Positions 1 through 64,000 are shown, counted from the first letter of the stretch. The stretch is 64,000 nt of DNA from Candidatus Olsenella excrementavium (GCA_019115965.1 DXCP01000016.1:6003-70002); one strand, 5' to 3'. Notes: generated from the letters alone by a model not told the origin. Numbers and translations are program-made.

Positions 1-1
1 C

Positions 2-451
2 CTGATTGCCGCCCTGGGCCAGAGCATCACGAACGTGTTCGTGGCCATCGGCATCCTCGGCTGGCCGAGCATCGCGCGCGTCTTCCGCTCCGCGATCCTC
101 TCGGTCAAGGAGAACGACTACGTCGACGCTGCCCGAGCGATGGGCGCTTCCGACGCGCGCATCATCGCCCGCCACATCTTCCCCAACTCCGTGGCGTCCA
201 TCGTCGTCTACGCGACGATGAACATCGGCTCCGCGATCCTGTCCGAGGCGGCCATCTCCTTCCTCGGCATGGGCGTTCAGCCTCCCAACCCCTCCTGGGG
301 CATCATGATCCAGGACGGTCAGGCCTACCTCATGACGGCTCCCTGGCTCATGATCATGCCGGGTCTCGCGATCCTCTCCACCGTTCTTGCGTTCACGCTG
401 CTCGGTGACGGTCTGCGCGACGCCCTCGACGTCAAGATGAAGGATGCATGA
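2..451 (+). CDS. oppC: Oligopeptide/dipeptide ABC transporter permease (OppC/DppC), 5' truncated by window
   Basis: EAA-like loop (YVDAARAMGAS), LSEAAISFLGMG, PPNPSWG, LGDGLRDALD; overlaps oppD start. Confidence 0.9.
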   Translation: MIAALGQSITNVFVAIGILGWPSIARVFRSAILSVKENDYVDAARAMGASDARIIARHIFPNSVASIVVYATMNIGSAILSEAAISFLGMGVQPPNPSWGIMIQDGQAYLMTAPWLMIMPGLAILSTVLAFTLLGDGLRDALDVKMKDA

Positions 452-1578
452 TGGCAAAGAAGAAGAACGACTACGTCGATCTCAAGGACCAGCCCATCCC
501 CGAGGGGCAGCACCTGCTCGAGGTCGACAACCTCAAGATGTTTTTCCACACCGAGGACGGCGTGGTCAAGGCCGTCAACGGTGTCTCCTACACGCTCGAC
601 CGCGGTGAGACCCTCGGCGTCGTGGGCGAGTCCGGCTCTGGCAAGTCCGTGACGCACATGACCATCATGGGCCTCATCGACATGCCGCCGGGCAAGATCG
701 AGGAGGGCGACGTCCGCTATCGCGGGAAGTCGCTGCTCGAGATGAGCGAGCAGGAGATGCAGCACATCCGCGGCAACGACATCGCCATGATCTTCCAGGA
801 CCCCATGACCTCCCTGAACCCGGTCTATAAGATCGGCCGTCAGGTGGGCGAGGGACTGCGCCTGCACCGCGGCTACTCCAAGAAGGAGGCCCTCGAGCGC
901 GCGACCGAGCTGCTGCGCCTCGTGGGCATCCCGTCCCCCGAGAAGCGCGTCAACGAGTACCCGCACCAGTTCTCCGGCGGCATGCGCCAGCGTGTCATGA
1001 TCGCCATGGCACTGGCCTGCGACCCGGACATCCTCATCGCCGACGAGCCCACCACGGCCCTGGACGTCACCATCCAGGCCCAGATCATCGAGCTCATGAA
1101 GGAGATGCAAGAGAAGAACGGCAACGCCATCATCATGATCACCCACGACCTGGGCGTCGTCGCCGACATGGCCGACAAGATCATGGTCATGTACGCCGGC
1201 CGCCCGGTGGAGTTTGGCACTGCCGACGAGATCTTCTATGAGAGCCGTCACCCCTACACCTGGGGCCTCATCCGCTCGATTCCCGAGCAGGCGATCGACG
1301 AGAAGAAGCCGCTCACGCCGATTCACGGCAACCCGCCCTCGCTCGTGAACCTGCCCTCCGGCTGCCCGTTCGCGCCGAGGTGCCCCTACGCCGTGGACAT
1401 CTGCCACCAGAAGGAGCCCGAGCACATCGTCACCGAGACGGGCCACTACTCGGCCTGCCACTTCGCGGACGACCCCGAGTTCCTCAAGTTCGCGCCCGAT
1501 ACCTCTCGCTCTCGTGGGAAGATCGCCACGGGCATGCCCGACACGCTCGCCGTCGACCCGAAGGGAGGCGAGGCCTAA
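448..1578 (+). CDS. oppD: Oligopeptide ABC transporter ATP-binding protein
   Basis: Walker [30 protein letters not shown]-terminal HPY and Cys cluster. Confidence 0.93.
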
Positions 1579-2604
1579 ATGACCGACACCACCAAGGAGC
1601 CTCTGCTCAAGGTCGAGCACCTCTCCAAGGAGTTCCCCGCCGAGTCCGGCATGATCGCCGGCCGCTTCTCCAAGCGCGTCGTCTCGGCCGTCAAGGACGT
1701 CTCGTTCGAGATCTATCCCGGTGAGACCTTTGGCCTGGTCGGCGAGTCCGGCTGCGGCAAGTCCACCACCGGCCGCTCGATCATGCGCCTCACCAACCCC
1801 ACCGCGGGTCATGTGTACTTTGAGGGCAAGGACGTTGCCCAGATGAACAACAAGGAACTCAAGGCCATGCGCCGCGAGATGCAGTTCGTCTTCCAGGACC
1901 CGCAGGCGTCGCTGAACCCCCGTATGACGATCGGCGAGATCGTCTCCGAGCCGATGGTCATCCACGGCATCGGCACCAAGGAGGAGCGCATCGAGCGCGT
2001 TCGCGAGCTTCTCGACGTCGTCGGCCTGAACCCGGAGCACATCAACCGCTACCCGCACGAGTTCTCCGGCGGCCAGCGTCAGCGCATCGGCATCGCCCGC
2101 GCGTTCGCCCTGCGCCCCAAGCTCATCATCTGCGACGAGCCGGTCTCCGCGCTCGACGTCTCGATTCAGGCGCAGGTCCTGAACCTGCTCAAGGACCTCC
2201 AGGACCACTTTGGCACCGCGTACCTGTTCATCGCGCACGACCTCTCCGTGGTCCAGCACATCTCCGACCGCGTGGCCGTGATGTACCTCGGCAAGATCGT
2301 GGAGATCTCCGACTGGAAGACGCTCTACACCGAGCCGCACCACCCCTACACGCAGTCGCTGCTCTCTGCCGTCCCGGTGCCCGACCCGGACGTCCAGAAG
2401 ACCCGCAAGCGTATCATCCTGCCGGGTGACCCGCCCTCGCCGATCGACCCGCCGACCGGATGCCGCTTCCACACGCGCTGCCCGATCGCCAAGGACGTCT
2501 GCTCCCAGGAGCAGCCCGAGCTGCGCGAGGTCGCGCCGGGTCACTTCTGCGCGTGCCACTGCGCGGCTGTGAACCCGATCAAGGAGACCTCGATCGAGCT
2601 GTAG
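1579..2604 (+). CDS. oppF: Oligopeptide ABC transporter ATP-binding protein
   Basis: [36 protein letters not shown]. Confidence 0.93.
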
Positions 2605-2628
2605 GGCGCACGTTCTTCTCGCCTCTTG

Positions 2629-2661
2629 GTCCCTCGCCGAATCTCGGCGGGGGACTTTTTT
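2629..2661 (+). terminator. Intrinsic terminator of opp operon
   Basis: GTCCCTCGCCGA/TCGGCGGGGGAC stem followed by T6. Confidence 0.75.
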
Positions 2662-2681
2662 CAAAAGAGGAAAATTGGGGC

Positions 2682-2710
2682 TTGCGCGGCTGGGGGGAGT
2701 GGTGCATACT
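2682..2710 (+). promoter_or_regulatory. Sigma70-type promoter of tRNA-Leu
   Basis: TTGCGC-17nt-CATACT. Confidence 0.65.
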
Positions 2711-2737
2711 ATCCCTTGCGCGAAAGCGCAGTGACAA

Positions 2738-2828
2738 GTCGGAGTGGCGGAATTGGCAGACGCGCTAGCTTGAGGTGCTAGTGACTGACTAAAAGGTCGT
2801 GCGGGTTCAAGTCCCGCCTCCGACACCA
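2738..2828 (+). tRNA. tRNA-Leu(GAG)
   Basis: Cloverleaf, anticodon arm CTAGC-TTGAGGT-GCTAG, long variable arm, GTTCAAGTC, encoded CCA. Confidence 0.95.
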
Positions 2829-2836
2829 CGAAAGCA

Positions 2837-2862
2837 GACGGACCCCGAGAGGGGTCCGTTTT
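2837..2862 (+). terminator. Terminator after tRNA-Leu
   Basis: GACGGACCCC-GAGA-GGGGTCCGTT then T run. Confidence 0.75.
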
Positions 2863-2877
2863 CGTATGCAGCGTTTG

Positions 2878-3097
2878 TCCGGGAATCCCTGCTCTTGTCT
2901 CGAGCTGTTCTAGAAATCGCCGCACTTGTTTGGCGAGAAGGACCTCGGATCGGACAAACCCCTTGATTTTCGGGTTAATTCTCGCCAAGGCTCCTCGTTT
3001 TTAGACGCGCTGGCTGAAAGTCGGGATTTCCTGGAGCGCCCGGCGGCAAGGGGGACGATTTTTAGAGCATCTCATGACAAGGGTGGCGATTCCAAGA
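2878..3097. repeat. Family B palindromic array, orphan copy B1 (2 forward + 5 inverted 22-bp units)
   Basis: Units like TCTAGAAATCGCCGCACTTGTT and GACAAGGGTGGCGATTCCAAGA, 9-bp spacers, 22-bp centre 2931-2952; one unit is 21 bp and degenerate. Confidence 0.85.
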
Positions 3098-3170
3098 AAG
3101 CCGCCCCAACGACGCTTCCCCGCGCGGCCGTGGTACGCTAACCGAGAAGGACCGCAGGAAGGGGGCGGAC

Positions 3171-5426
3171 ATGGCACAGCGCGGGCTCAGCAGGCGCGTC
3201 GAGGGCATCGGCGAGGGAAGCGTCGTCGGTACGCTCTCAAAGCTGCTGCAGCTCACCTGCGAGGCCGTGCTCGTCTTTGACGGCTCCGGGCGCGTGCTGC
3301 TCGCCAACGAGGAGGCCTCGGAACTCTTCAGCGCCCCCGCAGGACTCGTCGGCACCGACGTCCGCCTGCTCTTTCCCTCCTCGGACGCAGATGCCTCCCT
3401 CGGGCCCTTCTCGCCCGAGGCCCTGCCCTTCCCGGTGGACGGGACGGCGGCCAAGACGACCTGCGCCTCTGCTACAGGCCGACCCGTCGCGATGCGCGTA
3501 CGCTGCGACACCGTGCGCGCACCGGGTGAGACGTACCTCCTGCTGGCGCTCCCCATGGAGGCCACCGAGCTCGCGGACCGCGAGACCGAACGGATGCTCG
3601 AGGACCTGCGGCGGGCAAACCACCGGCTCTCGGGTACGCTGAACATCGTCCTGGACACCATCGACGCGGATGACCTACAGGCGCTCTTTGGTCGCGTGCT
3701 CGAGGAGATCACGGAGACCATGGAGGCGGACGGCACCCTCGTCTACCTCTCCGAGTCGGACGGCTTCAGGCTGCGCGGCGTCTCGAGCTCGATCCTGGAC
3801 GACCGGCCGGCACGCTTCATGCCGTTCGGACGCAGCATCGAGCGCGTTGCGGTGCGTGACGGCAGGACCATGCGTCTTCGCGTGGTGGCGCCGGACGCGG
3901 ACTCGCTGCGTCAGGGACGCCTCACGACGCGAGACGTCGTGAACGAGGAGACCCATGAGATGCTTCGCGTGAGATCCTCCATGCTGCCGCCCTTCACGAG
4001 CTTCATGGTGGTGCCCGTGTGGTTTGGCGGCCACGTCATCGCGATCATCGAGGTGGGGTGGCGGCGGCTGCACCCGCTGCCCAAGGAGGACGCCCGACTG
4101 CTCGACTCGGTCGCCCATTACCTCTCCGTCCAGCTCGCGAGTGCCTTCACCGCGCTCAGGTCCCAGCGCGCCGACCAGCTCGCCTCGTTCGAGACCGAGC
4201 TGCGCGAGGAGCTGCTCGACGCCGCGACCGCTGGCGCGGAGGAGGGAACCCTCGAGCACCTGGGCGACGTCCTGCGCGAGGTAGCCGATGAGCTCGACGC
4301 GGCGCTCGTCAGGGTGGGCGAGGGGGGCGACGAGGGCCTCATCGTCGCGGACCTGCCGCTCAACGGCCCCCGGGAGCTCCCGGTGCGTCTGGGCGCGCTC
4401 ACGGGGCCCCACGAGACCGACGGGGTTGCCGTGGTGCCGATACCGCCCGAGTCCGATCTCTCCGTCATGCTGCGCGAGCTGGGGGAGCCGTGCGTCGGCG
4501 CGCTTCTCGACCTGGGCGAGCCCGTGGGCGCGCGACGCTTTGCGATGCTGCTGCGCCCGGACGGTGCCGAGCCCCTCGACGAGCTCGAGGAGGAGTTTCT
4601 TGCGGACCTCGCCGTGGACGTGCGCGACATCGTTCGTGGCGAGGAGGCGCGCGAGCAGGACAAGCGCATCGCGCAGGCGCTGCAGACCGGGATGAGGAAC
4701 GAGCTTCAGGACGTCGACGGCATCACCGCCGAGGCTGTCTATTCCTCTGCTACGGCAACGGCCTCGGTCGGCGGCGACTTCTACGACCTGATCCGTCTGC
4801 CGGGCCGTCGTGCCTGCGTCATCATGGGCGACGTCTCGGGCAAGGGGGTCGAGGCGGCCTCGGTCTCGGCTGCCGTGAAGACGGCGCTCGGCGCCTATGC
4901 CTGGGAGGGCCTCGCGCCCGCCCGGATGGTGCGCGCGCTCAACGAGTTCCTGCTTGGGTTCTCGCGTCTCGAGACCTTCGCGACGCTCTTCGTGGGCCTG
5001 ATCGACCTCGCCGAGGGTACGATCCGCTACTGCTCGGCGGGCCATCCGCCCGCCCTGATGGTGAGCGCGGACGCCCGTCAGATCTCTGCCCTCGACGTGC
5101 AGTCCGGCGTGGTGGGCGCCTTCCACGACATCGCGTACCAGGACGGCCTCGCCCAGCTCGCCGAGGGGGACGTCCTGCTGCTCTACACCGACGGCACGAC
5201 GGAGGCGCGCGACGAGCACGGGGCCTTCTTCGGGGAGGACGGCCTTCGCGAGGCGGTGATGCGGGAGTCCGCGGACGGAAAGAGCTTCGAGGGCTTTGTG
5301 GGCCGCCTGCTGGGCACGCTCGACGACTTCACCGGCAACCGACTCGAGGACGACGTCGCCATGGTCGCCCTGCGCTTCGACGAGATCGGCGCGACGACCG
5401 CCGAGAAGGACGGCGCGGGACGTTAG
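3171..5426 (+). CDS. SpoIIE/RsbU-family PP2C phosphatase with N-terminal PAS-like and GAF domains
   Basis: VGGDFYD, GDVSGKG, FATL, AGHP, YTDG, DDVA motifs. Confidence 0.9.
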   Translation: MAQRGLSRRVEGIGEGSVVGTLSKLLQLTCEAVLVFDGSGRVLLANEEASELFSAPAGLVGTDVRLLFPSSDADASLGPFSPEALPFPVDGTAAKTTCASATGRPVAMRVRCDTVRAPGETYLLLALPMEATELADRETERMLEDLRRANHRLSGTLNIVLDTIDADDLQALFGRVLEEITETMEADGTLVYLSESDGFRLRGVSSSILDDRPARFMPFGRSIERVAVRDGRTMRLRVVAPDADSLRQGRLTTRDVVNEETHEMLRVRSSMLPPFTSFMVVPVWFGGHVIAIIEVGWRRLHPLPKEDARLLDSVAHYLSVQLASAFTALRSQRADQLASFETELREELLDAATAGAEEGTLEHLGDVLREVADELDAALVRVGEGGDEGLIVADLPLNGPRELPVRLGALTGPHETDGVAVVPIPPESDLSVMLRELGEPCVGALLDLGEPVGARRFAMLLRPDGAEPLDELEEEFLADLAVDVRDIVRGEEAREQDKRIAQALQTGMRNELQDVDGITAEAVYSSATATASVGGDFYDLIRLPGRRACVIMGDVSGKGVEAASVSAAVKTALGAYAWEGLAPARMVRALNEFLLGFSRLETFATLFVGLIDLAEGTIRYCSAGHPPALMVSADARQISALDVQSGVVGAFHDIAYQDGLAQLAEGDVLLLYTDGTTEARDEHGAFFGEDGLREAVMRESADGKSFEGFVGRLLGTLDDFTGNRLEDDVAMVALRFDEIGATTAEKDGAGR

Positions 5427-5456
5427 GCGTGCGGTCGCGTGGGGAATAAGGACCAC

Positions 5457-6209
5457 ATGTCCTCGAGTGTCAACATAGCGATGGTCCCTGTCGAGGGCGA
5501 CCTTGACGTCACGACGGTCTCCGCCGTGAGACGTCGCATCGACCGGCTCGTCTCGGCGGGCTGTCGACGCATCTTCGTGAACATGGCGGACGTGGGATAC
5601 GTGGATTCGGCTGGCCTGGGCCTCATCCTCACGGAGCTGCGCCGCATGCGCGACCGTGGGGGGCTGCTCTCTCTCATCAACGTGTCCGATCAGGTCTACC
5701 TCGCGCTGCGGCGCATGCGCATGCTCGACTACATGCCCGTCCGCCGCGCGCAGGCGCGGCCGCGCGTCACGAGCCTCGACCCGTCGGTGCTCCCGCTGCG
5801 GCGCATGACGCTGCGGGTCGACGCCGCCGCCCTCTCCGAGGCCCGCAATCGCGTGGGAGAGCTCCTGTCCACGTTGCCCTTCTCGGCCGACGAGGTCTTT
5901 GACATAACGCTCGCCTGCGGCGAGGCCCTCGGTAACGCCGTGGACCACACGTGCGAGGGCGGCGTGCTCGTCACCGTGGTGGCGTACCCGGACCGAGTCG
6001 TCGTAGAGGTCTCCGACTGCGGCTGCGGCTTCGAGGTCGCGGACGACGAGGAGCTGCCCGAGACGGGTGCCTTTGCCGAGCGCGGCCGCGGCATCCGCCT
6101 TATGCGGCTGCTCGTGGACTCCGTGAGCATCTCGCTCAAGCGGACGGGCGAGGGCACGGTGGTTCGTCTCGTCAAGTTGGTGCGTCCCGAGACGCAGGGG
6201 GTGGCGTGA
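5457..6209 (+). CDS. Fused STAS anti-anti-sigma (RsbV-like) and HATPase anti-sigma kinase (RsbW-like)
   Basis: GDLD...YVDSAGLG STAS motif; EALGNAVDH, DCGCGF, ERGRGI GHKL motifs. Confidence 0.85.
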   Translation: MSSSVNIAMVPVEGDLDVTTVSAVRRRIDRLVSAGCRRIFVNMADVGYVDSAGLGLILTELRRMRDRGGLLSLINVSDQVYLALRRMRMLDYMPVRRAQARPRVTSLDPSVLPLRRMTLRVDAAALSEARNRVGELLSTLPFSADEVFDITLACGEALGNAVDHTCEGGVLVTVVAYPDRVVVEVSDCGCGFEVADDEELPETGAFAERGRGIRLMRLLVDSVSISLKRTGEGTVVRLVKLVRPETQGVA

Positions 6210-6258
6210 GGCGGACGCTGCGCCTTCACGATTTCTTCATCTATGTGCGGAATGAGGC

Positions 6259-6287
6259 TTGCGCCGTCGTGGCGCGGCCCGTATAGT
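6259..6287 (+). promoter_or_regulatory. Promoter of tRNA-Gly/tRNA-Cys
   Basis: TTGCGC-17nt-TATAGT. Confidence 0.7.
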
Positions 6288-6300
6288 ATTCTCTGCTTTT

Positions 6301-6376
6301 GCGGGCTTAGCGCAGTTGGTAGCGCGCAACCTTGCCAAGGTTGAGGTCGCGGGTTCGAACCTCGTAGCCCGCTCCA
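6301..6376 (+). tRNA. tRNA-Gly(GCC)
   Basis: Anticodon arm CAACC-TTGCCAA-GGTTG, TTCGAAC loop, CCA end. Confidence 0.96.
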
Positions 6377-6413
6377 TGAAGCTCCGGGCCGAGCCTCTCG
6401 GCCTTTTTCATAC

Positions 6414-6487
6414 GGCGAAGTGGCCAAGTGGTAAGGCACGGGCCTGCAAAGCCCTGACCCCCGGTTCGAATCCGGGCTTCGCCTCCA
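6414..6487 (+). tRNA. tRNA-Cys(GCA)
   Basis: Acceptor GGCGAAG/CTTCGCC, anticodon loop CTGCAAA, TCCA end. Confidence 0.95.
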
Positions 6488-6496
6488 GACTGTGAC

Positions 6497-6521
6497 GGGC
6501 GCCCTCCGGGGCGCCCTTTTT
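6497..6521 (+). terminator. Terminator after tRNA-Cys
   Basis: GGGCGCCC stem and T5. Confidence 0.7.
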
Positions 6522-6563
6522 GTGCGCTCTCCTCCGCCTGCCCCACACGCCTAGCCCCCTACA

Positions 6564-6635
6564 CGCAGACCGTCGGTTTTGACGCCTTGTCGGTCGGATT
6601 TTATGGTTGCGAACGGTAATAAGCGACAGTTTGCG
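6564..6635. repeat. Family G spaced inverted repeat, copy 1
   Basis: CGCAGACCGTCG...CGACAGTTTGCG; same 68-bp core span as 52741-52808. Confidence 0.6.
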
Positions 6636-6705
6636 CTGAGAGGGATATTGAGGGGCAGGGCAGGGGCGGGCGAGAAGAACGTGGCGCTGCGACGCAAATT
6701 CTCGC

Positions 6706-6734
6706 TTGCGCTCGGGCGGCTCTTCCCGTATAGT
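6706..6734 (+). promoter_or_regulatory. Promoter of second tRNA-Gly
   Basis: TTGCGC-17nt-TATAGT. Confidence 0.7.
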
Positions 6735-6747
6735 TACTCCTTGCGTC

Positions 6748-6823
6748 GCGGGCTTAGCGCAGTTGGTAGCGCGCAACCTTGCCAAGGTTGAGGTCGCGGG
6801 TTCGAACCCCGTAGCCCGCTCCA
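6748..6823 (+). tRNA. tRNA-Gly(GCC), second copy
   Basis: Identical to 6301-6376 except one T-stem base. Confidence 0.96.
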
Positions 6824-6833
6824 GAAACTCTCG

Positions 6834-6860
6834 AGGGCCGGTCTTTTGACCGGCCCTTTT
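6834..6860 (+). terminator. Terminator after tRNA-Gly
   Basis: AGGGCCGGTC-TTTT-GACCGGCCCT-TTT. Confidence 0.75.
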
Positions 6861-6909
6861 GCTATGCTTGTCGAGCGTTCTTGCCGTCTTCCAAGGAGTC
6901 GCTGAGCAC

Positions 6910-7887
6910 ATGTTCCTCTCCCTCATCTTCGTGGTGTTCCTCTTTGCCGTGATACAGGGGTTCGTGCGCGTGGTCGTCTTCTTCTGGGAGTGGCTCTCGC
7001 GCGGCGACCGCCTGGGCGAGGAGCAGGTCGAGCTCGCCGAGAGCGCGCTGGAGGAGTCCGAGGACGTCCTCGAGCGCGAGCTTGCCCGGGCGGAGCGCAA
7101 GCGCGGTCTGGGCCGCATCTTCGCCCGCTGGCACGCCTCGAACGAGGCGATCGACGAGTACCTCGACCACCTTCGTCTTGGCTGGTACCAGGCGGTCATC
7201 ATCTTCTTTCTCGGCTCGATGGCGGGGCTTCTCATCGAGGAGGTATGGATGCTCGTGAGCGCGGGCCTCACCGAGAGCCGCGTCGGCCTCGTGTGGGGGC
7301 CCTTCTCGCCCCTCTACGGCCTGGGGGCGGTCCTGCTCACCTGGCTGAGCTTCTTCCTCCGCTCCCGTGGTGCCGCCGGCTGGCAGGTGTTTCTCGTCTC
7401 CGCGGTCGTGGGCGGGGCGCTCGAGCAGTTTGCGGGCTGGTCCATGTCCACGTTCTTCGACGCCGAGTCCTGGACCTATCTGCACCTGCCCGACCACATC
7501 ACGCAGTGGGTGGCCTGGCGCTTCCTGGCGGCCTGGGGCGTGCTGGGGCTGGTGTGGTGCCGCGCCGTCATGCCGCGCCTGCTCTACCAGATCGGCATGC
7601 CCACCACGCGGCGCCAGGCGGTCTTCGTGACGCTCGTGGCGGTGTATCTGGTGGCCGACGTGGCCATGACGCTCGCGTGCTTTGACCGCAAGGCGGAGCG
7701 CGACGCCGGCGAGCCGCCCTCCAACGCCTTCGAGCAGTGGGTGGACACCAACTACAACGACGAGTTCATCTCAAGCCGCTTTGAGAACCTCAAGATCGGT
7801 GGGGAGCGGGACCTGGTGGACGCGGACGGCAACATCGTCCTGGACGAGAGCGGCAGGGCCGTGACCAGAGGAGGCGAGGGAGCGTGA
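6910..7887 (+). CDS. Membrane protein, putative ABC transporter permease (DUF1113/CmpB-like)
   Basis: GPFSPLYG, LEQFAG, WTY, WGVLG motifs; several TM segments; start chosen by RBS AAGGAG. Confidence 0.7.
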   Translation: MFLSLIFVVFLFAVIQGFVRVVVFFWEWLSRGDRLGEEQVELAESALEESEDVLERELARAERKRGLGRIFARWHASNEAIDEYLDHLRLGWYQAVIIFFLGSMAGLLIEEVWMLVSAGLTESRVGLVWGPFSPLYGLGAVLLTWLSFFLRSRGAAGWQVFLVSAVVGGALEQFAGWSMSTFFDAESWTYLHLPDHITQWVAWRFLAAWGVLGLVWCRAVMPRLLYQIGMPTTRRQAVFVTLVAVYLVADVAMTLACFDRKAERDAGEPPSNAFEQWVDTNYNDEFISSRFENLKIGGERDLVDADGNIVLDESGRAVTRGGEGA

Positions 7888-9083
7888 CCCAGCGCGAGGT
7901 CTATCTGGACTACGCCGCGGCGACGCCGGTCGACCCGGAGGTCGCCGAGGCGATGCTGCCATACCTCACGGAGCGCTTCTGGAACCCGTCGGCGCCCTAC
8001 GCGCACGCCCGCGAGGTGCGCGACGACGTGGAGCGCGCCCGTGGCACCGTGGCGCGCCTCATCGGGGCCCGTCCCGACTGCCTCACGTTCACCGCAGGCG
8101 CGACCGAGGCAAACAACCTCGCCTTCGCGGCGGTGGAGGGCCATGTGGTGGTTGACGCCATCGAGCACGAGAGCGTGCTCGCCTGCGCCGGCACGCACGC
8201 GCGCCGTACGGTGCGCGTGGGGTCTGACGGCCTGGTGGACCCGGCGGTGGTGGCGCGTGCGATCCGGCCGGACACTGAGCTCGTCTCCGTCGAGCTCGCC
8301 AACGGGGAGATCGGCTGCGTGCAGCCCGTGCGCGAGATTTCTCGCGTGGTGGCGACGGAGCGGGCGCGCCGGCTCGAGGCGGGGGAGGACACCCCCATCT
8401 TCCTGCACTCGGATGCCTCACAGGCGGCCGGAGTGCTCTCCGTGAACGTGGCGACGCTCGGCGTGGACCTGCTCACGCTCTCCGCCGCAAAGATCTACGG
8501 ACCCAAGCAGGTGGGCGTGCTCTGGGCCTCCGAGGACGTGCGGCTGCGTCCGCTCGTCTACGGCGGCGGCCAGGAGGGAGGCGTGCGCTCGGGCACGGAG
8601 AACGTGGCGGGCATCGTGGGCCTTGCGCGGGCGCTCGAGCTCGCCTGCGAGCGACGGGGTGACCAGAGCCGCAGGCTCGCGGCTCTGCGCGAGCGGCTGC
8701 GCGAGGGAATTCTCGCCCGCGTGCCGTCCGCCGTAGTCTCCGGGCCCAGAAACCCCAAGCGGCGGCTGCCGGGGCTCCTGCACGTCTCCTTCGCCGGCGT
8801 GGAGGCGCGCCGTCTGGTGATCGCGCTCGAGCGTGCGGGCGTCTCGGCGGGTACGGGCTCTGCCTGTGCGGCCAGTCGCATGCGCGTGAGCCACGTGCTG
8901 GAGGCGATCGGCATGCCGCGCGCCCTCGCGGAGGGGAGCCTGCGTCTCACGCTGGGGCGCGGCATCACCGAGGAGGACGTGGACTACGCCGCGGGTGCCA
9001 TCGCGGATGCCGTGCGTGCGGAGATGGGTCGCACGGGTCTGGACGACGCGGGCATGGCGGCGCTCGCCGGAGGCTGGCGCTGA
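7884..9083 (+). CDS. iscS: Cysteine desulfurase (IscS/NifS family)
   Basis: YLDYAAATP, SAAKIYGPK PLP Lys, RSGTEN, GSAC catalytic Cys. Confidence 0.9.
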   Translation: MTQREVYLDYAAATPVDPEVAEAMLPYLTERFWNPSAPYAHAREVRDDVERARGTVARLIGARPDCLTFTAGATEANNLAFAAVEGHVVVDAIEHESVLACAGTHARRTVRVGSDGLVDPAVVARAIRPDTELVSVELANGEIGCVQPVREISRVVATERARRLEAGEDTPIFLHSDASQAAGVLSVNVATLGVDLLTLSAAKIYGPKQVGVLWASEDVRLRPLVYGGGQEGGVRSGTENVAGIVGLARALELACERRGDQSRRLAALRERLREGILARVPSAVVSGPRNPKRRLPGLLHVSFAGVEARRLVIALERAGVSAGTGSACAASRMRVSHVLEAIGMPRALAEGSLRLTLGRGITEEDVDYAAGAIADAVRAEMGRTGLDDAGMAALAGGWR

Positions 9084-10147
9084 TGGCGCGGGTCTACTGC
9101 GGTCTCTCCGGTGGCGTGGACTCCGCGCTGGCGACGGCGCTGCTCGTAGAGGAAGGGCACGACGTCACAGCCGTCTACATGCGCAACTGGTCGCGCGATC
9201 TGCCGGGCTTCAAGTGCCCGTGGGCACGTGAGCTCGCGGACGCGGAGCGCGTGGCGGTGACGCTGGGAATCGACCTCGAGGTCTGGGACTGCGAGGCCGA
9301 GTACAAGGCCACCGTGGTGGACTATCTGGTGGACGCCTACGCGCACGGCTACACGCCCAACCCGGACGTCATGTGCAACCAGACCGTGAAGTTCGGGACG
9401 TTCCTCGAGCGGGCGCTCGCGGCGGGGGCGGACTACGTGGCCACGGGCCACTACGGACGCGTGGCGCGCGGCGATGACGGGCACGTCCGCCTGTTGCGCG
9501 CGCTCGACGAGCACAAGGACCAGACGTACTTTCTCTGGCGTGTGGGGGAGGAGGCCCTCGCGCGCACGCTCCTTCCCGTGGGCGAGATACGCGACAAGGC
9601 CAAGGTGCGCTGCATGTGCGCGGAGCGCGGCCTGGGCGTGGAGAACAAGCCGGACTCCGACGGCATCTGCTTCGTGGGCCCGGTGGGCATCCGGACGTTC
9701 CTGCTCGACACGCTGGAGCGCCGCGCGGGTGATGTGGTGGAGTGGGAGACCGGTCGCGTGCTCGGCCGGCATGACGGTGCCTTCCTCTTCACGGTGGGGC
9801 AGCGGCGCGGCCTGGACCTGGGCGGTGGCCCGGCCCGCTACGTCGTGGACACGGACGTCGAGAAGAACGTGGTGTACGTGACGGCCGACCATGACAGCCC
9901 GGCGCTCTTCACGCACGAAGTGGCGCTCGACGACGTGCGCTGGATCTCCGGGGAGGCGCCGGCGGCCGGCCGCTATCTCGTACGAACGCGCCACACGGGC
10001 GAGCTGCGAGGGGCGGAGCTCGACGGCACCGTGTTGCGCTTCGAAGAACCGGTGCGCCGCGTGGCCCCCGGCCAGTCTGCGGTGCTCTACGATGGGGTCC
10101 GCTGCCTCGGCGGTGGCATCGTGCTGAAGGGGGATCCATGTCGATAG
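9083..10147 (+). CDS. mnmA: tRNA-specific 2-thiouridylase
   Basis: SGGVDS, PNPDVMCN, ATGHY, KDQTYFL, DSDGICF. Confidence 0.95.
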   Translation: MARVYCGLSGGVDSALATALLVEEGHDVTAVYMRNWSRDLPGFKCPWARELADAERVAVTLGIDLEVWDCEAEYKATVVDYLVDAYAHGYTPNPDVMCNQTVKFGTFLERALAAGADYVATGHYGRVARGDDGHVRLLRALDEHKDQTYFLWRVGEEALARTLLPVGEIRDKAKVRCMCAERGLGVENKPDSDGICFVGPVGIRTFLLDTLERRAGDVVEWETGRVLGRHDGAFLFTVGQRRGLDLGGGPARYVVDTDVEKNVVYVTADHDSPALFTHEVALDDVRWISGEAPAAGRYLVRTRHTGELRGAELDGTVLRFEEPVRRVAPGQSAVLYDGVRCLGGGIVLKGDPCR

Positions 10148-10623
10148 AGAGAGTCCGCGCTCATCTGGCGCAGTTCGGCGCCGAGGGGCGCATTCGTGAA
10201 TTCGAGGAGTCGAGCGCCACGGTGGAGCTTGCGGCGGCCGCCGTGGGCACGGAGCCCGCGCGCATTGCCAAGACGCTCAGCTTCATGGTGGGGGAGACGC
10301 CCACACTCATCCTTTTCGCCGGCGACGCCCGCGTCAACAACCAGGCGTTTAAGGCGACGTTCCACACCAAGCCCAAGATGCTCTCCGCAGACCAGGCGGA
10401 GCAGCTCATCGGTCATGCCGTGGGCGGCGTCTGCCCGTTTGGCGTGGAGCCCGGGGTGGACGTGTTTCTCGACGAGTCGCTGCGCCGCTTCGAGACGGTG
10501 TGGCCCGCCGCGGGCAGCTCCAACTCCGCCATCGAGCTCACCCTCGACGAGCTGGAGCGCTTCTCCGGCGCACGCGGCTGGGTGGACGTCGCCAAGGGCT
10601 GGAGAGACGAAGAATTGTCGTAG
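10138..10623 (+). CDS. YbaK/EbsC aminoacyl-tRNA deacylase
   Basis: SATVELAA, IAKTL, GGVCPFG, AAGS. Confidence 0.9.
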   Translation: MSIERVRAHLAQFGAEGRIREFEESSATVELAAAAVGTEPARIAKTLSFMVGETPTLILFAGDARVNNQAFKATFHTKPKMLSADQAEQLIGHAVGGVCPFGVEPGVDVFLDESLRRFETVWPAAGSSNSAIELTLDELERFSGARGWVDVAKGWRDEELS

Positions 10624-10691
10624 TCTTGCCGTTGGCGAGCGCCAGGCGGGCGTTATTCTCGCCGTCGCGTTACACTTAGCTGACTGTACCG

Positions 10692-12089
10692 ATGACGCAC
10701 GCGACGGGAGCGCACGTGGCAGCAGACGAGAAGAGCCCTAAGAAGGCCAACGCGGCGGCCAGGGCCAAGAAGGTCCCGCTGAAGGTCTCTGCCGTGCGGA
10801 CGGTCTCGCCCGAGGACAGCGCCGCTGACAAGAAGTCCCTGGGACAGGTGCGCAAGACCTTCGTCTTCCTTGGCTTCGTTGCCATTGCCTATGCGGCCTA
10901 CCTGGTCTTCTCCGGGCAGGTTGACGAGTTTGTGACGTCGCTTGCGGGCGTTGACCTCGCCTGGGTCGTGGCCGGCGTCATCTGCTTCCTGTTCTACTAC
11001 GTCTTTGGCGTGGTGGCCTACGCGCTCTCCATCATCGCCGACCCGGACAACCCCGTGGGCATCCGCGACCTCATGAGCGTCGAGGCGTCCGGAGTCTTCT
11101 TCATGCGCCTGACGCCCAACAGTGCCGGCGCCCCGCCCGCCCAGATCTACCGCCTCACGCGAGCCGGTCTCTCGGTCGGCGAGGCGAGCGCCCTCAACTT
11201 CACGCGCACGGTTCTCTACGAGGCCGGCGAGGGCGTCTTCGCCGCCATCATGCTCGTCTTCTGTGGCGGCTACTTCTACGAGACCTTCGGCGACGTCACG
11301 CTGATCGGCCTCTTCCTCTTTGGCTTCAAGGTGGTGCAGGTGGGTGCGATGCTCTTCCTGTGCCTGTTCCCCAAGCCGGTGGTGGCGATCGGCAACTGGG
11401 CGCTGCGCTTTGCCAACCGCCGCGGCTGGCTCAAGGACGAGAAGTACGAGCAGTGGTATGAGATGGTCAACACGCAGGTGGTCAAGTTCTCGGCCGCCTT
11501 CAAGCGCTCCGCCAAGAACGTCCGCGAGATGCTCATGACGATGGCGGTGACGCTGCTGCAGCTCGGCTGCATGTACGCGCTCCCGTGGTTCGTGCTGCGC
11601 GCCTTTGGCGAGCCGGCGGACTTCCTGATCTGCCTGGCCTCGGGCTCCATGCTCGAGCTGCTGATCAACGCGGTCCCGCTGCCGGGCGGCGCGGGTGGTG
11701 CCGAGGTCGGCTTTGCGATCCTCTTCCAGGGCATGTACGGCGTCCACACCACGGCCGGCTTTGTCATCTGGCGCGCGGTGGAGTACCTGCTGCCGGTCCT
11801 CATCGCCGCCCCGTGCATGGGCATGCGCTCCAAGAGCGGCGAGAGCCTCAACAGGCGCTGGAAGCGCGTCCGCAAGCGCATCAAGGGGTTCGTCACCGGT
11901 CGGGGCTCCGGCAAGCGTGCGGCCGCGCGCGGCGGCGTTACTGTGAAGCCCAAGGCCAAGAAGGTCGTCGTGTCCGGCTCCGGCGCAAGGGCGGGCGAGT
12001 CCGACGTCCAGGCGCGCATCGCCGCCGGCAAGGCAGCCGCTGCCGCCAAGAAGGAGGCAGCCGAGAAGGACGACGCTGGCCAGAAGTAG
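10692..12089 (+). CDS. Lysylphosphatidylglycerol synthase-like TM (flippase) protein with Lys/Ala-rich tails
   Basis: LTP-x-AG, PLPGGAGGAE, IWR motifs; multiple TM helices. Confidence 0.8.
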   Translation: MTHATGAHVAADEKSPKKANAAARAKKVPLKVSAVRTVSPEDSAADKKSLGQVRKTFVFLGFVAIAYAAYLVFSGQVDEFVTSLAGVDLAWVVAGVICFLFYYVFGVVAYALSIIADPDNPVGIRDLMSVEASGVFFMRLTPNSAGAPPAQIYRLTRAGLSVGEASALNFTRTVLYEAGEGVFAAIMLVFCGGYFYETFGDVTLIGLFLFGFKVVQVGAMLFLCLFPKPVVAIGNWALRFANRRGWLKDEKYEQWYEMVNTQVVKFSAAFKRSAKNVREMLMTMAVTLLQLGCMYALPWFVLRAFGEPADFLICLASGSMLELLINAVPLPGGAGGAEVGFAILFQGMYGVHTTAGFVIWRAVEYLLPVLIAAPCMGMRSKSGESLNRRWKRVRKRIKGFVTGRGSGKRAAARGGVTVKPKAKKVVVSGSGARAGESDVQARIAAGKAAAAAKKEAAEKDDAGQK

Positions 12090-12194
12090 GGATTCTCGAA
12101 AAAGTGCGGCAATCTCAAAATTGTGCTTGCGCTCCAGACGGGTTCCTTGCTACTATATCCCTCGCGCTGCGGTCCCCAGCAGTGCATCACATAA

Positions 12195-12269
12195 GGGCGT
12201 TTAGCTCAGGGGGAGAGCGCTTCCCTGACACGGAAGAGGTCACAAGTTCAAATCTTGTAACGCCCACCA
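12195..12269 (+). tRNA. tRNA-Val(GAC)
   Basis: Anticodon arm CTTCC-CTGACAC-GGAAG, CCA end; upstream TTGCGC-18nt-TACTAT. Confidence 0.95.
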
Positions 12270-12277
12270 TCAATGAT

Positions 12278-12313
12278 GCAGGCCAGACAGTGAACTGTCT
12301 GGCCTGCTTTCTT
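12278..12313 (+). terminator. Terminator after tRNA-Val
   Basis: 13-bp perfect stem GCAGGCCAGACAG/CTGTCTGGCCTGC then TTTCTT. Confidence 0.8.
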
Positions 12314-12455
12314 GTCTGTAGGGGGTCCGGTCAACGGGGGTCCCGTTCCTCTCGAGCTTCCCTGTCACATACTGTCACTTCCCGTGTGTACTAGGTGAGG
12401 GGAAGGCAGCTGCGGCCCCGAGGGACATTTGACGAACCACGAGAGGAGGCTGCCT

Positions 12456-12983
12456 ATGGCTTGCTCGCACAGTGTGCCCGACCGCGACCCCGAGCGGCTC
12501 GTGCGCGACTACGCCGACCTCGTCCTGCGCGTGTGCTATACCTACCTGCGCTCGACGGCCGACGCCGAGGATGTCTGCCAGGACACGCTCGTGAAGCTCA
12601 TCTACCGCGACGAGCCGTTCCGTGATTCCGGCCACGAGCGCGCATGGGTCGTCCGCGTGGCGTCGAACGCCTGCAGGAACCTGCTGCGGGATCGCAGTGC
12701 GCACCGCGAGGCGGACCTCGACTCCGTGCCGGAGCCCGTCGCGGCGGAGGGGCCGGGAGAGGGTGAGCTCCGACAGCGCGACGACCGGGTGCTCGCCGCC
12801 GTGATGGCGCTCCCGCTCCCGCAGAGAGAGGCGGTGTACCTGCACTACTACGAGGGCTACCCCACGCGCGAGGTCGCTCGGATCGTGGGCGCCACGGACG
12901 AGGCCGTGCGCCAGCGCCTGAGTCGCGCCCGCGCAAGGCTCAGAGACGACCTGAAGGGAGACTACGATGAGTTCCCCGCTTGA
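12456..12983 (+). CDS. ECF RNA polymerase sigma factor (SigV-like)
   Basis: DAEDVCQD, AWVVRVASN, region 4 REAVYLHYYEG...RLSRAR; RBS GAGGAGG. Confidence 0.9.
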   Translation: MACSHSVPDRDPERLVRDYADLVLRVCYTYLRSTADAEDVCQDTLVKLIYRDEPFRDSGHERAWVVRVASNACRNLLRDRSAHREADLDSVPEPVAAEGPGEGELRQRDDRVLAAVMALPLPQREAVYLHYYEGYPTREVARIVGATDEAVRQRLSRARARLRDDLKGDYDEFPA

Positions 12984-14085
12984 TAGCTACACCGCATCTA
13001 TGGACGGTCTGCGCCTTCCCGACGAGGCCAAGTCCCGCATGGTCGAGGCCCTGAGGGAGGCCGAGAAGAGCGCGCGGCCTGCGGCCCCTGCCGAGGTCCT
13101 GACCATGCCCGTGCGCCATCCCAGGCGCCATGTCCGCCGCTGGGCGCGCGTCGCCGCCGGGCTCGCCCTGGCGCTCGCCCTGGGCGGTGGCGCCACCATC
13201 GCGGTGGCGGCGGGCGTGCTGCCCAACCCGGCCGACGTGCTCTCGGACGTCTTTGACGGAGCCCCGGCCCGGACCGAGCTCCTGAACGAGGTGGGACACC
13301 CCATCGGTGCCAGCGCGACCTCGAACGGCGTCACTGTGACGGCCGAGGCCGTGGTGGGCGACCGCTCCAACTACGCCGTAGCCTACTCGATCGAGTTCGA
13401 CGACCCCGCAGCGCTCGAGGGGCTCGGGCTTCACGATGGCGGCACCCTGACCTACGTGGGGGACGCGTTCCTGCGCGTGGACGGCGCGATGGGCGGGGGC
13501 GGTTTCGCCCGGCTCTACGACGCTGACCCCGGCGACAACACCCTGCAGCTCGTGCAGGTCATGGGGGTGCAGACGTGGAACGACGCGGGCATTGTGGGCC
13601 GCACGGCGCGCTTCTCGATGAGCAAGCTCGAGATTTTCACCGATGAGGGGGAGATCGAGACTCTGGCGGCCGGCGACTGGAACTTCAAGTTCGAGATGAA
13701 CTACGTGGACACGACCGTCGACCTGCCGGACGGCCAGACAACGACGTGGCAGGGCTCGGACGTCACGATCGACGCCGTGGCGGTGTCCTCCCTCGGCGTT
13801 ACGGTGGACTACACGATCGACCGACAGATCGGTGACCTTGGCCCCTCGGGCCAGATGAGCGACGAGGCCTTGGCGGAGCAGGCCGCCGTGTTGGGCCTGC
13901 CCGTGATCGTGACCTTCGCTGATGGCACGACGTTCGACGCCACGGACGCCAACGGCTCTTCGGTGAAGCGGGATGACGGCACGAGCACCGTCTCCAAGGC
14001 GACGACCTATGACCGCATCGTGGATGCGGGCGACATCGTGAGCGTGACGGTGGGTGACGTGGAGATCCCCGTGAGCGCGGCGTAG
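12967..14085 (+). CDS. Putative anti-sigma factor (DUF4179-like), single TM
   Basis: Overlaps ECF gene, one TM, acidic extracellular domain with NGVTVT. Confidence 0.7.
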   Translation: MSSPLDSYTASMDGLRLPDEAKSRMVEALREAEKSARPAAPAEVLTMPVRHPRRHVRRWARVAAGLALALALGGGATIAVAAGVLPNPADVLSDVFDGAPARTELLNEVGHPIGASATSNGVTVTAEAVVGDRSNYAVAYSIEFDDPAALEGLGLHDGGTLTYVGDAFLRVDGAMGGGGFARLYDADPGDNTLQLVQVMGVQTWNDAGIVGRTARFSMSKLEIFTDEGEIETLAAGDWNFKFEMNYVDTTVDLPDGQTTTWQGSDVTIDAVAVSSLGVTVDYTIDRQIGDLGPSGQMSDEALAEQAAVLGLPVIVTFADGTTFDATDANGSSVKRDDGTSTVSKATTYDRIVDAGDIVSVTVGDVEIPVSAA

Positions 14086-14175
14086 GGCCAGCGCGGATCG
14101 AGCCTAGGGTGACGGGTTTGTGTCCGGCCCCCTTCCTAGAATGGGCACACCTGTTCTAGGAAGGGGGCGGACGCG

Positions 14176-14466
14176 ATGGTAAGGCTCGGCGGCACCTGCG
14201 GCATACCGCGCTACGACCGCCGGGTCTACGTCAAGGTCAGCTGTGCGGTGGATTCTGCGGGCGTCGTGCGACCGACGGAGATCGACTGGGACGGCACGAG
14301 GCGCTTCCCGGTGCTCTCGTGTGGCGCGCAGCAGGAGTGGGGCCGCTGGGAGAACGGCAGCCTCGTCGAGGGGTGGCGCGTCGAGGTGGCGCCGAACGTC
14401 TGGCGCACGCTGTGGTGGGAGCGCGGCCGCTTCTTCGTGGAACGACGAGACGCCAACGGGGAATAG
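14176..14466 (+). CDS. Small conserved hypothetical protein (DUF6504-like, possibly SOS-linked)
   Basis: YVKV..P..IDWDG.RRF..LWWE..RFFVE pattern, RBS AGGAAGGGGG. Confidence 0.55.
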   Translation: MVRLGGTCGIPRYDRRVYVKVSCAVDSAGVVRPTEIDWDGTRRFPVLSCGAQQEWGRWENGSLVEGWRVEVAPNVWRTLWWERGRFFVERRDANGE

Positions 14467-14468
14467 CC

Positions 14469-16628
14469 CTATCTCAGCTTGCTCGCGAACTCGAGATAGG
14501 TGATCTGTGCGAGGTCGTCATAGGCCTGGGGGAGCGCGTCCCCGTCATCGGCCGACACCCACGTGCCGTCGGCGAGCGCGGTTCCCAGCAGGCTCACGGC
14601 GGGCATGTCCTCTCGAATGGCAAGCTGTGCCTTCTGGAAGTCCGTGAGGGGGGCGCCGATCATTCCGGCCGTCAGGGCACCGAGGTATGCTGGGCTTGCG
14701 TCGAGCTCCCGTCCGTCCTGCGCGCACCCCGCAACGTCGTAGTTCGCCCAGATGAGGTAGCTGGAGCGATACGTCTCGAGCGTGGCCTCCGCGTCCCCGG
14801 ATGCGTCCCCGCCGCCGGTACCGCCGGCGATTGCGTTCCCGCTCTCGTCATAGACCTGCTCGCCGTTGAGCGCGGCCTCCAGAATCGTGGAGAGGGCGGG
14901 CTGGTGGTCGCCAAAGAAGACCACGACCACGGGGCGGTCGAGCTCCTCGAGCTCGTCCAGGAACTCCTCGAGCGCGCGGTCAGACTCGTCGATGCAGGCG
15001 AGGTACTCGGAGAGCCGCGCGTTGTCATAGTCGCTCAGACCGTCCACGTGGTACTGCTCCACGTCTCCCAGGTTGTTCTGGTCGTAGCCGGAGTGATTCT
15101 GCATGGTGACGTCGAAGATGAACTGCGGCTCGTCGCTGTTCTCGAGAAGCTCCAGGCACTTGTCGTAGGTGGCTGCGTCCGAGACGCCGCTGTGGTAGAC
15201 CTCGTCCCCGGCGAAGTCGTCGATGGAGAGGAACTCGTCAAAGCCCAGCGCCTCATAGACACGATCGCGGTTCCAGTTGGTCGCGTAGTTGGGGTGCATG
15301 GCGGTAGTCTCGTAGCCAAGGTCGGAGAACTGCCGGGCGAGGCTCGGCGCCACGGAGAGGTCGTAGAGGGAGTAGGGATACTTGCCGTCGCCGACGTAGG
15401 CGAGCGACACCCCGGTGAGGAACTCGAACTCCGTGTTGCAGGTGCCGCCTCCGAGAACGGACACGTTGAGGCTGCCCTGCGCGAGCGCATCGTCAGCCGA
15501 CCCTACGAACGACGGGCCGTCGTAGCCCCAGGAGGCGCCGTCGAGCTCGGAGAGGTCCGCGAAGGACTCGTTCATGATGCAGATGACGCTGGGACGCTCC
15601 GCGTCGAACTGCCCCTCGGCGGCCGCGCGCTCCTCGGAGGCTCCCTCGCCCTCGTCATAGCGCTCGACGTAGGAGGCCTCGAGCTTGGAGACGTCATCCT
15701 CGTCGTAACCCTCGGGCACGTCGATCGGCAGGTCCTGGGCGACGGCGACGAACGAGGTGATGAAGCCCTGCTTGCGATAGTAGTCGAGGGAGTACCAGTA
15801 CTTCATCTGGACGCCAAGGGTGTCAAAGTAGCTCGGAACGGTGACCAGGGCGACGAGTGTGGCGAGAAGGGCGGCGGAGCAGCCGAGGTTGGCCGCGACG
15901 CGGCGTCCGCGCGACGCAGCGGGCGCCGGCGTGACGAGCGAGCCGACGGCTGCGGCGAGCAGCAGAGCTGCGAGGCCGAGCACCACGCCCCCGCCGATGG
16001 CGTAGGTGTAGCCACCGCTCACGGCGGCGGCGGTGCCGAGGACAAAGAGGTCGTTGGGCAGGATGGCAGCGGACTTGAAGCTCGCGATGAAGAACTGGGC
16101 GAGACCGATCACAAAGCAGAGGCACGCGCCCACGAACATACCTGCGCCCCGGCGCTGGAAGAGGAAGTGGAGAACGCCGATTGCGAGCAGGATGATGAGC
16201 ACCTGGAGCAACGCGTACTGCGGCGCCATCCAGATGATCTCGTAGTTGTACGGGAGCTCGACGGCGAGGTGCCCGAGCACTGCGCCGGCGAGCAGGGCGA
16301 CGGCCGTGAAGCGCGTGTGCGTCTGCGGCTGTGACCAGCCGCGCTTCTCGCCCCATGCGGTGACGTCGGCGAGAATGCGCTCTCGGCGGAGCACGACCTG
16401 CGAGCTGCCAAGGGCGGCGGCGACCAGGACGATCGGCTCGACCGGGCCACCTTGATAGAGTCCCAGGACGCAGAGGGTTGCGAGACCGGCGAGCACCAGC
16501 AGGGGAACGGCAAGCCAGCAGATCTGGCCCGCACGCGGACGACCGTTCTGGCGCGCGAAGCGAAGCGTGGTAACGACGATGCCGACAACGGCGGCGACCA
16601 GCACAAGGGCTATCAGGAGGGCGAGCAT
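14469..16628 (-). CDS. LTA synthase family / sulfatase membrane protein
   Basis: N-terminal TMs; IMNESF, GGTCNTEFE, TMQNH, FGDHQP. Confidence 0.9.
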   Translation of the reverse strand: MLALLIALVLVAAVVGIVVTTLRFARQNGRPRAGQICWLAVPLLVLAGLATLCVLGLYQGGPVEPIVLVAAALGSSQVVLRRERILADVTAWGEKRGWSQPQTHTRFTAVALLAGAVLGHLAVELPYNYEIIWMAPQYALLQVLIILLAIGVLHFLFQRRGAGMFVGACLCFVIGLAQFFIASFKSAAILPNDLFVLGTAAAVSGGYTYAIGGGVVLGLAALLLAAAVGSLVTPAPAASRGRRVAANLGCSAALLATLVALVTVPSYFDTLGVQMKYWYSLDYYRKQGFITSFVAVAQDLPIDVPEGYDEDDVSKLEASYVERYDEGEGASEERAAAEGQFDAERPSVICIMNESFADLSELDGASWGYDGPSFVGSADDALAQGSLNVSVLGGGTCNTEFEFLTGVSLAYVGDGKYPYSLYDLSVAPSLARQFSDLGYETTAMHPNYATNWNRDRVYEALGFDEFLSIDDFAGDEVYHSGVSDAATYDKCLELLENSDEPQFIFDVTMQNHSGYDQNNLGDVEQYHVDGLSDYDNARLSEYLACIDESDRALEEFLDELEELDRPVVVVFFGDHQPALSTILEAALNGEQVYDESGNAIAGGTGGGDASGDAEATLETYRSSYLIWANYDVAGCAQDGRELDASPAYLGALTAGMIGAPLTDFQKAQLAIREDMPAVSLLGTALADGTWVSADDGDALPQAYDDLAQITYLEFASKLR

Positions 16629-16724
16629 CTTTTTCTTTCCATGACAGGGGCATTACGGCCCGCTCATGATACAGACCCCATGTCAAAAACTTGTGCAGAC
16701 GCCCCTTTTGAGCTCCTGCGCCGC

Positions 16725-17051
16725 CTATCGAGCGTCGCGGATGTAGACGCCGACCATGAGCTGGTGCCAAGGACTGCGCGTGGGGTCCGCCTTGAGGATG
16801 CGGCACTCGAGGACGTCCGCGTGACCGTAGAAGGCGAGCGCCGAGATGAGCCCACTCTCGTCGGCGGGGACATAGCCCAGCTTGACGCCCCTCCAGCGGA
16901 TGGCGACTGCCTCGGGGTCGTGCGGGTTGTCCCGCTCGGCGACAAGGTCGAGCTGCATGCCGGATGCAAGCTCCCCGATGACGGTTGCCCCGTCCCAATA
17001 CTGGAACCCGGCGACGTAGAACGTGGAAACGTGTCGTGACGGCTCGTACAT
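16725..17051 (-). CDS. Stand-alone HIRAN domain protein
   Basis: FYVAGFQY, ERDNPHDPEAVAI, KLGYVP; RBS GGAGG. Confidence 0.85.
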   Translation of the reverse strand: MYEPSRHVSTFYVAGFQYWDGATVIGELASGMQLDLVAERDNPHDPEAVAIRWRGVKLGYVPADESGLISALAFYGHADVLECRILKADPTRSPWHQLMVGVYIRDAR

Positions 17052-17210
17052 GATGGCCTCCCAGCCCAGATGACGTGGCGACGGTGCTTCCGTCGACTGA
17101 GAATAGGTTATGAGGGGGACCGGACAATAATTCGCCGACACCGCATGCTCCGCCGGCAGCATCGTGTGACAATGGGTGCACCCTAGAATCTTTCACGAGA
17201 GGAGCCCGCC

Positions 17211-17561
17211 ATGCCCGTCGTTCACACCTACTGCTCCGCCCCCATCACGCCTGCTGCGCGCGAGACGCTGAAGGCTGCGTACGGCAGGGCGATCGAGGTC
17301 GTGCCCGGCAAGTCCGAGGCATGGCTGATGTGCCTCTTCGAGGGCGAGACTCCCATCTACTTTGCCGGCGACGATTCCGCCCCGTCGGCGCTTGTCGACG
17401 TGAGCTCGTTCGCTCGCAGCGAGGTGCCCGACGCCGTGTGGGAGCGCTTCACCAAGGAGGTCACGCCCATCGTCTGCCGTGAGCTCGGCGTGGATGCGGA
17501 ACGCCTCTACATCCGCTACGGCACGTCGTCGAGCTTTGGCTGGAACGGGTCAAACCTCTGA
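17211..17561 (+). CDS. MIF/phenylpyruvate tautomerase-like protein
   Basis: N-terminal Pro, PGKSEAWLM, RLYI, GWNGSN. Confidence 0.85.
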   Translation: MPVVHTYCSAPITPAARETLKAAYGRAIEVVPGKSEAWLMCLFEGETPIYFAGDDSAPSALVDVSSFARSEVPDAVWERFTKEVTPIVCRELGVDAERLYIRYGTSSSFGWNGSNL

Positions 17562-17764
17562 TGGGCGGACGGGACGACGCGGCGCGCCTGGTCGCCTACG
17601 ACGAGTTTGCCGCTGGCGTGAGGGGTGAGCTCGAGGCCACGAAGGCGCGCATGGACGAGCTGGCCGCCGCCGGCAAGGTGAAGACCGCCACGTACCGACA
17701 GCTCTTCGCCGCGCGCATCACGCTGAAGGAGATCGACTCCCGCCTGCGGGAGCGCGGCCTGTAG
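17561..17764 (+). CDS. Small hypothetical protein
   Basis: Coupled to upstream gene; GKVKTATYRQL motif. Confidence 0.6.
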   Translation: MGGRDDAARLVAYDEFAAGVRGELEATKARMDELAAAGKVKTATYRQLFAARITLKEIDSRLRERGL

Positions 17765-19522
17765 CTACTCCGTCGGGGCGAACTGCGCCTCGTAGATGCG
17801 CTTGTAGCGACCTCCCGCAGCGAGCAGCTCGTCGTGGGTGCCGCGCTCGGCAATCACGCCGTTCGCCATGACGCAGATGAGGTCGGCGTCGCGCACGGTG
17901 GACAGGCGGTGCGCCACCACAAAGCTCGTGCGGCCCTCCATGAGGCGTGCCAGCGCGCGCTGGACCAAAAGCTCGGTGCGGGTGTCGATGTTCGAGGTGG
18001 CCTCGTCGAGAATCAGCATCGCCGGGCGCGCCAGCATGACGCGCGCTATGCACAAAAGCTGCCGCTGGCCCGCGGAGAGCGAGGCGGAGCCGTCGAGCAC
18101 CGTGTCGTAGCCCTGGGGCAGGCGCATGATGAAGTCGTCAGCGTATGCCTCGCGGCAGGCGGCGCGGACCTCCTCGAGCGTGGCGTCCGGACGGCCCATG
18201 CTCACGTTCTCGCGCACCGTGGCACGACGGACCCACGTGTCCTGCAGCACCATGCCCCAGCCCGCGCGCAGGCTCTCGCGCGTGAGGTCGCGCACGTCGC
18301 TGCCGTCCACGCGCACGGCGCCGGAGTTCACGTCGTAGAAGCGCATGATGAGGTTGATGAGCGTGGTCTTGCCGCAGCCCGTCTCGCCCACGAGGGCGAT
18401 GCGCCGGCCGGGCGCTACGTCGAGATCAACGTCGCGCAGCACGAGGTGCCTCGCGTCGTAGCCAAACGCCACATGATCCAGGTCGACCTCGCCGCGGGGC
18501 TCCGCCAGCATGACGGCACCCGCCGCGTCCGGCTCCTCTGCCGGCACGTCCAGGAGGGCAAAGAGCCGCTTGGCGCAGGCAACGGAGTTCTGTAGCTCCG
18601 TGGCAACGCCGGAGATGTCGTTGAAGGGCTTGGCGTACTGGTCCGCGTAGCCCAGGAAGGCCGAGAGCCCGCCCACGGTGATGCCGCCTCCCATTGCCAC
18701 GAAGGCGCCAAAGATGCCGATTGCGGCGTACACCAGGGCGTTTGCGAAGCGCGTGGTGGGGTTCACCAAGGACGAGAAGAACACTGCCTTGAAGCTCTCC
18801 TGCCCGAGCGCCGCGTCCGTCTCGGCAAAGCGCGCGTGGACCGCCTCTGCCATGTCGAAGGTCTCGATCGCGGAGATGCCGCCGACCATCTCCTCCACGT
18901 AGGCCGTGAGCTCGCCGCGCAGACGCGTCTGACCGGAGAAGTGCCGCGCGCTGTGCGTGGCGATGAAGCGCGCCGTGAAGATGGATATCGGCGTGAGCAG
19001 GGCGACCACGGCGGCGATGGCCGGGTTGAGCGCGAACATGAAGACGAGCGTGACCACGATCGTGAGCACGCCGACGGGAAGCTGCTGGAATGCCATGAGC
19101 AGGCCGTTGGTGAGCATGTCAGCGTCGGTGACGATGCGCGCGGCCAGATCTCCGTGGCCGTGCGAGTCGATGTAGGAGAGCGGGAGCTCCTGCAGGTGGT
19201 CGAAGGCGCGCTGGCGCAGCGTCAGGGCGGCGCCAAAGGCGAGGCGGTTGGTGACGGCGGTGAGCGCCCACTGGCAGACCGCCGTGACGCCGAGGGTCAC
19301 GGCGATCCAGGCGAGCGAGCGCGCAAGGCCGGTGAGGTCCACCTGGCCCACGCCCACCACGCAGTCCACGGCGCGCCCCGAGAGCACGGGCAGCGCGAGC
19401 GTGCCCACGACCACGGCGACCGTGAGCACCGCAGCCGCCGCGAGCGAGCCGCGCCTGTCCGAGAAGAGCGCGAGCACGCGGCGCACGGTGTCGTCCTGGC
19501 GTCCGAGGTTCTTCTCGCTCAT
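17765..19522 (-). CDS. Heterodimeric ABC exporter subunit (TM + ATPase)
   Basis: GETGCGKT, LSAGQRQ, LDEATS. Confidence 0.9.
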   Translation of the reverse strand: MSEKNLGRQDDTVRRVLALFSDRRGSLAAAAVLTVAVVVGTLALPVLSGRAVDCVVGVGQVDLTGLARSLAWIAVTLGVTAVCQWALTAVTNRLAFGAALTLRQRAFDHLQELPLSYIDSHGHGDLAARIVTDADMLTNGLLMAFQQLPVGVLTIVVTLVFMFALNPAIAAVVALLTPISIFTARFIATHSARHFSGQTRLRGELTAYVEEMVGGISAIETFDMAEAVHARFAETDAALGQESFKAVFFSSLVNPTTRFANALVYAAIGIFGAFVAMGGGITVGGLSAFLGYADQYAKPFNDISGVATELQNSVACAKRLFALLDVPAEEPDAAGAVMLAEPRGEVDLDHVAFGYDARHLVLRDVDLDVAPGRRIALVGETGCGKTTLINLIMRFYDVNSGAVRVDGSDVRDLTRESLRAGWGMVLQDTWVRRATVRENVSMGRPDATLEEVRAACREAYADDFIMRLPQGYDTVLDGSASLSAGQRQLLCIARVMLARPAMLILDEATSNIDTRTELLVQRALARLMEGRTSFVVAHRLSTVRDADLICVMANGVIAERGTHDELLAAGGRYKRIYEAQFAPTE

Positions 19523-21249
19523 CGTGCCACCTCCTCTGCGGTGAGCTGGGACTCGCAGATTTCCCGGTAGACGGGGCAGCCCTCGAGCAGCTCCTCGTGG
19601 GTTCCCAGTCCCACCTGGTGCCCGCCGTCGAGCACGAGGATCTGGTCTGCATGGCGCACGGCGGTAACGCGCTGGGAGATGGTGATCACGGCCGTTCCCG
19701 CGCAGTCGCGCGCGATGGCGCGCCGCAGCGCGGCGTCCGTCGCAAAGTCGAGGGCAGAGGAGGCGTCGTCAAGGATGAGGACGCGCGGTCGGCGCACGAG
19801 GGTCCGCGCGATCGTGAGGCGCTGGCGCTGACCGCCGGAGAAGTTGCGGCCAAACTGCTCGACCTCGGACTCGAGTCCGCCCTCCTTGCCGGCGACTACG
19901 CCCGTGGCCTGCGCGGTGGCGATCGCGGCCTCGAGGTCCTTCTCGCTGGCATCCGCGTCTCCCCAGCGCAGGTTGGATGCGATGGTGCCCGAGAAGAGCG
20001 TGGCGCCCTGCTCCACGAGCGAGACCTGGCGGCGCAGCGTGTGGCGCGTGAGCATGCGCACGTCGCTGCCGCCGACCTTGACCTCGCCGTCCGTGACGTC
20101 GTAGAAGCGCAGGGCGAGGCTCGCAAGCGTGGACTTGCCCGATCCCGTGCCGCCGATCACGCCGAGCGTGGCGCCCGGAGCGAGCGAGAAGCTCACGTGG
20201 GAGAGGGCGTCGCCGGCGGCGCCGGGGTAGGAGAAGCTCACGTCGTCGAAGGCGAGGGCGGGCGCGTCCGCGGCGGGCTCGGCGTCGAGCGTGCCGTCCG
20301 TGAGGGTGGGCGAGGTCTCAAAGACCTCGTTGATGCGCTTGGCGCAGGCGGAGGCCTTGGCGAGGAGTACGATGAGGTTCGTGAGCTTGAGGAGCTCGAC
20401 GAGCGCCTGGCTGACGTAGCTCACCAGGGCGACGAGCTGGCCCTGCGTGAGGCCGCCGACGTTCACCTGCAGGCCGCCGAACCACAGAAGCGCGATGAGT
20501 CCGCAGTTGACGACCAGATAGGTGAGCGGGTTCACGAGGGCGGAGATGTCACCCGTGGCAACCTGGCGGTCACGGACGGTGGTCGCGGTGGCCGAGAAGG
20601 CCTCGCGCTCCGCTTCCTCGCGGCGGAAGGCGCGCAGTACGCGCACGCCCTCGAGGTTCTCCGAGACGCCGAGCTGGACTTCGTCGAGGCCGCGCTGAAT
20701 GTCACGGTAGCGGCTCGCGGTCACGCGCATGAAGCCGAGGACGAGCGCCCCCGCCACGAGCACGGCGACGAGCAGGACCGCGCCCTCGACGCCGTCCACG
20801 AGGAAGGCGGCCACGACGGTGCCAAAGGTCACGAACGGAGAGCGCAGGATCAGGCGGAAGAACATGTTGAGGCCGTCCTGGACCTGCTGGGAGTCGTTGG
20901 TGAGGCGCGTGACCAGACTCGCGCGGCCAAGTCGCTCCACGTCCTCGCGCGAGAGGGAGAGCACGTGGGCAAAGAGGTCGTCGCGCATGGCGGTTCCAAA
21001 GGCGGATGCCAGGCGCGAGCAGAAGAACTGCGCCGTGACGGCCACGACCCACGCGAGGACGCCCATGACCACGAGCAGCGCCCCGTGCCAGAGCACGTAG
21101 CCGCTGTCGCGCGTGGCGATGCCGACGTCGATGACCTGCGCCATCACGAGGGGGACGAGGAGCTGGAGCAGGGCCTCCAGCATCTTGAAGAGCGGTGCCA
21201 GCACGCACTCTGCGTAGTGGCCCGCGAGGTAGCGCCTGAGCTTGAACAT
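19519..21249 (-). CDS. Heterodimeric ABC exporter subunit (degenerate Walker B)
   Basis: [22 protein letters not shown]. Confidence 0.9.
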   Translation of the reverse strand: MFKLRRYLAGHYAECVLAPLFKMLEALLQLLVPLVMAQVIDVGIATRDSGYVLWHGALLVVMGVLAWVVAVTAQFFCSRLASAFGTAMRDDLFAHVLSLSREDVERLGRASLVTRLTNDSQQVQDGLNMFFRLILRSPFVTFGTVVAAFLVDGVEGAVLLVAVLVAGALVLGFMRVTASRYRDIQRGLDEVQLGVSENLEGVRVLRAFRREEAEREAFSATATTVRDRQVATGDISALVNPLTYLVVNCGLIALLWFGGLQVNVGGLTQGQLVALVSYVSQALVELLKLTNLIVLLAKASACAKRINEVFETSPTLTDGTLDAEPAADAPALAFDDVSFSYPGAAGDALSHVSFSLAPGATLGVIGGTGSGKSTLASLALRFYDVTDGEVKVGGSDVRMLTRHTLRRQVSLVEQGATLFSGTIASNLRWGDADASEKDLEAAIATAQATGVVAGKEGGLESEVEQFGRNFSGGQRQRLTIARTLVRRPRVLILDDASSALDFATDAALRRAIARDCAGTAVITISQRVTAVRHADQILVLDGGHQVGLGTHEELLEGCPVYREICESQLTAEEVAR

Positions 21250-21400
21250 CTGGCCTCCGTGCGGGTGGAGCAGTCGACCTTTCGATTCTAGCGCGCGTGC
21301 CGTAAGAGGTTCTTCTCGGCAGGTTGACCCGTGCGAAGCCCTGACATTTATCAGCGCCCGTTCGCTCTAGCGGTCTGTCTGGCCCCGGGCCGCCTCGTCG

Positions 21401-21542
21401 GTTTTGGGGCAAAAGATTGATGTTCCTCTCGCCTGAGGGGCGCTTTGGCCGTGCAAAACCGTCCCATACGTGGCTGTTTTGCACAAAAGGGCGAGAAAAA
21501 CGGCAGGGCACGGCCCGCTTCACAAAACATTCGCCCCAAAGC
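21401..21542. repeat. Nested inverted repeats (family F)
   Basis: Outer TTTGGGGC/GCCCCAAA, inner GTGCAAAAC/GTTTTGCAC. Confidence 0.5.
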
Positions 21543-21583
21543 AGAGGAGGACGTTTCTCGGATCCAGGCGTTTCGAGAACACG

Positions 21584-21630
21584 CGTCGCCCCCCGCCACA
21601 AAACCGTGGTTTTGCTGGCGGGGGGCGACG
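21584..21630. terminator. Long GC hairpin, probable terminator of molybdoenzyme operon
   Basis: CGTCGCCCCCCGCCA...TGGCGGGGGGCGACG. Confidence 0.6.
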
Positions 21631-21667
21631 AATAGAGGCAACGGCCGAGAGGGATGTGCGCTCGCGG

Positions 21668-24448
21668 CTACTCCGCGGCGAGCACCTTGCTCGGCAGGAT
21701 GGGCAGGTCACGCACGTAGCGACCCGTGGCGTGGGCCACGGCGCTCATGACCGCGGGGGAGGGCGTGTTGATGACGACCTCGCCGATGGACTTGGCGCCG
21801 AAGGGGCCCGTGGGCTCGAAGCTCGGCATGAACTCCACGCGCGGCTCGGGCACGTCCATGCGGGTGGGCAGCTTGTAGGTCATGAGGCTGCCGGTGCGCA
21901 GGTTGCCGCGCTCGTCGCGCGAGACGTCCTCGGTGAGCGCCATGCCGATGCCCTGGGCGATGCCGCCCTCGGCCTGCACGCGCGCGAGCGCCGGGTTGAT
22001 GACGGTGCCGCAGTCCACGACGGCCGCGTAGTCCGTGACCGTGACCTTGCCCGTGGCCTTGTCGACCTCTACCTCGGCGACGCCGGCCATATAGGGCGGC
22101 GGGGAGGTGGGCTGGGCGTTGGCACCGTGGCCCTCGAGCATGCCGGGGTGCAGGCCAAAGCCGATGAGCTTGTTGGCCAGGGCGGCGACGGTCATCTCCT
22201 GCTCGGCGCAGCGCACGGACTCGCCGTCGAACTCCACGTCCTGGGCGTCCACGCCGAAGATGCGGGCCGCCTGCTCGCGGATCTGGCGCACGAGGTCCTC
22301 GGCCGCGCGCACGACGGCGCCGCCGGTGGTGTAGGTGCCGGAGGACGCGTAGGCACCGGTGTCGAAGGGGGAGGTGTCGGTGTCTACGCCCTTGGTGACG
22401 ATGCGGTCCACGTCGCAGCCGAGCGCCTCGGCCGCCATCTGCGCGAGGATGGTGTCCGCGCCGGTGCCCACGTCGGTGGCACCGATGGAGAGCACGTAGA
22501 AGCCGTCGTCCTCGAGACGGATGTCAACGTTGGCGATGTCCACCATCGCGATGCCGGAGCCCTGCATCGTGAGGGCCACGCCCAGGCCGCGCACGCGGTC
22601 GCCGAGGTCCTCGCGCAGGGGCCGGTCCTTCCAGCCCACCATGTCCATCGCGCGCGTGAGGCACTCGTCGAGGCGGCAGCTGTAGAGGTGCTCGTCGTTT
22701 AGCTGCCAGAGGGTCTCGCCGGGCTTGACGAGGTTCTTGAGGCGCAGCTCGCACGGATCCATGCCGAGCTCGTCTGCCATCTCGTTGACGGCGGACTCCA
22801 CGGCGAAGCAGCCCTGTGTCGCGCCGTAGCCGCGGTAGGCGCCGCCCGGCGTGGTGTTGGTGTAGACCACGTCGTAGGAGAAGCGGCTGGCAGTGGCGTG
22901 GTTGTAGATCGGCAGCGCCTTGCCGCCCACGAGCGTGACCGTGGTCGTGCCGTGGTAGCCGTAGGCACCGGCGTTGGAGAGGGCGTAGAGGTCGATGGCC
23001 TCGATCGCGCCGTCGCGGCGCGCGCCCATGCGGACCTTGAGGACCATCTCGTGACGCGTGTTGGAGCAGTTCATGGTCTCCTCGCGCGTGTAGGTGCACA
23101 CGCACGGGCGGCCGGTCTTCATCGCGGCAAACGCGGCAAAGGGCTCGTTGCAGCCGCTCTGCTTGGCGCCAAAGCCGCCGCCCACGCGCGGCTTGATGAC
23201 GCGCACCTGGCGCTTGGGGATGCCGAGGGCGTTTGCCACCTGGCGGCGGATGTGGAAGGGCACCTGCGTGGAGCTCACCACGGTCACGCGGCCAAAGGCG
23301 TCGGTGTAGGCGAAGGAACGGAACGTCTCCATCATGGACTGCTGCGTGGCCTGCGTGCGGTAGGTCCGCTCGATAATCACGTCGGAGGCGGCGAAGGCGG
23401 CCTCGAGGTCGCCGTGGACGCGCTCGCCGTGCGCCACGAGGTTGCGCGACGGGTCGCCGGACTTGTCGCCGCCGGGCTTCCAGTCGTCCTCGTCGTGGAT
23501 GACGGTGGCGTTGCCGAGCGCATCCTCCACGTCCAGCACGGCGGGCAGCTGCTCGTAGGTGACCTTCACGGCCTTCACGCCCGCGGCGGCCGCGGCCTCG
23601 GTCTCTGCCACGACCATGGCTACCTCGTCGCCGACGTAGCGCACGTGACGGTCGAGAAGGACCGTGTCGTAGGGACTCGGCTCGGGGAAGGACTGGCCTG
23701 CCAGCGTGAAGCGGTTGTGCGGCACGTCGTCCGGGCCAAAGACCGCCACGACGCCGGGAACCTCGAGCGCGCGGCTCTTGTCGACGTCCATGACGATGGC
23801 GTTGGCATGGCGGCTGCGCACGAGCTTCACCACGAGGGCACCCTCAGGCGCGAGGTCGGCGGTGTAGACGGGCGCGCCGGCGAGAAGGGCGCCGGAGTCC
23901 TTCTTTGCCACGGGGCGCGCGATCTCGCGGTGCCTCTCGCCCGACTCGGTGGTGGCGTCCGCGGGCACCTCGCGCGGCGGCAGCTCGCCGTCGTTTGCGT
24001 GGCGGGCGAGGAAGCGGCGAATCGCGCGCATCTGGCTCGCGTAGCCGGAGCAGCGGCAGAGGTTTCCGGAGAGGTAGTGACGCACGGTCTCGTCGTCGGC
24101 GTCCGGGTGGGCGGCGTCGAGCGCGAGCACGGCCATCTCGAGGCCCGGCGCGCAGAAGCCGCACTGCTCGGCGCCCTCCTCGGCGAGGCACTGTGCCAAG
24201 AGCTCGCGACGGCCGTCGCGCATGCCCTCGAGCGTGGTGACCTCGTGGCCGCCAACGCGCGCCATGAGCACGGAGCAGGAGAGCACGGGCTCGCCGTCAA
24301 GCAGCACGGTGCACAGGCCACAGTTGGAGGTCTCGCAGGCGCACTTGACGGACTTGTAGCCGTGCGCGCGGCAGAAGTCGAAGAGCGTCATGTCGGGGCG
24401 GACGTCCTCGGAGAGCTCCGCGCCGTTCAGGGTGAGGGCGATCTGCAT
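21668..24448 (-). CDS. Xanthine dehydrogenase-family molybdoprotein, fused 2Fe-2S and Mo-binding subunit (XdhD/YgfN-like)
   Basis: KCACETSNCGLC, QCGFC, LCRC; GGGFGAKQ, YRGYG, AKSIGE. Confidence 0.9.
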   Translation of the reverse strand: MQIALTLNGAELSEDVRPDMTLFDFCRAHGYKSVKCACETSNCGLCTVLLDGEPVLSCSVLMARVGGHEVTTLEGMRDGRRELLAQCLAEEGAEQCGFCAPGLEMAVLALDAAHPDADDETVRHYLSGNLCRCSGYASQMRAIRRFLARHANDGELPPREVPADATTESGERHREIARPVAKKDSGALLAGAPVYTADLAPEGALVVKLVRSRHANAIVMDVDKSRALEVPGVVAVFGPDDVPHNRFTLAGQSFPEPSPYDTVLLDRHVRYVGDEVAMVVAETEAAAAAGVKAVKVTYEQLPAVLDVEDALGNATVIHDEDDWKPGGDKSGDPSRNLVAHGERVHGDLEAAFAASDVIIERTYRTQATQQSMMETFRSFAYTDAFGRVTVVSSTQVPFHIRRQVANALGIPKRQVRVIKPRVGGGFGAKQSGCNEPFAAFAAMKTGRPCVCTYTREETMNCSNTRHEMVLKVRMGARRDGAIEAIDLYALSNAGAYGYHGTTTVTLVGGKALPIYNHATASRFSYDVVYTNTTPGGAYRGYGATQGCFAVESAVNEMADELGMDPCELRLKNLVKPGETLWQLNDEHLYSCRLDECLTRAMDMVGWKDRPLREDLGDRVRGLGVALTMQGSGIAMVDIANVDIRLEDDGFYVLSIGATDVGTGADTILAQMAAEALGCDVDRIVTKGVDTDTSPFDTGAYASSGTYTTGGAVVRAAEDLVRQIREQAARIFGVDAQDVEFDGESVRCAEQEMTVAALANKLIGFGLHPGMLEGHGANAQPTSPPPYMAGVAEVEVDKATGKVTVTDYAAVVDCGTVINPALARVQAEGGIAQGIGMALTEDVSRDERGNLRTGSLMTYKLPTRMDVPEPRVEFMPSFEPTGPFGAKSIGEVVINTPSPAVMSAVAHATGRYVRDLPILPSKVLAAE

Positions 24449-24452
24449 GGCT

Positions 24453-25265
24453 CTAGGCCTCCTTCTCGGCGCGGGGCTTGGCGGCGGCGCGCTCCACGGC
24501 GCGACGCACGAGCGCGGGGGCGGCGGCGCGGCGCCACGCGGCGGTTCCGCGCAGGTCGTCACCATAGTCCAGGCTCTCGGCGAGCTCGCAGACGGCGGTA
24601 AGCTCGGCGGGGGAGAACTCGGCGCGCAGCGGGATGCGCTCGCCGCCGGTCACGAGCGTGGCCTTCTTGGGGCGCGCGCCCACGGTGACGTGCCAGGATC
24701 CCTGCCAGCAGGCGGCTGCGGCGTTGAGCGCGGAGAAGTCCGTCGCCGCGTTGCGCACGGACTCGAAGGCGGCACGGTAGCGGTGCTTGCGCACGACGAC
24801 GTGCGTGAGGACGTCGTTTCTCGCCCCGCGCTCCACGAAGGGGATGATCGGCATGGTGCCCGCACCCTCAAGCTCCACCTCGGTGTCAAGTGCCAGCAGC
24901 GCCGTGACGATGTCCGAGAAGCCCATGCGCGCGTAGAGCGAGCCGCCCACCGTGGCGAGGTTGCGGAACTGCGTGCCCACGATGTCGCGCACTGCCTCGG
25001 TGAAGATGCCGCAGGTGGCGGCCAGGAAGCGCTCGTGGTTCTCCAGCTGCCCCAGGGTCACCATCGCGCCGATGCGGAAGGCGTCCTCGGTCTCCTCGAT
25101 CTTGTCGAGTCCGCAACCGGAGAGGTCGATGCCGAGCGGCGAGGTGCGGTCGGAGAGGCGCAGCCACATCATGCCGCCGATGACCGTAGCCAGGCGGTTC
25201 TCCTGCAGGAGCTCGTAGGCCTGCCGCGTGGTCCCGGGGCGGACGTACTTCTCGAAGGTGAGCAC
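24453..25265 (-). CDS. FAD-binding subunit of xanthine dehydrogenase family (YgfM-like)
   Basis: IGGMMWL, IGAMVTL, FRNLATVGGS; GTG start with AGGAGG RBS. Confidence 0.85.
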   Translation of the reverse strand: MLTFEKYVRPGTTRQAYELLQENRLATVIGGMMWLRLSDRTSPLGIDLSGCGLDKIEETEDAFRIGAMVTLGQLENHERFLAATCGIFTEAVRDIVGTQFRNLATVGGSLYARMGFSDIVTALLALDTEVELEGAGTMPIIPFVERGARNDVLTHVVVRKHRYRAAFESVRNAATDFSALNAAAACWQGSWHVTVGARPKKATLVTGGERIPLRAEFSPAELTAVCELAESLDYGDDLRGTAAWRRAAAPALVRRAVERAAAKPRAEKEA

Positions 25266-25368
25266 GGGTCCTCCTTGGTTCTCAGTGATGGGACAAGGAT
25301 AGCGCAGGTGAGCGGCCTTGCCGCGCTTGTCGTTGCACATTCGGTCCTATAACGCAGGGCTGGACCGG

Positions 25369-25558
25369 TCCAGAAATCGCGGACCTTGTCATGGGGGTGT
25401 CTAGGAAATTGAGGGCTTGCGCGCCGGCGGCTCGTCAAAGCCGTGAAAAACCCGTCTTCTGTCGTCCAGGGCAGGACAAGAGCGCGGTTTTCTAGACTCT
25501 CTCGGGACAAACCTTCGGATTCTTAGAAGCCCTCATGACAACGCTGACAATTCCTGGG
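25369..25558. repeat. Family B palindromic array, orphan copy B2
   Basis: Forward units at 25369, 25400; inverted at 25475, 25506, 25537; one decayed unit keeps the 31-bp register. Confidence 0.8.
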
Positions 25559-25632
25559 GCCGCACCGTTGTGCCGATGCGGGTAGAATTGTCGACGCTCC
25601 GTCAACTACGTCGAAGGCCGGGGGTGAGTCGG

Positions 25633-26457
25633 ATGGGCGAGAAGATCGTGGTGGCGCGGGGCGTCTCCCATGCATACGCGCCCGGTCGCCCCACGCTGCG
25701 CGACGTGACGCTCGACGTGGCGCCCGGCGAGTTCGTGGCGATCGTCGGGGAGAACGGCTCGGGCAAGACCACGCTCGCGCGGCACCTGAACGCGCTCATC
25801 CAGCTCCAGGAAGGGGAGCTCAGGGTCGCCGGCATCGACGCCGCCGACCCCACTCGCGTCTGGGAGCTCCGCCGCGCCTGCGGCATGGTGTTCCAGAACC
25901 CGGAGAACCAGTTCGTCTCCTCGGTGGTGGGCGAGGACGTTGCCTTTGGGCCCCTCAACTTTGGCGCGGGCGAGAAGGACGCACAGCTTGCGACCGCGCG
26001 GGCGCTGGCGAGCGTGGACCTTGTCGGCTTCGAGCGTCGCGACGTCCATGCGCTCTCCGGCGGACAGCAGCAGCGTGTTGCGCTCGCGGGCGTGCTTGCA
26101 AGCGAGCCCGACGTCATCGTGCTCGACGAGGCGACCGCAATGATCGACCCCCAGGGGAGAGACGAGCTCGTGCGCGCGGTGCTCTCCGCGCGAGCGGAGC
26201 GCGGAGCCACCATTGTCTGGATCACGCACGACATGGAGCTCGCCGCCCGCGCAGACCGCGTCGTGGTCATGCGTGCCGGAAAGATCGCCGCCGCGGGCGC
26301 GCCGGCCGGGGTACTCGCGGACCGCGGTCTGCTCGAGAGCGCCGGACTGGAGCCTCCGCTGGCAGTGCGCGTCTGGGAGGCGCTCGTGCGCCGCGGCGCG
26401 GTCTGCGGCGCCGCGCCGGTCACGGTCGAGGGGCTGGTGAGCGTGCTGTGCGGGTGA
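25633..26457 (+). CDS. ECF transporter ATPase EcfA1
   Basis: GENGSGKT, FQNPENQF, LSGGQQQR, DEATAMIDP. Confidence 0.88.
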   Translation: MGEKIVVARGVSHAYAPGRPTLRDVTLDVAPGEFVAIVGENGSGKTTLARHLNALIQLQEGELRVAGIDAADPTRVWELRRACGMVFQNPENQFVSSVVGEDVAFGPLNFGAGEKDAQLATARALASVDLVGFERRDVHALSGGQQQRVALAGVLASEPDVIVLDEATAMIDPQGRDELVRAVLSARAERGATIVWITHDMELAARADRVVVMRAGKIAAAGAPAGVLADRGLLESAGLEPPLAVRVWEALVRRGAVCGAAPVTVEGLVSVLCG

Positions 26458-27257
26458 CGCTGGAACATGCTTGCCTTGCGTACGAGGGTCCCATGGGCGA
26501 GAAGAACCCCGCGCTCGTCGACGTCTCGATCGACTTCGAGGGCGGCGTCACGGGGCTCATGGGCAAAACGGGTTCCGGCAAGACGTCCCTGCTCGAGGTC
26601 ATGGCCGGTGCGACGTCGCCCGACTCGGGTCGGGTGCGGGCGCAGGGCGACGGGGAGATCGGGCTGGTGTTCCAGCTTCCGGAGCGTCAGTTCTTCGAGC
26701 CCACGGTAGAGCGGGAGGTGACCTTCGGGTTGCGTGAGCACGGTCTTTCCGCATCGTGCGCCCGCGAGCGCGCCGCGCACGCGCTCGCCCTCATGGGGCT
26801 CGACCTAGCGGAGCTTGCGGGAAGGTCGCCCTTCTCGCTTTCTGGGGGACAGCAGCGTCGGGTGGCGATCGCCTCGGTTCTTGCGCTGCGACCGTCGGTG
26901 CTCCTGCTCGACGAGCCCACGGCCGGGCTCGACCCACGCGCTCGCCGTGCCTGCCTGGATGCCGTGCGCGCCGCGGCTGGCGAGGGAGCGACGGTCGTGA
27001 TCGCCAGCCACGATGCAAACGCCCTCGCCGAGGTTGCCGACCGTCTCGTGGTGCTCGAGGAGGGCCGCGTGACGCTCGACGGCCCGGCACGTACGCTGCT
27101 CGCCGACGCACCGCTGATGCGCGCGCACGGCCTCGAGCCCGCCTGCGCCGCGCGTGCCACCGCCGCCCTCCGACGCGCCGGGATTGCCGTTCCGGGGTTT
27201 CCGCTCACGGCCGAGGAGCTCGCCGACGCCCTCGTCCGGGGAGGGGGCGTCTCATGA
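26448..27257 (+). CDS. ECF transporter ATPase EcfA2
   Basis: GKTGSGKT, FQLPERQ, SPFSLSGGQ, DEPTAGLDP. Confidence 0.88.
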   Translation: MRVTLEHACLAYEGPMGEKNPALVDVSIDFEGGVTGLMGKTGSGKTSLLEVMAGATSPDSGRVRAQGDGEIGLVFQLPERQFFEPTVEREVTFGLREHGLSASCARERAAHALALMGLDLAELAGRSPFSLSGGQQRRVAIASVLALRPSVLLLDEPTAGLDPRARRACLDAVRAAAGEGATVVIASHDANALAEVADRLVVLEEGRVTLDGPARTLLADAPLMRAHGLEPACAARATAALRRAGIAVPGFPLTAEELADALVRGGGVS

Positions 27258-27976
27258 GGTCGACGTTCGGATACGTCTGGTCCGACTCGCCACTGCATCG
27301 TATGCGTGCCTCGGTCAAGCTCGTCGGTCTTCTCGTCTCGGTTGCACTCGTCGTGCTGGCGTCAGCGCCGCTCGAGCTCGTCGTTGCCTCCCTTGCCGTG
27401 GCTTCGCTCGCAGTCGCCTCCCGTGTCGGCTGGGCCGCCTCCGCTCGTGCGCTGTGGGGGCTCCGTTGGTTTTTGCTCGTCATCTTCGTCTTGAACGCCC
27501 TGCTCTTCTCGACCGTCGACCCGCTGCTGTCCCTCGGTCCCGCCTGCCTCACATGGACGGGGATCGCCCAGGGTGCGCGCGTCGTCGTCCGCACGGCGCT
27601 CGTGGTGGTGCTCGGTGTGCTGCTCACGGCGACGACGAGTCCCCAGCAGCTCACGTCCGGCGTGCGCGACCTGCTCCGGCCGCTCGCGCGCCTCGGGGTG
27701 CCGACCGAGGTCGCTGCGCTCGCCGTCGGCGTCACGGTGCAGTTTGTGCCCACGCTCCTGCGCGAGGGCCGCCAGCTCATGCGGGCCCAGACACTGCGTT
27801 GCAGCATCGCGCGTCACGGTGGTATTATGCGACGCGCCGTCAGTTATGTGCAGCTGCTCGTTCCTGTCTTCGTGTCCGCGTTCCGCCGTGCTGAGGAGCT
27901 TTCCGTTGCAATGGAGGCGCGCGGGTACCGCATCGCGGGACGTTCAGCGCGTCCCGGGGAGGAGAGGCGACTTTGA
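27254..27976 (+). CDS. ECF transporter T component
   Basis: S.LHR...VKL, AQTLR, AMEARGY. Confidence 0.88.
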   Translation: MRSTFGYVWSDSPLHRMRASVKLVGLLVSVALVVLASAPLELVVASLAVASLAVASRVGWAASARALWGLRWFLLVIFVLNALLFSTVDPLLSLGPACLTWTGIAQGARVVVRTALVVVLGVLLTATTSPQQLTSGVRDLLRPLARLGVPTEVAALAVGVTVQFVPTLLREGRQLMRAQTLRCSIARHGGIMRRAVSYVQLLVPVFVSAFRRAEELSVAMEARGYRIAGRSARPGEERRL

Positions 27977-28521
27977 ATCCTGTGAAGAGCGTCGTCGTTG
28001 CCGCGGTGTGCGCCGCGCTCGGCATCGTGCTCCCCATGGCCTTCCATGCCATCCCGGGGGCGGGCAATGCCTGGCTCCCGATGCACATCCCCGTGATGAT
28101 CTGCGGCCTTGTGGCAGGATCTGCGCCCGGGGCGGCCACGGGACTTCTCGCTCCCGTGCTCTCGAGCCTGCTCACCGGCATGCCAGCGGCACCCATCCTG
28201 CCGTCCATGACCTGCGAGCTTGCCGTCTACGGATTGGTCTCCGGAGCGCTGGGCGCCCACGTGCGTACCGGCCGTCTGCCGCTCGACCTCTACGTCTCGC
28301 TCGCCGGCGCCATGCTCGCCGGTCGGCTCGTGGGCGGCGCCCTGCAGGCGCTGATCTTCTCGTCCGGCACCTACTCGCTGGCGGCCTGGGTCACCGGGTA
28401 CTTTGTGACTGGTCTGCCGGGCATCGTGCTTCAGCTCGTCGTGGTGGTGCCGATCGTGGTCGCGCTGGAGCGCGCCGGTTTGGTTCCCCCTCGCTACCCC
28501 GAGGACGCGTCCCGGGACTGA
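27973..28521 (+). CDS. ECF transporter S component, substrate unknown
   Basis: LPMHIPV, LTGMP, ELAVYG, GLPGIVLQ; hydrophobic ~180 aa. Confidence 0.8.
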   Translation: MNPVKSVVVAAVCAALGIVLPMAFHAIPGAGNAWLPMHIPVMICGLVAGSAPGAATGLLAPVLSSLLTGMPAAPILPSMTCELAVYGLVSGALGAHVRTGRLPLDLYVSLAGAMLAGRLVGGALQALIFSSGTYSLAAWVTGYFVTGLPGIVLQLVVVVPIVVALERAGLVPPRYPEDASRD

Positions 28522-28608
28522 CGACGCGCGTCAGCGCGCTCCCGTGGCCTACCCGACGCTCGACGGCAATCTATAATGGGGCGTTCGCAGATGACGGGAG
28601 GTAGTTCC

Positions 28609-29655
28609 ATGACGCGCGTGGCGCTCATCTTTGGTGGCGTCTCCACCGAGCACGACATTTCCTGCAAATCGGCCGACAACGTGATTGCGGCACTTGGTGA
28701 CCGCTTTGAGCTGGTGCTCGTTGGCATCACGCGGGAGGGTCGCTGGTTGCACTATACGGGCGACACCGCAGAGCTCACCGCGGGTACGTGGGACGCTCAC
28801 GACTGCGTACCCGTCGCGCTTCTGCCCTCCGGCGGCCTCGTCGAGGTATGCGAGGGGAGCGTACGTCCACTTTTCGTTGACGTCGCCCTGCCCGTCCTGC
28901 ATGGCCAGGGCGGCGAGGACGGCACGGTCCAGGGTGCCCTCGAGGTCGCGGGCATTCCGTACGTGGGATGCGGCGTGATGGCAAGCGCCGTCTGCATGGA
29001 CAAGGACGCCTCCCATCGCCTGGCCGCCTCTGCCGGCGTTCGCTCGCCGCGCTGCGAGGTGCTCTGGCGCGGCGCCTCCTCTAAGGACCGCGCGGCTGCC
29101 GTTGCCGCCTGCGGCGGGTTCCCGGTGTTCGTCAAGCCCGCCCGCGGGGGATCCTCGATCGGGGTCGCCCGCGCTGCGGACGAGCGCGCCTACGCAGACG
29201 CCCTTGCCGCCGCCTTCGAGCTCGACGAGAAGGTCGCCGTGGAGGAGGCCATCGTGGGTGTCGAGGTCGGCTGCGCCATCGTGGGCGACGCCGTGCGCGG
29301 GACGCGCATGGGCGAGCCCGACGAGATCGTGGTCTCCGGCGACGGGTTCTTTCGCATCCACCTCGAGAAGAACCCGGGCGAGAACACGCAGCTCCGCTGC
29401 CCTGCGGAGCTCCCGGGGGACGTGCTCGACCGCGTGCGCGCGGCCGGCGTCGCCGTCTACGAGGCGCTCGGGTGCGAGGGGCTCGCTCGTGTGGACCTCT
29501 TCGTCACGCCCGAGGGGGAGGTCGTCTTCAACGAGGTCAACTCGATGCCCGGCCTCACCTACTATTCCCGCTTCCCGCAGATGATGCGCGTGGCCGGCCA
29601 TGAGCTCGGCGACGTGCTCGCCGACCTCGTCAACGACCGACTCGCCCGCAGCTGA
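28609..29655 (+). CDS. D-Ala-D-X ligase with VanA/VanD-like omega loop (possible D-Ala-D-lactate ligase)
   Basis: FGGVSTEHDIS, LHGQGGEDG, KPARGGSS, FFRIH, NEVNSMPG; upstream TATAAT 28572-28577 and RBS GGAGG. Confidence 0.85.
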   Translation: MTRVALIFGGVSTEHDISCKSADNVIAALGDRFELVLVGITREGRWLHYTGDTAELTAGTWDAHDCVPVALLPSGGLVEVCEGSVRPLFVDVALPVLHGQGGEDGTVQGALEVAGIPYVGCGVMASAVCMDKDASHRLAASAGVRSPRCEVLWRGASSKDRAAAVAACGGFPVFVKPARGGSSIGVARAADERAYADALAAAFELDEKVAVEEAIVGVEVGCAIVGDAVRGTRMGEPDEIVVSGDGFFRIHLEKNPGENTQLRCPAELPGDVLDRVRAAGVAVYEALGCEGLARVDLFVTPEGEVVFNEVNSMPGLTYYSRFPQMMRVAGHELGDVLADLVNDRLARS

Positions 29656-29674
29656 CGCTGCCGAAGGGAGAGCC

Positions 29675-30928
29675 ATGACCAAGCGACACCTCCTGACCCG
29701 CCGCCAGGCGCTCGGCTCTGCCGGCGCCCTTCTCGCCCTCGCGCTCGGCGGGTGCTCGGACCTCCCGGCCGGGACGGGTGGCTCCGACGACGACCGCGCC
29801 ACGGTCTCCGACCGTCCGGCGCCCTCGGCAGAGGAGGAGCCCTCCGAGGAGCCCGCCCTCGAGGAGGACCCGCTCGACGCCAGGGTCAGCGCCGCGATGG
29901 ACAAGCTGACGCTCGAGCAGAAGATCTGGCAGCTCTTCGTCGTGCGTCCCGAGGCAGTCACGGGCGTGAGCGTCCAGACCGCCGCCGGTGAGGCGACGCG
30001 CGCCGCGCTCGCCGAGCGCCCGGTGGCCGGCATCTGCTACTTTGCCGCCAACCTCCTCGACGCCGACCAGACGCGCTCGATGCTCTCCAACACGATGGAG
30101 TACGGTCGCGAGGCCAACGGCCTGCCGATGTTCCTGTGCGTGGACGAGGAGGGCGGCACGGTCTCGCGCGTGGGCGGCAACCCAGGCTTTGGCGTGGACA
30201 ACGTCGGCAACATGTGCGACGTGGGAGCGACCGGCGACACCGCGCACGCCCAAGAAGTCGCCAAGGGCATTGGGACCTACCTCGACTATCTTGGCTTCAA
30301 CGTGGACTTTGCCCCGGATGCGGATATCGCCAACAACCCGGATGGCACGATGGGCCTACGCTCCTTTGGCACCACCGCCGACGTGGTGGCGCCCATGGTG
30401 GCGGCCCAGGTGCGTGGCTTCGAGGAGGCGGGCATGCTCTGCGCGGCCAAGCACTTCCCGGGGATTGGCGGCGCGCTCGGCGACAGCCACGACACCTCGA
30501 TCTACTCCGAGAAGACCCTCGACGGGATTCGCGCGGAGGAGCTGCGGCCCTTCGAGGCGGCAATCGAGGAGGGCGTCCCGTTCGTGATGGTGGGTCACCT
30601 CTCGATGCCCAACGTCACGGGCGACGATGACCCCGCCTCCATCTCGAGTGAGATCGTGACCGACCTCCTGCGAAACGAGCTCGGCTACGAGGGCATCATC
30701 ATCACGGACTCCATGGGCATGGGTGCCGCGACGGAGGCCGTGGGCGTTGACCGCATCGCGGTGGCTGCGCTCTCGGCAGGCGTGGACATCGTGCTCATGC
30801 CGGCCGACCTCGATGCCGCCTACCAGGGCGTGGTTGACGCCGTCACGTCGGGCGAGCTCACCGAGGAGCGCATCGACGAGTCGGTGCGCCGCGTCATCCG
30901 CACCAAGCTGAGTCGCCTGGAGGCGTAA
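29675..30928 (+). CDS. GH3 beta-N-acetylhexosaminidase-like lipoprotein
   Basis: Twin-Arg-like RRQAL plus lipobox LGGC; DEEGG, KHFPG, DSH, ITDSMGM. Confidence 0.88.
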   Translation: MTKRHLLTRRQALGSAGALLALALGGCSDLPAGTGGSDDDRATVSDRPAPSAEEEPSEEPALEEDPLDARVSAAMDKLTLEQKIWQLFVVRPEAVTGVSVQTAAGEATRAALAERPVAGICYFAANLLDADQTRSMLSNTMEYGREANGLPMFLCVDEEGGTVSRVGGNPGFGVDNVGNMCDVGATGDTAHAQEVAKGIGTYLDYLGFNVDFAPDADIANNPDGTMGLRSFGTTADVVAPMVAAQVRGFEEAGMLCAAKHFPGIGGALGDSHDTSIYSEKTLDGIRAEELRPFEAAIEEGVPFVMVGHLSMPNVTGDDDPASISSEIVTDLLRNELGYEGIIITDSMGMGAATEAVGVDRIAVAALSAGVDIVLMPADLDAAYQGVVDAVTSGELTEERIDESVRRVIRTKLSRLEA

Positions 30929-30936
30929 GGGAACCC

Positions 30937-32847
<1,911 letters not shown>

Positions 32848-32866
32848 GGCGGCGACCTCCCGGCGC

Positions 32867-33085
32867 CTAGCGGACGATCTCGCAGTCGGGCTCGACGCGC
32901 GCGGCGAGGGCGACGACGCGGTCGAGGACCTCGTCGAAGCGCTCGTCCGCCGCGGAGAGCGTGAGCTTCTGCGTCATGAAGTTGACGGAGACGGCGTCGA
33001 CGCCGTCGAGCCTGGCGAGCTCGTCCTGAAGCTTGCGCGCGCAGTTGGCGCAGTCGATCTCGTCGAGCTTGAATGACTTGCGCAT
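32867..33085 (-). CDS. Small HMA metal-binding protein
   Basis: IDCANCA. Confidence 0.88.
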   Translation of the reverse strand: MRKSFKLDEIDCANCARKLQDELARLDGVDAVSVNFMTQKLTLSAADERFDEVLDRVVALAARVEPDCEIVR

Positions 33086-33094
33086 GATGACTCC

Positions 33095-33406
33095 TTACTC
33101 GCAGATGTGGGACATGCCCTGGTTGAGCATCGTGTAGACGTGATCGTCGGCGAGCGAGTAGACCACGTTGCGCCCGTCGCGCTGGAACTTCACCAGGTGC
33201 GCCTGCTTGAGCGTGCGCAGCTGGTGGGAGACGGCGCTCTGGGTGGTGCCGGTCTCCTCGGCGATGTCGGCGACGCAGAGCTCGCGGCCCATGAGGGCGT
33301 AGAGAATCTTGATGCGGGTGGTGTCGCTGAACACCTTGAACAGGTCGGCGAGGTCGTAGAGCAGCTCCTCGTCGGGCATCTCGGTGGGGGTGGGCTCCTC
33401 GGGCAT
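33095..33406 (-). CDS. ArsR/SmtB metalloregulator
   Basis: FKVFSDTTR, ELCVAD, SAVSHQL, DDHV. Confidence 0.92.
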   Translation of the reverse strand: MPEEPTPTEMPDEELLYDLADLFKVFSDTTRIKILYALMGRELCVADIAEETGTTQSAVSHQLRTLKQAHLVKFQRDGRNVVYSLADDHVYTMLNQGMSHICE

Positions 33407-33436
33407 GCACGCTCCTTCCGTATGAATGTGAGTATG

Positions 33437-33464
33437 ATTATATGAGCATACGTTCATATGTCAA
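33437..33464 (-). promoter_or_regulatory. Promoter with overlapping SmtB/CadC-type operator
   Basis: Minus-strand TTGACA-16nt-TATAAT; palindrome ATATGAGCATACGTTCATAT 33440-33459. Confidence 0.8.
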
Positions 33465-33491
33465 CGTATATTCTCTTCTTCTTGACGCCAA

Positions 33492-33601
33492 TACGCGTTT
33501 TCCAACGGAATTGGGGCCAAAAACGTAGGAAATCGCGTACTCGCATCTGGCGATACGCGATTTCCTGCGAAATTGAGCCCGGAAATGTTGGTTTTCGCGT
33601 A
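33492..33601 (+). repeat. Family A 110-bp double-hairpin element, orphan copy A1
   Basis: Four 16-bp arms TACGCGWTTTCCWACG / complement, 16-bp loops, 14-bp linker. Confidence 0.9.
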
Positions 33602-33639
33602 TTGCGACGGGAGGCGAGAAGTACGCCCGTCCGCGGCGC

Positions 33640-34218
33640 CTACGCGAACTCGATCTCGCCGGTCGCGGCGTCCATCGACTTCACGATGGCGAGCGACTCG
33701 ACCTGGTAGCCGCGGCGGCGCAGCTCGTCGCCTCCCGGCTGGAAGCCCTTCTCGATGGCGATGCCGATGCCCTCCACGATGACGCCCGCCTCGTCGCAGA
33801 TCTCAAGCAGGCCCCTCATCGCGCAGCCCATGGCCATGAAGTCGTCGATGATGAGCACGTGCTCGCCCGCCGTGAGGAAGCGCTTGGCAACGATGACCTG
33901 GTACTCGCGGCCCTTGGTATAGCTCGTGATGTTGGTGCGGTACTGGTCGCCGTCGAGGTTCTTGGACTCGGTCTTGCGCGCAAAGACAACCGGTACGCCG
34001 CCAAAGTGGGTTGCCGCAACACAGGCGATGCCGATGCCGGAGGCCTCGATCGTGAGGATCTTGTCGATGCGCTTGCCGGCGAAGAGGCGCGCCCACTCGG
34101 CGCCCATGTGGTCATAGAGGGCCACGTCGCACTGATGGTTGAGGAAGTTATCGACCTTGAGGACGTTGCCCTCGCGAACGATGCCGTCCTGGCGGATACG
34201 GTCCTCAAGCTCTTTCAT
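33640..34218 (-). CDS. xpt: Xanthine phosphoribosyltransferase
   Basis: [32 protein letters not shown]. Confidence 0.92.
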
Positions 34219-34305
34219 GCGCCTGCCCCTCTCGTGGTGGTGTTGACGTCCCGTCCATTATGCACGCTCGCCGTGCGTTTGGCGCCGTTCGCCTGAAAAC
34301 TCGTC

Positions 34306-34350
34306 TATTCTTATCGATAATCGATAATTAGTGGCATAAGAACGATAAGA
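34306..34350. promoter_or_regulatory. AT-rich operator-like palindromes upstream of DUF2975/Xre pair
   Basis: TTATCGATAA palindrome, repeated CGATAA, flanking TTCTTAT/ATAAGAA. Confidence 0.55.
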
Positions 34351-34380
34351 ACCGCTGGCGAGAAGAACGGGGTGATCGCA

Positions 34381-34983
34381 ATGACCAACGAGACCCTGAC
34401 GCGCGCCGACGCCGACCTCCGCATCCGCCGCACGGCGACCGTGGCCGCGTGGCTCTGTGCCATCGTGACCGCGGGGTCGCTCATCATGGCAGCCGTCTCG
34501 ATTGGGCTCGCGGCCGACCTGACGCGTGCGGGCATGCTCCAGGGCGGTCGCGACCTGCTCGCCGCGTTCTTCACCACGTCCGCCGATCTCGGCGGCGTCA
34601 CACGACTCGGCGGCGCGGCGCCCTATCAGGTGGCGAACGCTGTGGGTAGCGCACTCACCTTCGTCGCCTACCTCGGCGCCACGCGCGTCTGCCAGCGCGT
34701 CGCGCGAACGGGCGAGGTCTTCTCGCTCGACGTGGTGCGCGCCCTCAGGCGCGTCTCCTTCTTTCTCATCCTGGCGGCTTTCGTGCCGGGTCTCCTGCAC
34801 CTCGTGGGGCGTGCGATCTCCGGAGCGGTGGCGAGCCAGCTCATGGTGGAGGCCGCCTTCATTCCGGCAGGCACGGTGATTGTGGACAATGGTGCGCTCG
34901 CGATCGGGGCGCTGCTGTTTGCGATCTGCCGGATGTTCGAGTACGGCTGCATCCTGCAGAAGCAGGACGACGAGCTGCTGTGA
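34381..34983 (+). CDS. DUF2975 membrane protein
   Basis: Four TMs, GEVFS, FEYGCILQKQDDELL C-terminus; precedes YozG-like HTH. Confidence 0.8.
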   Translation: MTNETLTRADADLRIRRTATVAAWLCAIVTAGSLIMAAVSIGLAADLTRAGMLQGGRDLLAAFFTTSADLGGVTRLGGAAPYQVANAVGSALTFVAYLGATRVCQRVARTGEVFSLDVVRALRRVSFFLILAAFVPGLLHLVGRAISGAVASQLMVEAAFIPAGTVIVDNGALAIGALLFAICRMFEYGCILQKQDDELL

Positions 34984-34990
34984 GGTCGCG

Positions 34991-35206
34991 ATGATCGTCC
35001 TTCGACTCGACCGCATGCTCGCGGACCGCAAGATGCGCTCGAAGGAGCTCGCCGAGAAGATCGGCCTCACCGAGGTCAACCTCTCGCGCATCAAGTGCGG
35101 CAAGATCTCCGCCGTGCGCTTCTCCACGCTCGACGCCATCTGCCGCGAGCTGGGCTGCCAGCCAGGCGATATCCTCGAGTACGTTCCGGACGAGCCCGAG
35201 GCCTGA
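34991..35206 (+). CDS. Xre/Cro HTH regulator (YozG-like)
   Basis: NLSRIK.GK..AVRFSTL..IC..L.CQPGDI. Confidence 0.9.
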   Translation: MIVLRLDRMLADRKMRSKELAEKIGLTEVNLSRIKCGKISAVRFSTLDAICRELGCQPGDILEYVPDEPEA

Positions 35207-35401
35207 CGACGGGACGCCGCTCGCCGAAACGTAGTTCCCGTAAGCGTGTTACCGCTAGCTTGCAGCTAGCTCCCTACCGGAGATTCACGGCGTGACGTTC
35301 TTCTCGGCAATATGTTTTGAATATATCAAGGATTGTTTCATATGCGTCGCCGGCGCCGCTTGCCCGCTCGTGAAAGAATGCCCTCCACGAGGGGAGGAGC
35401 C

Positions 35402-36448
35402 ATGAGCGAGAAGGTCGAGCGGGAGCTGCAGGAGCTGTTCGCGGAGGCGGAGGCACGGGGCGCATGCCTGAGGCCGCCCGAGGAGCGCATCCGGGCGGCG
35501 TGCGCGCGGCGCACGGGCGAGGACGGGAAGCTCGTCTCGCCCGCGCATGGGCTCTACGCGCGTCGCGCGTGGTGGGACGAGCTCGGCTATTCCGCTCAGA
35601 CGCTTGCCGTCATGCGCTCCCTTCAGGCAGCCCATCCCGACTGGGTCTTCTGCGGACCGTCGGCCGCGCTCGCGCTCGGTTGCGACGTCTCCTACTCCCA
35701 GCAGCGCCCGCTTCACGTGATGCTCGAGAGCGGGTCGGTCTCCGCCCCAACGGCACTCGTGACGCACCATCGGCTCGCGCTCAACACGGATGACGCCAGG
35801 GAGAGGCCGCTCGAGGTGGGCGGCCTGCGCGTCATGCCGCTTCTCCGCACGATTCTCGACAGTCTGCGCTGGATGAGCTTCCGCGAGGGCATGGTCGTTG
35901 CCGACTGGGCGATGGGTGCGCGTGGCGTTGCGTGGCAGGACTTCGTCGAATACGCCTACCACCGGATTGGCTCCTGTCGCGGCGTCAAGTCCGCCCTGTC
36001 GACGTTCGTCCGCGCCACCGGGCTCGCCGAGAGCGGCGGCGAGTCGATTGCACGGGCCGTGATGATCGAGCAGGGTTACCTGCTCCCGACGCAGCAGGTC
36101 GAGGTGCCCGACCCGCTGCACCCGAGACGGACGTTTCGCGTGGACTTCGTCTGGGTGCGCGCCGACGGCCGTGTGATCGTGGGCGAGTGCGACGGACTGC
36201 GCAAGTTGCTCAACCCCGAGATGGCACGGGGGCGCACGCCGCAGCAGGTTCTTCTCGACCAGCGAAAGCGCGAGGGGCTCATCACCGCCTACGATGTCTC
36301 CGTCCTGCGCTTCACCTACGAGGAAGCGGCCGGGGTGACCGAGCTCGTCCGAAAGCTCGACCTCTACGGCGTGCCGCGCCTGGGCTCGCCGCTCGTGCCT
36401 ACCGGTCCGATGCCGCTTCCGGACTGGGGCAGGCTCCTGCGACGGTAG
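35402..36448 (+). CDS. AbiEi-like N-terminus + DUF559/Vsr-like putative nuclease (family A-associated)
   Basis: VFCGPSAA, V..LLRTILD, ESGGES, RVDF, GECDG..K, DQRKRE, VLRF; RBS GGAGGAG. Confidence 0.7.
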   Translation: MSEKVERELQELFAEAEARGACLRPPEERIRAACARRTGEDGKLVSPAHGLYARRAWWDELGYSAQTLAVMRSLQAAHPDWVFCGPSAALALGCDVSYSQQRPLHVMLESGSVSAPTALVTHHRLALNTDDARERPLEVGGLRVMPLLRTILDSLRWMSFREGMVVADWAMGARGVAWQDFVEYAYHRIGSCRGVKSALSTFVRATGLAESGGESIARAVMIEQGYLLPTQQVEVPDPLHPRRTFRVDFVWVRADGRVIVGECDGLRKLLNPEMARGRTPQQVLLDQRKREGLITAYDVSVLRFTYEEAAGVTELVRKLDLYGVPRLGSPLVPTGPMPLPDWGRLLRR

Positions 36449-36462
36449 GCGCGAGCCAGCAA

Positions 36463-36572
36463 TACGCGATTCCCAACGAAATAGGGCCCTGAAACGTTGG
36501 AAAACGCGTACTGCCAATCGGCAATACGCGAAAACCAACAGAATCAGGGCCAGAAACGTAAGAAAACGCGTA
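36463..36572 (+). repeat. Family A element copy A2, 14 bp after the nuclease-like gene stop
   Basis: Same 16/16/16/14/16/16/16 geometry as A1 and A3. Confidence 0.9.
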
Positions 36573-36598
36573 CTACGCGCGGGCGAGAAGAACGTGCG

Positions 36599-37579
36599 CT
36601 AGCCGCGCTTGCGCCCAAAGAACGACAGGATCGGCAGCCGGCCGCGATACGGACTGACGAAGTCCTCCTCGCCGATCTGCTCGGACTCCTCGACCTCGGG
36701 CGAGACGCTCTCCACCACACCGTTGGGGACGTCGGCCACGGGCATGTCGGTGATGTCGGGCACGACGGTGGCGACGGGCGTCTCCTCGCCGGTGGCCTGT
36801 GCGGCGGCCTCGGCCTTCTCGCGGTAGCGCAGCATCATGTCGCGCTGCAGCTCAACGACGCTCGGCGGCGCCCAGATGAGCGCGTTCGCGCCGGCGGCGA
36901 CCGTTGCCGCGGCGGTCTCGTCATCGCGCCCGCCAGTGGCGATGATCGGCAGCGCGGGGAAGGCGGCGCGCAGCTCGGCGATGACCTCGGGCGTGCGACG
37001 CCCGGCAGCGACGTTGATGATGCGCGCGCCGGCCTGGATCTTCTCGGCGGCCTCGTTGTCAAAGCGCGTGATCGTGGCGATCACGGGGATGTCCACGGTG
37101 GAGGCGACCTGCGCGACCATCTCCGGCGTGGCAGGGGAGTTGAGCACCACGCCCGCCGCGCCCTGCATCTCGGAGACAGCGGCGAGCTCGGCGGCGCGCC
37201 GGCCCGTGGTGGTGCCGCCGCCCACGCCCACGAAGAGCGGCGCCTCGGCAACGGTGAGCAGCGCCTGCGTGATGGCGGGCTGCGCCGTGAACGGGTAGAC
37301 GGCAAAGATCGCGTCCGCGTTGGAGTTGCGGATCGCGGCGACGTCGGTGGAGTAGAGCAGCGTCCGAATGCGGCGGCCAAAGAGCGTGAACCCGCTGCAC
37401 TCCTCATAGTTGTCCGGAACGCGCAGCGGCGCCTTGCGCAGGCGGCCCTCGATGGGCGCGGGACCGTCCGCGGCGGGCACCAGCTCGTGCGCAGCAAGGC
37501 CCACCTCAAAGATGCCGGAGCGCAGTGCCCCGGAGACGCCCTGCTCGGCAATCTCGTTCTTCTCGACGCTATCCTGCAT
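36599..37579 (-). CDS. TIM-barrel hydrolase/PEP phosphonomutase-like conserved protein with acidic C-terminal extension
   Basis: STDVA.IRN.NADA..AVYPFT.QP, GVGGG.T.G, ATGG. Confidence 0.7.
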   Translation of the reverse strand: MQDSVEKNEIAEQGVSGALRSGIFEVGLAAHELVPAADGPAPIEGRLRKAPLRVPDNYEECSGFTLFGRRIRTLLYSTDVAAIRNSNADAIFAVYPFTAQPAITQALLTVAEAPLFVGVGGGTTTGRRAAELAAVSEMQGAAGVVLNSPATPEMVAQVASTVDIPVIATITRFDNEAAEKIQAGARIINVAAGRRTPEVIAELRAAFPALPIIATGGRDDETAAATVAAGANALIWAPPSVVELQRDMMLRYREKAEAAAQATGEETPVATVVPDITDMPVADVPNGVVESVSPEVEESEQIGEEDFVSPYRGRLPILSFFGRKRG

Positions 37580-37604
37580 GAGACCTCCCGGGCTCAGATG
37601 AGAT

Positions 37605-38972
37605 TCAGCCATTGACTTGTTCCCCGTTGCGCCCTCGCCTATTCACGCAAAGGAGGGCGAGAAGGACGGCGAGCTCGAGGACGAGAAACGCGACGCGGGA
37701 CGGCTCGGACAGCCCCGAGACTCCCACGAGGAGACAACAGACTACCGCAAGCACGGGCGCCACGCGCCCACGCAGGATGCTCGCCTCGCCCGTGCCGCGC
37801 ATGCGCCAGGCGGCCGCGAAGTAGGGGAGCATGAGCAGCATCGTGAGGCAGACGCTCACCTCGGAGACGTCGCCATTGGGGATGAGGCTGCCGACCTGCA
37901 CGAACGCATGGACGCCGCTCCAGGCGAGCATGCACACCGTCGCCGCGAGCGCGCTGTTGACGGGAAAGCGCAGGCTCGGCGCCTCGCGCGCGAGCCAGGG
38001 GCCGAGTCGCCCGGAGACGTCCCCGCGCAGTCCGAGCGCCTGGGGGAGCCGGTGCAGCGAGAGCACGAGCCCGTTGCCGGTCCCGAGCACCGCGAGCAGC
38101 GCGATGAGGCTGGGCCATGCGGCGGCCCGCTCGCCGAAGAGCCGCGAGAAGAGGAGCGCGAGGCTACTGTCGCCGGCCTCCATGACCGTGGAAGGGCCGA
38201 GCGTCACGGAGATGCCCACGAAGTAGGCCAGGTAGAGCGCCAGGATGGCAATCGGGGCAACGACGAGGGCTATGGGCAGGTTGCGACGGGCGTCGCGCAG
38301 CTCCGGGGCAATGGAGGTCGCGGCCGGCCAGCCGTCGAAGGAGAAGGCAATCGGGGCGGCGGATGCGAGCCACGCAAGACCACCCGTTTCGACAGAGACG
38401 TCGGCGGCATCGGGGACGACCTGGGCGTGGCCCTCGGCCACGGAGACGAGTCCGACGATGCCCACGATCACGAGCGGCGCGACCTTGATCGCCGCAAACG
38501 CGTTCTGAGCCCAGCCGGAGGCGCGGGGTGCGAGGGCATTGGCGAGAGAGCAGGCGAGCATGAGCGCGAGCCCGATCGCCATCTGGTTTTCGAACGTGCC
38601 CGGCAGTCCGAACACCATGCACGCGTAGACGCCCGCGACCCAGAAGATCACCGCCGAGATGGACGGCAGGTAGACAAAGGCGTAGTGCAGCCCGATGAGC
38701 CGGGCAAAGCGCGGCGAGACGAACCGCTCCGCGTAGTCGACCAGGCCGCCCGCCCCGTCGGTGCGTGCGGCAAAGAGGGAAAGGCAGAGGCCGCCGAAGA
38801 CGATGTAGGTCGCGGCGAGGCAGAACATGGCCACGCCGGCCCCGACGCTGCCACCGGTGGCTATGAGCACGTTGTCGGACTTGAAGAAGATGCCCGATCC
38901 GATGCAGATGCCCATAATGAGGCAGATTGCGGTCGTCAGCGAGTAGCGGTGTCGCGCGTTCTTCTCGGCCAT
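37605..38972 (-). CDS. APC family amino acid permease
   Basis: IGSGIFFK, FSFDGW, RNLP; many TMs. Confidence 0.88.
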   Translation of the reverse strand: MAEKNARHRYSLTTAICLIMGICIGSGIFFKSDNVLIATGGSVGAGVAMFCLAATYIVFGGLCLSLFAARTDGAGGLVDYAERFVSPRFARLIGLHYAFVYLPSISAVIFWVAGVYACMVFGLPGTFENQMAIGLALMLACSLANALAPRASGWAQNAFAAIKVAPLVIVGIVGLVSVAEGHAQVVPDAADVSVETGGLAWLASAAPIAFSFDGWPAATSIAPELRDARRNLPIALVVAPIAILALYLAYFVGISVTLGPSTVMEAGDSSLALLFSRLFGERAAAWPSLIALLAVLGTGNGLVLSLHRLPQALGLRGDVSGRLGPWLAREAPSLRFPVNSALAATVCMLAWSGVHAFVQVGSLIPNGDVSEVSVCLTMLLMLPYFAAAWRMRGTGEASILRGRVAPVLAVVCCLLVGVSGLSEPSRVAFLVLELAVLLALLCVNRRGRNGEQVNG

Positions 38973-39078
38973 GGTCTCTCGCCTCCCTTCGTCGTCCGGC
39001 GAAACATGGTACCCGCCGGTCGACCCGCGGGGCGAGAAAAGACGATAATCACATCGACGGCAGAGGAGGGGGGACCGC

Positions 39079-40233
39079 ATGACGCAATCGAGAAGACCGC
39101 ATCCGAGGACGAGGACCGCGCGCACGGCGCGCCCGACCCGTTGCCGCAGGAGTTCGGTCGCGCCGCTGGTCGTGGCCGGCATCGCCGCGGCGTGCGTCGT
39201 CGGAGCGCTCGCGTGGGGCATCGTCTCGCTCGTGGGCTCGCTCGGGACCGGCGGCGCGCCGGCCGGCGTGGACGAGCGCGCACTTGTGACCGATACCGCG
39301 GTCTCCGGACCCGGTGAGATCGTGATTGGACTCAACGGCGACGAGGACACCTACGTTCTTGTCGGCGAGGAGTATCTCGAGGCCGGCGCGCACGCCACCG
39401 AGCCCACCGACGGCGTGCTCAACGACGCGATCGAGGTCTCCGGCGAGGTGGATACCACGAAGGCGGGCGACTATGAGGTCACCTACCGGGTCTCCGACTC
39501 CTCCGGGCACACGGCGGAAGCCGTGCGCACCGTCCACGTGGTCGACGAGATGGAGACCATGCAGGGTGGGGTACCGATCCTCATGTACCACTACGTCTAC
39601 TCGGCGGACAATCCGCCGGCCGCCCTTGACGGCAACTACCTGCTCGACACCAAGCTGGAGGAGCAGCTTGCCTATCTCGTGGAGAACGACTTCTACTTCC
39701 CGTCGTACCCCGAGGTCAGGGCGTTTATCGAGGGCGAGCACAGCCTTCCCGCCAGAAGCATCGTGCTCACCTTCGATGACGCCGAGGCGGGCTTTCTCAA
39801 CGTGGGCATACCGATTCTGGAGAAGTACGGCGTGCCCGCCACGTCGTTCGTGATCTGTTCCGACGCGGACGCCGCCCAGAAGGTCGTCGATCACCGGAGC
39901 CCCTACGTCTCGTTCCAGTCGCACTCCTACGGCCTGCACCAGGCTGGCGGTACCATCGGGCACGGAGGGCTGATCAGCGCGCTCACCAAGGACCAGATCG
40001 CCGAGGACCTGACGCACGCGCAGGAGATCCTGGGCACCACGGAGGCCTTCGCCTACCCCTTTGGCGACGTGACGGCGGACGGGCAGCAGGCCGTGCGCGA
40101 GGCGGGCATCCTCTGCGCGTTCACGACGCAGAACTCCTGGGCGCATGTGGGCGACGACGTCACGGCGCTGCCGCGCGTGCGCATCTCGGGCGAGTACGAG
40201 CTCGCGGGGTTCGTGGCGCTCGTGAACGGATAG
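39079..40233 (+). CDS. Polysaccharide deacetylase with Ig-like (DUF5011) domain
   Basis: PILMYH, LTFDD, QSHS, AYPFG; VDTTKAGDY Ig motif. Confidence 0.88.
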   Translation: MTQSRRPHPRTRTARTARPTRCRRSSVAPLVVAGIAAACVVGALAWGIVSLVGSLGTGGAPAGVDERALVTDTAVSGPGEIVIGLNGDEDTYVLVGEEYLEAGAHATEPTDGVLNDAIEVSGEVDTTKAGDYEVTYRVSDSSGHTAEAVRTVHVVDEMETMQGGVPILMYHYVYSADNPPAALDGNYLLDTKLEEQLAYLVENDFYFPSYPEVRAFIEGEHSLPARSIVLTFDDAEAGFLNVGIPILEKYGVPATSFVICSDADAAQKVVDHRSPYVSFQSHSYGLHQAGGTIGHGGLISALTKDQIAEDLTHAQEILGTTEAFAYPFGDVTADGQQAVREAGILCAFTTQNSWAHVGDDVTALPRVRISGEYELAGFVALVNG

Positions 40234-40242
40234 GGGGCGCCG

Positions 40243-40686
40243 CTAGGGGACGAGGACGCTCCGGAGCCCGGAAGTGCAGCTGTCAAGCACGTCTCCAAAG
40301 ACGCCGAGAAAGGTGAGGATCAGGATGACAACGGCGAGCCAGGTAACGGTCGAGCCCGTCCGCGTCGTCTTTCCGCGCTGGCGAGCTGCGTCGGCCGCTC
40401 GCTGCCACTGCTGCCCGCGCGACGGCGTACCCGCCCCGCTCGGGGCCGCGCCAGTCTCGCAGGTAGAGGGTGCGTCGTAGTCGTGGCTTCGCGTGACGGG
40501 CGCCTGGTAGTTGTCCTCGGGCTTGTGGGGCACACCGCCCTTCTCGCCGTGCGGGGCATAGGAGACCTCATCCTCGGCACCCTCTTCGGCGAGCCATTCG
40601 GGCTCGTCGCCGGGCATGACGGGGTCACCCGCGTTGAAGGGGTCGATCTGGCTGTCGGGCGTGCTCGAGAACATGAAGCGAGGCAT
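40243..40686 (-). CDS. Hypothetical protein with C-terminal TM
   Basis: RBS AGGAGG, acidic N-terminus, one TM. Confidence 0.55.
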   Translation of the reverse strand: MPRFMFSSTPDSQIDPFNAGDPVMPGDEPEWLAEEGAEDEVSYAPHGEKGGVPHKPEDNYQAPVTRSHDYDAPSTCETGAAPSGAGTPSRGQQWQRAADAARQRGKTTRTGSTVTWLAVVILILTFLGVFGDVLDSCTSGLRSVLVP

Positions 40687-40783
40687 TCTGACCCCTCCTT
40701 ACGACCTTTTGTCCGTTCCAGTATATTGCGACGTGGGCCGTATGGGTATGCTAAGGGGACGTAAGCCGTTCTAAGGAGCGCAT

Positions 40784-41740
40784 ATGTTTGGAAGCTTCAT
40801 CGGTGTCCTCGTCCTGCTGGTGATCGTCTTCGTGATCGTCGGCATCGTCACCGGCAACCTCTTCTACGTGGTCAAGCAGCAGCATGCCGTCATCATCGAG
40901 CGTCTGGGCAAGTTCCATCGCATCGTGGGCGCGGGCTTCCACGCTAAGATTCCGTTCGTGGACCGCAAGGCCGCCACGGTGAGCCTGCGCACGATGAAGA
41001 ACGGCTTCAACATCGACGTCAAGACGCAGGACAACGTCACGATTGGTCTCGAGGTCTCCGCGCAGTACCACGTGAGCTACGAGACCGGTGCCACGCCGCA
41101 GCAGTCCGGCGTCTACAAGAGCTACTACATGCTGCAGCAGCCTGTGGCGCAGATGCGCGACTTCATCACCGACGCGCTGCGCTCGTCGATCCCGGTCTAC
41201 ACGCTCGACGAGGTCTTCGCCAAGAAGGATGACATCGCGCGCGACGTCAACGACACCGTGTCCGAGCAGATGACCGCCTACGGCTTCACGCTCGTCTCGA
41301 CGCTCATCACCAAGATCGCGCTGCCGGCCGAGGTCGAGGACTCGATGAACCAGATCAACGCCGCCCAGCGCACCAAGGCAGCTGCGCAGGATCTGGCCGA
41401 GGCGGACCGCATCCGCCGCGTGACCGAGGCACAGGCCGAGGCCGAGGCCATGGAGAAGTCCGGCGAGGGCATCGCCAACCAGCGCAAGGCCATCGCCGCC
41501 GGCATCTCCGACTCGCTCGCCACGATCCAGGAGACGGGCGTCTCGGCCGCCGAGGCCAACCAGCTCTTCATGTTCACGCAGTGGACCGAGATGATGGGGG
41601 AGTTCGCCAAGGCCGGCAAGGCGTCCACCGTGGTGCTCCCGAGCGACTTCACGCAGACCGCGGGCATGTTCGAGCAGATGGTCGCCGCCGGCGCCGCCGG
41701 GCGCGACGCGGCGGTGCCGCCCGCCAAGCCGCAGCAGTAG
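40784..41740 (+). CDS. SPFH/band 7 domain protein
   Basis: IIERLGKF, KTQDNV, SMNQINAAQR, GEGIA.QRKAI. Confidence 0.9.
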   Translation: MFGSFIGVLVLLVIVFVIVGIVTGNLFYVVKQQHAVIIERLGKFHRIVGAGFHAKIPFVDRKAATVSLRTMKNGFNIDVKTQDNVTIGLEVSAQYHVSYETGATPQQSGVYKSYYMLQQPVAQMRDFITDALRSSIPVYTLDEVFAKKDDIARDVNDTVSEQMTAYGFTLVSTLITKIALPAEVEDSMNQINAAQRTKAAAQDLAEADRIRRVTEAQAEAEAMEKSGEGIANQRKAIAAGISDSLATIQETGVSAAEANQLFMFTQWTEMMGEFAKAGKASTVVLPSDFTQTAGMFEQMVAAGAAGRDAAVPPAKPQQ

Positions 41741-41813
41741 GGCAGACAACAGGTCTGGACGCGCGGGTCCCGGGCATGCGCCTGGGCCCGCGTTCTTCTC
41801 GCCGCGCCCTCGA

Positions 41814-41923
41814 TACGCGTTTTCCAACGTTTCCGGCCTTGATTCTGTTGGAAATCGCGTATCGCCAATTGTCCGTACGCGTTTTCCAACGTTTCGAGGC
41901 GCCATTTCGTAGGAAATCGCGTA
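41814..41923 (-). repeat. Family A element copy A3, inverted orientation
   Basis: Same geometry; loops are reverse complements of the RAATnnGGCCnnRAAA loop consensus. Confidence 0.9.
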
Positions 41924-42005
41924 TTGGACCAGCTTGTTAGGCGAGAAGGACCCCGGCTCGCGAGTCGTGACGAGCCGGGGCAGGGAGGGGGGCGTCGTCG
42001 GTCCG

Positions 42006-44942
42006 CTACAACGCGTCCGTGCGCAGGGCCTCGACCACGTTGGAGGAACTGCAGCGACGCAGGGCGTACGCGACGCTCACGAGAATCACGGCGAGAACCA
42101 CGACGAGCGAGATGCCGATCTGCGGCCAGGGCAGCTGGAACTCATAAGTGGAGTACGAGAGCGCCATGGCCTGGTAGAGGCCAACCGAGGCGAGGGCGGC
42201 CAAGGCAAAGCCAATCAGGAAGCCACGCAGGGCGTAGCTCGCGCACTCGTAGGCGATCATGCGACGGAAGGCCCGCCCGCCCATGCCGATCGAGCGGAGC
42301 ACCGCGAACTCGCGGCGGCGCAGGATGAGCGCGTTGGCGAGCGTGTTGAAGACGTTGGCCACCGCGATGAGGCCGGTGATGACGGCGAAGAGGAAGATGA
42401 ACGTGTTGACCGTCGTGGCCATGAGGCGCGACTGGAGCTTGGCGTCGGCGACGTTAGTGTAGGTGACGTCGAGTTCAGGGTAGTTCGCGGCGATGGCCTC
42501 GAGTGCGTCCTGTGCCCGGTTGGCGCGCTCCGCGTCGCCGCCGGTGTCGAGGGACATGCTGGCGCGTAGGTACCCGGCGTTTGCCGCCAGGTCGATGGCC
42601 GAGGCGGGCAGGATGAGCTGGAGCGTGCCCGAGGAGGTGACGCAGTCGGGCGGGTAGCCCGCAAGCGCGCCGACCTCTATGTCCTGCTCGCTGGCGACGG
42701 CCTCTTCGTAGGGGAGGTACTGCTCGTCGCCGTTGTCGTCATAGTAGAGCGCGCGCAGGCCGCCGGACGGGTCGTCCTCGATGCTGGAGACGAAGCGCCC
42801 ATCGAGGTCGGCGAACTCGAGCGATTCGATCGTGCCCGTGCCGGTGAAAGGTTGGTAGTTCGCGTAGCTCATTCCGTTGTTGATGTCGTACGAGTTCACG
42901 GCTATGGCGCGCGGGTGCGTGGGGTCGCAGAGCTCGCTCGGGTCAAGGCCAAGCTCGCCGACGTAGGTCTTCCAGGTCGCGTCGTCGACGAAGTCCAGGT
43001 AGACGCTTCCGTACCAGGAACCGTCCGCGTGGGGCGCCATGGCGGAGTCGAGGTTCGCCGCGTCGCCCGTGAGCATGCCCGGGGGGACGAGCGCGTCTGC
43101 GACGTAGGACGTGGTGTAGCCGTTGGTTTGCGCGCCCTCTACGCCGCGGGCGTCCTCGTAGAAGCGTGCGAGCGTCTTCTGCATGCTCGGGCCGTCCACC
43201 TTGCCGTCCGCGAGTGCGAGAGTCTGGTCGGCTGCGGCGCCTGTGGCGTCGATGTAGAGCAGAAGGTCCTGGCCCTCCATCGTGTCCACAGCCGTGTTGC
43301 TCGCGTAGCTCATGACGTCGGCGATGGCGCCCGAGGTGATGAGCAGCGCGACGGAGACGGCGAGCGCAGCCACGGTCACGCGAGCCTTCGACGAGCTGCG
43401 CGTGAGGTTCTTGTGGGCGATGAGGCCGGGGATGCCGAAGAGGCGCCCAGCGACACCGAGCGAGATGCGCGTGGCTTCGCCGTGCCTGCTGGCGCGTCGC
43501 TGGGCGCGCACGGCGCGACGTGAGAGGTGCACGTCCTGCGTCTGACGAATGGCGTCGACCGCCGAGACATGGCTCGCGCGCAGTGCGGGAACCCAGGCGC
43601 TCACGAGGAGCGTGAGAAGGGCGAGCACGGCCGAGATGCCAAGCGCGACGGGGCTTATGACAACACGCGCCTGATCGGTGCCAAAGAGCGCGGTGATTCC
43701 GTCGCCCACGAGACCAAAGACCGCGAAGCAGCCGAGAAGCCCGAGCGCGAGGCCCACGGGGATGCCCACGCCGCCGATAACGAGCGCCTCCACGAGCACG
43801 GTGCGGCGGAGCTGCCGCCTGCTCGCGCCGAGCGAGGAGAGCAGGCCGAACTGGCGTGTGCGCTCGGCGACCGAGATGGCAAAGCTGTTGTAGACGAGCG
43901 ACACGCCGGCGACGACCACGACGGCGGCGAGAATGGCCGCGATCTGGTAGAGCGTATTCCAGATCGCGGTGTCGGGTGTCACGCCCATCCACCGGATGAG
44001 GGAGGAGTGGACCGTGGAGCCCCCGTCGATGTCGCGCGACCACACGTTGACGATGTCGTCGGCGAGCTGCTCCGCCTCGGCGGGGTTCTCGGTGCGGAAG
44101 AGGACGGAGGCCCAGGTGGCGTCCGAGTCGTCGGTCATGACGCGCTCGAGGGCCGAGCCGTCGTCGTAGACGTACGCGGCGTTGCCCACCATCGCGAGCG
44201 TGGCGGAGTAGCCGTAGCTTCGGTAGAAGCCCACTACCGTGCCGCTCAGCTGGCCGAGGTCCGCGCTGAAGGACTCGCTCTGCGTGGCGTCGTCGATGTA
44301 GTCGCCCCGCAGGCTCGTCATGGTGAAGCTCACGCCATCGGTGAGGCTCGTGACCGTGCGCGTGCCGAGGTCGAGCGTGACCTTGCTGCCCAGCTTGATG
44401 GGCCCTCCGTCCGCGGTGGAGAGACCACAGGGCGCGAGCTCGACGTTCTGCAGATAGTGGGGGAGCACGATCTCCCCGGGCGCCTCCGGGGCATGTCCGG
44501 CTACGAGCTCGGGGTCCTGGACGAGGGGCTTCTCGCTGTCTTGCTCGGTAGGCCAGGTCTTGGCGTAGAGGTACTTGCCAAAGAGATCGCTGTTCTCCTC
44601 GCCGAGCGATATGGTCCCGAAATCGGCGATGCCGGTCCAGTCGACCACACCGGGCTCGTCCTGCAGACGGTCGAGGTCGTCGGCCGTGATGCCGGCAGCC
44701 TCGGCGTACCACCAGCCCTCGTCCTCGGCGGTGCGCTGGATGAGCGCGTCCGTGAGCGAGACGACGCTCGTCAGCACGGCGGTGATGAGCGCGCAGGAGA
44801 GCGCGATGCCGATGATGGAAACGACCGTGCGCACGCGGTTGGCCCTGAGTGAGCGCAGCGTGAAGCGGGTGAAGACGTTGCCGCGGGGCGCGACGGCGGC
44901 CGCGACCGCGCGGTCCTTCTCACCCTTGAAGTGCTTGGCCAT
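42006..44942 (-). CDS. FtsX/MacB-like ABC transporter permease
   Basis: YNSFAISVAERTRQFGLLSSLGAS, RRREFAVLRSIGM. Confidence 0.88.
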   Translation of the reverse strand: MAKHFKGEKDRAVAAAVAPRGNVFTRFTLRSLRANRVRTVVSIIGIALSCALITAVLTSVVSLTDALIQRTAEDEGWWYAEAAGITADDLDRLQDEPGVVDWTGIADFGTISLGEENSDLFGKYLYAKTWPTEQDSEKPLVQDPELVAGHAPEAPGEIVLPHYLQNVELAPCGLSTADGGPIKLGSKVTLDLGTRTVTSLTDGVSFTMTSLRGDYIDDATQSESFSADLGQLSGTVVGFYRSYGYSATLAMVGNAAYVYDDGSALERVMTDDSDATWASVLFRTENPAEAEQLADDIVNVWSRDIDGGSTVHSSLIRWMGVTPDTAIWNTLYQIAAILAAVVVVAGVSLVYNSFAISVAERTRQFGLLSSLGASRRQLRRTVLVEALVIGGVGIPVGLALGLLGCFAVFGLVGDGITALFGTDQARVVISPVALGISAVLALLTLLVSAWVPALRASHVSAVDAIRQTQDVHLSRRAVRAQRRASRHGEATRISLGVAGRLFGIPGLIAHKNLTRSSSKARVTVAALAVSVALLITSGAIADVMSYASNTAVDTMEGQDLLLYIDATGAAADQTLALADGKVDGPSMQKTLARFYEDARGVEGAQTNGYTTSYVADALVPPGMLTGDAANLDSAMAPHADGSWYGSVYLDFVDDATWKTYVGELGLDPSELCDPTHPRAIAVNSYDINNGMSYANYQPFTGTGTIESLEFADLDGRFVSSIEDDPSGGLRALYYDDNGDEQYLPYEEAVASEQDIEVGALAGYPPDCVTSSGTLQLILPASAIDLAANAGYLRASMSLDTGGDAERANRAQDALEAIAANYPELDVTYTNVADAKLQSRLMATTVNTFIFLFAVITGLIAVANVFNTLANALILRRREFAVLRSIGMGGRAFRRMIAYECASYALRGFLIGFALAALASVGLYQAMALSYSTYEFQLPWPQIGISLVVVLAVILVSVAYALRRCSSSNVVEALRTDAL

Positions 44943-44944
44943 GG

Positions 44945-45625
<681 letters not shown>

Positions 45626-45704
45626 GCTGCCTCCCTGGTCTTGTCGACAATTCTATGGTGGGGGAGGCACCCTGCGCGCGCGTGACGCGCGCGTGACGGA
45701 TCTG

Positions 45705-46742
45705 TCACACGATGGCCTTGAAGAAGACGACGTCGAAGCGGGCGCCGCCGCCGGGGGCGTTGCCGGCGCGGATGGAGCCGCCCTGCGCGGTGACGAGGCC
45801 CTTGGCCAGAGCGAGTCCGATGCCCACGCCGCCGGGGTCGACCTCGGAGCCGTCCGCGCCCGCCGCGCCGCCGCGGTAGAAGCGCTCGAAGACGTGCGGC
45901 AGATCATCTTCCGCGATTCCGGGCCCGCTGTCCTCCACGCGCAGGCGGAAGGCCAGTGCGTCCTCGCTCACGCTCACGCTCACGCGCCCGCCCGCCGGCG
46001 TGTGCTCGAGGCAGTTCTTGAGCACGTTCTCGAGGGCTTCCGCCGTCCAGGCGAGGTCTCCCGTAAAGCCGGCGCCCGGCTGCACCTCACGCACAAGCTC
46101 CACACCCGCCAGCTCGGCGGCGATCTCCAGCGGCTCGGTCGCGCGCTCCACGAGCTCGGCGCCGTCAACACGCGCCCGCGCGAAGCTCACCACGCCTGCG
46201 TCGATGCGCGCGAGCTTGAGCAGGCTCGACACGAGCCACTCCACGCGGCCCTCGAGCCGTTCCATCGTTCGCAGGCGCTTGACCTCGCCCGGATGCGTGC
46301 CGTCGGCGACGAGTGCCCCGCGCGTGAGCGACGTCATGAGCGTGAGGCTCGTGAGCGGCGTTTTGATCTGGTGCGAGACGTCGGCCAGCGCGTCCGCGAG
46401 CGCGCCCTTCTCGCGCAGCAGGTCCTCGTTGGCAAGCTCGAGGCGGCTGCGCATCTTGTCCAGCTCGGAGGCCAGGACGGCGAGCTCGCCCTCGCGCATT
46501 CGCTCGAAGCTCACGTCGCGCTCACCGTGGAGCACGGCGTCGACCTGCTCCGCCATGTGCGCGATGCGGCGGTAGCGCCGCCAGGTTGCTACGAGATGGA
46601 TGGCGAGAAGGACCGCGACGGTCGCGGCAACCACGGCGGCGGCAGTTGTGCCCGCAAGTGCCCACGCCGCGCCGGCCCCCGCGACGCCCACGACGAGAAA
46701 GACGACCACCGTGCGCCTGACCTCTGTGTTTCTGAGCAGCAT
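45705..46742 (-). CDS. Sensor histidine kinase
   Basis: SHQIKTPL, NVLKNCLEH, DSGPGI, GIGL; two adjacent TMs. Confidence 0.92.
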   Translation of the reverse strand: MLLRNTEVRRTVVVFLVVGVAGAGAAWALAGTTAAAVVAATVAVLLAIHLVATWRRYRRIAHMAEQVDAVLHGERDVSFERMREGELAVLASELDKMRSRLELANEDLLREKGALADALADVSHQIKTPLTSLTLMTSLTRGALVADGTHPGEVKRLRTMERLEGRVEWLVSSLLKLARIDAGVVSFARARVDGAELVERATEPLEIAAELAGVELVREVQPGAGFTGDLAWTAEALENVLKNCLEHTPAGGRVSVSVSEDALAFRLRVEDSGPGIAEDDLPHVFERFYRGGAAGADGSEVDPGGVGIGLALAKGLVTAQGGSIRAGNAPGGGARFDVVFFKAIV

Positions 46743-46762
46743 GCGTCTGTCGCCCGCCCGCG

Positions 46763-47443
46763 CTAACCCTGGGCCCGATAACCCATACCACGGACGGTGA
46801 CAATCAGGTGCGGGTCCGTCGGGTCGTCCTCGAGCTTGTCGCGCAGGCGCTTGATGTAGACGGAGAGCGTGTTCTCCTCCACGTAGGCGCCGGCGTCATC
46901 CCAGAGGGCGTCGCGGATCATGTCGCGCGTGACGACCCTGCCCGCATTCTTGGCGAAGAGCAGCAGGAGACGGTACTCCAGTGCAGAGAGCGGCACCTCC
47001 TTACCGTTCTTCTCGGCGCGGGCACGGTCGAGGTCGATGGTCACCGGGCCCAAAGAGAGCGTCGAGCGTTCCGGGCGGGCGCGGCGGATGGCGGCCTGCA
47101 CGCGTGCTACGAGCTCTCGCGGGCGGAAGGGCTTGGCGATGTAGTCGTCCGCACCCATGCCGAGGCCCGTCACGGTGGAGAGCTCGTCGTCTGCGGCGGT
47201 GAGGAAGATCACGGGGACCTCGGGCGTCACGTGCTTGATCGCGTTGCAGACGGCAAACCCGCTGCCCTCGGCCAGCGTGAGGTCCACGAGCGCCAGCGCG
47301 ATGTCGGCGTGCGGCGCGCAGGCGATTTCCACGGCGCCGGACTGGGTGGGGGAGGACAGCACGGCGTAGCCCTCGTTGGCCAGGAGCTCGGAGAGCCCCT
47401 CTACGATCAGCGGGTCGTCCTCCGCGAGCAGTATGCGCAGCAT
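46763..47443 (-). CDS. OmpR-family response regulator
   Basis: EDD, DLTL, GADDYIAKPF, TVRGMGY. Confidence 0.93.
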   Translation of the reverse strand: MLRILLAEDDPLIVEGLSELLANEGYAVLSSPTQSGAVEIACAPHADIALALVDLTLAEGSGFAVCNAIKHVTPEVPVIFLTAADDELSTVTGLGMGADDYIAKPFRPRELVARVQAAIRRARPERSTLSLGPVTIDLDRARAEKNGKEVPLSALEYRLLLLFAKNAGRVVTRDMIRDALWDDAGAYVEENTLSVYIKRLRDKLEDDPTDPHLIVTVRGMGYRAQG

Positions 47444-47640
47444 GGTCCTCCCTTCGTTTCCTGTATCCGAGTATAGGGGCCGAGAAGGACGCGGTCCCGT
47501 GACCCTTTCGTCACGCTCCTCCTGTGAACGGTATGTTTCGCACCGGTTAGCGGTCAGAAACTATGTCGGAACTGTGAAGGGAACTGAGTTGCTGCGCGCG
47601 CAACATGTCCGAGGCTCCAACGTACTAGGGAGGGAAACAC

Positions 47641-49434
47641 ATGAACGGAATCGTTATCGTGCTCGTCGCGGCCGTGGTCCTGGTCGCCGGGTACCTGCTC
47701 TACGGCCGCTGGCTCGCGCGCACGTGGGGCATCGACGCAGAGGCGCTCACGCCCGCGCGTCGCATGGAGGACGGGAAGAACTTCTCGCCTGCCTCGTGCT
47801 TTACGGTCTTCTCGCACCAGTTCAGCTCCATCTGCGGCGCGGGCCCCGTCACGGGCACCATCGCCGCGATGATGTTCGGCTGGCTGCCGGTGCTGCTGTG
47901 GGTGCTCGTCGGCGGCATCTTCTTTGGTGCCGTGCACGACTTCGGCGCGCTCTATGCTTCCATGCGCAACAACGGCAAGTCGCTCGCGCAGCTCATCGAG
48001 AAGTACATCGGGCGCACCGGGCGTCGTCTGTTCCTGCTGTTCAGCTGGCTCTTCACGATCATCGTGATCGCAGCCTTCGTGGACATGGTCGCCGGCACGT
48101 TCAAGGCGACCTTCGACGCCGCGGGTGCCGTTGACGCTGCCGCATCCTATGCTGGCGGCGCCGCCGGCACGATCTCGATCCTGTTCACCTTTGTGGCCAT
48201 TGCCTTCGGCTGGATCAACCGCCGCTTTGGCCTGTCCGGGTGGAAGGAGCTCCTGCTGGCAGTGGTTCTCTTCGTGCTCATGTTCGCCGTGGGTATGCAG
48301 GTTCCCGTGTACCTGGACAAGCTCGGCTGGTTCGCCGTCATCATGGTGTACCTGCTCTTTGCCGCCGCCATGCCGATTCAGACGCTCAAGCAGCCGCGTG
48401 ACTACCTCACTTCGATCATGATGCTCGTCATGATTGTCTGCGCCGTGCTCGGCATTTTCGTCCTCGGGGCTAACGGTCAGGCGAATATGACCGCTCCGAT
48501 GGTCGCCGACCTCAGCGAGCTCGCGGCCAAGGGCAGCTACGTCTTCCCGCTGCTCTTCGTCTCCGTCGCGTGCGGCGCGCTCTCTGGCTTCCACAGCCTC
48601 GTCTCCACCAACACGTCCTCCAAGCAGGTGTCGAACGAGAAGGATGCGCTGCCCGTCGGCTATGGCGCCATGGTGCTCGAGTCCTTTGTGGGCGTGCTGG
48701 CAATCGTGTTCGCTGCCATCATGTTCTCGCAGATCAACACCAGTGGCGCCGATGGTGCCGCGGTGGGCACCCCGTTCCAGATCTTCTCTCAGGGCGTGGC
48801 GCGCGGCATGATGGCCTTTGGCGTGGACGGCACGCTCGCTACCGTCTACATGACGATGTGCGTCTCTGCCCTGGCACTCACCTCGGTTGATGCCGTGGCG
48901 CGTATCGGTCGCCTTTCGTTCCAGGAGTTCTTCGCCAAGAGCAACGATGCGGCGGAGGAGGCGGGTGCCGACGCGACGGGTGCCGCCAAGTTCTTCTCCA
49001 ACACCTGGGTTGCCACGGTGCTCACGCTGGCGCTGGGACTCGCGCTCGCCTTTGGCGGATATAACAACATCTGGCCACTCTTTGGCGCGTCCAACCAGCT
49101 GCTCGGCGGCATGACGATGATCATGCTCGCGGTCTTCTGCAAGTGCACCGGTCGCAAGGGCTTCATGCTCTACGTGCCCGTGGCGTTCCTGCTGGTGAGC
49201 ACCTTCACCTCGCTCGTCCAGAGCATCATCGGCTGCGTGAGCGCGCTTTCCGCAAGCGGTGCGGCGGTGATCGCCACCTCTGGCCTGCAGCTCGTCTTTG
49301 CGATCCTGCTCGTGGTGCTCGGCCTGATCGTTGCCTACAACTGCCTGAAGGAGCTCTTCGGCAAGGCTGCCGGCTCCATTCCCGACGAGGACCCCGAGTG
49401 GTCCGACCTCGGTCGCACGAACTGCGGCCAGTAG
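47641..49434 (+). CDS. cstA: Carbon starvation protein A (peptide/pyruvate transporter)
   Basis: HQFSSICGAGP, GAVHDF, ACGALSGFH, WPLFGASNQLL. Confidence 0.92.
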   Translation: MNGIVIVLVAAVVLVAGYLLYGRWLARTWGIDAEALTPARRMEDGKNFSPASCFTVFSHQFSSICGAGPVTGTIAAMMFGWLPVLLWVLVGGIFFGAVHDFGALYASMRNNGKSLAQLIEKYIGRTGRRLFLLFSWLFTIIVIAAFVDMVAGTFKATFDAAGAVDAAASYAGGAAGTISILFTFVAIAFGWINRRFGLSGWKELLLAVVLFVLMFAVGMQVPVYLDKLGWFAVIMVYLLFAAAMPIQTLKQPRDYLTSIMMLVMIVCAVLGIFVLGANGQANMTAPMVADLSELAAKGSYVFPLLFVSVACGALSGFHSLVSTNTSSKQVSNEKDALPVGYGAMVLESFVGVLAIVFAAIMFSQINTSGADGAAVGTPFQIFSQGVARGMMAFGVDGTLATVYMTMCVSALALTSVDAVARIGRLSFQEFFAKSNDAAEEAGADATGAAKFFSNTWVATVLTLALGLALAFGGYNNIWPLFGASNQLLGGMTMIMLAVFCKCTGRKGFMLYVPVAFLLVSTFTSLVQSIIGCVSALSASGAAVIATSGLQLVFAILLVVLGLIVAYNCLKELFGKAAGSIPDEDPEWSDLGRTNCGQ

Positions 49435-49462
49435 GCCTCTTCTTGCCTGACGGCAATGGAGT

Positions 49463-49500
49463 GGGGACGGGACGCGCGAGCCGCGTCCCGTCCCCGTTTT
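49463..49500 (+). terminator. Terminator after cstA
   Basis: GGGGACGGGACGCG/CGCGTCCCGTCCCC stem then TTTT. Confidence 0.7.
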
Positions 49501-49519
49501 GGTTTTGGTCCGGCAAAAT

Positions 49520-49743
49520 GTCTGCAAAAGTGCCGCTCGTGATGAATCGGGATGATTCCGTCTGCAAAACTGTTGCTCATGATGAATGATTTCGCCGATG
49601 TACGTTCACATGGTTCGACCTTCTATCACCTTATATGGGGAAATAGAATCCGTCGTTGAATGAAGACGAAATATCGTTCGTCACGAACGCTTGTTTTGCA
49701 GCCGGGAGGCACGGTATTCATCACGAGCGGTCAAAGTGCGAGA
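49520..49743. repeat. Family E array: 2 forward + 2 inverted ~28-bp units, 40-bp period
   Basis: GTCTGCAAAA.....GCTCRTGATGAAT at 49520 and 49560; reverse complements at 49676 and 49716. Confidence 0.75.
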
Positions 49744-49783
49744 ACGGGTGGGGCGAGCCGACGGCTCGCCCCACCCGTTCTCG

Positions 49784-51169
49784 CTACTGAATCCCCGGGA
49801 TGCTCGGAATCGTGGCGAATCCGGCCTCGAGCTCCTCGTCGGTGGGAATGTGGTCCTCCATCTCGCCGCGGTTGTAGCGGTCGTAGGCGACCATGTCGAA
49901 GTACCCGGTGCCCGTAAGGCCAAAGAGGATGGTCTTGGCCTCGCCGGTCTCGCGACACTTCTCCGCCTCACGGATGGCGGCGAGGATGGCGTGGGAGCTC
50001 TCAGGAGCCGGCAGGATGGTCTCCAGCTTGGCGAACTTCTCGCCAGCCTCGAAGACGTCGGTCTGGCGCACGGCGATGGCCTCGAGGTAGCCGTCGTGCT
50101 TGAGCTTGGAGACGATGGGGCTCATGCCGTGGTAGCGCAGCCCGCCCGCATGATCGGGGCTCGGAATGAAGCCGTTGCCGAGCGTGTACATCTTGCACAG
50201 CGGGCAGGTCTGGCCGGTGTCGGCGAAGTCGTAGGCGTAGCGCCCGCGCGTGAGCGAGGGGCAGCTCGCGGGCTCCACCGCGATGAAGCGCGTGTCGGGG
50301 CGCTCGCCGCGCAGCTTGTCGCACATGAACGGGGCGATGAGGCCGCCGAGGTTGGAGCCGCCCCCCGCACAGCCGATCACGATGTCCGGGTATTCGCCCA
50401 GCTCGCGCAGGGCCTCGTAGCTCTCGAGGCCGATCACGCTCTGGTGCAGCACCACCTGGTTGAGGACGCTGCCGAGCTGGTAGCGGCCGCGGTTCTCGGG
50501 CACGTGGAGTGCGCGCTCCACGGCCTCGGAGATGGCAGTGCCGAGCGATCCGGTGGAGCCGGGGTGGGCGGCGAGGATGCGTCGGCCGGCCTCGGTTGTG
50601 TCGCTCGGCGAGGGCGTCACCGTGGCGCCAAAGGTCTCCATGATGTTGCGACGGAACGGCTTCTGCTCGTAGGAGCACCTCACCATGAAGACGTCGAGGT
50701 CAAGGCCATAGTGCGCGGCGGCCTCGGCGAGGGCGGTGCCCCACTGGCCGGCACCCGTCTCGGTGGTGATGTTGGTGAGGCCCTGCGCGGCGGCGTAGTA
50801 GGCCTGGGCGAGCGCGGAGTTCAGCTTGTGCGAGCCGCTCGTGTTGTTGCCCTCGAACTTGTAGTAGATGCGCGCGGGCGTGTCCAGCGCGCGCTCGAGG
50901 TTGTACGCGCGGCAGAGCGGGCTCGGGCGGTAGACCTTGTACATCTCGCGCACCGGCTCCGGGATCTCGAAGTAGGCGGTCTCGTCGTCGAGCTCCTGGT
51001 CGATCAGGGCGTTGGCAAAGACGGGGGCGAGGTCGGCGTGCGTGGCCACGGCGCCGTTGGGCAGCCGCATGGGCTCGGGCTTCTCGGGCATGTCGGCGCG
51101 CAGGTTGTACCAGGCGGTCGGGATCTGCTGCTCGCTGAGGTAGGTGCGGTAGGGGGTGGTGCCGGTCAT
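49784..51169 (-). CDS. trpB2: TrpB-like PLP enzyme (TrpB2)
   Basis: GSHKLNSA, TETGAGQWG, GSLG.AISEA, GGGSN, APESSHA. Confidence 0.92.
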   Translation of the reverse strand: MTGTTPYRTYLSEQQIPTAWYNLRADMPEKPEPMRLPNGAVATHADLAPVFANALIDQELDDETAYFEIPEPVREMYKVYRPSPLCRAYNLERALDTPARIYYKFEGNNTSGSHKLNSALAQAYYAAAQGLTNITTETGAGQWGTALAEAAAHYGLDLDVFMVRCSYEQKPFRRNIMETFGATVTPSPSDTTEAGRRILAAHPGSTGSLGTAISEAVERALHVPENRGRYQLGSVLNQVVLHQSVIGLESYEALRELGEYPDIVIGCAGGGSNLGGLIAPFMCDKLRGERPDTRFIAVEPASCPSLTRGRYAYDFADTGQTCPLCKMYTLGNGFIPSPDHAGGLRYHGMSPIVSKLKHDGYLEAIAVRQTDVFEAGEKFAKLETILPAPESSHAILAAIREAEKCRETGEAKTILFGLTGTGYFDMVAYDRYNRGEMEDHIPTDEELEAGFATIPSIPGIQ

Positions 51170-51206
51170 GACGCGCTCCTTTCGCAGTCGGTTCTTCGCG
51201 CACAAG

Positions 51207-51240
51207 AAAAGGGCCCCCGGAACTGAGTCCGAGGGCCCTT
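51207..51240 (-). terminator. Attenuator terminator in trpB2 leader
   Basis: Minus strand AAGGGCCCTCGGA...TCCGGGGGCCCTTTT. Confidence 0.85.
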
Positions 51241-51261
51241 ATGTATGCGTGAGTGGCCTCG

Positions 51262-51357
51262 TCAGTCCGAGAGGGGAGTCGTCCTTGTCCACCACCACGC
51301 GCGAGCGTCAGCGAGCTGCTGGGCGCCGAGAAGATCGATGTGCGCGAAGCGGGACAT
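51262..51357 (-). CDS. trpL: Trp attenuation leader peptide MSRFAHIDLLGAQQLADARAWWWTRTTPLSD
   Basis: 31-aa ORF with TGG-TGG-TGG, RBS GGAAGG, directly before terminator and trpB2. Confidence 0.85.
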   Translation of the reverse strand: MSRFAHIDLLGAQQLADARAWWWTRTTPLSD

Positions 51358-51392
51358 TGACAGCCTTCCGTTCGGAGACGATTGAGGGCAGC

Positions 51393-52061
51393 TTACCCAG
51401 AGTTTGTTTCGTCGGCGTTAACGATTGGGGACGAATCGGCGGCAACGTCGCGCGCCGGACGGCGAAGCAGGGCGCGAGCTCCTCGTTCGTCTGTGTACGC
51501 GCGGGCGAGAAGGGCATGGAACCGTTCGTTGTGGCTCGGCTCCAGGAGGTGCGTGAGCTCGTGGGTCACAACGTAGTCCAGGCAGGTGGGCGGGTAGGCG
51601 GCCAGGCGCACGTTGACGCGGATGCGTGCGGTTTTGGGCGTGCACGAGCCCCAGCGCGTGGACATGACGCGCAGCTGCCAGCTGGCGGCGCGCACGCCGA
51701 GCGCGGACTCCATGCGCGCGGCGACCTCGGGCAGCCGTGCGGCCAGCTCGGTGCGGTAGAGCTCGTCGGGGGCGGTCCCGGCGGGCAGCGGCACGAGCGC
51801 GCCCCAGAGCGGGACGAGGCCGTCATCGGGCGCGGCGGCGCGTGCCTCCCGGAGCCGGACATGGTTGCGCAGCCAGGCCTCGTGCGCATCCAGGAAGCGC
51901 TGCGCCTCGGCGAGTGAGCAGCGAGCGGGAACGGACAGGTGTGCCGAGCCATCCGCGCGCACCCGCAGGTTGAGCCGACGCACGCGCTTGCGCTCCACCT
52001 CGACGGGGATGCCGGACGCTCCGCCCGCGAACAGGGTCCAGATTGTGGTTCTTCTCGTCAT
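51393..52061 (-). CDS. M48/YgjP (DUF45) metallo-hydrolase
   Basis: RWGSC, YVVTHELTHL, H...F; TACAAT 6 nt before ATG suggests leaderless mRNA. Confidence 0.85.
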   Translation of the reverse strand: MTRRTTIWTLFAGGASGIPVEVERKRVRRLNLRVRADGSAHLSVPARCSLAEAQRFLDAHEAWLRNHVRLREARAAAPDDGLVPLWGALVPLPAGTAPDELYRTELAARLPEVAARMESALGVRAASWQLRVMSTRWGSCTPKTARIRVNVRLAAYPPTCLDYVVTHELTHLLEPSHNERFHALLARAYTDERGARALLRRPARDVAADSSPIVNADETNSG

Positions 52062-52083
52062 GCGCGCATTGTAGCGCGCCCGC

Positions 52084-52656
52084 CTAGAAAATGACGTCCA
52101 GCAGCGCGTCCACGAGGAGGAAGACAACGACGACTCCGATGAACCCAAGCACACGGTGACCCCTGGGGCGCTCGTTGCCTGTGGGCAGCTCCCCGGTCTC
52201 GATGAAGCGCGCCACCTCGCGGGTTACGCGCAGGTCGTAGTCACGCTCGAGCCGCCATGCCCGCCAGGCGAGCGGCGCGCAAACGACGAGCAGTGCGCAC
52301 CAGACCCAGAGGAGGTTCGTACCGCTGATGCGCTCGGTAAGGTCGAGCGCGATCGCCGGGACCCAGAGGAGTGCGAGCGCTCCATAGATGACCCCGAGCT
52401 CGCGCCGCGCCGCCTCGGTGCCCTGCCGGGCCGCCCGCACCTGCTCCTCGCCGAGGAGCTCCGACAACGGGCGCCCCACCTCGCCCGCCATCGCCGCCAG
52501 GCTCTGCACGTCAACGAGCGTCTTGCCTCGCTCCCAGTTGCTGACGGTCTGTCTCGAGACGTGCAGGCGCTCGGCCAGCTCCTCCTGGCTCCAGCCGCGC
52601 GCATCGCGCAGCTCGGCGATCCGTCGCCCGATGGTCTCCTTGTCCAGCCTCGTCAT
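52084..52656 (-). CDS. Xre HTH regulator with C-terminal TM segments
   Basis: SQEELAERLHVSRQTVSNWERG. Confidence 0.85.
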   Translation of the reverse strand: MTRLDKETIGRRIAELRDARGWSQEELAERLHVSRQTVSNWERGKTLVDVQSLAAMAGEVGRPLSELLGEEQVRAARQGTEAARRELGVIYGALALLWVPAIALDLTERISGTNLLWVWCALLVVCAPLAWRAWRLERDYDLRVTREVARFIETGELPTGNERPRGHRVLGFIGVVVVFLLVDALLDVIF

Positions 52657-52716
52657 GGCGCCTCCTCTCTGCCTCCCAGCATGCCACGACGGCGCCCGTC
52701 CGTCTGCCAAAAGGCT

Positions 52717-52844
52717 TTTGCATCGGTGTAGGGCCCCGGCCAGACTGTCGTTTTTTACGCATCCCGGGGACGTTTCTGGGCCAAAGATGCCCCAAAGGCG
52801 ACAGTCTGCGGATGACGCGCGCCTCAGTGCCGTAACGATGCAAA
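52717..52844. repeat. Family G spaced inverted repeat, copy 2, nested in an outer TTTGCATCG/CGATGCAAA repeat
   Basis: CAGACTGTCG 52741-52750 / CGACAGTCTG 52799-52808. Confidence 0.6.
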
Positions 52845-52859
52845 CGCCGAGAGGGACCC

Positions 52860-53531
52860 CTACTCGAGAAGGCCCTCCCAGCCGTCGATCCACAGGTCCG
52901 CCGTGCGTCGCAGCTCGGCGGAGGGCTGGCGCGGGTCGCTGCTGGCCACGGCGACCGTGGTCATGCCGGCACGCGCCGCCGAGAGCGTTCCGGGCAGGAT
53001 GTCCTCGAAGACGACGCAGCCCGCAGGCTCCGTCCCCAGGCGCCGGGCCGCCTCGAGGTAGATGTCGGGGTGATCCTTGCCGTGCGCCACCTCGCGCCCG
53101 CAGACCACTGCGTCGAAGAGCGCATACACGTCCACGTGGCGCATTGCGCCGAGCACGTGCGGGTCGTTGGTGGTGGCCAGCCCCACGCGCACCCCGCGAG
53201 AGCGCAGCGCGCGCACGTACGCCTCGGCGCCGGGGCGCAGGCGGACCTCGTTCTCGTAGAGCGCGGCTCCCAGGCGGTTCCACTCGTCCACGATGTCGGC
53301 AACCTCGTCGCGAAGTCGGTAGCGCTCGACGCACCACTGCGCGCCCGCGGCAAAGCCGAGCGTTGCCAGCGTGGTCGAGGCGTCCTCATCAAAGGGGAGT
53401 CCGCGTGTGGCAAAGAAGATCTCGTCGACCCGGCGCCAGAGCGGCCAGGTCTCGGCGAGCGTGCCGTCAAAGTCAAAGATTGCTGCCGAGAAGGACGGCG
53501 GCCAGAGGCTCGCCCGCAGCGAAGCCGTCAT
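52860..53531 (-). CDS. HAD family phosphatase
   Basis: FDFDGTL, K..PDIY, VFED. Confidence 0.88.
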   Translation of the reverse strand: MTASLRASLWPPSFSAAIFDFDGTLAETWPLWRRVDEIFFATRGLPFDEDASTTLATLGFAAGAQWCVERYRLRDEVADIVDEWNRLGAALYENEVRLRPGAEAYVRALRSRGVRVGLATTNDPHVLGAMRHVDVYALFDAVVCGREVAHGKDHPDIYLEAARRLGTEPAGCVVFEDILPGTLSAARAGMTTVAVASSDPRQPSAELRRTADLWIDGWEGLLE

Positions 53532-55747
53532 CGGTCGGGCTCGTCCTCGAGCGAGCGGTACACGCCAAAGAGGATGTCGTCTCGCAGGACGGAGCAGAGC
53601 GAGCGCACCACGTCACGGCCCACGCCAAAGAGCTCGGTGTCCACGGCGGCGCGACTCGCCTCCATGAGGACGGTCCCCACCTCCTCGGTGGGGGCGAGCG
53701 GGATGTCCTCGGCGCGCAGCGCGCGCTCTACCTGCTCGGGCGTGAGGGTGGCGTCCGAGGCGCCCCCCACGTGGCCGATGAGCGCCACCACGGCGAGGCC
53801 GGCCACGAGCACGGGCGCGCCGAGACGCGAGCATGCGAGCTGATAGCAGGCCTGCGCGGCGAGCACATGGCCCTCCTGCCACTGAAGCTGCGCCATGCGC
53901 AGGTAGCCAAGGCCAATGGCCTCGGGGTCGTGTGCGAGCGAGAGCAGCCGGCGCAGCTCGTCGGCCGCGCCGCGCGGCTCCCCGGCGGCCTCGAGGCACT
54001 GCGCGAGGTGAAGGCTCGCCTGCGAGGAGAGGGGCGCCACCTCGCATGCGAGCCGCGCATGGGCGAGTGCCTCGCCGGTGTCGCCGCGCGCGAGGGCGCA
54101 GGCGGAGACGATCAGGTGGCCCTCGAGATAGGCGTCGGGGGCGAGCCGGCACGTCTCGCCCGGAGGGGCGACGAGCCGGTTGTAGAGGACACGGTCCGCA
54201 TAGGTGCCAAAGGAGCGCCACGCGAATCCGTCACCGTCGGCGTAGGGTCCGGCCCCATCGGGTGTGGAGAGGGCCTCGCGGGCTCGCTGTTCGGCGGCCT
54301 CGACGTCACGCGCATAGAAGGACTCGCGAGCGCGCCGCACACCCTGGTCGAGCGGGTCGCCGTTCACGAGAGCCTCCGCAATCGCCAGGGGGTCGTCCTC
54401 GAGGGTCCCGTCGATGAGGGCGCCCACGCAGCGCAGCGCGGCCTCGCGGACGTCCTCGGGCGCGCCCTCGGCCGCGGCGAGCAGCGCGCGCACGTTCTGC
54501 TCGGTCGACGTCCCAAGGCTCCGCGCGAGCTCGTCGGCCGCGCGCCGCCGCGCCGCAGCCTCGTCGATCCCGAGGTCACGCACGTTCGTGGCACCCAGCT
54601 CTTGAGCGGGTCCCGGCGAGAGCGTCCTCTCGGTGAGCTCGGTCACGTCCCAGCGCCTCGCGGGGCAGAGGGTCTCGTCGTCGAGGGAGAAGCCCTGTCG
54701 CACGGGGGCCAGCGTGAGGTTCTGCTCGTCCAGCGTCGCTCCTGCCGCACGCATGAGCGCCCAGACGTCCAGCGGCGCCTCGAGGTCGACTCCCTCGAGC
54801 TGCGAGCGCGTGAAGCGTACGGAGTAGTAGCAGTCGTGGCGAACGGGCCCGTCGACGACGCCCGCCACCCAGACCTCCTCGAGCTGGGGCGCCACGAGCA
54901 GGGCATAGCCGGCGAGAAGGACGCCCAGGCGCAGGTTGTAGTCGCTCGCCGCACGTCGGCGCATCTCGGTCGTGGATGCGACGATGCCCAGCCCGTCCAC
55001 GTAGGCCGTGGCAGACCAGATGCGCGGTGGCACCAGGTCGATCTCGAAGGCGGCGCGCCGACCGAGCGCGTTGACGCGGAAGCGGGCGGTGAGGCGGTAG
55101 GGGACGCGCGCGGACTCGATTGCCTCGGAGAGCGCCTGGCGCACGTCCCACTCGCCGCGAGTCGGTCCCTCGCGACGGCTGGCAAGCTCGGTCGCCTGGG
55201 CGACAATCGAGCGCGCGCAACGGGCCTCGAGGCGGACGAGGTCCTCGCAGGTTGCGGCCTCCGGGTCCTCGAGCGCTTGCGTGGCGAGCAGCGCCCCGTT
55301 GAGCGCCGCCTCGATGCGCAGGACGCGGAGCTTTGCGGTGTAGCCGAGCTCGTCCTCGTCTATGCGCAGATAGAAGAGGCCCGAGGTGCGCGGACGGACC
55401 ACCCTGACCGTGGGTGTCTCGCGAGGGTCCGACTCCAGGAGCGCGGCCTCCTGGAGGCGCTCGGCGAGATGGGTCTCGAGCGCGCTCGGTGCGTCGCCGG
55501 CCTCGGCGCTCGCAGCACGCGCGCGCACGTCGTCGACGAGTCGCCGAAGGACGAGAAAGGGGTCCGTCGAGTTGGCGAGCTTCTGTGCGAGCGCGTCGAG
55601 GTCGAGGCGAGAGGCAGCGGCGGGTTCTGCCTCGTCCGTGCGCCGCTCGTCCTCGCCGGTGGCAGGGACGTCCGTCTCGGTGCCCACGAGCGCGGCGAAG
55701 AGCCTGCCGAGCCTGCCGTGGCGCTCGCTCCTCTCGTCCTCGCTCAT
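53528..55747 (-). CDS. Conserved hypothetical protein with TPR-like C-terminal region
   Basis: Long ORF with GC3-type codon bias, helical Ala/Leu-rich repeats, RBS GAGGAGG, overlaps HAD gene. Confidence 0.65.
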   Translation of the reverse strand: MSEDERSERHGRLGRLFAALVGTETDVPATGEDERRTDEAEPAAASRLDLDALAQKLANSTDPFLVLRRLVDDVRARAASAEAGDAPSALETHLAERLQEAALLESDPRETPTVRVVRPRTSGLFYLRIDEDELGYTAKLRVLRIEAALNGALLATQALEDPEAATCEDLVRLEARCARSIVAQATELASRREGPTRGEWDVRQALSEAIESARVPYRLTARFRVNALGRRAAFEIDLVPPRIWSATAYVDGLGIVASTTEMRRRAASDYNLRLGVLLAGYALLVAPQLEEVWVAGVVDGPVRHDCYYSVRFTRSQLEGVDLEAPLDVWALMRAAGATLDEQNLTLAPVRQGFSLDDETLCPARRWDVTELTERTLSPGPAQELGATNVRDLGIDEAAARRRAADELARSLGTSTEQNVRALLAAAEGAPEDVREAALRCVGALIDGTLEDDPLAIAEALVNGDPLDQGVRRARESFYARDVEAAEQRAREALSTPDGAGPYADGDGFAWRSFGTYADRVLYNRLVAPPGETCRLAPDAYLEGHLIVSACALARGDTGEALAHARLACEVAPLSSQASLHLAQCLEAAGEPRGAADELRRLLSLAHDPEAIGLGYLRMAQLQWQEGHVLAAQACYQLACSRLGAPVLVAGLAVVALIGHVGGASDATLTPEQVERALRAEDIPLAPTEEVGTVLMEASRAAVDTELFGVGRDVVRSLCSVLRDDILFGVYRSLEDEPDR

Positions 55748-55778
55748 GGCACCTCCTCTCTGGCGCTCTTCTCGTCCC

Positions 55779-57062
55779 TTACTTATTCCCCTCTATCGCG
55801 TGTCGCGTGCCGTCGATGATGACCTCGCGATGGTTGACGCGGCGGATGAAGAGACCGCTCAGGAGCTTGGGCGCGAACCACGTGGATTTGGGGGGCATGG
55901 TGAGTCCGGCGTCGGCGACGGACATGACCTGGGCGGCGGAGGTGGGGTAGAGCGCAAACGCCACGCCCTTCTCGCCCGCCCGTCGTTCGAGCTCACCCGC
56001 GTCCGGGTCGCCGATGAACGAGACGCGCGGGTCGCGCGTGGGGTCCTCCACGCCGAGCACGGGGCCGAGCACGCGCTCCTGGAGGAGCGCGGCGTCGAGC
56101 GCCGCGGCGGGGTCGTTTGGCAGCGGCTCCGGGAACGTGAGCTCGCGCCACGCTCCGAAGGCCCGCATGCCGGCGCGGCCGGGTCCCGACGGCACGACGG
56201 GGGACTCGGCTCGGGGCCCGACGGAGACGCCCTGAGCCTCGAGCGCGCGCACGAGCTCGTCCTCGGATAGTCCGTTCGCGTCCGCGACGACGCGGTCGTA
56301 CGCGCGCACGGAGAGCTGGCTTGCGGGGAAGAGGACGCCGAGGACGTAGTTGTACGCCTCGGCGCCGCTGCAGCGCTCGCCCTCGGCTGTGCGCATCTGG
56401 TGACAGACCTGCTCGGCGGCCGCGATTCTGTGGTGGCCGTCGGCGATGTAGGCGCGGTCGACGTATTCGAGCATGAGTCGCAGGGACTCCACGGCCGCCG
56501 GTCGCGCCACGCGCCAGATGGTGTGCTCCACCCCGGCGTAGTCCGTGAGCTCGTAGAGCGCATCGGCGGCCTTCGCCGCCTCGACGAGCGCCTCGAGCAC
56601 GGGGTTGTCGCGATAGGCGAGCAGCGCCGGTCCCGTCTGGCAGCAGGTGGCCATGATGTGGCGGGCACGGTCCTCGACCTTTGCCGGTCTCGTGAGCTCG
56701 TGACGGCGGATGATGCCGTTGCTGTAGTCGTCGATCGAGAACGCGGCGACGATGCCGGTCTGCTCGTGCCCGTCCGCGCGCAGGCGCCAGAGGTAGAAGC
56801 ACGGCGTGCCGTCGCGCAGGAGCGTGCCGTCGGTCACGCGCTCGACGAGCAGGTCGTGGGCGCGTGCGTAGACGTCGTCCGCGTACATGTCGTGATCCGC
56901 GGGAAACGCCGTCTCCGGACGGTCCACGGCGAGGAAGGAGGTGGGGTGCTCGGCGACGTAGGCGCCGGCCCCGGCGCGATCGAAGGCGTCGTAGGGCGGC
57001 GCGGCGAACTCGGCGGCGCGCTCGGGGCGCGGGCGGTAGCAGGTTATGGGCTCGACGTGCAT
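55779..57062 (-). CDS. DUF1015 family protein
   Basis: APPYD, RHELT, YIADGHHR, MPPKSTWF.PKL.SGL. Confidence 0.9.
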   Translation of the reverse strand: MHVEPITCYRPRPERAAEFAAPPYDAFDRAGAGAYVAEHPTSFLAVDRPETAFPADHDMYADDVYARAHDLLVERVTDGTLLRDGTPCFYLWRLRADGHEQTGIVAAFSIDDYSNGIIRRHELTRPAKVEDRARHIMATCCQTGPALLAYRDNPVLEALVEAAKAADALYELTDYAGVEHTIWRVARPAAVESLRLMLEYVDRAYIADGHHRIAAAEQVCHQMRTAEGERCSGAEAYNYVLGVLFPASQLSVRAYDRVVADANGLSEDELVRALEAQGVSVGPRAESPVVPSGPGRAGMRAFGAWRELTFPEPLPNDPAAALDAALLQERVLGPVLGVEDPTRDPRVSFIGDPDAGELERRAGEKGVAFALYPTSAAQVMSVADAGLTMPPKSTWFAPKLLSGLFIRRVNHREVIIDGTRHAIEGNK

Positions 57063-57120
57063 GGGGCCTCCGTTCGGTTGCGTGGAACACATCATACCCC
57101 GCAACGCGGGCGCTCCGGAC

Positions 57121-57293
57121 GCTTTGGGCTCACGCGCCCGGGCAAGCGGACCCAAACCTCACTCCGGTTTGGGTTCATCTTGCGGCGCTCCGCCAAGTTG
57201 CGCGGAGCGTTGTCGCAGGAAACGGGCTTGGAGAGCTCGGGCCGCGAACCCAAACCGGGAGGGGCGGCGCAAAGCTTCCAATGGTTTGGGTTC
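57121..57293. repeat. Family C: five alternating-orientation copies of GAACCCAAACC
   Basis: Copies at 57121(rc), 57148, 57166(rc), 57246, 57283(rc). Confidence 0.7.
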
Positions 57294-57334
57294 GCCTCCA
57301 TGCTACCCTGAGGTGAGACAATGAGGGAGGGACC

Positions 57335-58045
57335 ATGGCACTTTCGGACGCAGACGTCACGGGCAGAAAGCTCGTGATCTTCGACTTTGACGGGACACTG
57401 GCAAACACCGTGCCGAGCATCGTGAGCACTGCCCGCAGGGTCCTCGCGCACCACGGGCTCACCGAGGAGTCGATGGGCGACCTCAAGCGCCTCGTGGGTC
57501 CCCCCTTCCCGCAGGCCTACGAGTGGGTCTACGGGTTCTCGCCCGAGGAGGCGGCCCAGATCACAGCGGAGTATCGCGCCCTCTACAACACGATCGGCGC
57601 GGCGGCCTGGCCTCTGTTCCCCGGTGTCCGCGAGATGCTCTCTTCGGTGCGGGACGCCGGCAGGCTCACGGCGGTGGCGTCGTCCAAGCAAATGCGCCTG
57701 ATCTCTCGCGCACTCGACGACAACGACATCCGAGACCTCTTCGACATCGCCCTCGGCAAGTCAAGCGATGCGGAGGGCGATAAGATCTCGCTCATCGGGC
57801 GCGTGATGAGCGAGTTGGGGGTGGGGCCCGACGAGACCGTCATGGTTGGCGACCGCCATCACGACGTGGAGGCGGCCGCGGCGTGCGGCGTGCCCTGCGT
57901 GGGTGTCACCTACGGCGGCGCGACACCTCCCGGTGAGCTTGAGGCGGCGGGCGCCTGCATCGTGGTGGACACGGTGGAGGAGCTGCTCCGCGCCCTTCTC
58001 GGCCACCGCGCGCCCGCCGCGCCGTTCACCGCGCCCGTCGAGTAG
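57335..58045 (+). CDS. HAD hydrolase (phosphoglycolate phosphatase/5'-nucleotidase-like)
   Basis: FDFDGTL, VGPP, ASSK, MVGDR.HD. Confidence 0.88.
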   Translation: MALSDADVTGRKLVIFDFDGTLANTVPSIVSTARRVLAHHGLTEESMGDLKRLVGPPFPQAYEWVYGFSPEEAAQITAEYRALYNTIGAAAWPLFPGVREMLSSVRDAGRLTAVASSKQMRLISRALDDNDIRDLFDIALGKSSDAEGDKISLIGRVMSELGVGPDETVMVGDRHHDVEAAAACGVPCVGVTYGGATPPGELEAAGACIVVDTVEELLRALLGHRAPAAPFTAPVE

Positions 58046-58119
58046 TCGCGCCCCAACCTGGGTAGAAGAGCGAGCATGGAAGGGGCGCCATGCGCCCAAA
58101 GAGGACGAAGGGAGCGGAC

Positions 58120-58455
58120 ATGGCTGACTTTGACCTGACCGAGGGCCTGCGCAAGATGTTCCTGGCCGGCGTGGGTGCCGTGGCCACGGGCGCCGAGAAG
58201 ACACAGGAGGTCGTCGAGGAGTTCGTGAAGAAGGGCGAGCTGACGGTCGAACAGGGCAAGACGCTCAACCAGGAGCTTACGCACAAGGTCAAGGAGGTCG
58301 TCGAGAACACCTCCGACAACGCGCTCCGTGCCCGACTCTCGTCGATGACCGCGGAGGAGCGTGCCGCCTTTGCCGAGAAGGTTGCCGCCATGTCCGCCGA
58401 GATTGACGCCGAGACCGTCAAGGTGGACGTCGAGGACGCGGCGGACGCCGAGTAG
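58120..58455 (+). CDS. Phasin-like small protein
   Basis: FLAGVGA.A...EK, VKKGELTVEQGK.LN.EL. Confidence 0.75.
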   Translation: MADFDLTEGLRKMFLAGVGAVATGAEKTQEVVEEFVKKGELTVEQGKTLNQELTHKVKEVVENTSDNALRARLSSMTAEERAAFAEKVAAMSAEIDAETVKVDVEDAADAE

Positions 58456-58464
58456 GTACGAGGC

Positions 58465-60300
58465 GTGGCGCACGACAAGGACGAGAAGCTGGAGCTGGAC
58501 GGCTCGCCCGAGGGCGAGGCGGTGCCGCACGACGAGGATGCCGTTCCGGAGGGCGCGCCTACGCCCGAGGAGCTTACCGCTCGTGCGGCGCGTTCTGCCC
58601 AGGAGCTGCTCGACGCATGGTACGAGCAGGTGAGCCGCGAGTCGATGGTGGGGGACCGCCAGACGATCGGCCTCTTTGGCGGACGAAGCGATGACGAGTT
58701 CGCGCTCACGCGCGGCTCTCGGCTCGCGCGCATCGGCGAGATGCTCCAGATAGTGCGCCGCTATGACATCTTCCACGGGCTCACGCCCAAGAGTCTGCGC
58801 CGCATGCTCGAGGAGCTGGGGCCGACCTTCGTCAAGGCCGGCCAGATTCTCTCCATGCGCTCCGAGATCCTGCCCGAGAGCTTCACACGCGAGCTCTCGC
58901 GCCTGCGCACCGACGTGGAGCCCATGGACCGCGACACCGTGCTCGCGGCGCTGCGCGCCGAGTACGACCGCCCGATCGAGGACATCTTCGACGCTATCGA
59001 CGACCGCCCCCTGGGGTCGGCCTCCGTCGCCCAGGTCCATAAGGCGCGTCTCGTCACCGGCGAGCTCGTGGCCGTGAAGATCCAGCGCCCGCACGTACAG
59101 GAGATCATGGCGCAGGACATCTCGATCATGCGCTCTCTCGCGCGCCATGCGATGCGCTTCATGGGCGACGACCAGTTCCTCGACCTGCAGTCGGTCGTGG
59201 ACGAGCTCTGGCAGAGCTTCCGCGAGGAGACGGACTTCCTCGTGGAGGCGCGCAGCCTCGAGGAGTTCCGTCGCAACAACGCGAGCTGTGCCTTCGTCGA
59301 CTGCCCCAAGCCCTACCCGTCCTTGTGCACCCGGCACGTCGTGGTCATGGACTACGTCGAGGGCATCCCGATCAACGACTCGGCGCGGCTTCTCGCCGCC
59401 GGCTACGACCTCTCCGAGATTGGCATCAAGCTCGCGGACAACTATACGAGCCAGATGCTCGACGACGGGTTCTTCCACGCCGACCCGCACCCCGGCAACC
59501 TCGTGGTCGTGGGCGGCAAGATCGTCTATCTCGACCTCGGCATCATGGGCCGGCTCTCCAGTCACGACCGTTCCGCGATGCGCGACATGGTGACGGCCGT
59601 CGCCGCCTGCGACTCTCCGGGGCTCGCCGAGGGGCTCAAGCGCTTCTCGGTCTCCGATACCTCCGATGTGGAGCAGGCGCACCTCCTGGCCGATCTCGAT
59701 GCCATAGTCGCCGACTACGGTCTCTCCGACCTCTCCGACCTCGATGTGGGTTCGTTCCTCAACGCACTGATCTCCATGGCGCAGAAGGACGGCATCGAGC
59801 TCCCCAGCTCGGTGACGATGCTCGCCCGCTCGCTCGTCACGCTCGAGGGTACGGTGCACGACCTGCTTCCGGAAACCTCGATCGTCGAGATCATCCATGA
59901 GCACCTTCGCGCTCACGGCAGCGTCTCCGACCTCGTCCGCCGCGAGACGGACCGCCTTGCCCGTGAGTCCGTGGCGGCCACCCACGGCCTGCTCAGCGCC
60001 GCGGGGGACGCCGGTCTCGCCATGCGCATGCTCACGCGCGGCCAACTCCGCGTGAACCTCGACCTTGCCGGAACGGCGGACCCGCTCGAGGACCTGTCGC
60101 GCATCGCCAACCGCCTTACGATGAGCGTCATCGTTGCGGGCCTCTTCATCGGCTCGTCCGTGGTCTACTACGCACGCATCCAGCCGGTCATCTTTGGCAT
60201 TCCCATCATCGGTTTTTTGGGGTACCTCGCCGCGTTCGTGCTCGGCGTGTGGGTGGCGATCGACATTATCCGAGAGAGCCATCGTCGCAGAAGGCGCTAG
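58465..60300 (+). CDS. ABC1/UbiB (AarF) family kinase
   Basis: LGPTFVK.GQ, SASVAQVH, VAVKIQRP, FFHADPHPGN, LDLG. Confidence 0.92.
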   Translation: MAHDKDEKLELDGSPEGEAVPHDEDAVPEGAPTPEELTARAARSAQELLDAWYEQVSRESMVGDRQTIGLFGGRSDDEFALTRGSRLARIGEMLQIVRRYDIFHGLTPKSLRRMLEELGPTFVKAGQILSMRSEILPESFTRELSRLRTDVEPMDRDTVLAALRAEYDRPIEDIFDAIDDRPLGSASVAQVHKARLVTGELVAVKIQRPHVQEIMAQDISIMRSLARHAMRFMGDDQFLDLQSVVDELWQSFREETDFLVEARSLEEFRRNNASCAFVDCPKPYPSLCTRHVVVMDYVEGIPINDSARLLAAGYDLSEIGIKLADNYTSQMLDDGFFHADPHPGNLVVVGGKIVYLDLGIMGRLSSHDRSAMRDMVTAVAACDSPGLAEGLKRFSVSDTSDVEQAHLLADLDAIVADYGLSDLSDLDVGSFLNALISMAQKDGIELPSSVTMLARSLVTLEGTVHDLLPETSIVEIIHEHLRAHGSVSDLVRRETDRLARESVAATHGLLSAAGDAGLAMRMLTRGQLRVNLDLAGTADPLEDLSRIANRLTMSVIVAGLFIGSSVVYYARIQPVIFGIPIIGFLGYLAAFVLGVWVAIDIIRESHRRRRR

Positions 60301-60411
60301 GTCGCTCCTCTCTCAGGGTGCTGGCAGCGATGTGTCGGGTCTGTGATGGTTTCCTCACTTCCGTGGGGTCCGGTTCGTCCCGGGCACTTTGGGCAGAAGA
60401 GAAGTATCAGT

Positions 60412-60441
60412 CGGCCCGGAACCGTCCGGGCCGTTTTCTTT
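60412..60441 (+). terminator. Intrinsic terminator directly upstream of hdeD-like RBS
   Basis: CGGCCCGGA-ACCG-TCCGGGCCG-TTTTCTTT. Confidence 0.75.
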
Positions 60442-60454
60442 GGAGGGAATCTCA

Positions 60455-61045
60455 ATGGAGCGATACAACTCTGACTTCGACCATGTCGGCGACTTTGTCG
60501 AGCGCTGGAACGCCGGTGTGCGCCACGCGCGAATCTGGACCATCGTGATCGGAGCCCTTCTCGTCCTCGCGGGCATTGCGAGCGCGGCGGCACCCCTCAG
60601 CATCTACGCGCTCATCCAGGGCATCGTCGCAGCAGCGCTCATCGTGGGAGGCCTCGGGGAGGTGGCGTCGTACGTGCACATGCCCGAGCTCTTCCGCAGT
60701 CCTACGATGCTCGTGATGGGCGTGCTCAACGCCCTTCTCGGCATCATGCTGCTGACGTTGCCGGCCTACCTCACGGCCGGAACGGTCGTGTTCCTGCTGG
60801 CGTTCCTGTTCATCATCTCGGGCGCGGAGCGCGTCACCTATGCGCGTCGTCTTCGCTACTTCGGCCTGCCGGACTCGGGGCTTACCACGGTTACGGGCGT
60901 CCTCAACATCGTCTGCGGCGTGGCGTTTTTGATCATGCCGGCGTTCTCGGGCGTTGTATTTGGATACGTGATCGCGGCCTATCTGATCGTGGGTGGTGCG
61001 AGCCTGGTCGTGGAGGGCATCTCGATGCGAGCGATCGAGCGATAG
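60455..61045 (+). CDS. HdeD/DUF308 membrane protein
   Basis: Repeated G-rich TM hairpins (G.L..L.G), six TMs; RBS GGAGGG. Confidence 0.8.
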   Translation: MERYNSDFDHVGDFVERWNAGVRHARIWTIVIGALLVLAGIASAAAPLSIYALIQGIVAAALIVGGLGEVASYVHMPELFRSPTMLVMGVLNALLGIMLLTLPAYLTAGTVVFLLAFLFIISGAERVTYARRLRYFGLPDSGLTTVTGVLNIVCGVAFLIMPAFSGVVFGYVIAAYLIVGGASLVVEGISMRAIER

Positions 61046-61060
61046 CGTTACGTTTGGCAT

Positions 61061-61281
61061 TCCAGAAATCGCCGCCCTTGTCGCCGGACCCTCTAGAAAA
61101 ACCTGCCCTTGTCCGGTGCCCGTCTCCGAATCGCCGCCCTTGTCTGCTGAGCTGCCCTCTGGTTCGCACAAGGGCGGTTTTCTTTAGAACACTGCGGGAC
61201 AAGGTCTGCGATTTCAAGACGGCCCGCTGACAAGGGCCGCGATTCTTAGAACACGTGGCGACAAGGCCGGCGATTTCCGGG
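61061..61281. repeat. Family B array B3 (3 forward + 4 inverted), 13 bp from stop of nuclease-like gene
   Basis: Units at 61061, 61092, 61123; centre 61145-61166; inverted at 61167, 61198, 61229, 61260. Confidence 0.92.
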
Positions 61282-61294
61282 CGGCCCCGTTAAC

Positions 61295-62380
61295 CTACGC
61301 GAGCCCGTACGCATCGAGGGGCACAACCTCGGATGACGGCTCCTCGGGGAGGCTGTCCGCCGTCCGGCGCTCCCGATCACGGCCGTTCCAGTGGATGCCG
61401 TCGATGAGCTCGAGCTCGTCGTGCAGCCATGCTCGTCGTATCCGCCGTCGCAGTGCCTCGTCGCGGGTGAGGTGGGGCGGACTGACGCCGAGGTCGGAGC
61501 GCGCCCGCGCGACGATGTCGTCCATGTAGTCGAGGTCGTCGTAAAGGCTCTTGGTGAGAACGTAGTTCTTGAAGTCCACCGCGAGCATCTCGTTCTGGCG
61601 GCGCGCGTCGCGCTCGAAGGCGTCGGGGGTCCTGTGGATGCCGCCGTTGTAGTCGAACGAGACCCCGGAGAACGGCGCGTGCACGTTCGTGGAACCGAGA
61701 AGGACGTCCGGCTTCCTGGTTCCCGGGCCGAGCGCGGATCCGATACGCATGACCTCGAGTGGGGCATTCATGGAGAGGACTCTCAGGTGATAGCCGCCGA
61801 GCGCCGGCTTGAGCCCGAGGCGCATGGAGAGGCGCGTCTCGTAGGGCGATGCGGACCGCTCGCATGCGGCGGAAAGCGCCGAGCGGACCTGCGCCGTGCC
61901 GGAGACCGGCCCGAGCGCGTCGAGATGGGCGAGGACGCGCTCGCGCGTCGTGAGCGGTTGGCGCCGACTGAACATCCCTTCCTCGTGGTCCGGTGCGATG
62001 GCGTAAGTTCCCAGAAGCTCTCCGAGGAGGAAGATGACCTCCAGCCGGGTGAGCGAGGGTGCCATCTGGACGACGAGGTGCTCGGGGGAGGAGCAGTAGA
62101 TGTCGTTGGAGAGCCTGATTGCGGATCCGGCAGGAAGGGCCACGCGCGAGCGGTGCACGCATGCGAGCCGCGGCGAGACGGCGTGCCCCCTGCGCGCGGC
62201 GCTGACGTGCAGTGGCAAGGAGAGCTGCGGGAACTGGTCGAGGACGGCCATGAGCTCGGGCTTGCCGGGAGACTTCTCCGGCAACGGGACGGTCGCTCGC
62301 TCGCCGCGGTCGAGCAGGCTCTTCAGCGCCATGCTTCTGATGACCTCAAGTGCGGTGGTATGTGAGAGCAGGACTGACAT
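61295..62380 (-). CDS. AbiEi-like/DUF559-like putative nuclease (family B-associated)
   Basis: LSHTTAL, CSSPE, SASPYET, LGGY, RKPD, FDYNG..H, RDARRQN. Confidence 0.65.
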   Translation of the reverse strand: MSVLLSHTTALEVIRSMALKSLLDRGERATVPLPEKSPGKPELMAVLDQFPQLSLPLHVSAARRGHAVSPRLACVHRSRVALPAGSAIRLSNDIYCSSPEHLVVQMAPSLTRLEVIFLLGELLGTYAIAPDHEEGMFSRRQPLTTRERVLAHLDALGPVSGTAQVRSALSAACERSASPYETRLSMRLGLKPALGGYHLRVLSMNAPLEVMRIGSALGPGTRKPDVLLGSTNVHAPFSGVSFDYNGGIHRTPDAFERDARRQNEMLAVDFKNYVLTKSLYDDLDYMDDIVARARSDLGVSPPHLTRDEALRRRIRRAWLHDELELIDGIHWNGRDRERRTADSLPEEPSSEVVPLDAYGLA

Positions 62381-62618
62381 GCATACACCGTATCGCAGGC
62401 TCTGCGAGATTCCCGCTCATCGGAAAAAAGTGATTCCCCAACTGGCGGCAAGTTGCTCTCTGGCTTGCATGGCAGAACATCTTCCCTGCTCATGGGACTC
62501 ATCTCAACTTGTGAGGGCCACTGTGACGTCGTTTTGCTTCCTACGCTCGGCCGGCAAAGCGCCCCCGGTCGCCGGATGCGCGAAGAATCGCCGTCCTATT
62601 TCGTCTCACGAGGGACCA

Positions 62619-62839
62619 TCCGGGAATCTCCACGCTTGTCACGACCGCATCTAGAAAGTCGAACGTTTGTCGTCAGGCAATCTAGGATTCTTTGGCCTTG
62701 TACGGAGAAGTGGCGTCGTGTGCGTACAAGGGCTGCGTTCTCTAGAAACAACGGCGACAAGGACAACGATTCCAAGATCGGCCGAGGACAAGGTCGACGT
62801 TTCTTAGAACGACGCCTGACAAGGATGGCAATTCTTAGA
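62619..62839. repeat. Family B array B4 (3 forward + 4 inverted), upstream of nuclease-like gene
   Basis: Units at 62619, 62650, 62681; centre 62703-62724; inverted at 62725, 62756, 62787, 62818; partial GATAAG in register at 62849. Confidence 0.92.
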
Positions 62840-62857
62840 AGTTCAGCCGATAAGAAA

Positions 62858-62921
62858 CGCCCGCCGACGTTCCGGAAGGAAGTTCCGCGAAGCGCACTTC
62901 CTGGAGGAACGTCGGCGGGCG
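62858..62921. terminator. Long hairpin after ABC gene
   Basis: CGCCCGCCGACGTTCC...GGAACGTCGGCGGGCG. Confidence 0.55.
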
Positions 62922-62943
62922 TGGGTCGCTCGTGGGGGCTGGG

Positions 62944-64000
62944 CTACTCGAGCTCGAAGGCGCCGGTGTAGAGCTGGTAGTAGGTGCCCTTCTTTGCGAT
63001 TAGCTCGTCGTGCGTGCCGCGCTCGATGATGCGGCCGTGGTCGAGCACGATGATGACGTCGGAGTTGCGGACCGTGCTCAGGCGGTGCGCGATGACGAAC
63101 GTGGTGCGCCCGGTCATGAGCGCGTCCATGCCTCGCTGGACGATCGCCTCGGTGCGCGTGTCGATCGAGGACGTGGCCTCGTCCAGCACCATGACCGGCG
63201 GATCGGCCACCGCCGCGCGCGCGATGGAGAGCAGCTGGCGCTGTCCCTGCGACAGGTTGGAGCCGTTGTCCGTGAGCATGGTGTCGTAGCCGTCGGGGAG
63301 CCTGCGCACGAAGTCGTCGGCGCCGGCCAGGCGCGCAGCGGCGATGCACTCGTCATCCGTGGCGTCGAGGCGCCCGTAGCGGATGTTGTCCATGACGGTG
63401 CCCGTGAACAGGTTCACGTCCTGCAGGACGACGCCCAGGGACCGCCTCAGGTCGGGCTTCTTGATCTTGTTGATGTTGATGCCGTCGTAGCGGATCTTGC
63501 CGTCCTCTATGTCATAGAAGCGGTTCAGCAGGTTGGTGATCGTGGTCTTGCCCGCACCGGTGGCGCCCACGAAGGCGACCTTCTGGCCCGGCTTGGCGTA
63601 GAGCGAGACGTTGTGGAGCACGGTGTGTCCCGGCTCGTAGGCAAAGTCCACGTCGAAGAGGCGCACGTCGCCGGCGAGCGGGGTGTAGGTGACGCTGCCA
63701 TCGGCTTGGTGCGGGTGGCGCCAGGCCCACTGTCCCGCCCAGTCGTGGGCGCGACGGTCGCACTCGGTGACCTTGCCGTCGCGGTCGATCGTGCAGGCCA
63801 CGAGCTCGACGTAGCCCTCGTCCTCCTCGATGGGCTCGTCCAGCAGCTCGAAGATGCGCTCGGCGCCGGCGAGGCCCATGACGACGGAGTTCACCTGGTT
63901 GGAGATCTGGCCGATCTGATTAGCGAACTGCTTGGTCATGTTGAGGAACGGCACCGCCACGGCAATCGTGAGCGGCAGACCCGAGATCGAGGGGTTGGGG
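62944..64000 (-). CDS. ABC exporter ATP-binding/permease, 5' part outside window
   Basis: GATGAGKT, LSQGQRQ, LDEATS, YYQLYTG. Confidence 0.9.
   Translation of the reverse strand, partial: PNPSISGLPLTIAVAVPFLNMTKQFANQIGQISNQVNSVVMGLAGAERIFELLDEPIEEDEGYVELVACTIDRDGKVTECDRRAHDWAGQWAWRHPHQADGSVTYTPLAGDVRLFDVDFAYEPGHTVLHNVSLYAKPGQKVAFVGATGAGKTTITNLLNRFYDIEDGKIRYDGININKIKKPDLRRSLGVVLQDVNLFTGTVMDNIRYGRLDATDDECIAAARLAGADDFVRRLPDGYDTMLTDNGSNLSQGQRQLLSIARAAVADPPVMVLDEATSSIDTRTEAIVQRGMDALMTGRTTFVIAHRLSTVRNSDVIIVLDHGRIIERGTHDELIAKKGTYYQLYTGAFELE

What the first reader, a model, noticed from the sequence alone, without database searches (positions are those of the whole stretch)
61061..62839. Putative nuclease gene bracketed by its own phased palindromic arrays: candidate REP/RAYT-like system with an AbiEi/DUF559-type protein
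Seen in sequence: the gene at 61295-62380 has a 221-bp array on each side. Both arrays have the same layout: three 22-bp units (consensus ~TCTAGAAATCGnnnnnCTTGTC) with 9-bp variable spacers, a 22-bp centre, then four inverted units. Gene-free copies occur at 2878 and 25369. A second, distantly related protein (35402-36448) sits beside a different dispersed element (family A). Established: REP/REPIN repeats flank and are spread by HUH tyrosine transposases (RAYT), and DUF559/Vsr-like domains have a PD-(D/E)XK fold. Inference: each paralogous nuclease-like protein may recognise, cut or disseminate its own repeat family, giving a protein-repeat pair without an HUH transposase. I do not know of a description of such a system, but I cannot search the literature.
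Basis: partly seen in the sequence, partly recalled or inferred. Interest (0 to 1): 0.9.

Follow-up and report, generated by a model that had tools for sequence, protein, structure and literature searches.

The report
Nuclease gene framed by cognate repeats
A fast-evolving nuclease-like gene of a chicken-gut actinobacterium sits between two arrays of a short repeat that also fills about 28 other gaps between genes, and its relatives across the genus are each framed by their own different repeat, which points to an undescribed protein-repeat partnership that resembles REP/RAYT systems but uses an unrelated enzyme.

Summary
Two 221-nt arrays (3 forward units, a 22-nt centre, 4 inverted units, 31-nt phase) flank ORF 61295-62380. 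The same array type occurs 28 times in this 1.8-Mb genome.

The ORF folds as an AbiEi-C-like domain plus a Vsr/DUF559/I-Bth0305I-like nuclease domain.

The bracketing is a property of the family. In 44 of 54 homologue loci from 25 species of the genus, upstream and downstream flanks share a repeat, against 1 of 250 control genes. About 30 repeat families follow the protein tree. The genes are syntenic, vertically inherited and evolve faster than their neighbours.

In a species with a 63%-identical orthologue, a different family with a 41-nt phase replaces this one, partly at the same intergenic sites. In orthologous arrays the motif positions are conserved twice as well as the spacers.

So a specific protein-repeat coupling is well supported. 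Whether the nuclease cuts, copies or moves the repeats is untested; I put that at about 0.4.

This scan has noted the same layout in at least 22 other actinobacterial genomes. The held literature has no description of it, only one table row listing DUF559 genes among predicted inversion targets.

The parts
61061..61281 (.). Downstream array of repeat family R1. It has 3 forward units (starts 61061, 61092, 61123), a 22-nt centre, and 4 inverted units (starts 61167, 61198, 61229, 61260). It begins 15 nt after the stop of the DUF308-like gene and ends 13 nt before the stop of the nuclease gene.
   Evidence: The array is present at the same place in 5 related species. It is absent in metagenome orthologue L009. 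A strain contig lacks exactly one 31-nt unit, 61237-61267.
61295..62380 (-). Gene for a 361-aa protein. Residues 1-173 form an AbiEi-C-terminal-domain-like part. Residues 178-299 form a Vsr/DUF559/I-Bth0305I-like PD-(D/E)XK nuclease domain. The C-terminal tail VPxEAYGL is conserved.
   Evidence: Invariant residues are E181, D225, H249, D258, R261 and E264.
62381..62618 (-). Unique 238-nt stretch between the upstream array and the start codon, presumed to be promoter and leader. Homologue loci have a comparable stretch of 60-350 nt.
   Evidence: The function is inferred, not tested.
62619..62839 (.). Upstream array of family R1: 3 forward units (62619, 62650, 62681), a 22-nt centre, and 4 inverted units (62725, 62756, 62787, 62818).
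   Evidence: It is present at the same place in 5 related species and in L009.
2878..3097 (.). Gene-free R1 array downstream of a tRNA gene. Its centre holds an exact GGCGAGAAGGAC.
   Evidence: It is orthologous in 4 species. G004 has only one unit plus the 12-mer at this site.
25369..25558 (.). Gene-free R1 array (2 forward and 3 inverted units scored, one unit decayed).

Best explanation
The ORF belongs to a fast-evolving, vertically inherited family of nuclease-like proteins found in one genus of Atopobiaceae-type Coriobacteriia. The protein has an AbiEi-C-like domain followed by a Vsr/DUF559-type PD-(D/E)XK domain. Each lineage of the family is coupled to its own family of short DNA repeats.

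SHOWN: each gene is framed upstream and downstream by its repeat. The same repeat occupies about 10 to 60 other intergenic sites of the same genome. Repeat families follow the protein tree. When the orthologue diverges, the repeat family changes genome-wide, even at the same intergenic sites. The motif positions of the units are under purifying selection while the spacers drift.

INFERRED: the protein binds the units. These are bipartite: a GAAATCG-like half shared by many families and a lineage-specific half. I propose that the hypervariable residues 26-97 read the specific half. The 31-nt phase (three helical turns) would put bound proteins on one face of the DNA, converging on the 22-nt centre.

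MORE SPECULATIVE: the nuclease domain nicks or cuts in or beside arrays, and repair or copying keeps arrays in its own image. This would add or remove whole 31-nt units and now and then seed an array in another gap, often next to an existing array. The gene between its two arrays would then be the stay-at-home partner, as a RAYT gene is among its REPINs.
For: Geometry and abundance: there are 28 arrays with a strict 31/44-nt register, and 20 unit hits in the window against 0.42 expected.

Fold: the model has pLDDT 90. The best matches are 3r3p (Z 9.6), 3hrl (Z 8.6) and 1cw0 (Z 8.4) for residues 178-299, and 6y8q (Z 8.1) for residues 1-173.

Family rule: upstream and downstream flanks share a repeat of at least 35 bits in 44 of 54 loci, against 1 of 250 control genes (Mann-Whitney p 9e-24).

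Own genome: the paralogues at C14:51345 and C39:4220 are each flanked on both sides by another dispersed family with about 10 sites each. The paralogue at C1:9362 lies next to a family with 28 sites.

Concordance: there are about 30 repeat families, and all nine multi-member ones are monophyletic on the protein tree.

Co-divergence: R1 dimers occur in 6 of 25 species, exactly those with an orthologue of at least 74% identity. The sister orthologue of G005 (63% identity, syntenic) is framed by family R12 (TCCCGGAATCG...CTTCC, 41-nt phase). R12 gives 31 dimer hits in G005 and none in five of the six R1 genomes (a single 1-mismatch hit in G000).

Same sites, different family: 5 of 13 mappable R12 sites of G005, plus both gene flanks, coincide with R1 arrays of G000. 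About 0.4 would be expected by chance.

Selection: in orthologous arrays the motif positions differ by 12-15% and the rest by 24-37% (Fisher p 8e-8 to 3e-16).

Dynamics: unit numbers differ between species, and a strain lacks exactly one 31-nt unit. Three arrays in G005 are 94-100% alike, spacers included. R2-type palindromes cluster within 10 kb of their gene.

Protein evolution: the protein evolves faster than its syntenic neighbours, for example 80% against 93-98% identity, and 63% against 72-96%. Residues 26-97 are the most variable part (27-34% mean identity, against 58-64% for residues 98-215).
Against: No binding, cutting or copying was tested.

Within G000, the spacers of different R1 arrays are no more alike than shuffled ones (mean 0.327 against 0.327). 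This genome therefore shows no trace of recent whole-array copying, and the arrays may simply be old, selected binding sites.

Presence of a repeat family and of its protein clade coincide with one subclade, so the co-occurrence counts are confounded by descent.

G007 lacks the R2 gene yet keeps 4 R2 palindromes.

Ten of 54 loci show no flank repeat, among them the syntenic orthologues of G010, G015 and G001.

The nuclease motif was not mapped residue by residue on a solved active site, and Pfam hits to DUF559 or MTES_1575 stay below threshold.

An earlier case of this layout in the scan was later priced at 18/100 for the mobilising reading.
Confidence: 0.42

Rival explanations
1. This is a binding-site regulon with no mobility. 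The protein is a sequence-specific DNA-binding protein, with a nuclease that is inactive or used for something else. The arrays are its selected sites and serve the host, for example as terminators, insulators, or sites for nucleoid organisation or control of neighbouring genes. The sites beside its own gene give autoregulation. Families differ because protein and sites co-evolve.
For: Motif positions are under purifying selection in orthologous arrays. Arrays are positionally conserved across species. Within G000 there is no spacer similarity between arrays. The genes are syntenic and vertically inherited. Arrays fill gaps close to gene ends and gene starts.
Against: Point mutation cannot turn a 31-nt phase into a 41-nt phase at the same site. 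Clean empty sites exist, as do near-identical arrays with identical spacers in G005. Six to 14 fast-diverging paralogues per genome, each with its own sites, is unusual for a housekeeping function. The putative catalytic residues are invariant.
Confidence: 0.27
2. The array-gene-array module is, or recently was, an autonomous mobile element. The nuclease would be its transposase, the arrays its ends, and the gene-free arrays its MITE-like derivatives.
For: The whole 1.49-kb R2 module (array, gene, array) is missing from G007, where a 17-nt spacer lies between the same two genes. Its borders fall at the outer ends of the terminal units, and there is a possible 9-nt duplication, GAGCCCGGT / GCGCCCGTC. 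At two loci the module is inverted between species (the DU/UD pairs). There are weak fold hits to TnsA (Z 5.6).
Against: Orthologues down to 52% identity stay at one chromosomal locus. No two copies in one genome are alike: paralogues within G000 are at most 57% identical. Each flank holds a complete palindromic array, not a half. No duplication is seen at the R1 flanks.
Confidence: 0.12
3. The repeat is the target, not the passenger. A homing-endonuclease-like gene settled in or between pre-existing repeats that it recognises, as some insertion sequences settle in REP sequences.
For: The best structural match is the catalytic domain of homing endonuclease I-Bth0305I (Z 9.6). Arrays often lie in adjacent pairs even without a gene between them (C14:74462, C14:87775, C57:21014/21486).
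Against: The genes are single-copy per lineage and syntenic across species. The repeat family changes together with the resident protein at many dispersed sites. A passive target would not do that.
Confidence: 0.08
4. The flanking inverted repeats serve programmed inversion of the gene, as an on/off switch.
For: DUF559 genes are enriched 14-fold among predicted inversion targets in a published survey (PMC9881135). The module is inverted between species at two loci.
Against: No invertase gene lies nearby. Orientation is the same in nearly all orthologue pairs. The contigs laid on the locus show no strand-changing joint (contigs only). This reading does not explain the dozens of gene-free arrays.
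Confidence: 0.05

Closest known systems
REP/REPIN-RAYT systems (REPtrons) of Proteobacteria (PMC3116915, PMC3337134, PMC3479197)
   Same: A single-copy, vertically inherited gene is framed by its own repeat family. The repeat is dispersed in intergenic gaps. Several gene-repeat pairs coexist in one genome. Repeat family and protein co-diversify.
   Different: The enzyme is unrelated: a PD-(D/E)XK Vsr/DUF559 fold instead of an HUH Y1 transposase. R1 repeats are phased arrays of bipartite duplex sites whose arms pair only at the motif positions. They are not GC-rich hairpins with a GTAG or CGTC tag. R1 copies in one genome share no spacer similarity, unlike the near-identical REPIN populations.
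Vsr / DUF559 / EDxHD homing endonucleases (Vsr 1cw0, NGO0050 3hrl, I-Bth0305I 3r3p)
   Same: The fold of residues 178-299 matches (Z 8.4-9.6, 93-108 residues aligned). Acidic and His residues are conserved in an (D/E)YxGxxH...DxxR pattern.
   Different: There is no mismatch-repair or intron context. The domain is fused to an AbiEi-C-like domain. Sequence scores against Pfam DUF559 and MTES_1575 stay below threshold.
AbiEi antitoxin of type IV toxin-antitoxin systems (6y8q) and Rv2827c (1zel)
   Same: Residues 1-173 resemble the C-terminal domain of AbiEi (Z 8.1). AbiEi binds inverted repeats beside its own gene.
   Different: No winged-helix N-terminal domain is seen, and there is no AbiEii toxin gene next to it. 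The neighbours are a DUF308-like gene and an ABC transporter gene.
Tn7 ends and TnsA
   Same: Tn7 has a PD-(D/E)XK nuclease, and 22-bp protein-binding units repeated 3 and 4 times at its two ends. This is from my own knowledge. The fold match to TnsA is weak (Z 5.6).
   Different: There is no TnsB-type DDE partner. The units point the other way relative to the gene. The gene is not mobile.
MITEs and foldback-type elements
   Same: They are short, non-coding, intergenic and palindromic overall, show presence/absence between relatives, and are sometimes nested side by side.
   Different: No cognate insertion sequence with a known transposase exists. No clear target duplication is seen. Only the motif positions are conserved.

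Membership tests
REP/REPIN-RAYT | HUH Y1 (IS200/IS605-like) transposase | tested here: not met
   There is no Pfam or NCBIfam hit. The fold is AbiEi-C-like plus Vsr/DUF559-like.
REP/REPIN-RAYT | Gene flanked by its own dispersed repeat; single copy; vertical inheritance | tested here: met
REP/REPIN-RAYT | Repeat is a short GC-rich imperfect hairpin, paired as REPIN | tested here: not met
   R1 arms are 72% complementary, which comes from the motif positions only, and the spacers do not pair. Some sister families, such as the GAACCCAAACC hairpin, are simple palindromes.
DUF559 / Vsr-like PD-(D/E)XK nucleases | Vsr-type nuclease fold | tested here: met
   3r3p Z 9.6 (95 of 98 residues, rmsd 2.6), 3hrl Z 8.6, 1cw0 Z 8.4
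DUF559 / Vsr-like PD-(D/E)XK nucleases | Sequence membership at Pfam threshold (PF04480 or PF18741) | tested here: inconclusive
   Among 29 members, 2 hit DUF559 (best E 0.031) and 6 hit MTES_1575 (best E 0.0011). The window protein has no hit. UniRef names two homologues as DUF559 proteins.
DUF559 / Vsr-like PD-(D/E)XK nucleases | Catalytic acidic and His residues in place | tested here: inconclusive
   E181, D225, H249, D258, R261 and E264 are invariant, and position 242 is always D or E. They were not superposed on a solved active site.
AbiE type IV toxin-antitoxin | AbiEi with a winged-helix N-domain, paired with an adjacent AbiEii nucleotidyltransferase | tested here: not met
   Only the AbiEi C-domain-like fold is matched. 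The neighbours are a DUF308-like gene and an ABC transporter gene.
Insertion sequence with MITE derivatives | Several near-identical gene copies per genome; terminal inverted repeats; target-site duplication | tested here: not met
   Paralogues in G000 are at most 57% identical and orthologues are syntenic. A target duplication is only hinted at one empty site and is absent at the R1 flanks.
CRISPR array | Identical direct repeats of 24-48 nt with unique spacers of similar length, a leader, and cas genes | tested here: not met
   The units are 22 nt with 9-nt spacers, lie in two converging halves, and vary internally.

The most novel reading that the evidence does not exclude
A new class of protein-repeat symbiosis in Actinobacteria. 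Vsr/DUF559-type nucleases, each reading a bipartite site through a hypervariable module, would write, edit and seed phased arrays of their own binding sites across the chromosome. The whole array population of a genome would then be remodelled when the nuclease changes specificity. This would be a REPIN/RAYT counterpart that acts on duplex DNA with an unrelated enzyme.
Probability: 0.35. Interest if true: 0.9.

Novelty: new variant of a known kind. Interest (0 to 1): 0.8.

Why it matters
If the coupling is functional, it gives a second, independent example of a resident enzyme living with its own population of repeats. So far that is known only for RAYT and REPINs.

It would also assign a role to the very large and uncharacterised AbiEi/DUF559 gene family of Actinobacteria.

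The roughly 30 natural protein-site pairs found in one genus form a ready-made specificity series. Each pair has a conserved half-site and a variable half-site, and a hypervariable protein segment. Such a series could be used to decode, and later to re-target, a compact DNA-recognition module.

The replacement of one repeat family by another at the same intergenic sites is a clear case of concerted evolution of dispersed non-coding DNA in bacteria, and it can be tested directly.

Tried and rejected
Single-sequence AlphaFold gave a useless model (pLDDT 36). The alignment-based model was used instead.

Foldseek against the PDB gave nothing at E below 0.001. A profile search of PDB sequences gave nothing meaningful.

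A dimer prediction for two copies of the protein returned no verdict. It counts neither way.

I first read the bracketing as chance. With 28 arrays in about 1400 gaps, about 0.6 bracketed genes are expected per genome. I dropped that reading when the paralogues and 44 of 54 homologue loci showed the same layout with other repeats.

RNA hairpin reading: the spacers of the two arms are not complementary, and Rfam finds only tRNAs in the window.

CRISPR-like reading: rejected on geometry.

The 12-mer GGCGAGAAGRAC as a specific mark of these loci: its density in the flanks is only 1.9 per kb, against 1.1 per kb in all intergenic DNA.

Target-site duplications: none is convincing.

Contigs of RNA libraries cover the gene, but DNA carry-over cannot be excluded, so no claim of expression is made. 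One DNA contig joins 61252 to 62942 with only 24 letters on one side. That is too weak to count as a module-free variant.

Literature searches for DUF559 or Vsr-like proteins with flanking repeats found no description.

Full report
THE OBSERVATION

ORF 61295-62380 on the minus strand (361 aa) lies between two 221-nt arrays. Each array has three 22-nt units of the form TCTAGRAA-tcgccGcc-CTTGTC, a 22-nt centre, and four inverted units. Units are exactly 31 nt apart, and the two innermost units start 44 nt apart.

The unit pattern occurs 20 times in the window against 0.42 expected. Gene-free arrays lie at 2878-3097 and 25369-25558.

The window is contig C52:6003-70002 of a 1.80-Mb, 66.5% G+C draft genome. 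Homologues of the ORF are named Olsenella and Thermophilibacter. Public runs that hold the stretch are mostly chicken-gut and bird metagenomes. The whole genome holds 28 arrays of 6-8 units, all with the same register, in all kinds of intergenic gaps and often within 0-30 nt of the neighbouring genes.

THE PROTEIN

Pfam and NCBIfam give no hit for the window protein. An alignment of 29 homologues shows three things: a conserved SASPxE...RKPD...(D/E)YxGxxH...DxxRxNE pattern, a conserved C-terminal tail VPxEAYGL, and a hypervariable stretch at residues 26-97.

The alignment-based model is confident (pLDDT 90). Residues 178-299 match three structures:
- the catalytic domain of homing endonuclease I-Bth0305I (Z 9.6);
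- the DUF559 protein NGO0050 (Z 8.6);
- Vsr (Z 8.4).

Residues 1-173 match the C-terminal domain of the AbiEi antitoxin (Z 8.1). A few family members touch Pfam MTES_1575, DUF559 and AbiEi_1 below threshold. No winged-helix domain and no AbiEii partner are present.

FROM ONE LOCUS TO A FAMILY RULE

I first thought the bracketing could be chance, because about 0.6 bracketed genes are expected per genome. Three results changed that.

(i) Conservation of the layout. In all five related species that carry R1 arrays, the orthologue (74-92% identical) has arrays on both sides. Unit numbers differ between them, for example 3+4, 4+3 and 6+3.

(ii) Paralogues in this genome. The genome has eight paralogues. 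The two closest to the window gene (51% and 47% identical to it) are each flanked on both sides by other repeats. One has units like TCCTGAAAAGCGGCGACTTGGCA. The other has a 99-nt double hairpin around GAATTC. The 40% paralogue lies next to GAACCCAAACC hairpins. Each of these repeats is itself dispersed, at about 10, about 10 and 28 sites.

(iii) The genus-wide test. I took 54 homologue loci from 25 species of the genus and compared the 600 nt upstream with the 450 nt downstream. They share a repeat of at least 35 bits in 44 loci (81%), against 1 of 250 length-matched control genes of this genome (0.4%). Among more distant homologues (25-32% identical), including ones from other families of the order, 6 of 19 pass.

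The layout is constant: repeat, then 60-350 nt of unique leader, then the gene, then the repeat starting 0-40 nt after the stop codon.

REPEAT FAMILIES FOLLOW THE PROTEIN

The flank repeats fall into about 30 families. All nine families with more than one member are monophyletic on the protein tree.

Many units share a grammar: a block like GAAATCG, 4-6 free bases, then a lineage-specific block of 6-10 bases. Examples are CTTGTC, ACTTGGCAG, CTGTGGCAC and GTGTACCGGT.

Proteins that are 64% identical or more are almost always syntenic on both sides. The genes are therefore old residents of fixed loci, not hopping elements. They evolve faster than their neighbours. For the R1 locus the protein is 92, 80, 63 and 52% identical in four species. 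The adjacent DUF308, ABC and UbiB proteins stay at 72-100%.

CO-DIVERGENCE AND REPLACEMENT IN PLACE

R1 unit dimers are found in 6 of 25 species of the genus, with the reversed-pattern control at 0. These are exactly the species that hold an orthologue of 74% identity or more.

G005 has the syntenic orthologue at 63% identity. There the gene is framed by a related but distinct family, R12, with units like TCCCGGAATCGGCGGCCTTCC and a 41-nt phase. R12 dimers occur 31 times in G005, a few times in G010 and G024, and not in five of the six R1 genomes; G000 alone has a single one-mismatch hit.

I mapped 13 R12 sites of G005 onto this genome. Five lie in the very gap that holds an R1 array here (C1:20529, C57:21014, C26:3520, C5:6562, C52:73298), in addition to the two gene flanks. 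About 0.4 would be expected by chance. Three others are clean empty gaps of 9-59 nt in this genome.

So arrays are positionally old, yet their sequence and even their phase conform to the resident protein lineage. Point mutation cannot change a 31-nt phase into a 41-nt one. Arrays must be rebuilt or replaced. Arrays are often found side by side, so one plausible route is seeding of new-type arrays next to old ones, which then decay.

SELECTION AND DYNAMICS

Between orthologous R1 arrays of this genome and three relatives, motif positions differ by 12-15%. Inner-unit and spacer positions differ by 24-37% (Fisher p 8e-8 to 3e-16). Within this genome, the spacers of different arrays are no more alike than shuffled columns. 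The R1 population here is therefore old and held by selection on the motif. It was not recently copied.

Signs of turnover exist elsewhere:
- Three arrays around the G005 gene are 94-100% identical, spacers included.
- A strain contig lacks exactly one 31-nt unit of the left array.
- G004 has a single unit plus the 12-mer where four species have a full array.
- Metagenome orthologue L009 lacks the downstream array.
- The complete R2 module (array, gene, array; 1.49 kb) is missing from G007, leaving 17 nt between the same two genes. G007 still has 4 R2 palindromes, against 5-11 in its relatives.
- At two loci the module is inverted between species.

WHAT IS NOT SHOWN

Nothing here shows binding, cutting or copying. 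The co-occurrence counts are confounded by descent, because one subclade carries R1 and R2. Ten of 54 loci have no flank repeat.

The scan's own records show the same layout in at least 22 other actinobacterial genomes, for example Arthrobacter and Collinsella. One of those cases was later priced at 88/100 for the observation but only 18/100 for the reading that the nuclease multiplies or moves the repeats.

In the held literature I found no description of the partnership. There is only a table row listing DUF559 proteins as 14-fold enriched among predicted inversion targets (PMC9881135).

VERDICT

The coupling of this nuclease-like family to lineage-specific repeats is strongly supported and is close in logic to REPIN-RAYT, but it is not a member of that family.

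I put about 0.9 on the association being specific. I put about 0.7 on the protein binding its own repeats. I put about 0.4 on the nuclease actively maintaining or spreading them.

Noticed in passing
whole window, e.g. 2612, 2932, 6669, 34357, 36582, 41792: The 12-mer GGCGAGAAGRAC is hyper-abundant. The window has 50 hits with up to 1 mismatch, against 1.3 expected. The genome has 282 exact copies and 1134 near copies, against 66 for the reversed control. It occurs on both strands and is about 3.5-fold enriched in intergenic DNA. It sometimes forms palindromic pairs and has no conserved context. It sits in many array centres and inside repeat families of other species, and it looks like the conserved half of the units. 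It could be a DNA-uptake-like signal or the site of another paralogue.
   Followed up: partly
G000:C14:51345-52352 (L002:1501-2570): The 51% paralogue (R2 clade) seems frameshifted near codon 335, in a run of G. The conserved tail VPVDAYGV is read in another frame. The orthologues in G014 and G002 are intact. This may be a pseudogene or an assembly error.
   Followed up: no
L092:2293-5590 (G010:C1:1256793-1260090): In G010, the gap orthologous to this genome's array at C52:73298 holds two R12-type arrays. They bracket a 2.9-kb ABC-transporter ATPase and permease pair that is absent here.
   Followed up: partly
61237-61267: A 12.8-kb contig of a chicken-gut library skips exactly 31 nt, which is one unit plus its spacer, in the left array. 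The unit is therefore the quantum of length change between strains.
   Followed up: partly
G000:C1:10394-10659 and 28 other sites: There is another dispersed family of GAACCCAAACC-N7-GGTTTGGGTTC hairpins, next to the 40% paralogue. It is often followed by the 12-mer.
   Followed up: partly
62857-62922: A 27-nt-arm hairpin, 89% complementary, lies just outside the right array. It is probably the terminator of the ABC transporter gene 62944-64878(-).
   Followed up: no
35333-36448 and 36451-36600: The second AbiEi-C/DUF559-like protein has a dispersed repeat (9 partner sites) only downstream and none upstream. It is not detectably related in sequence to the 361-aa family.
   Followed up: partly
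protein residues 353-361: A conserved C-terminal peptide VPxEAYGL follows a variable linker in nearly all family members. It may be a docking motif for a partner.
   Followed up: no
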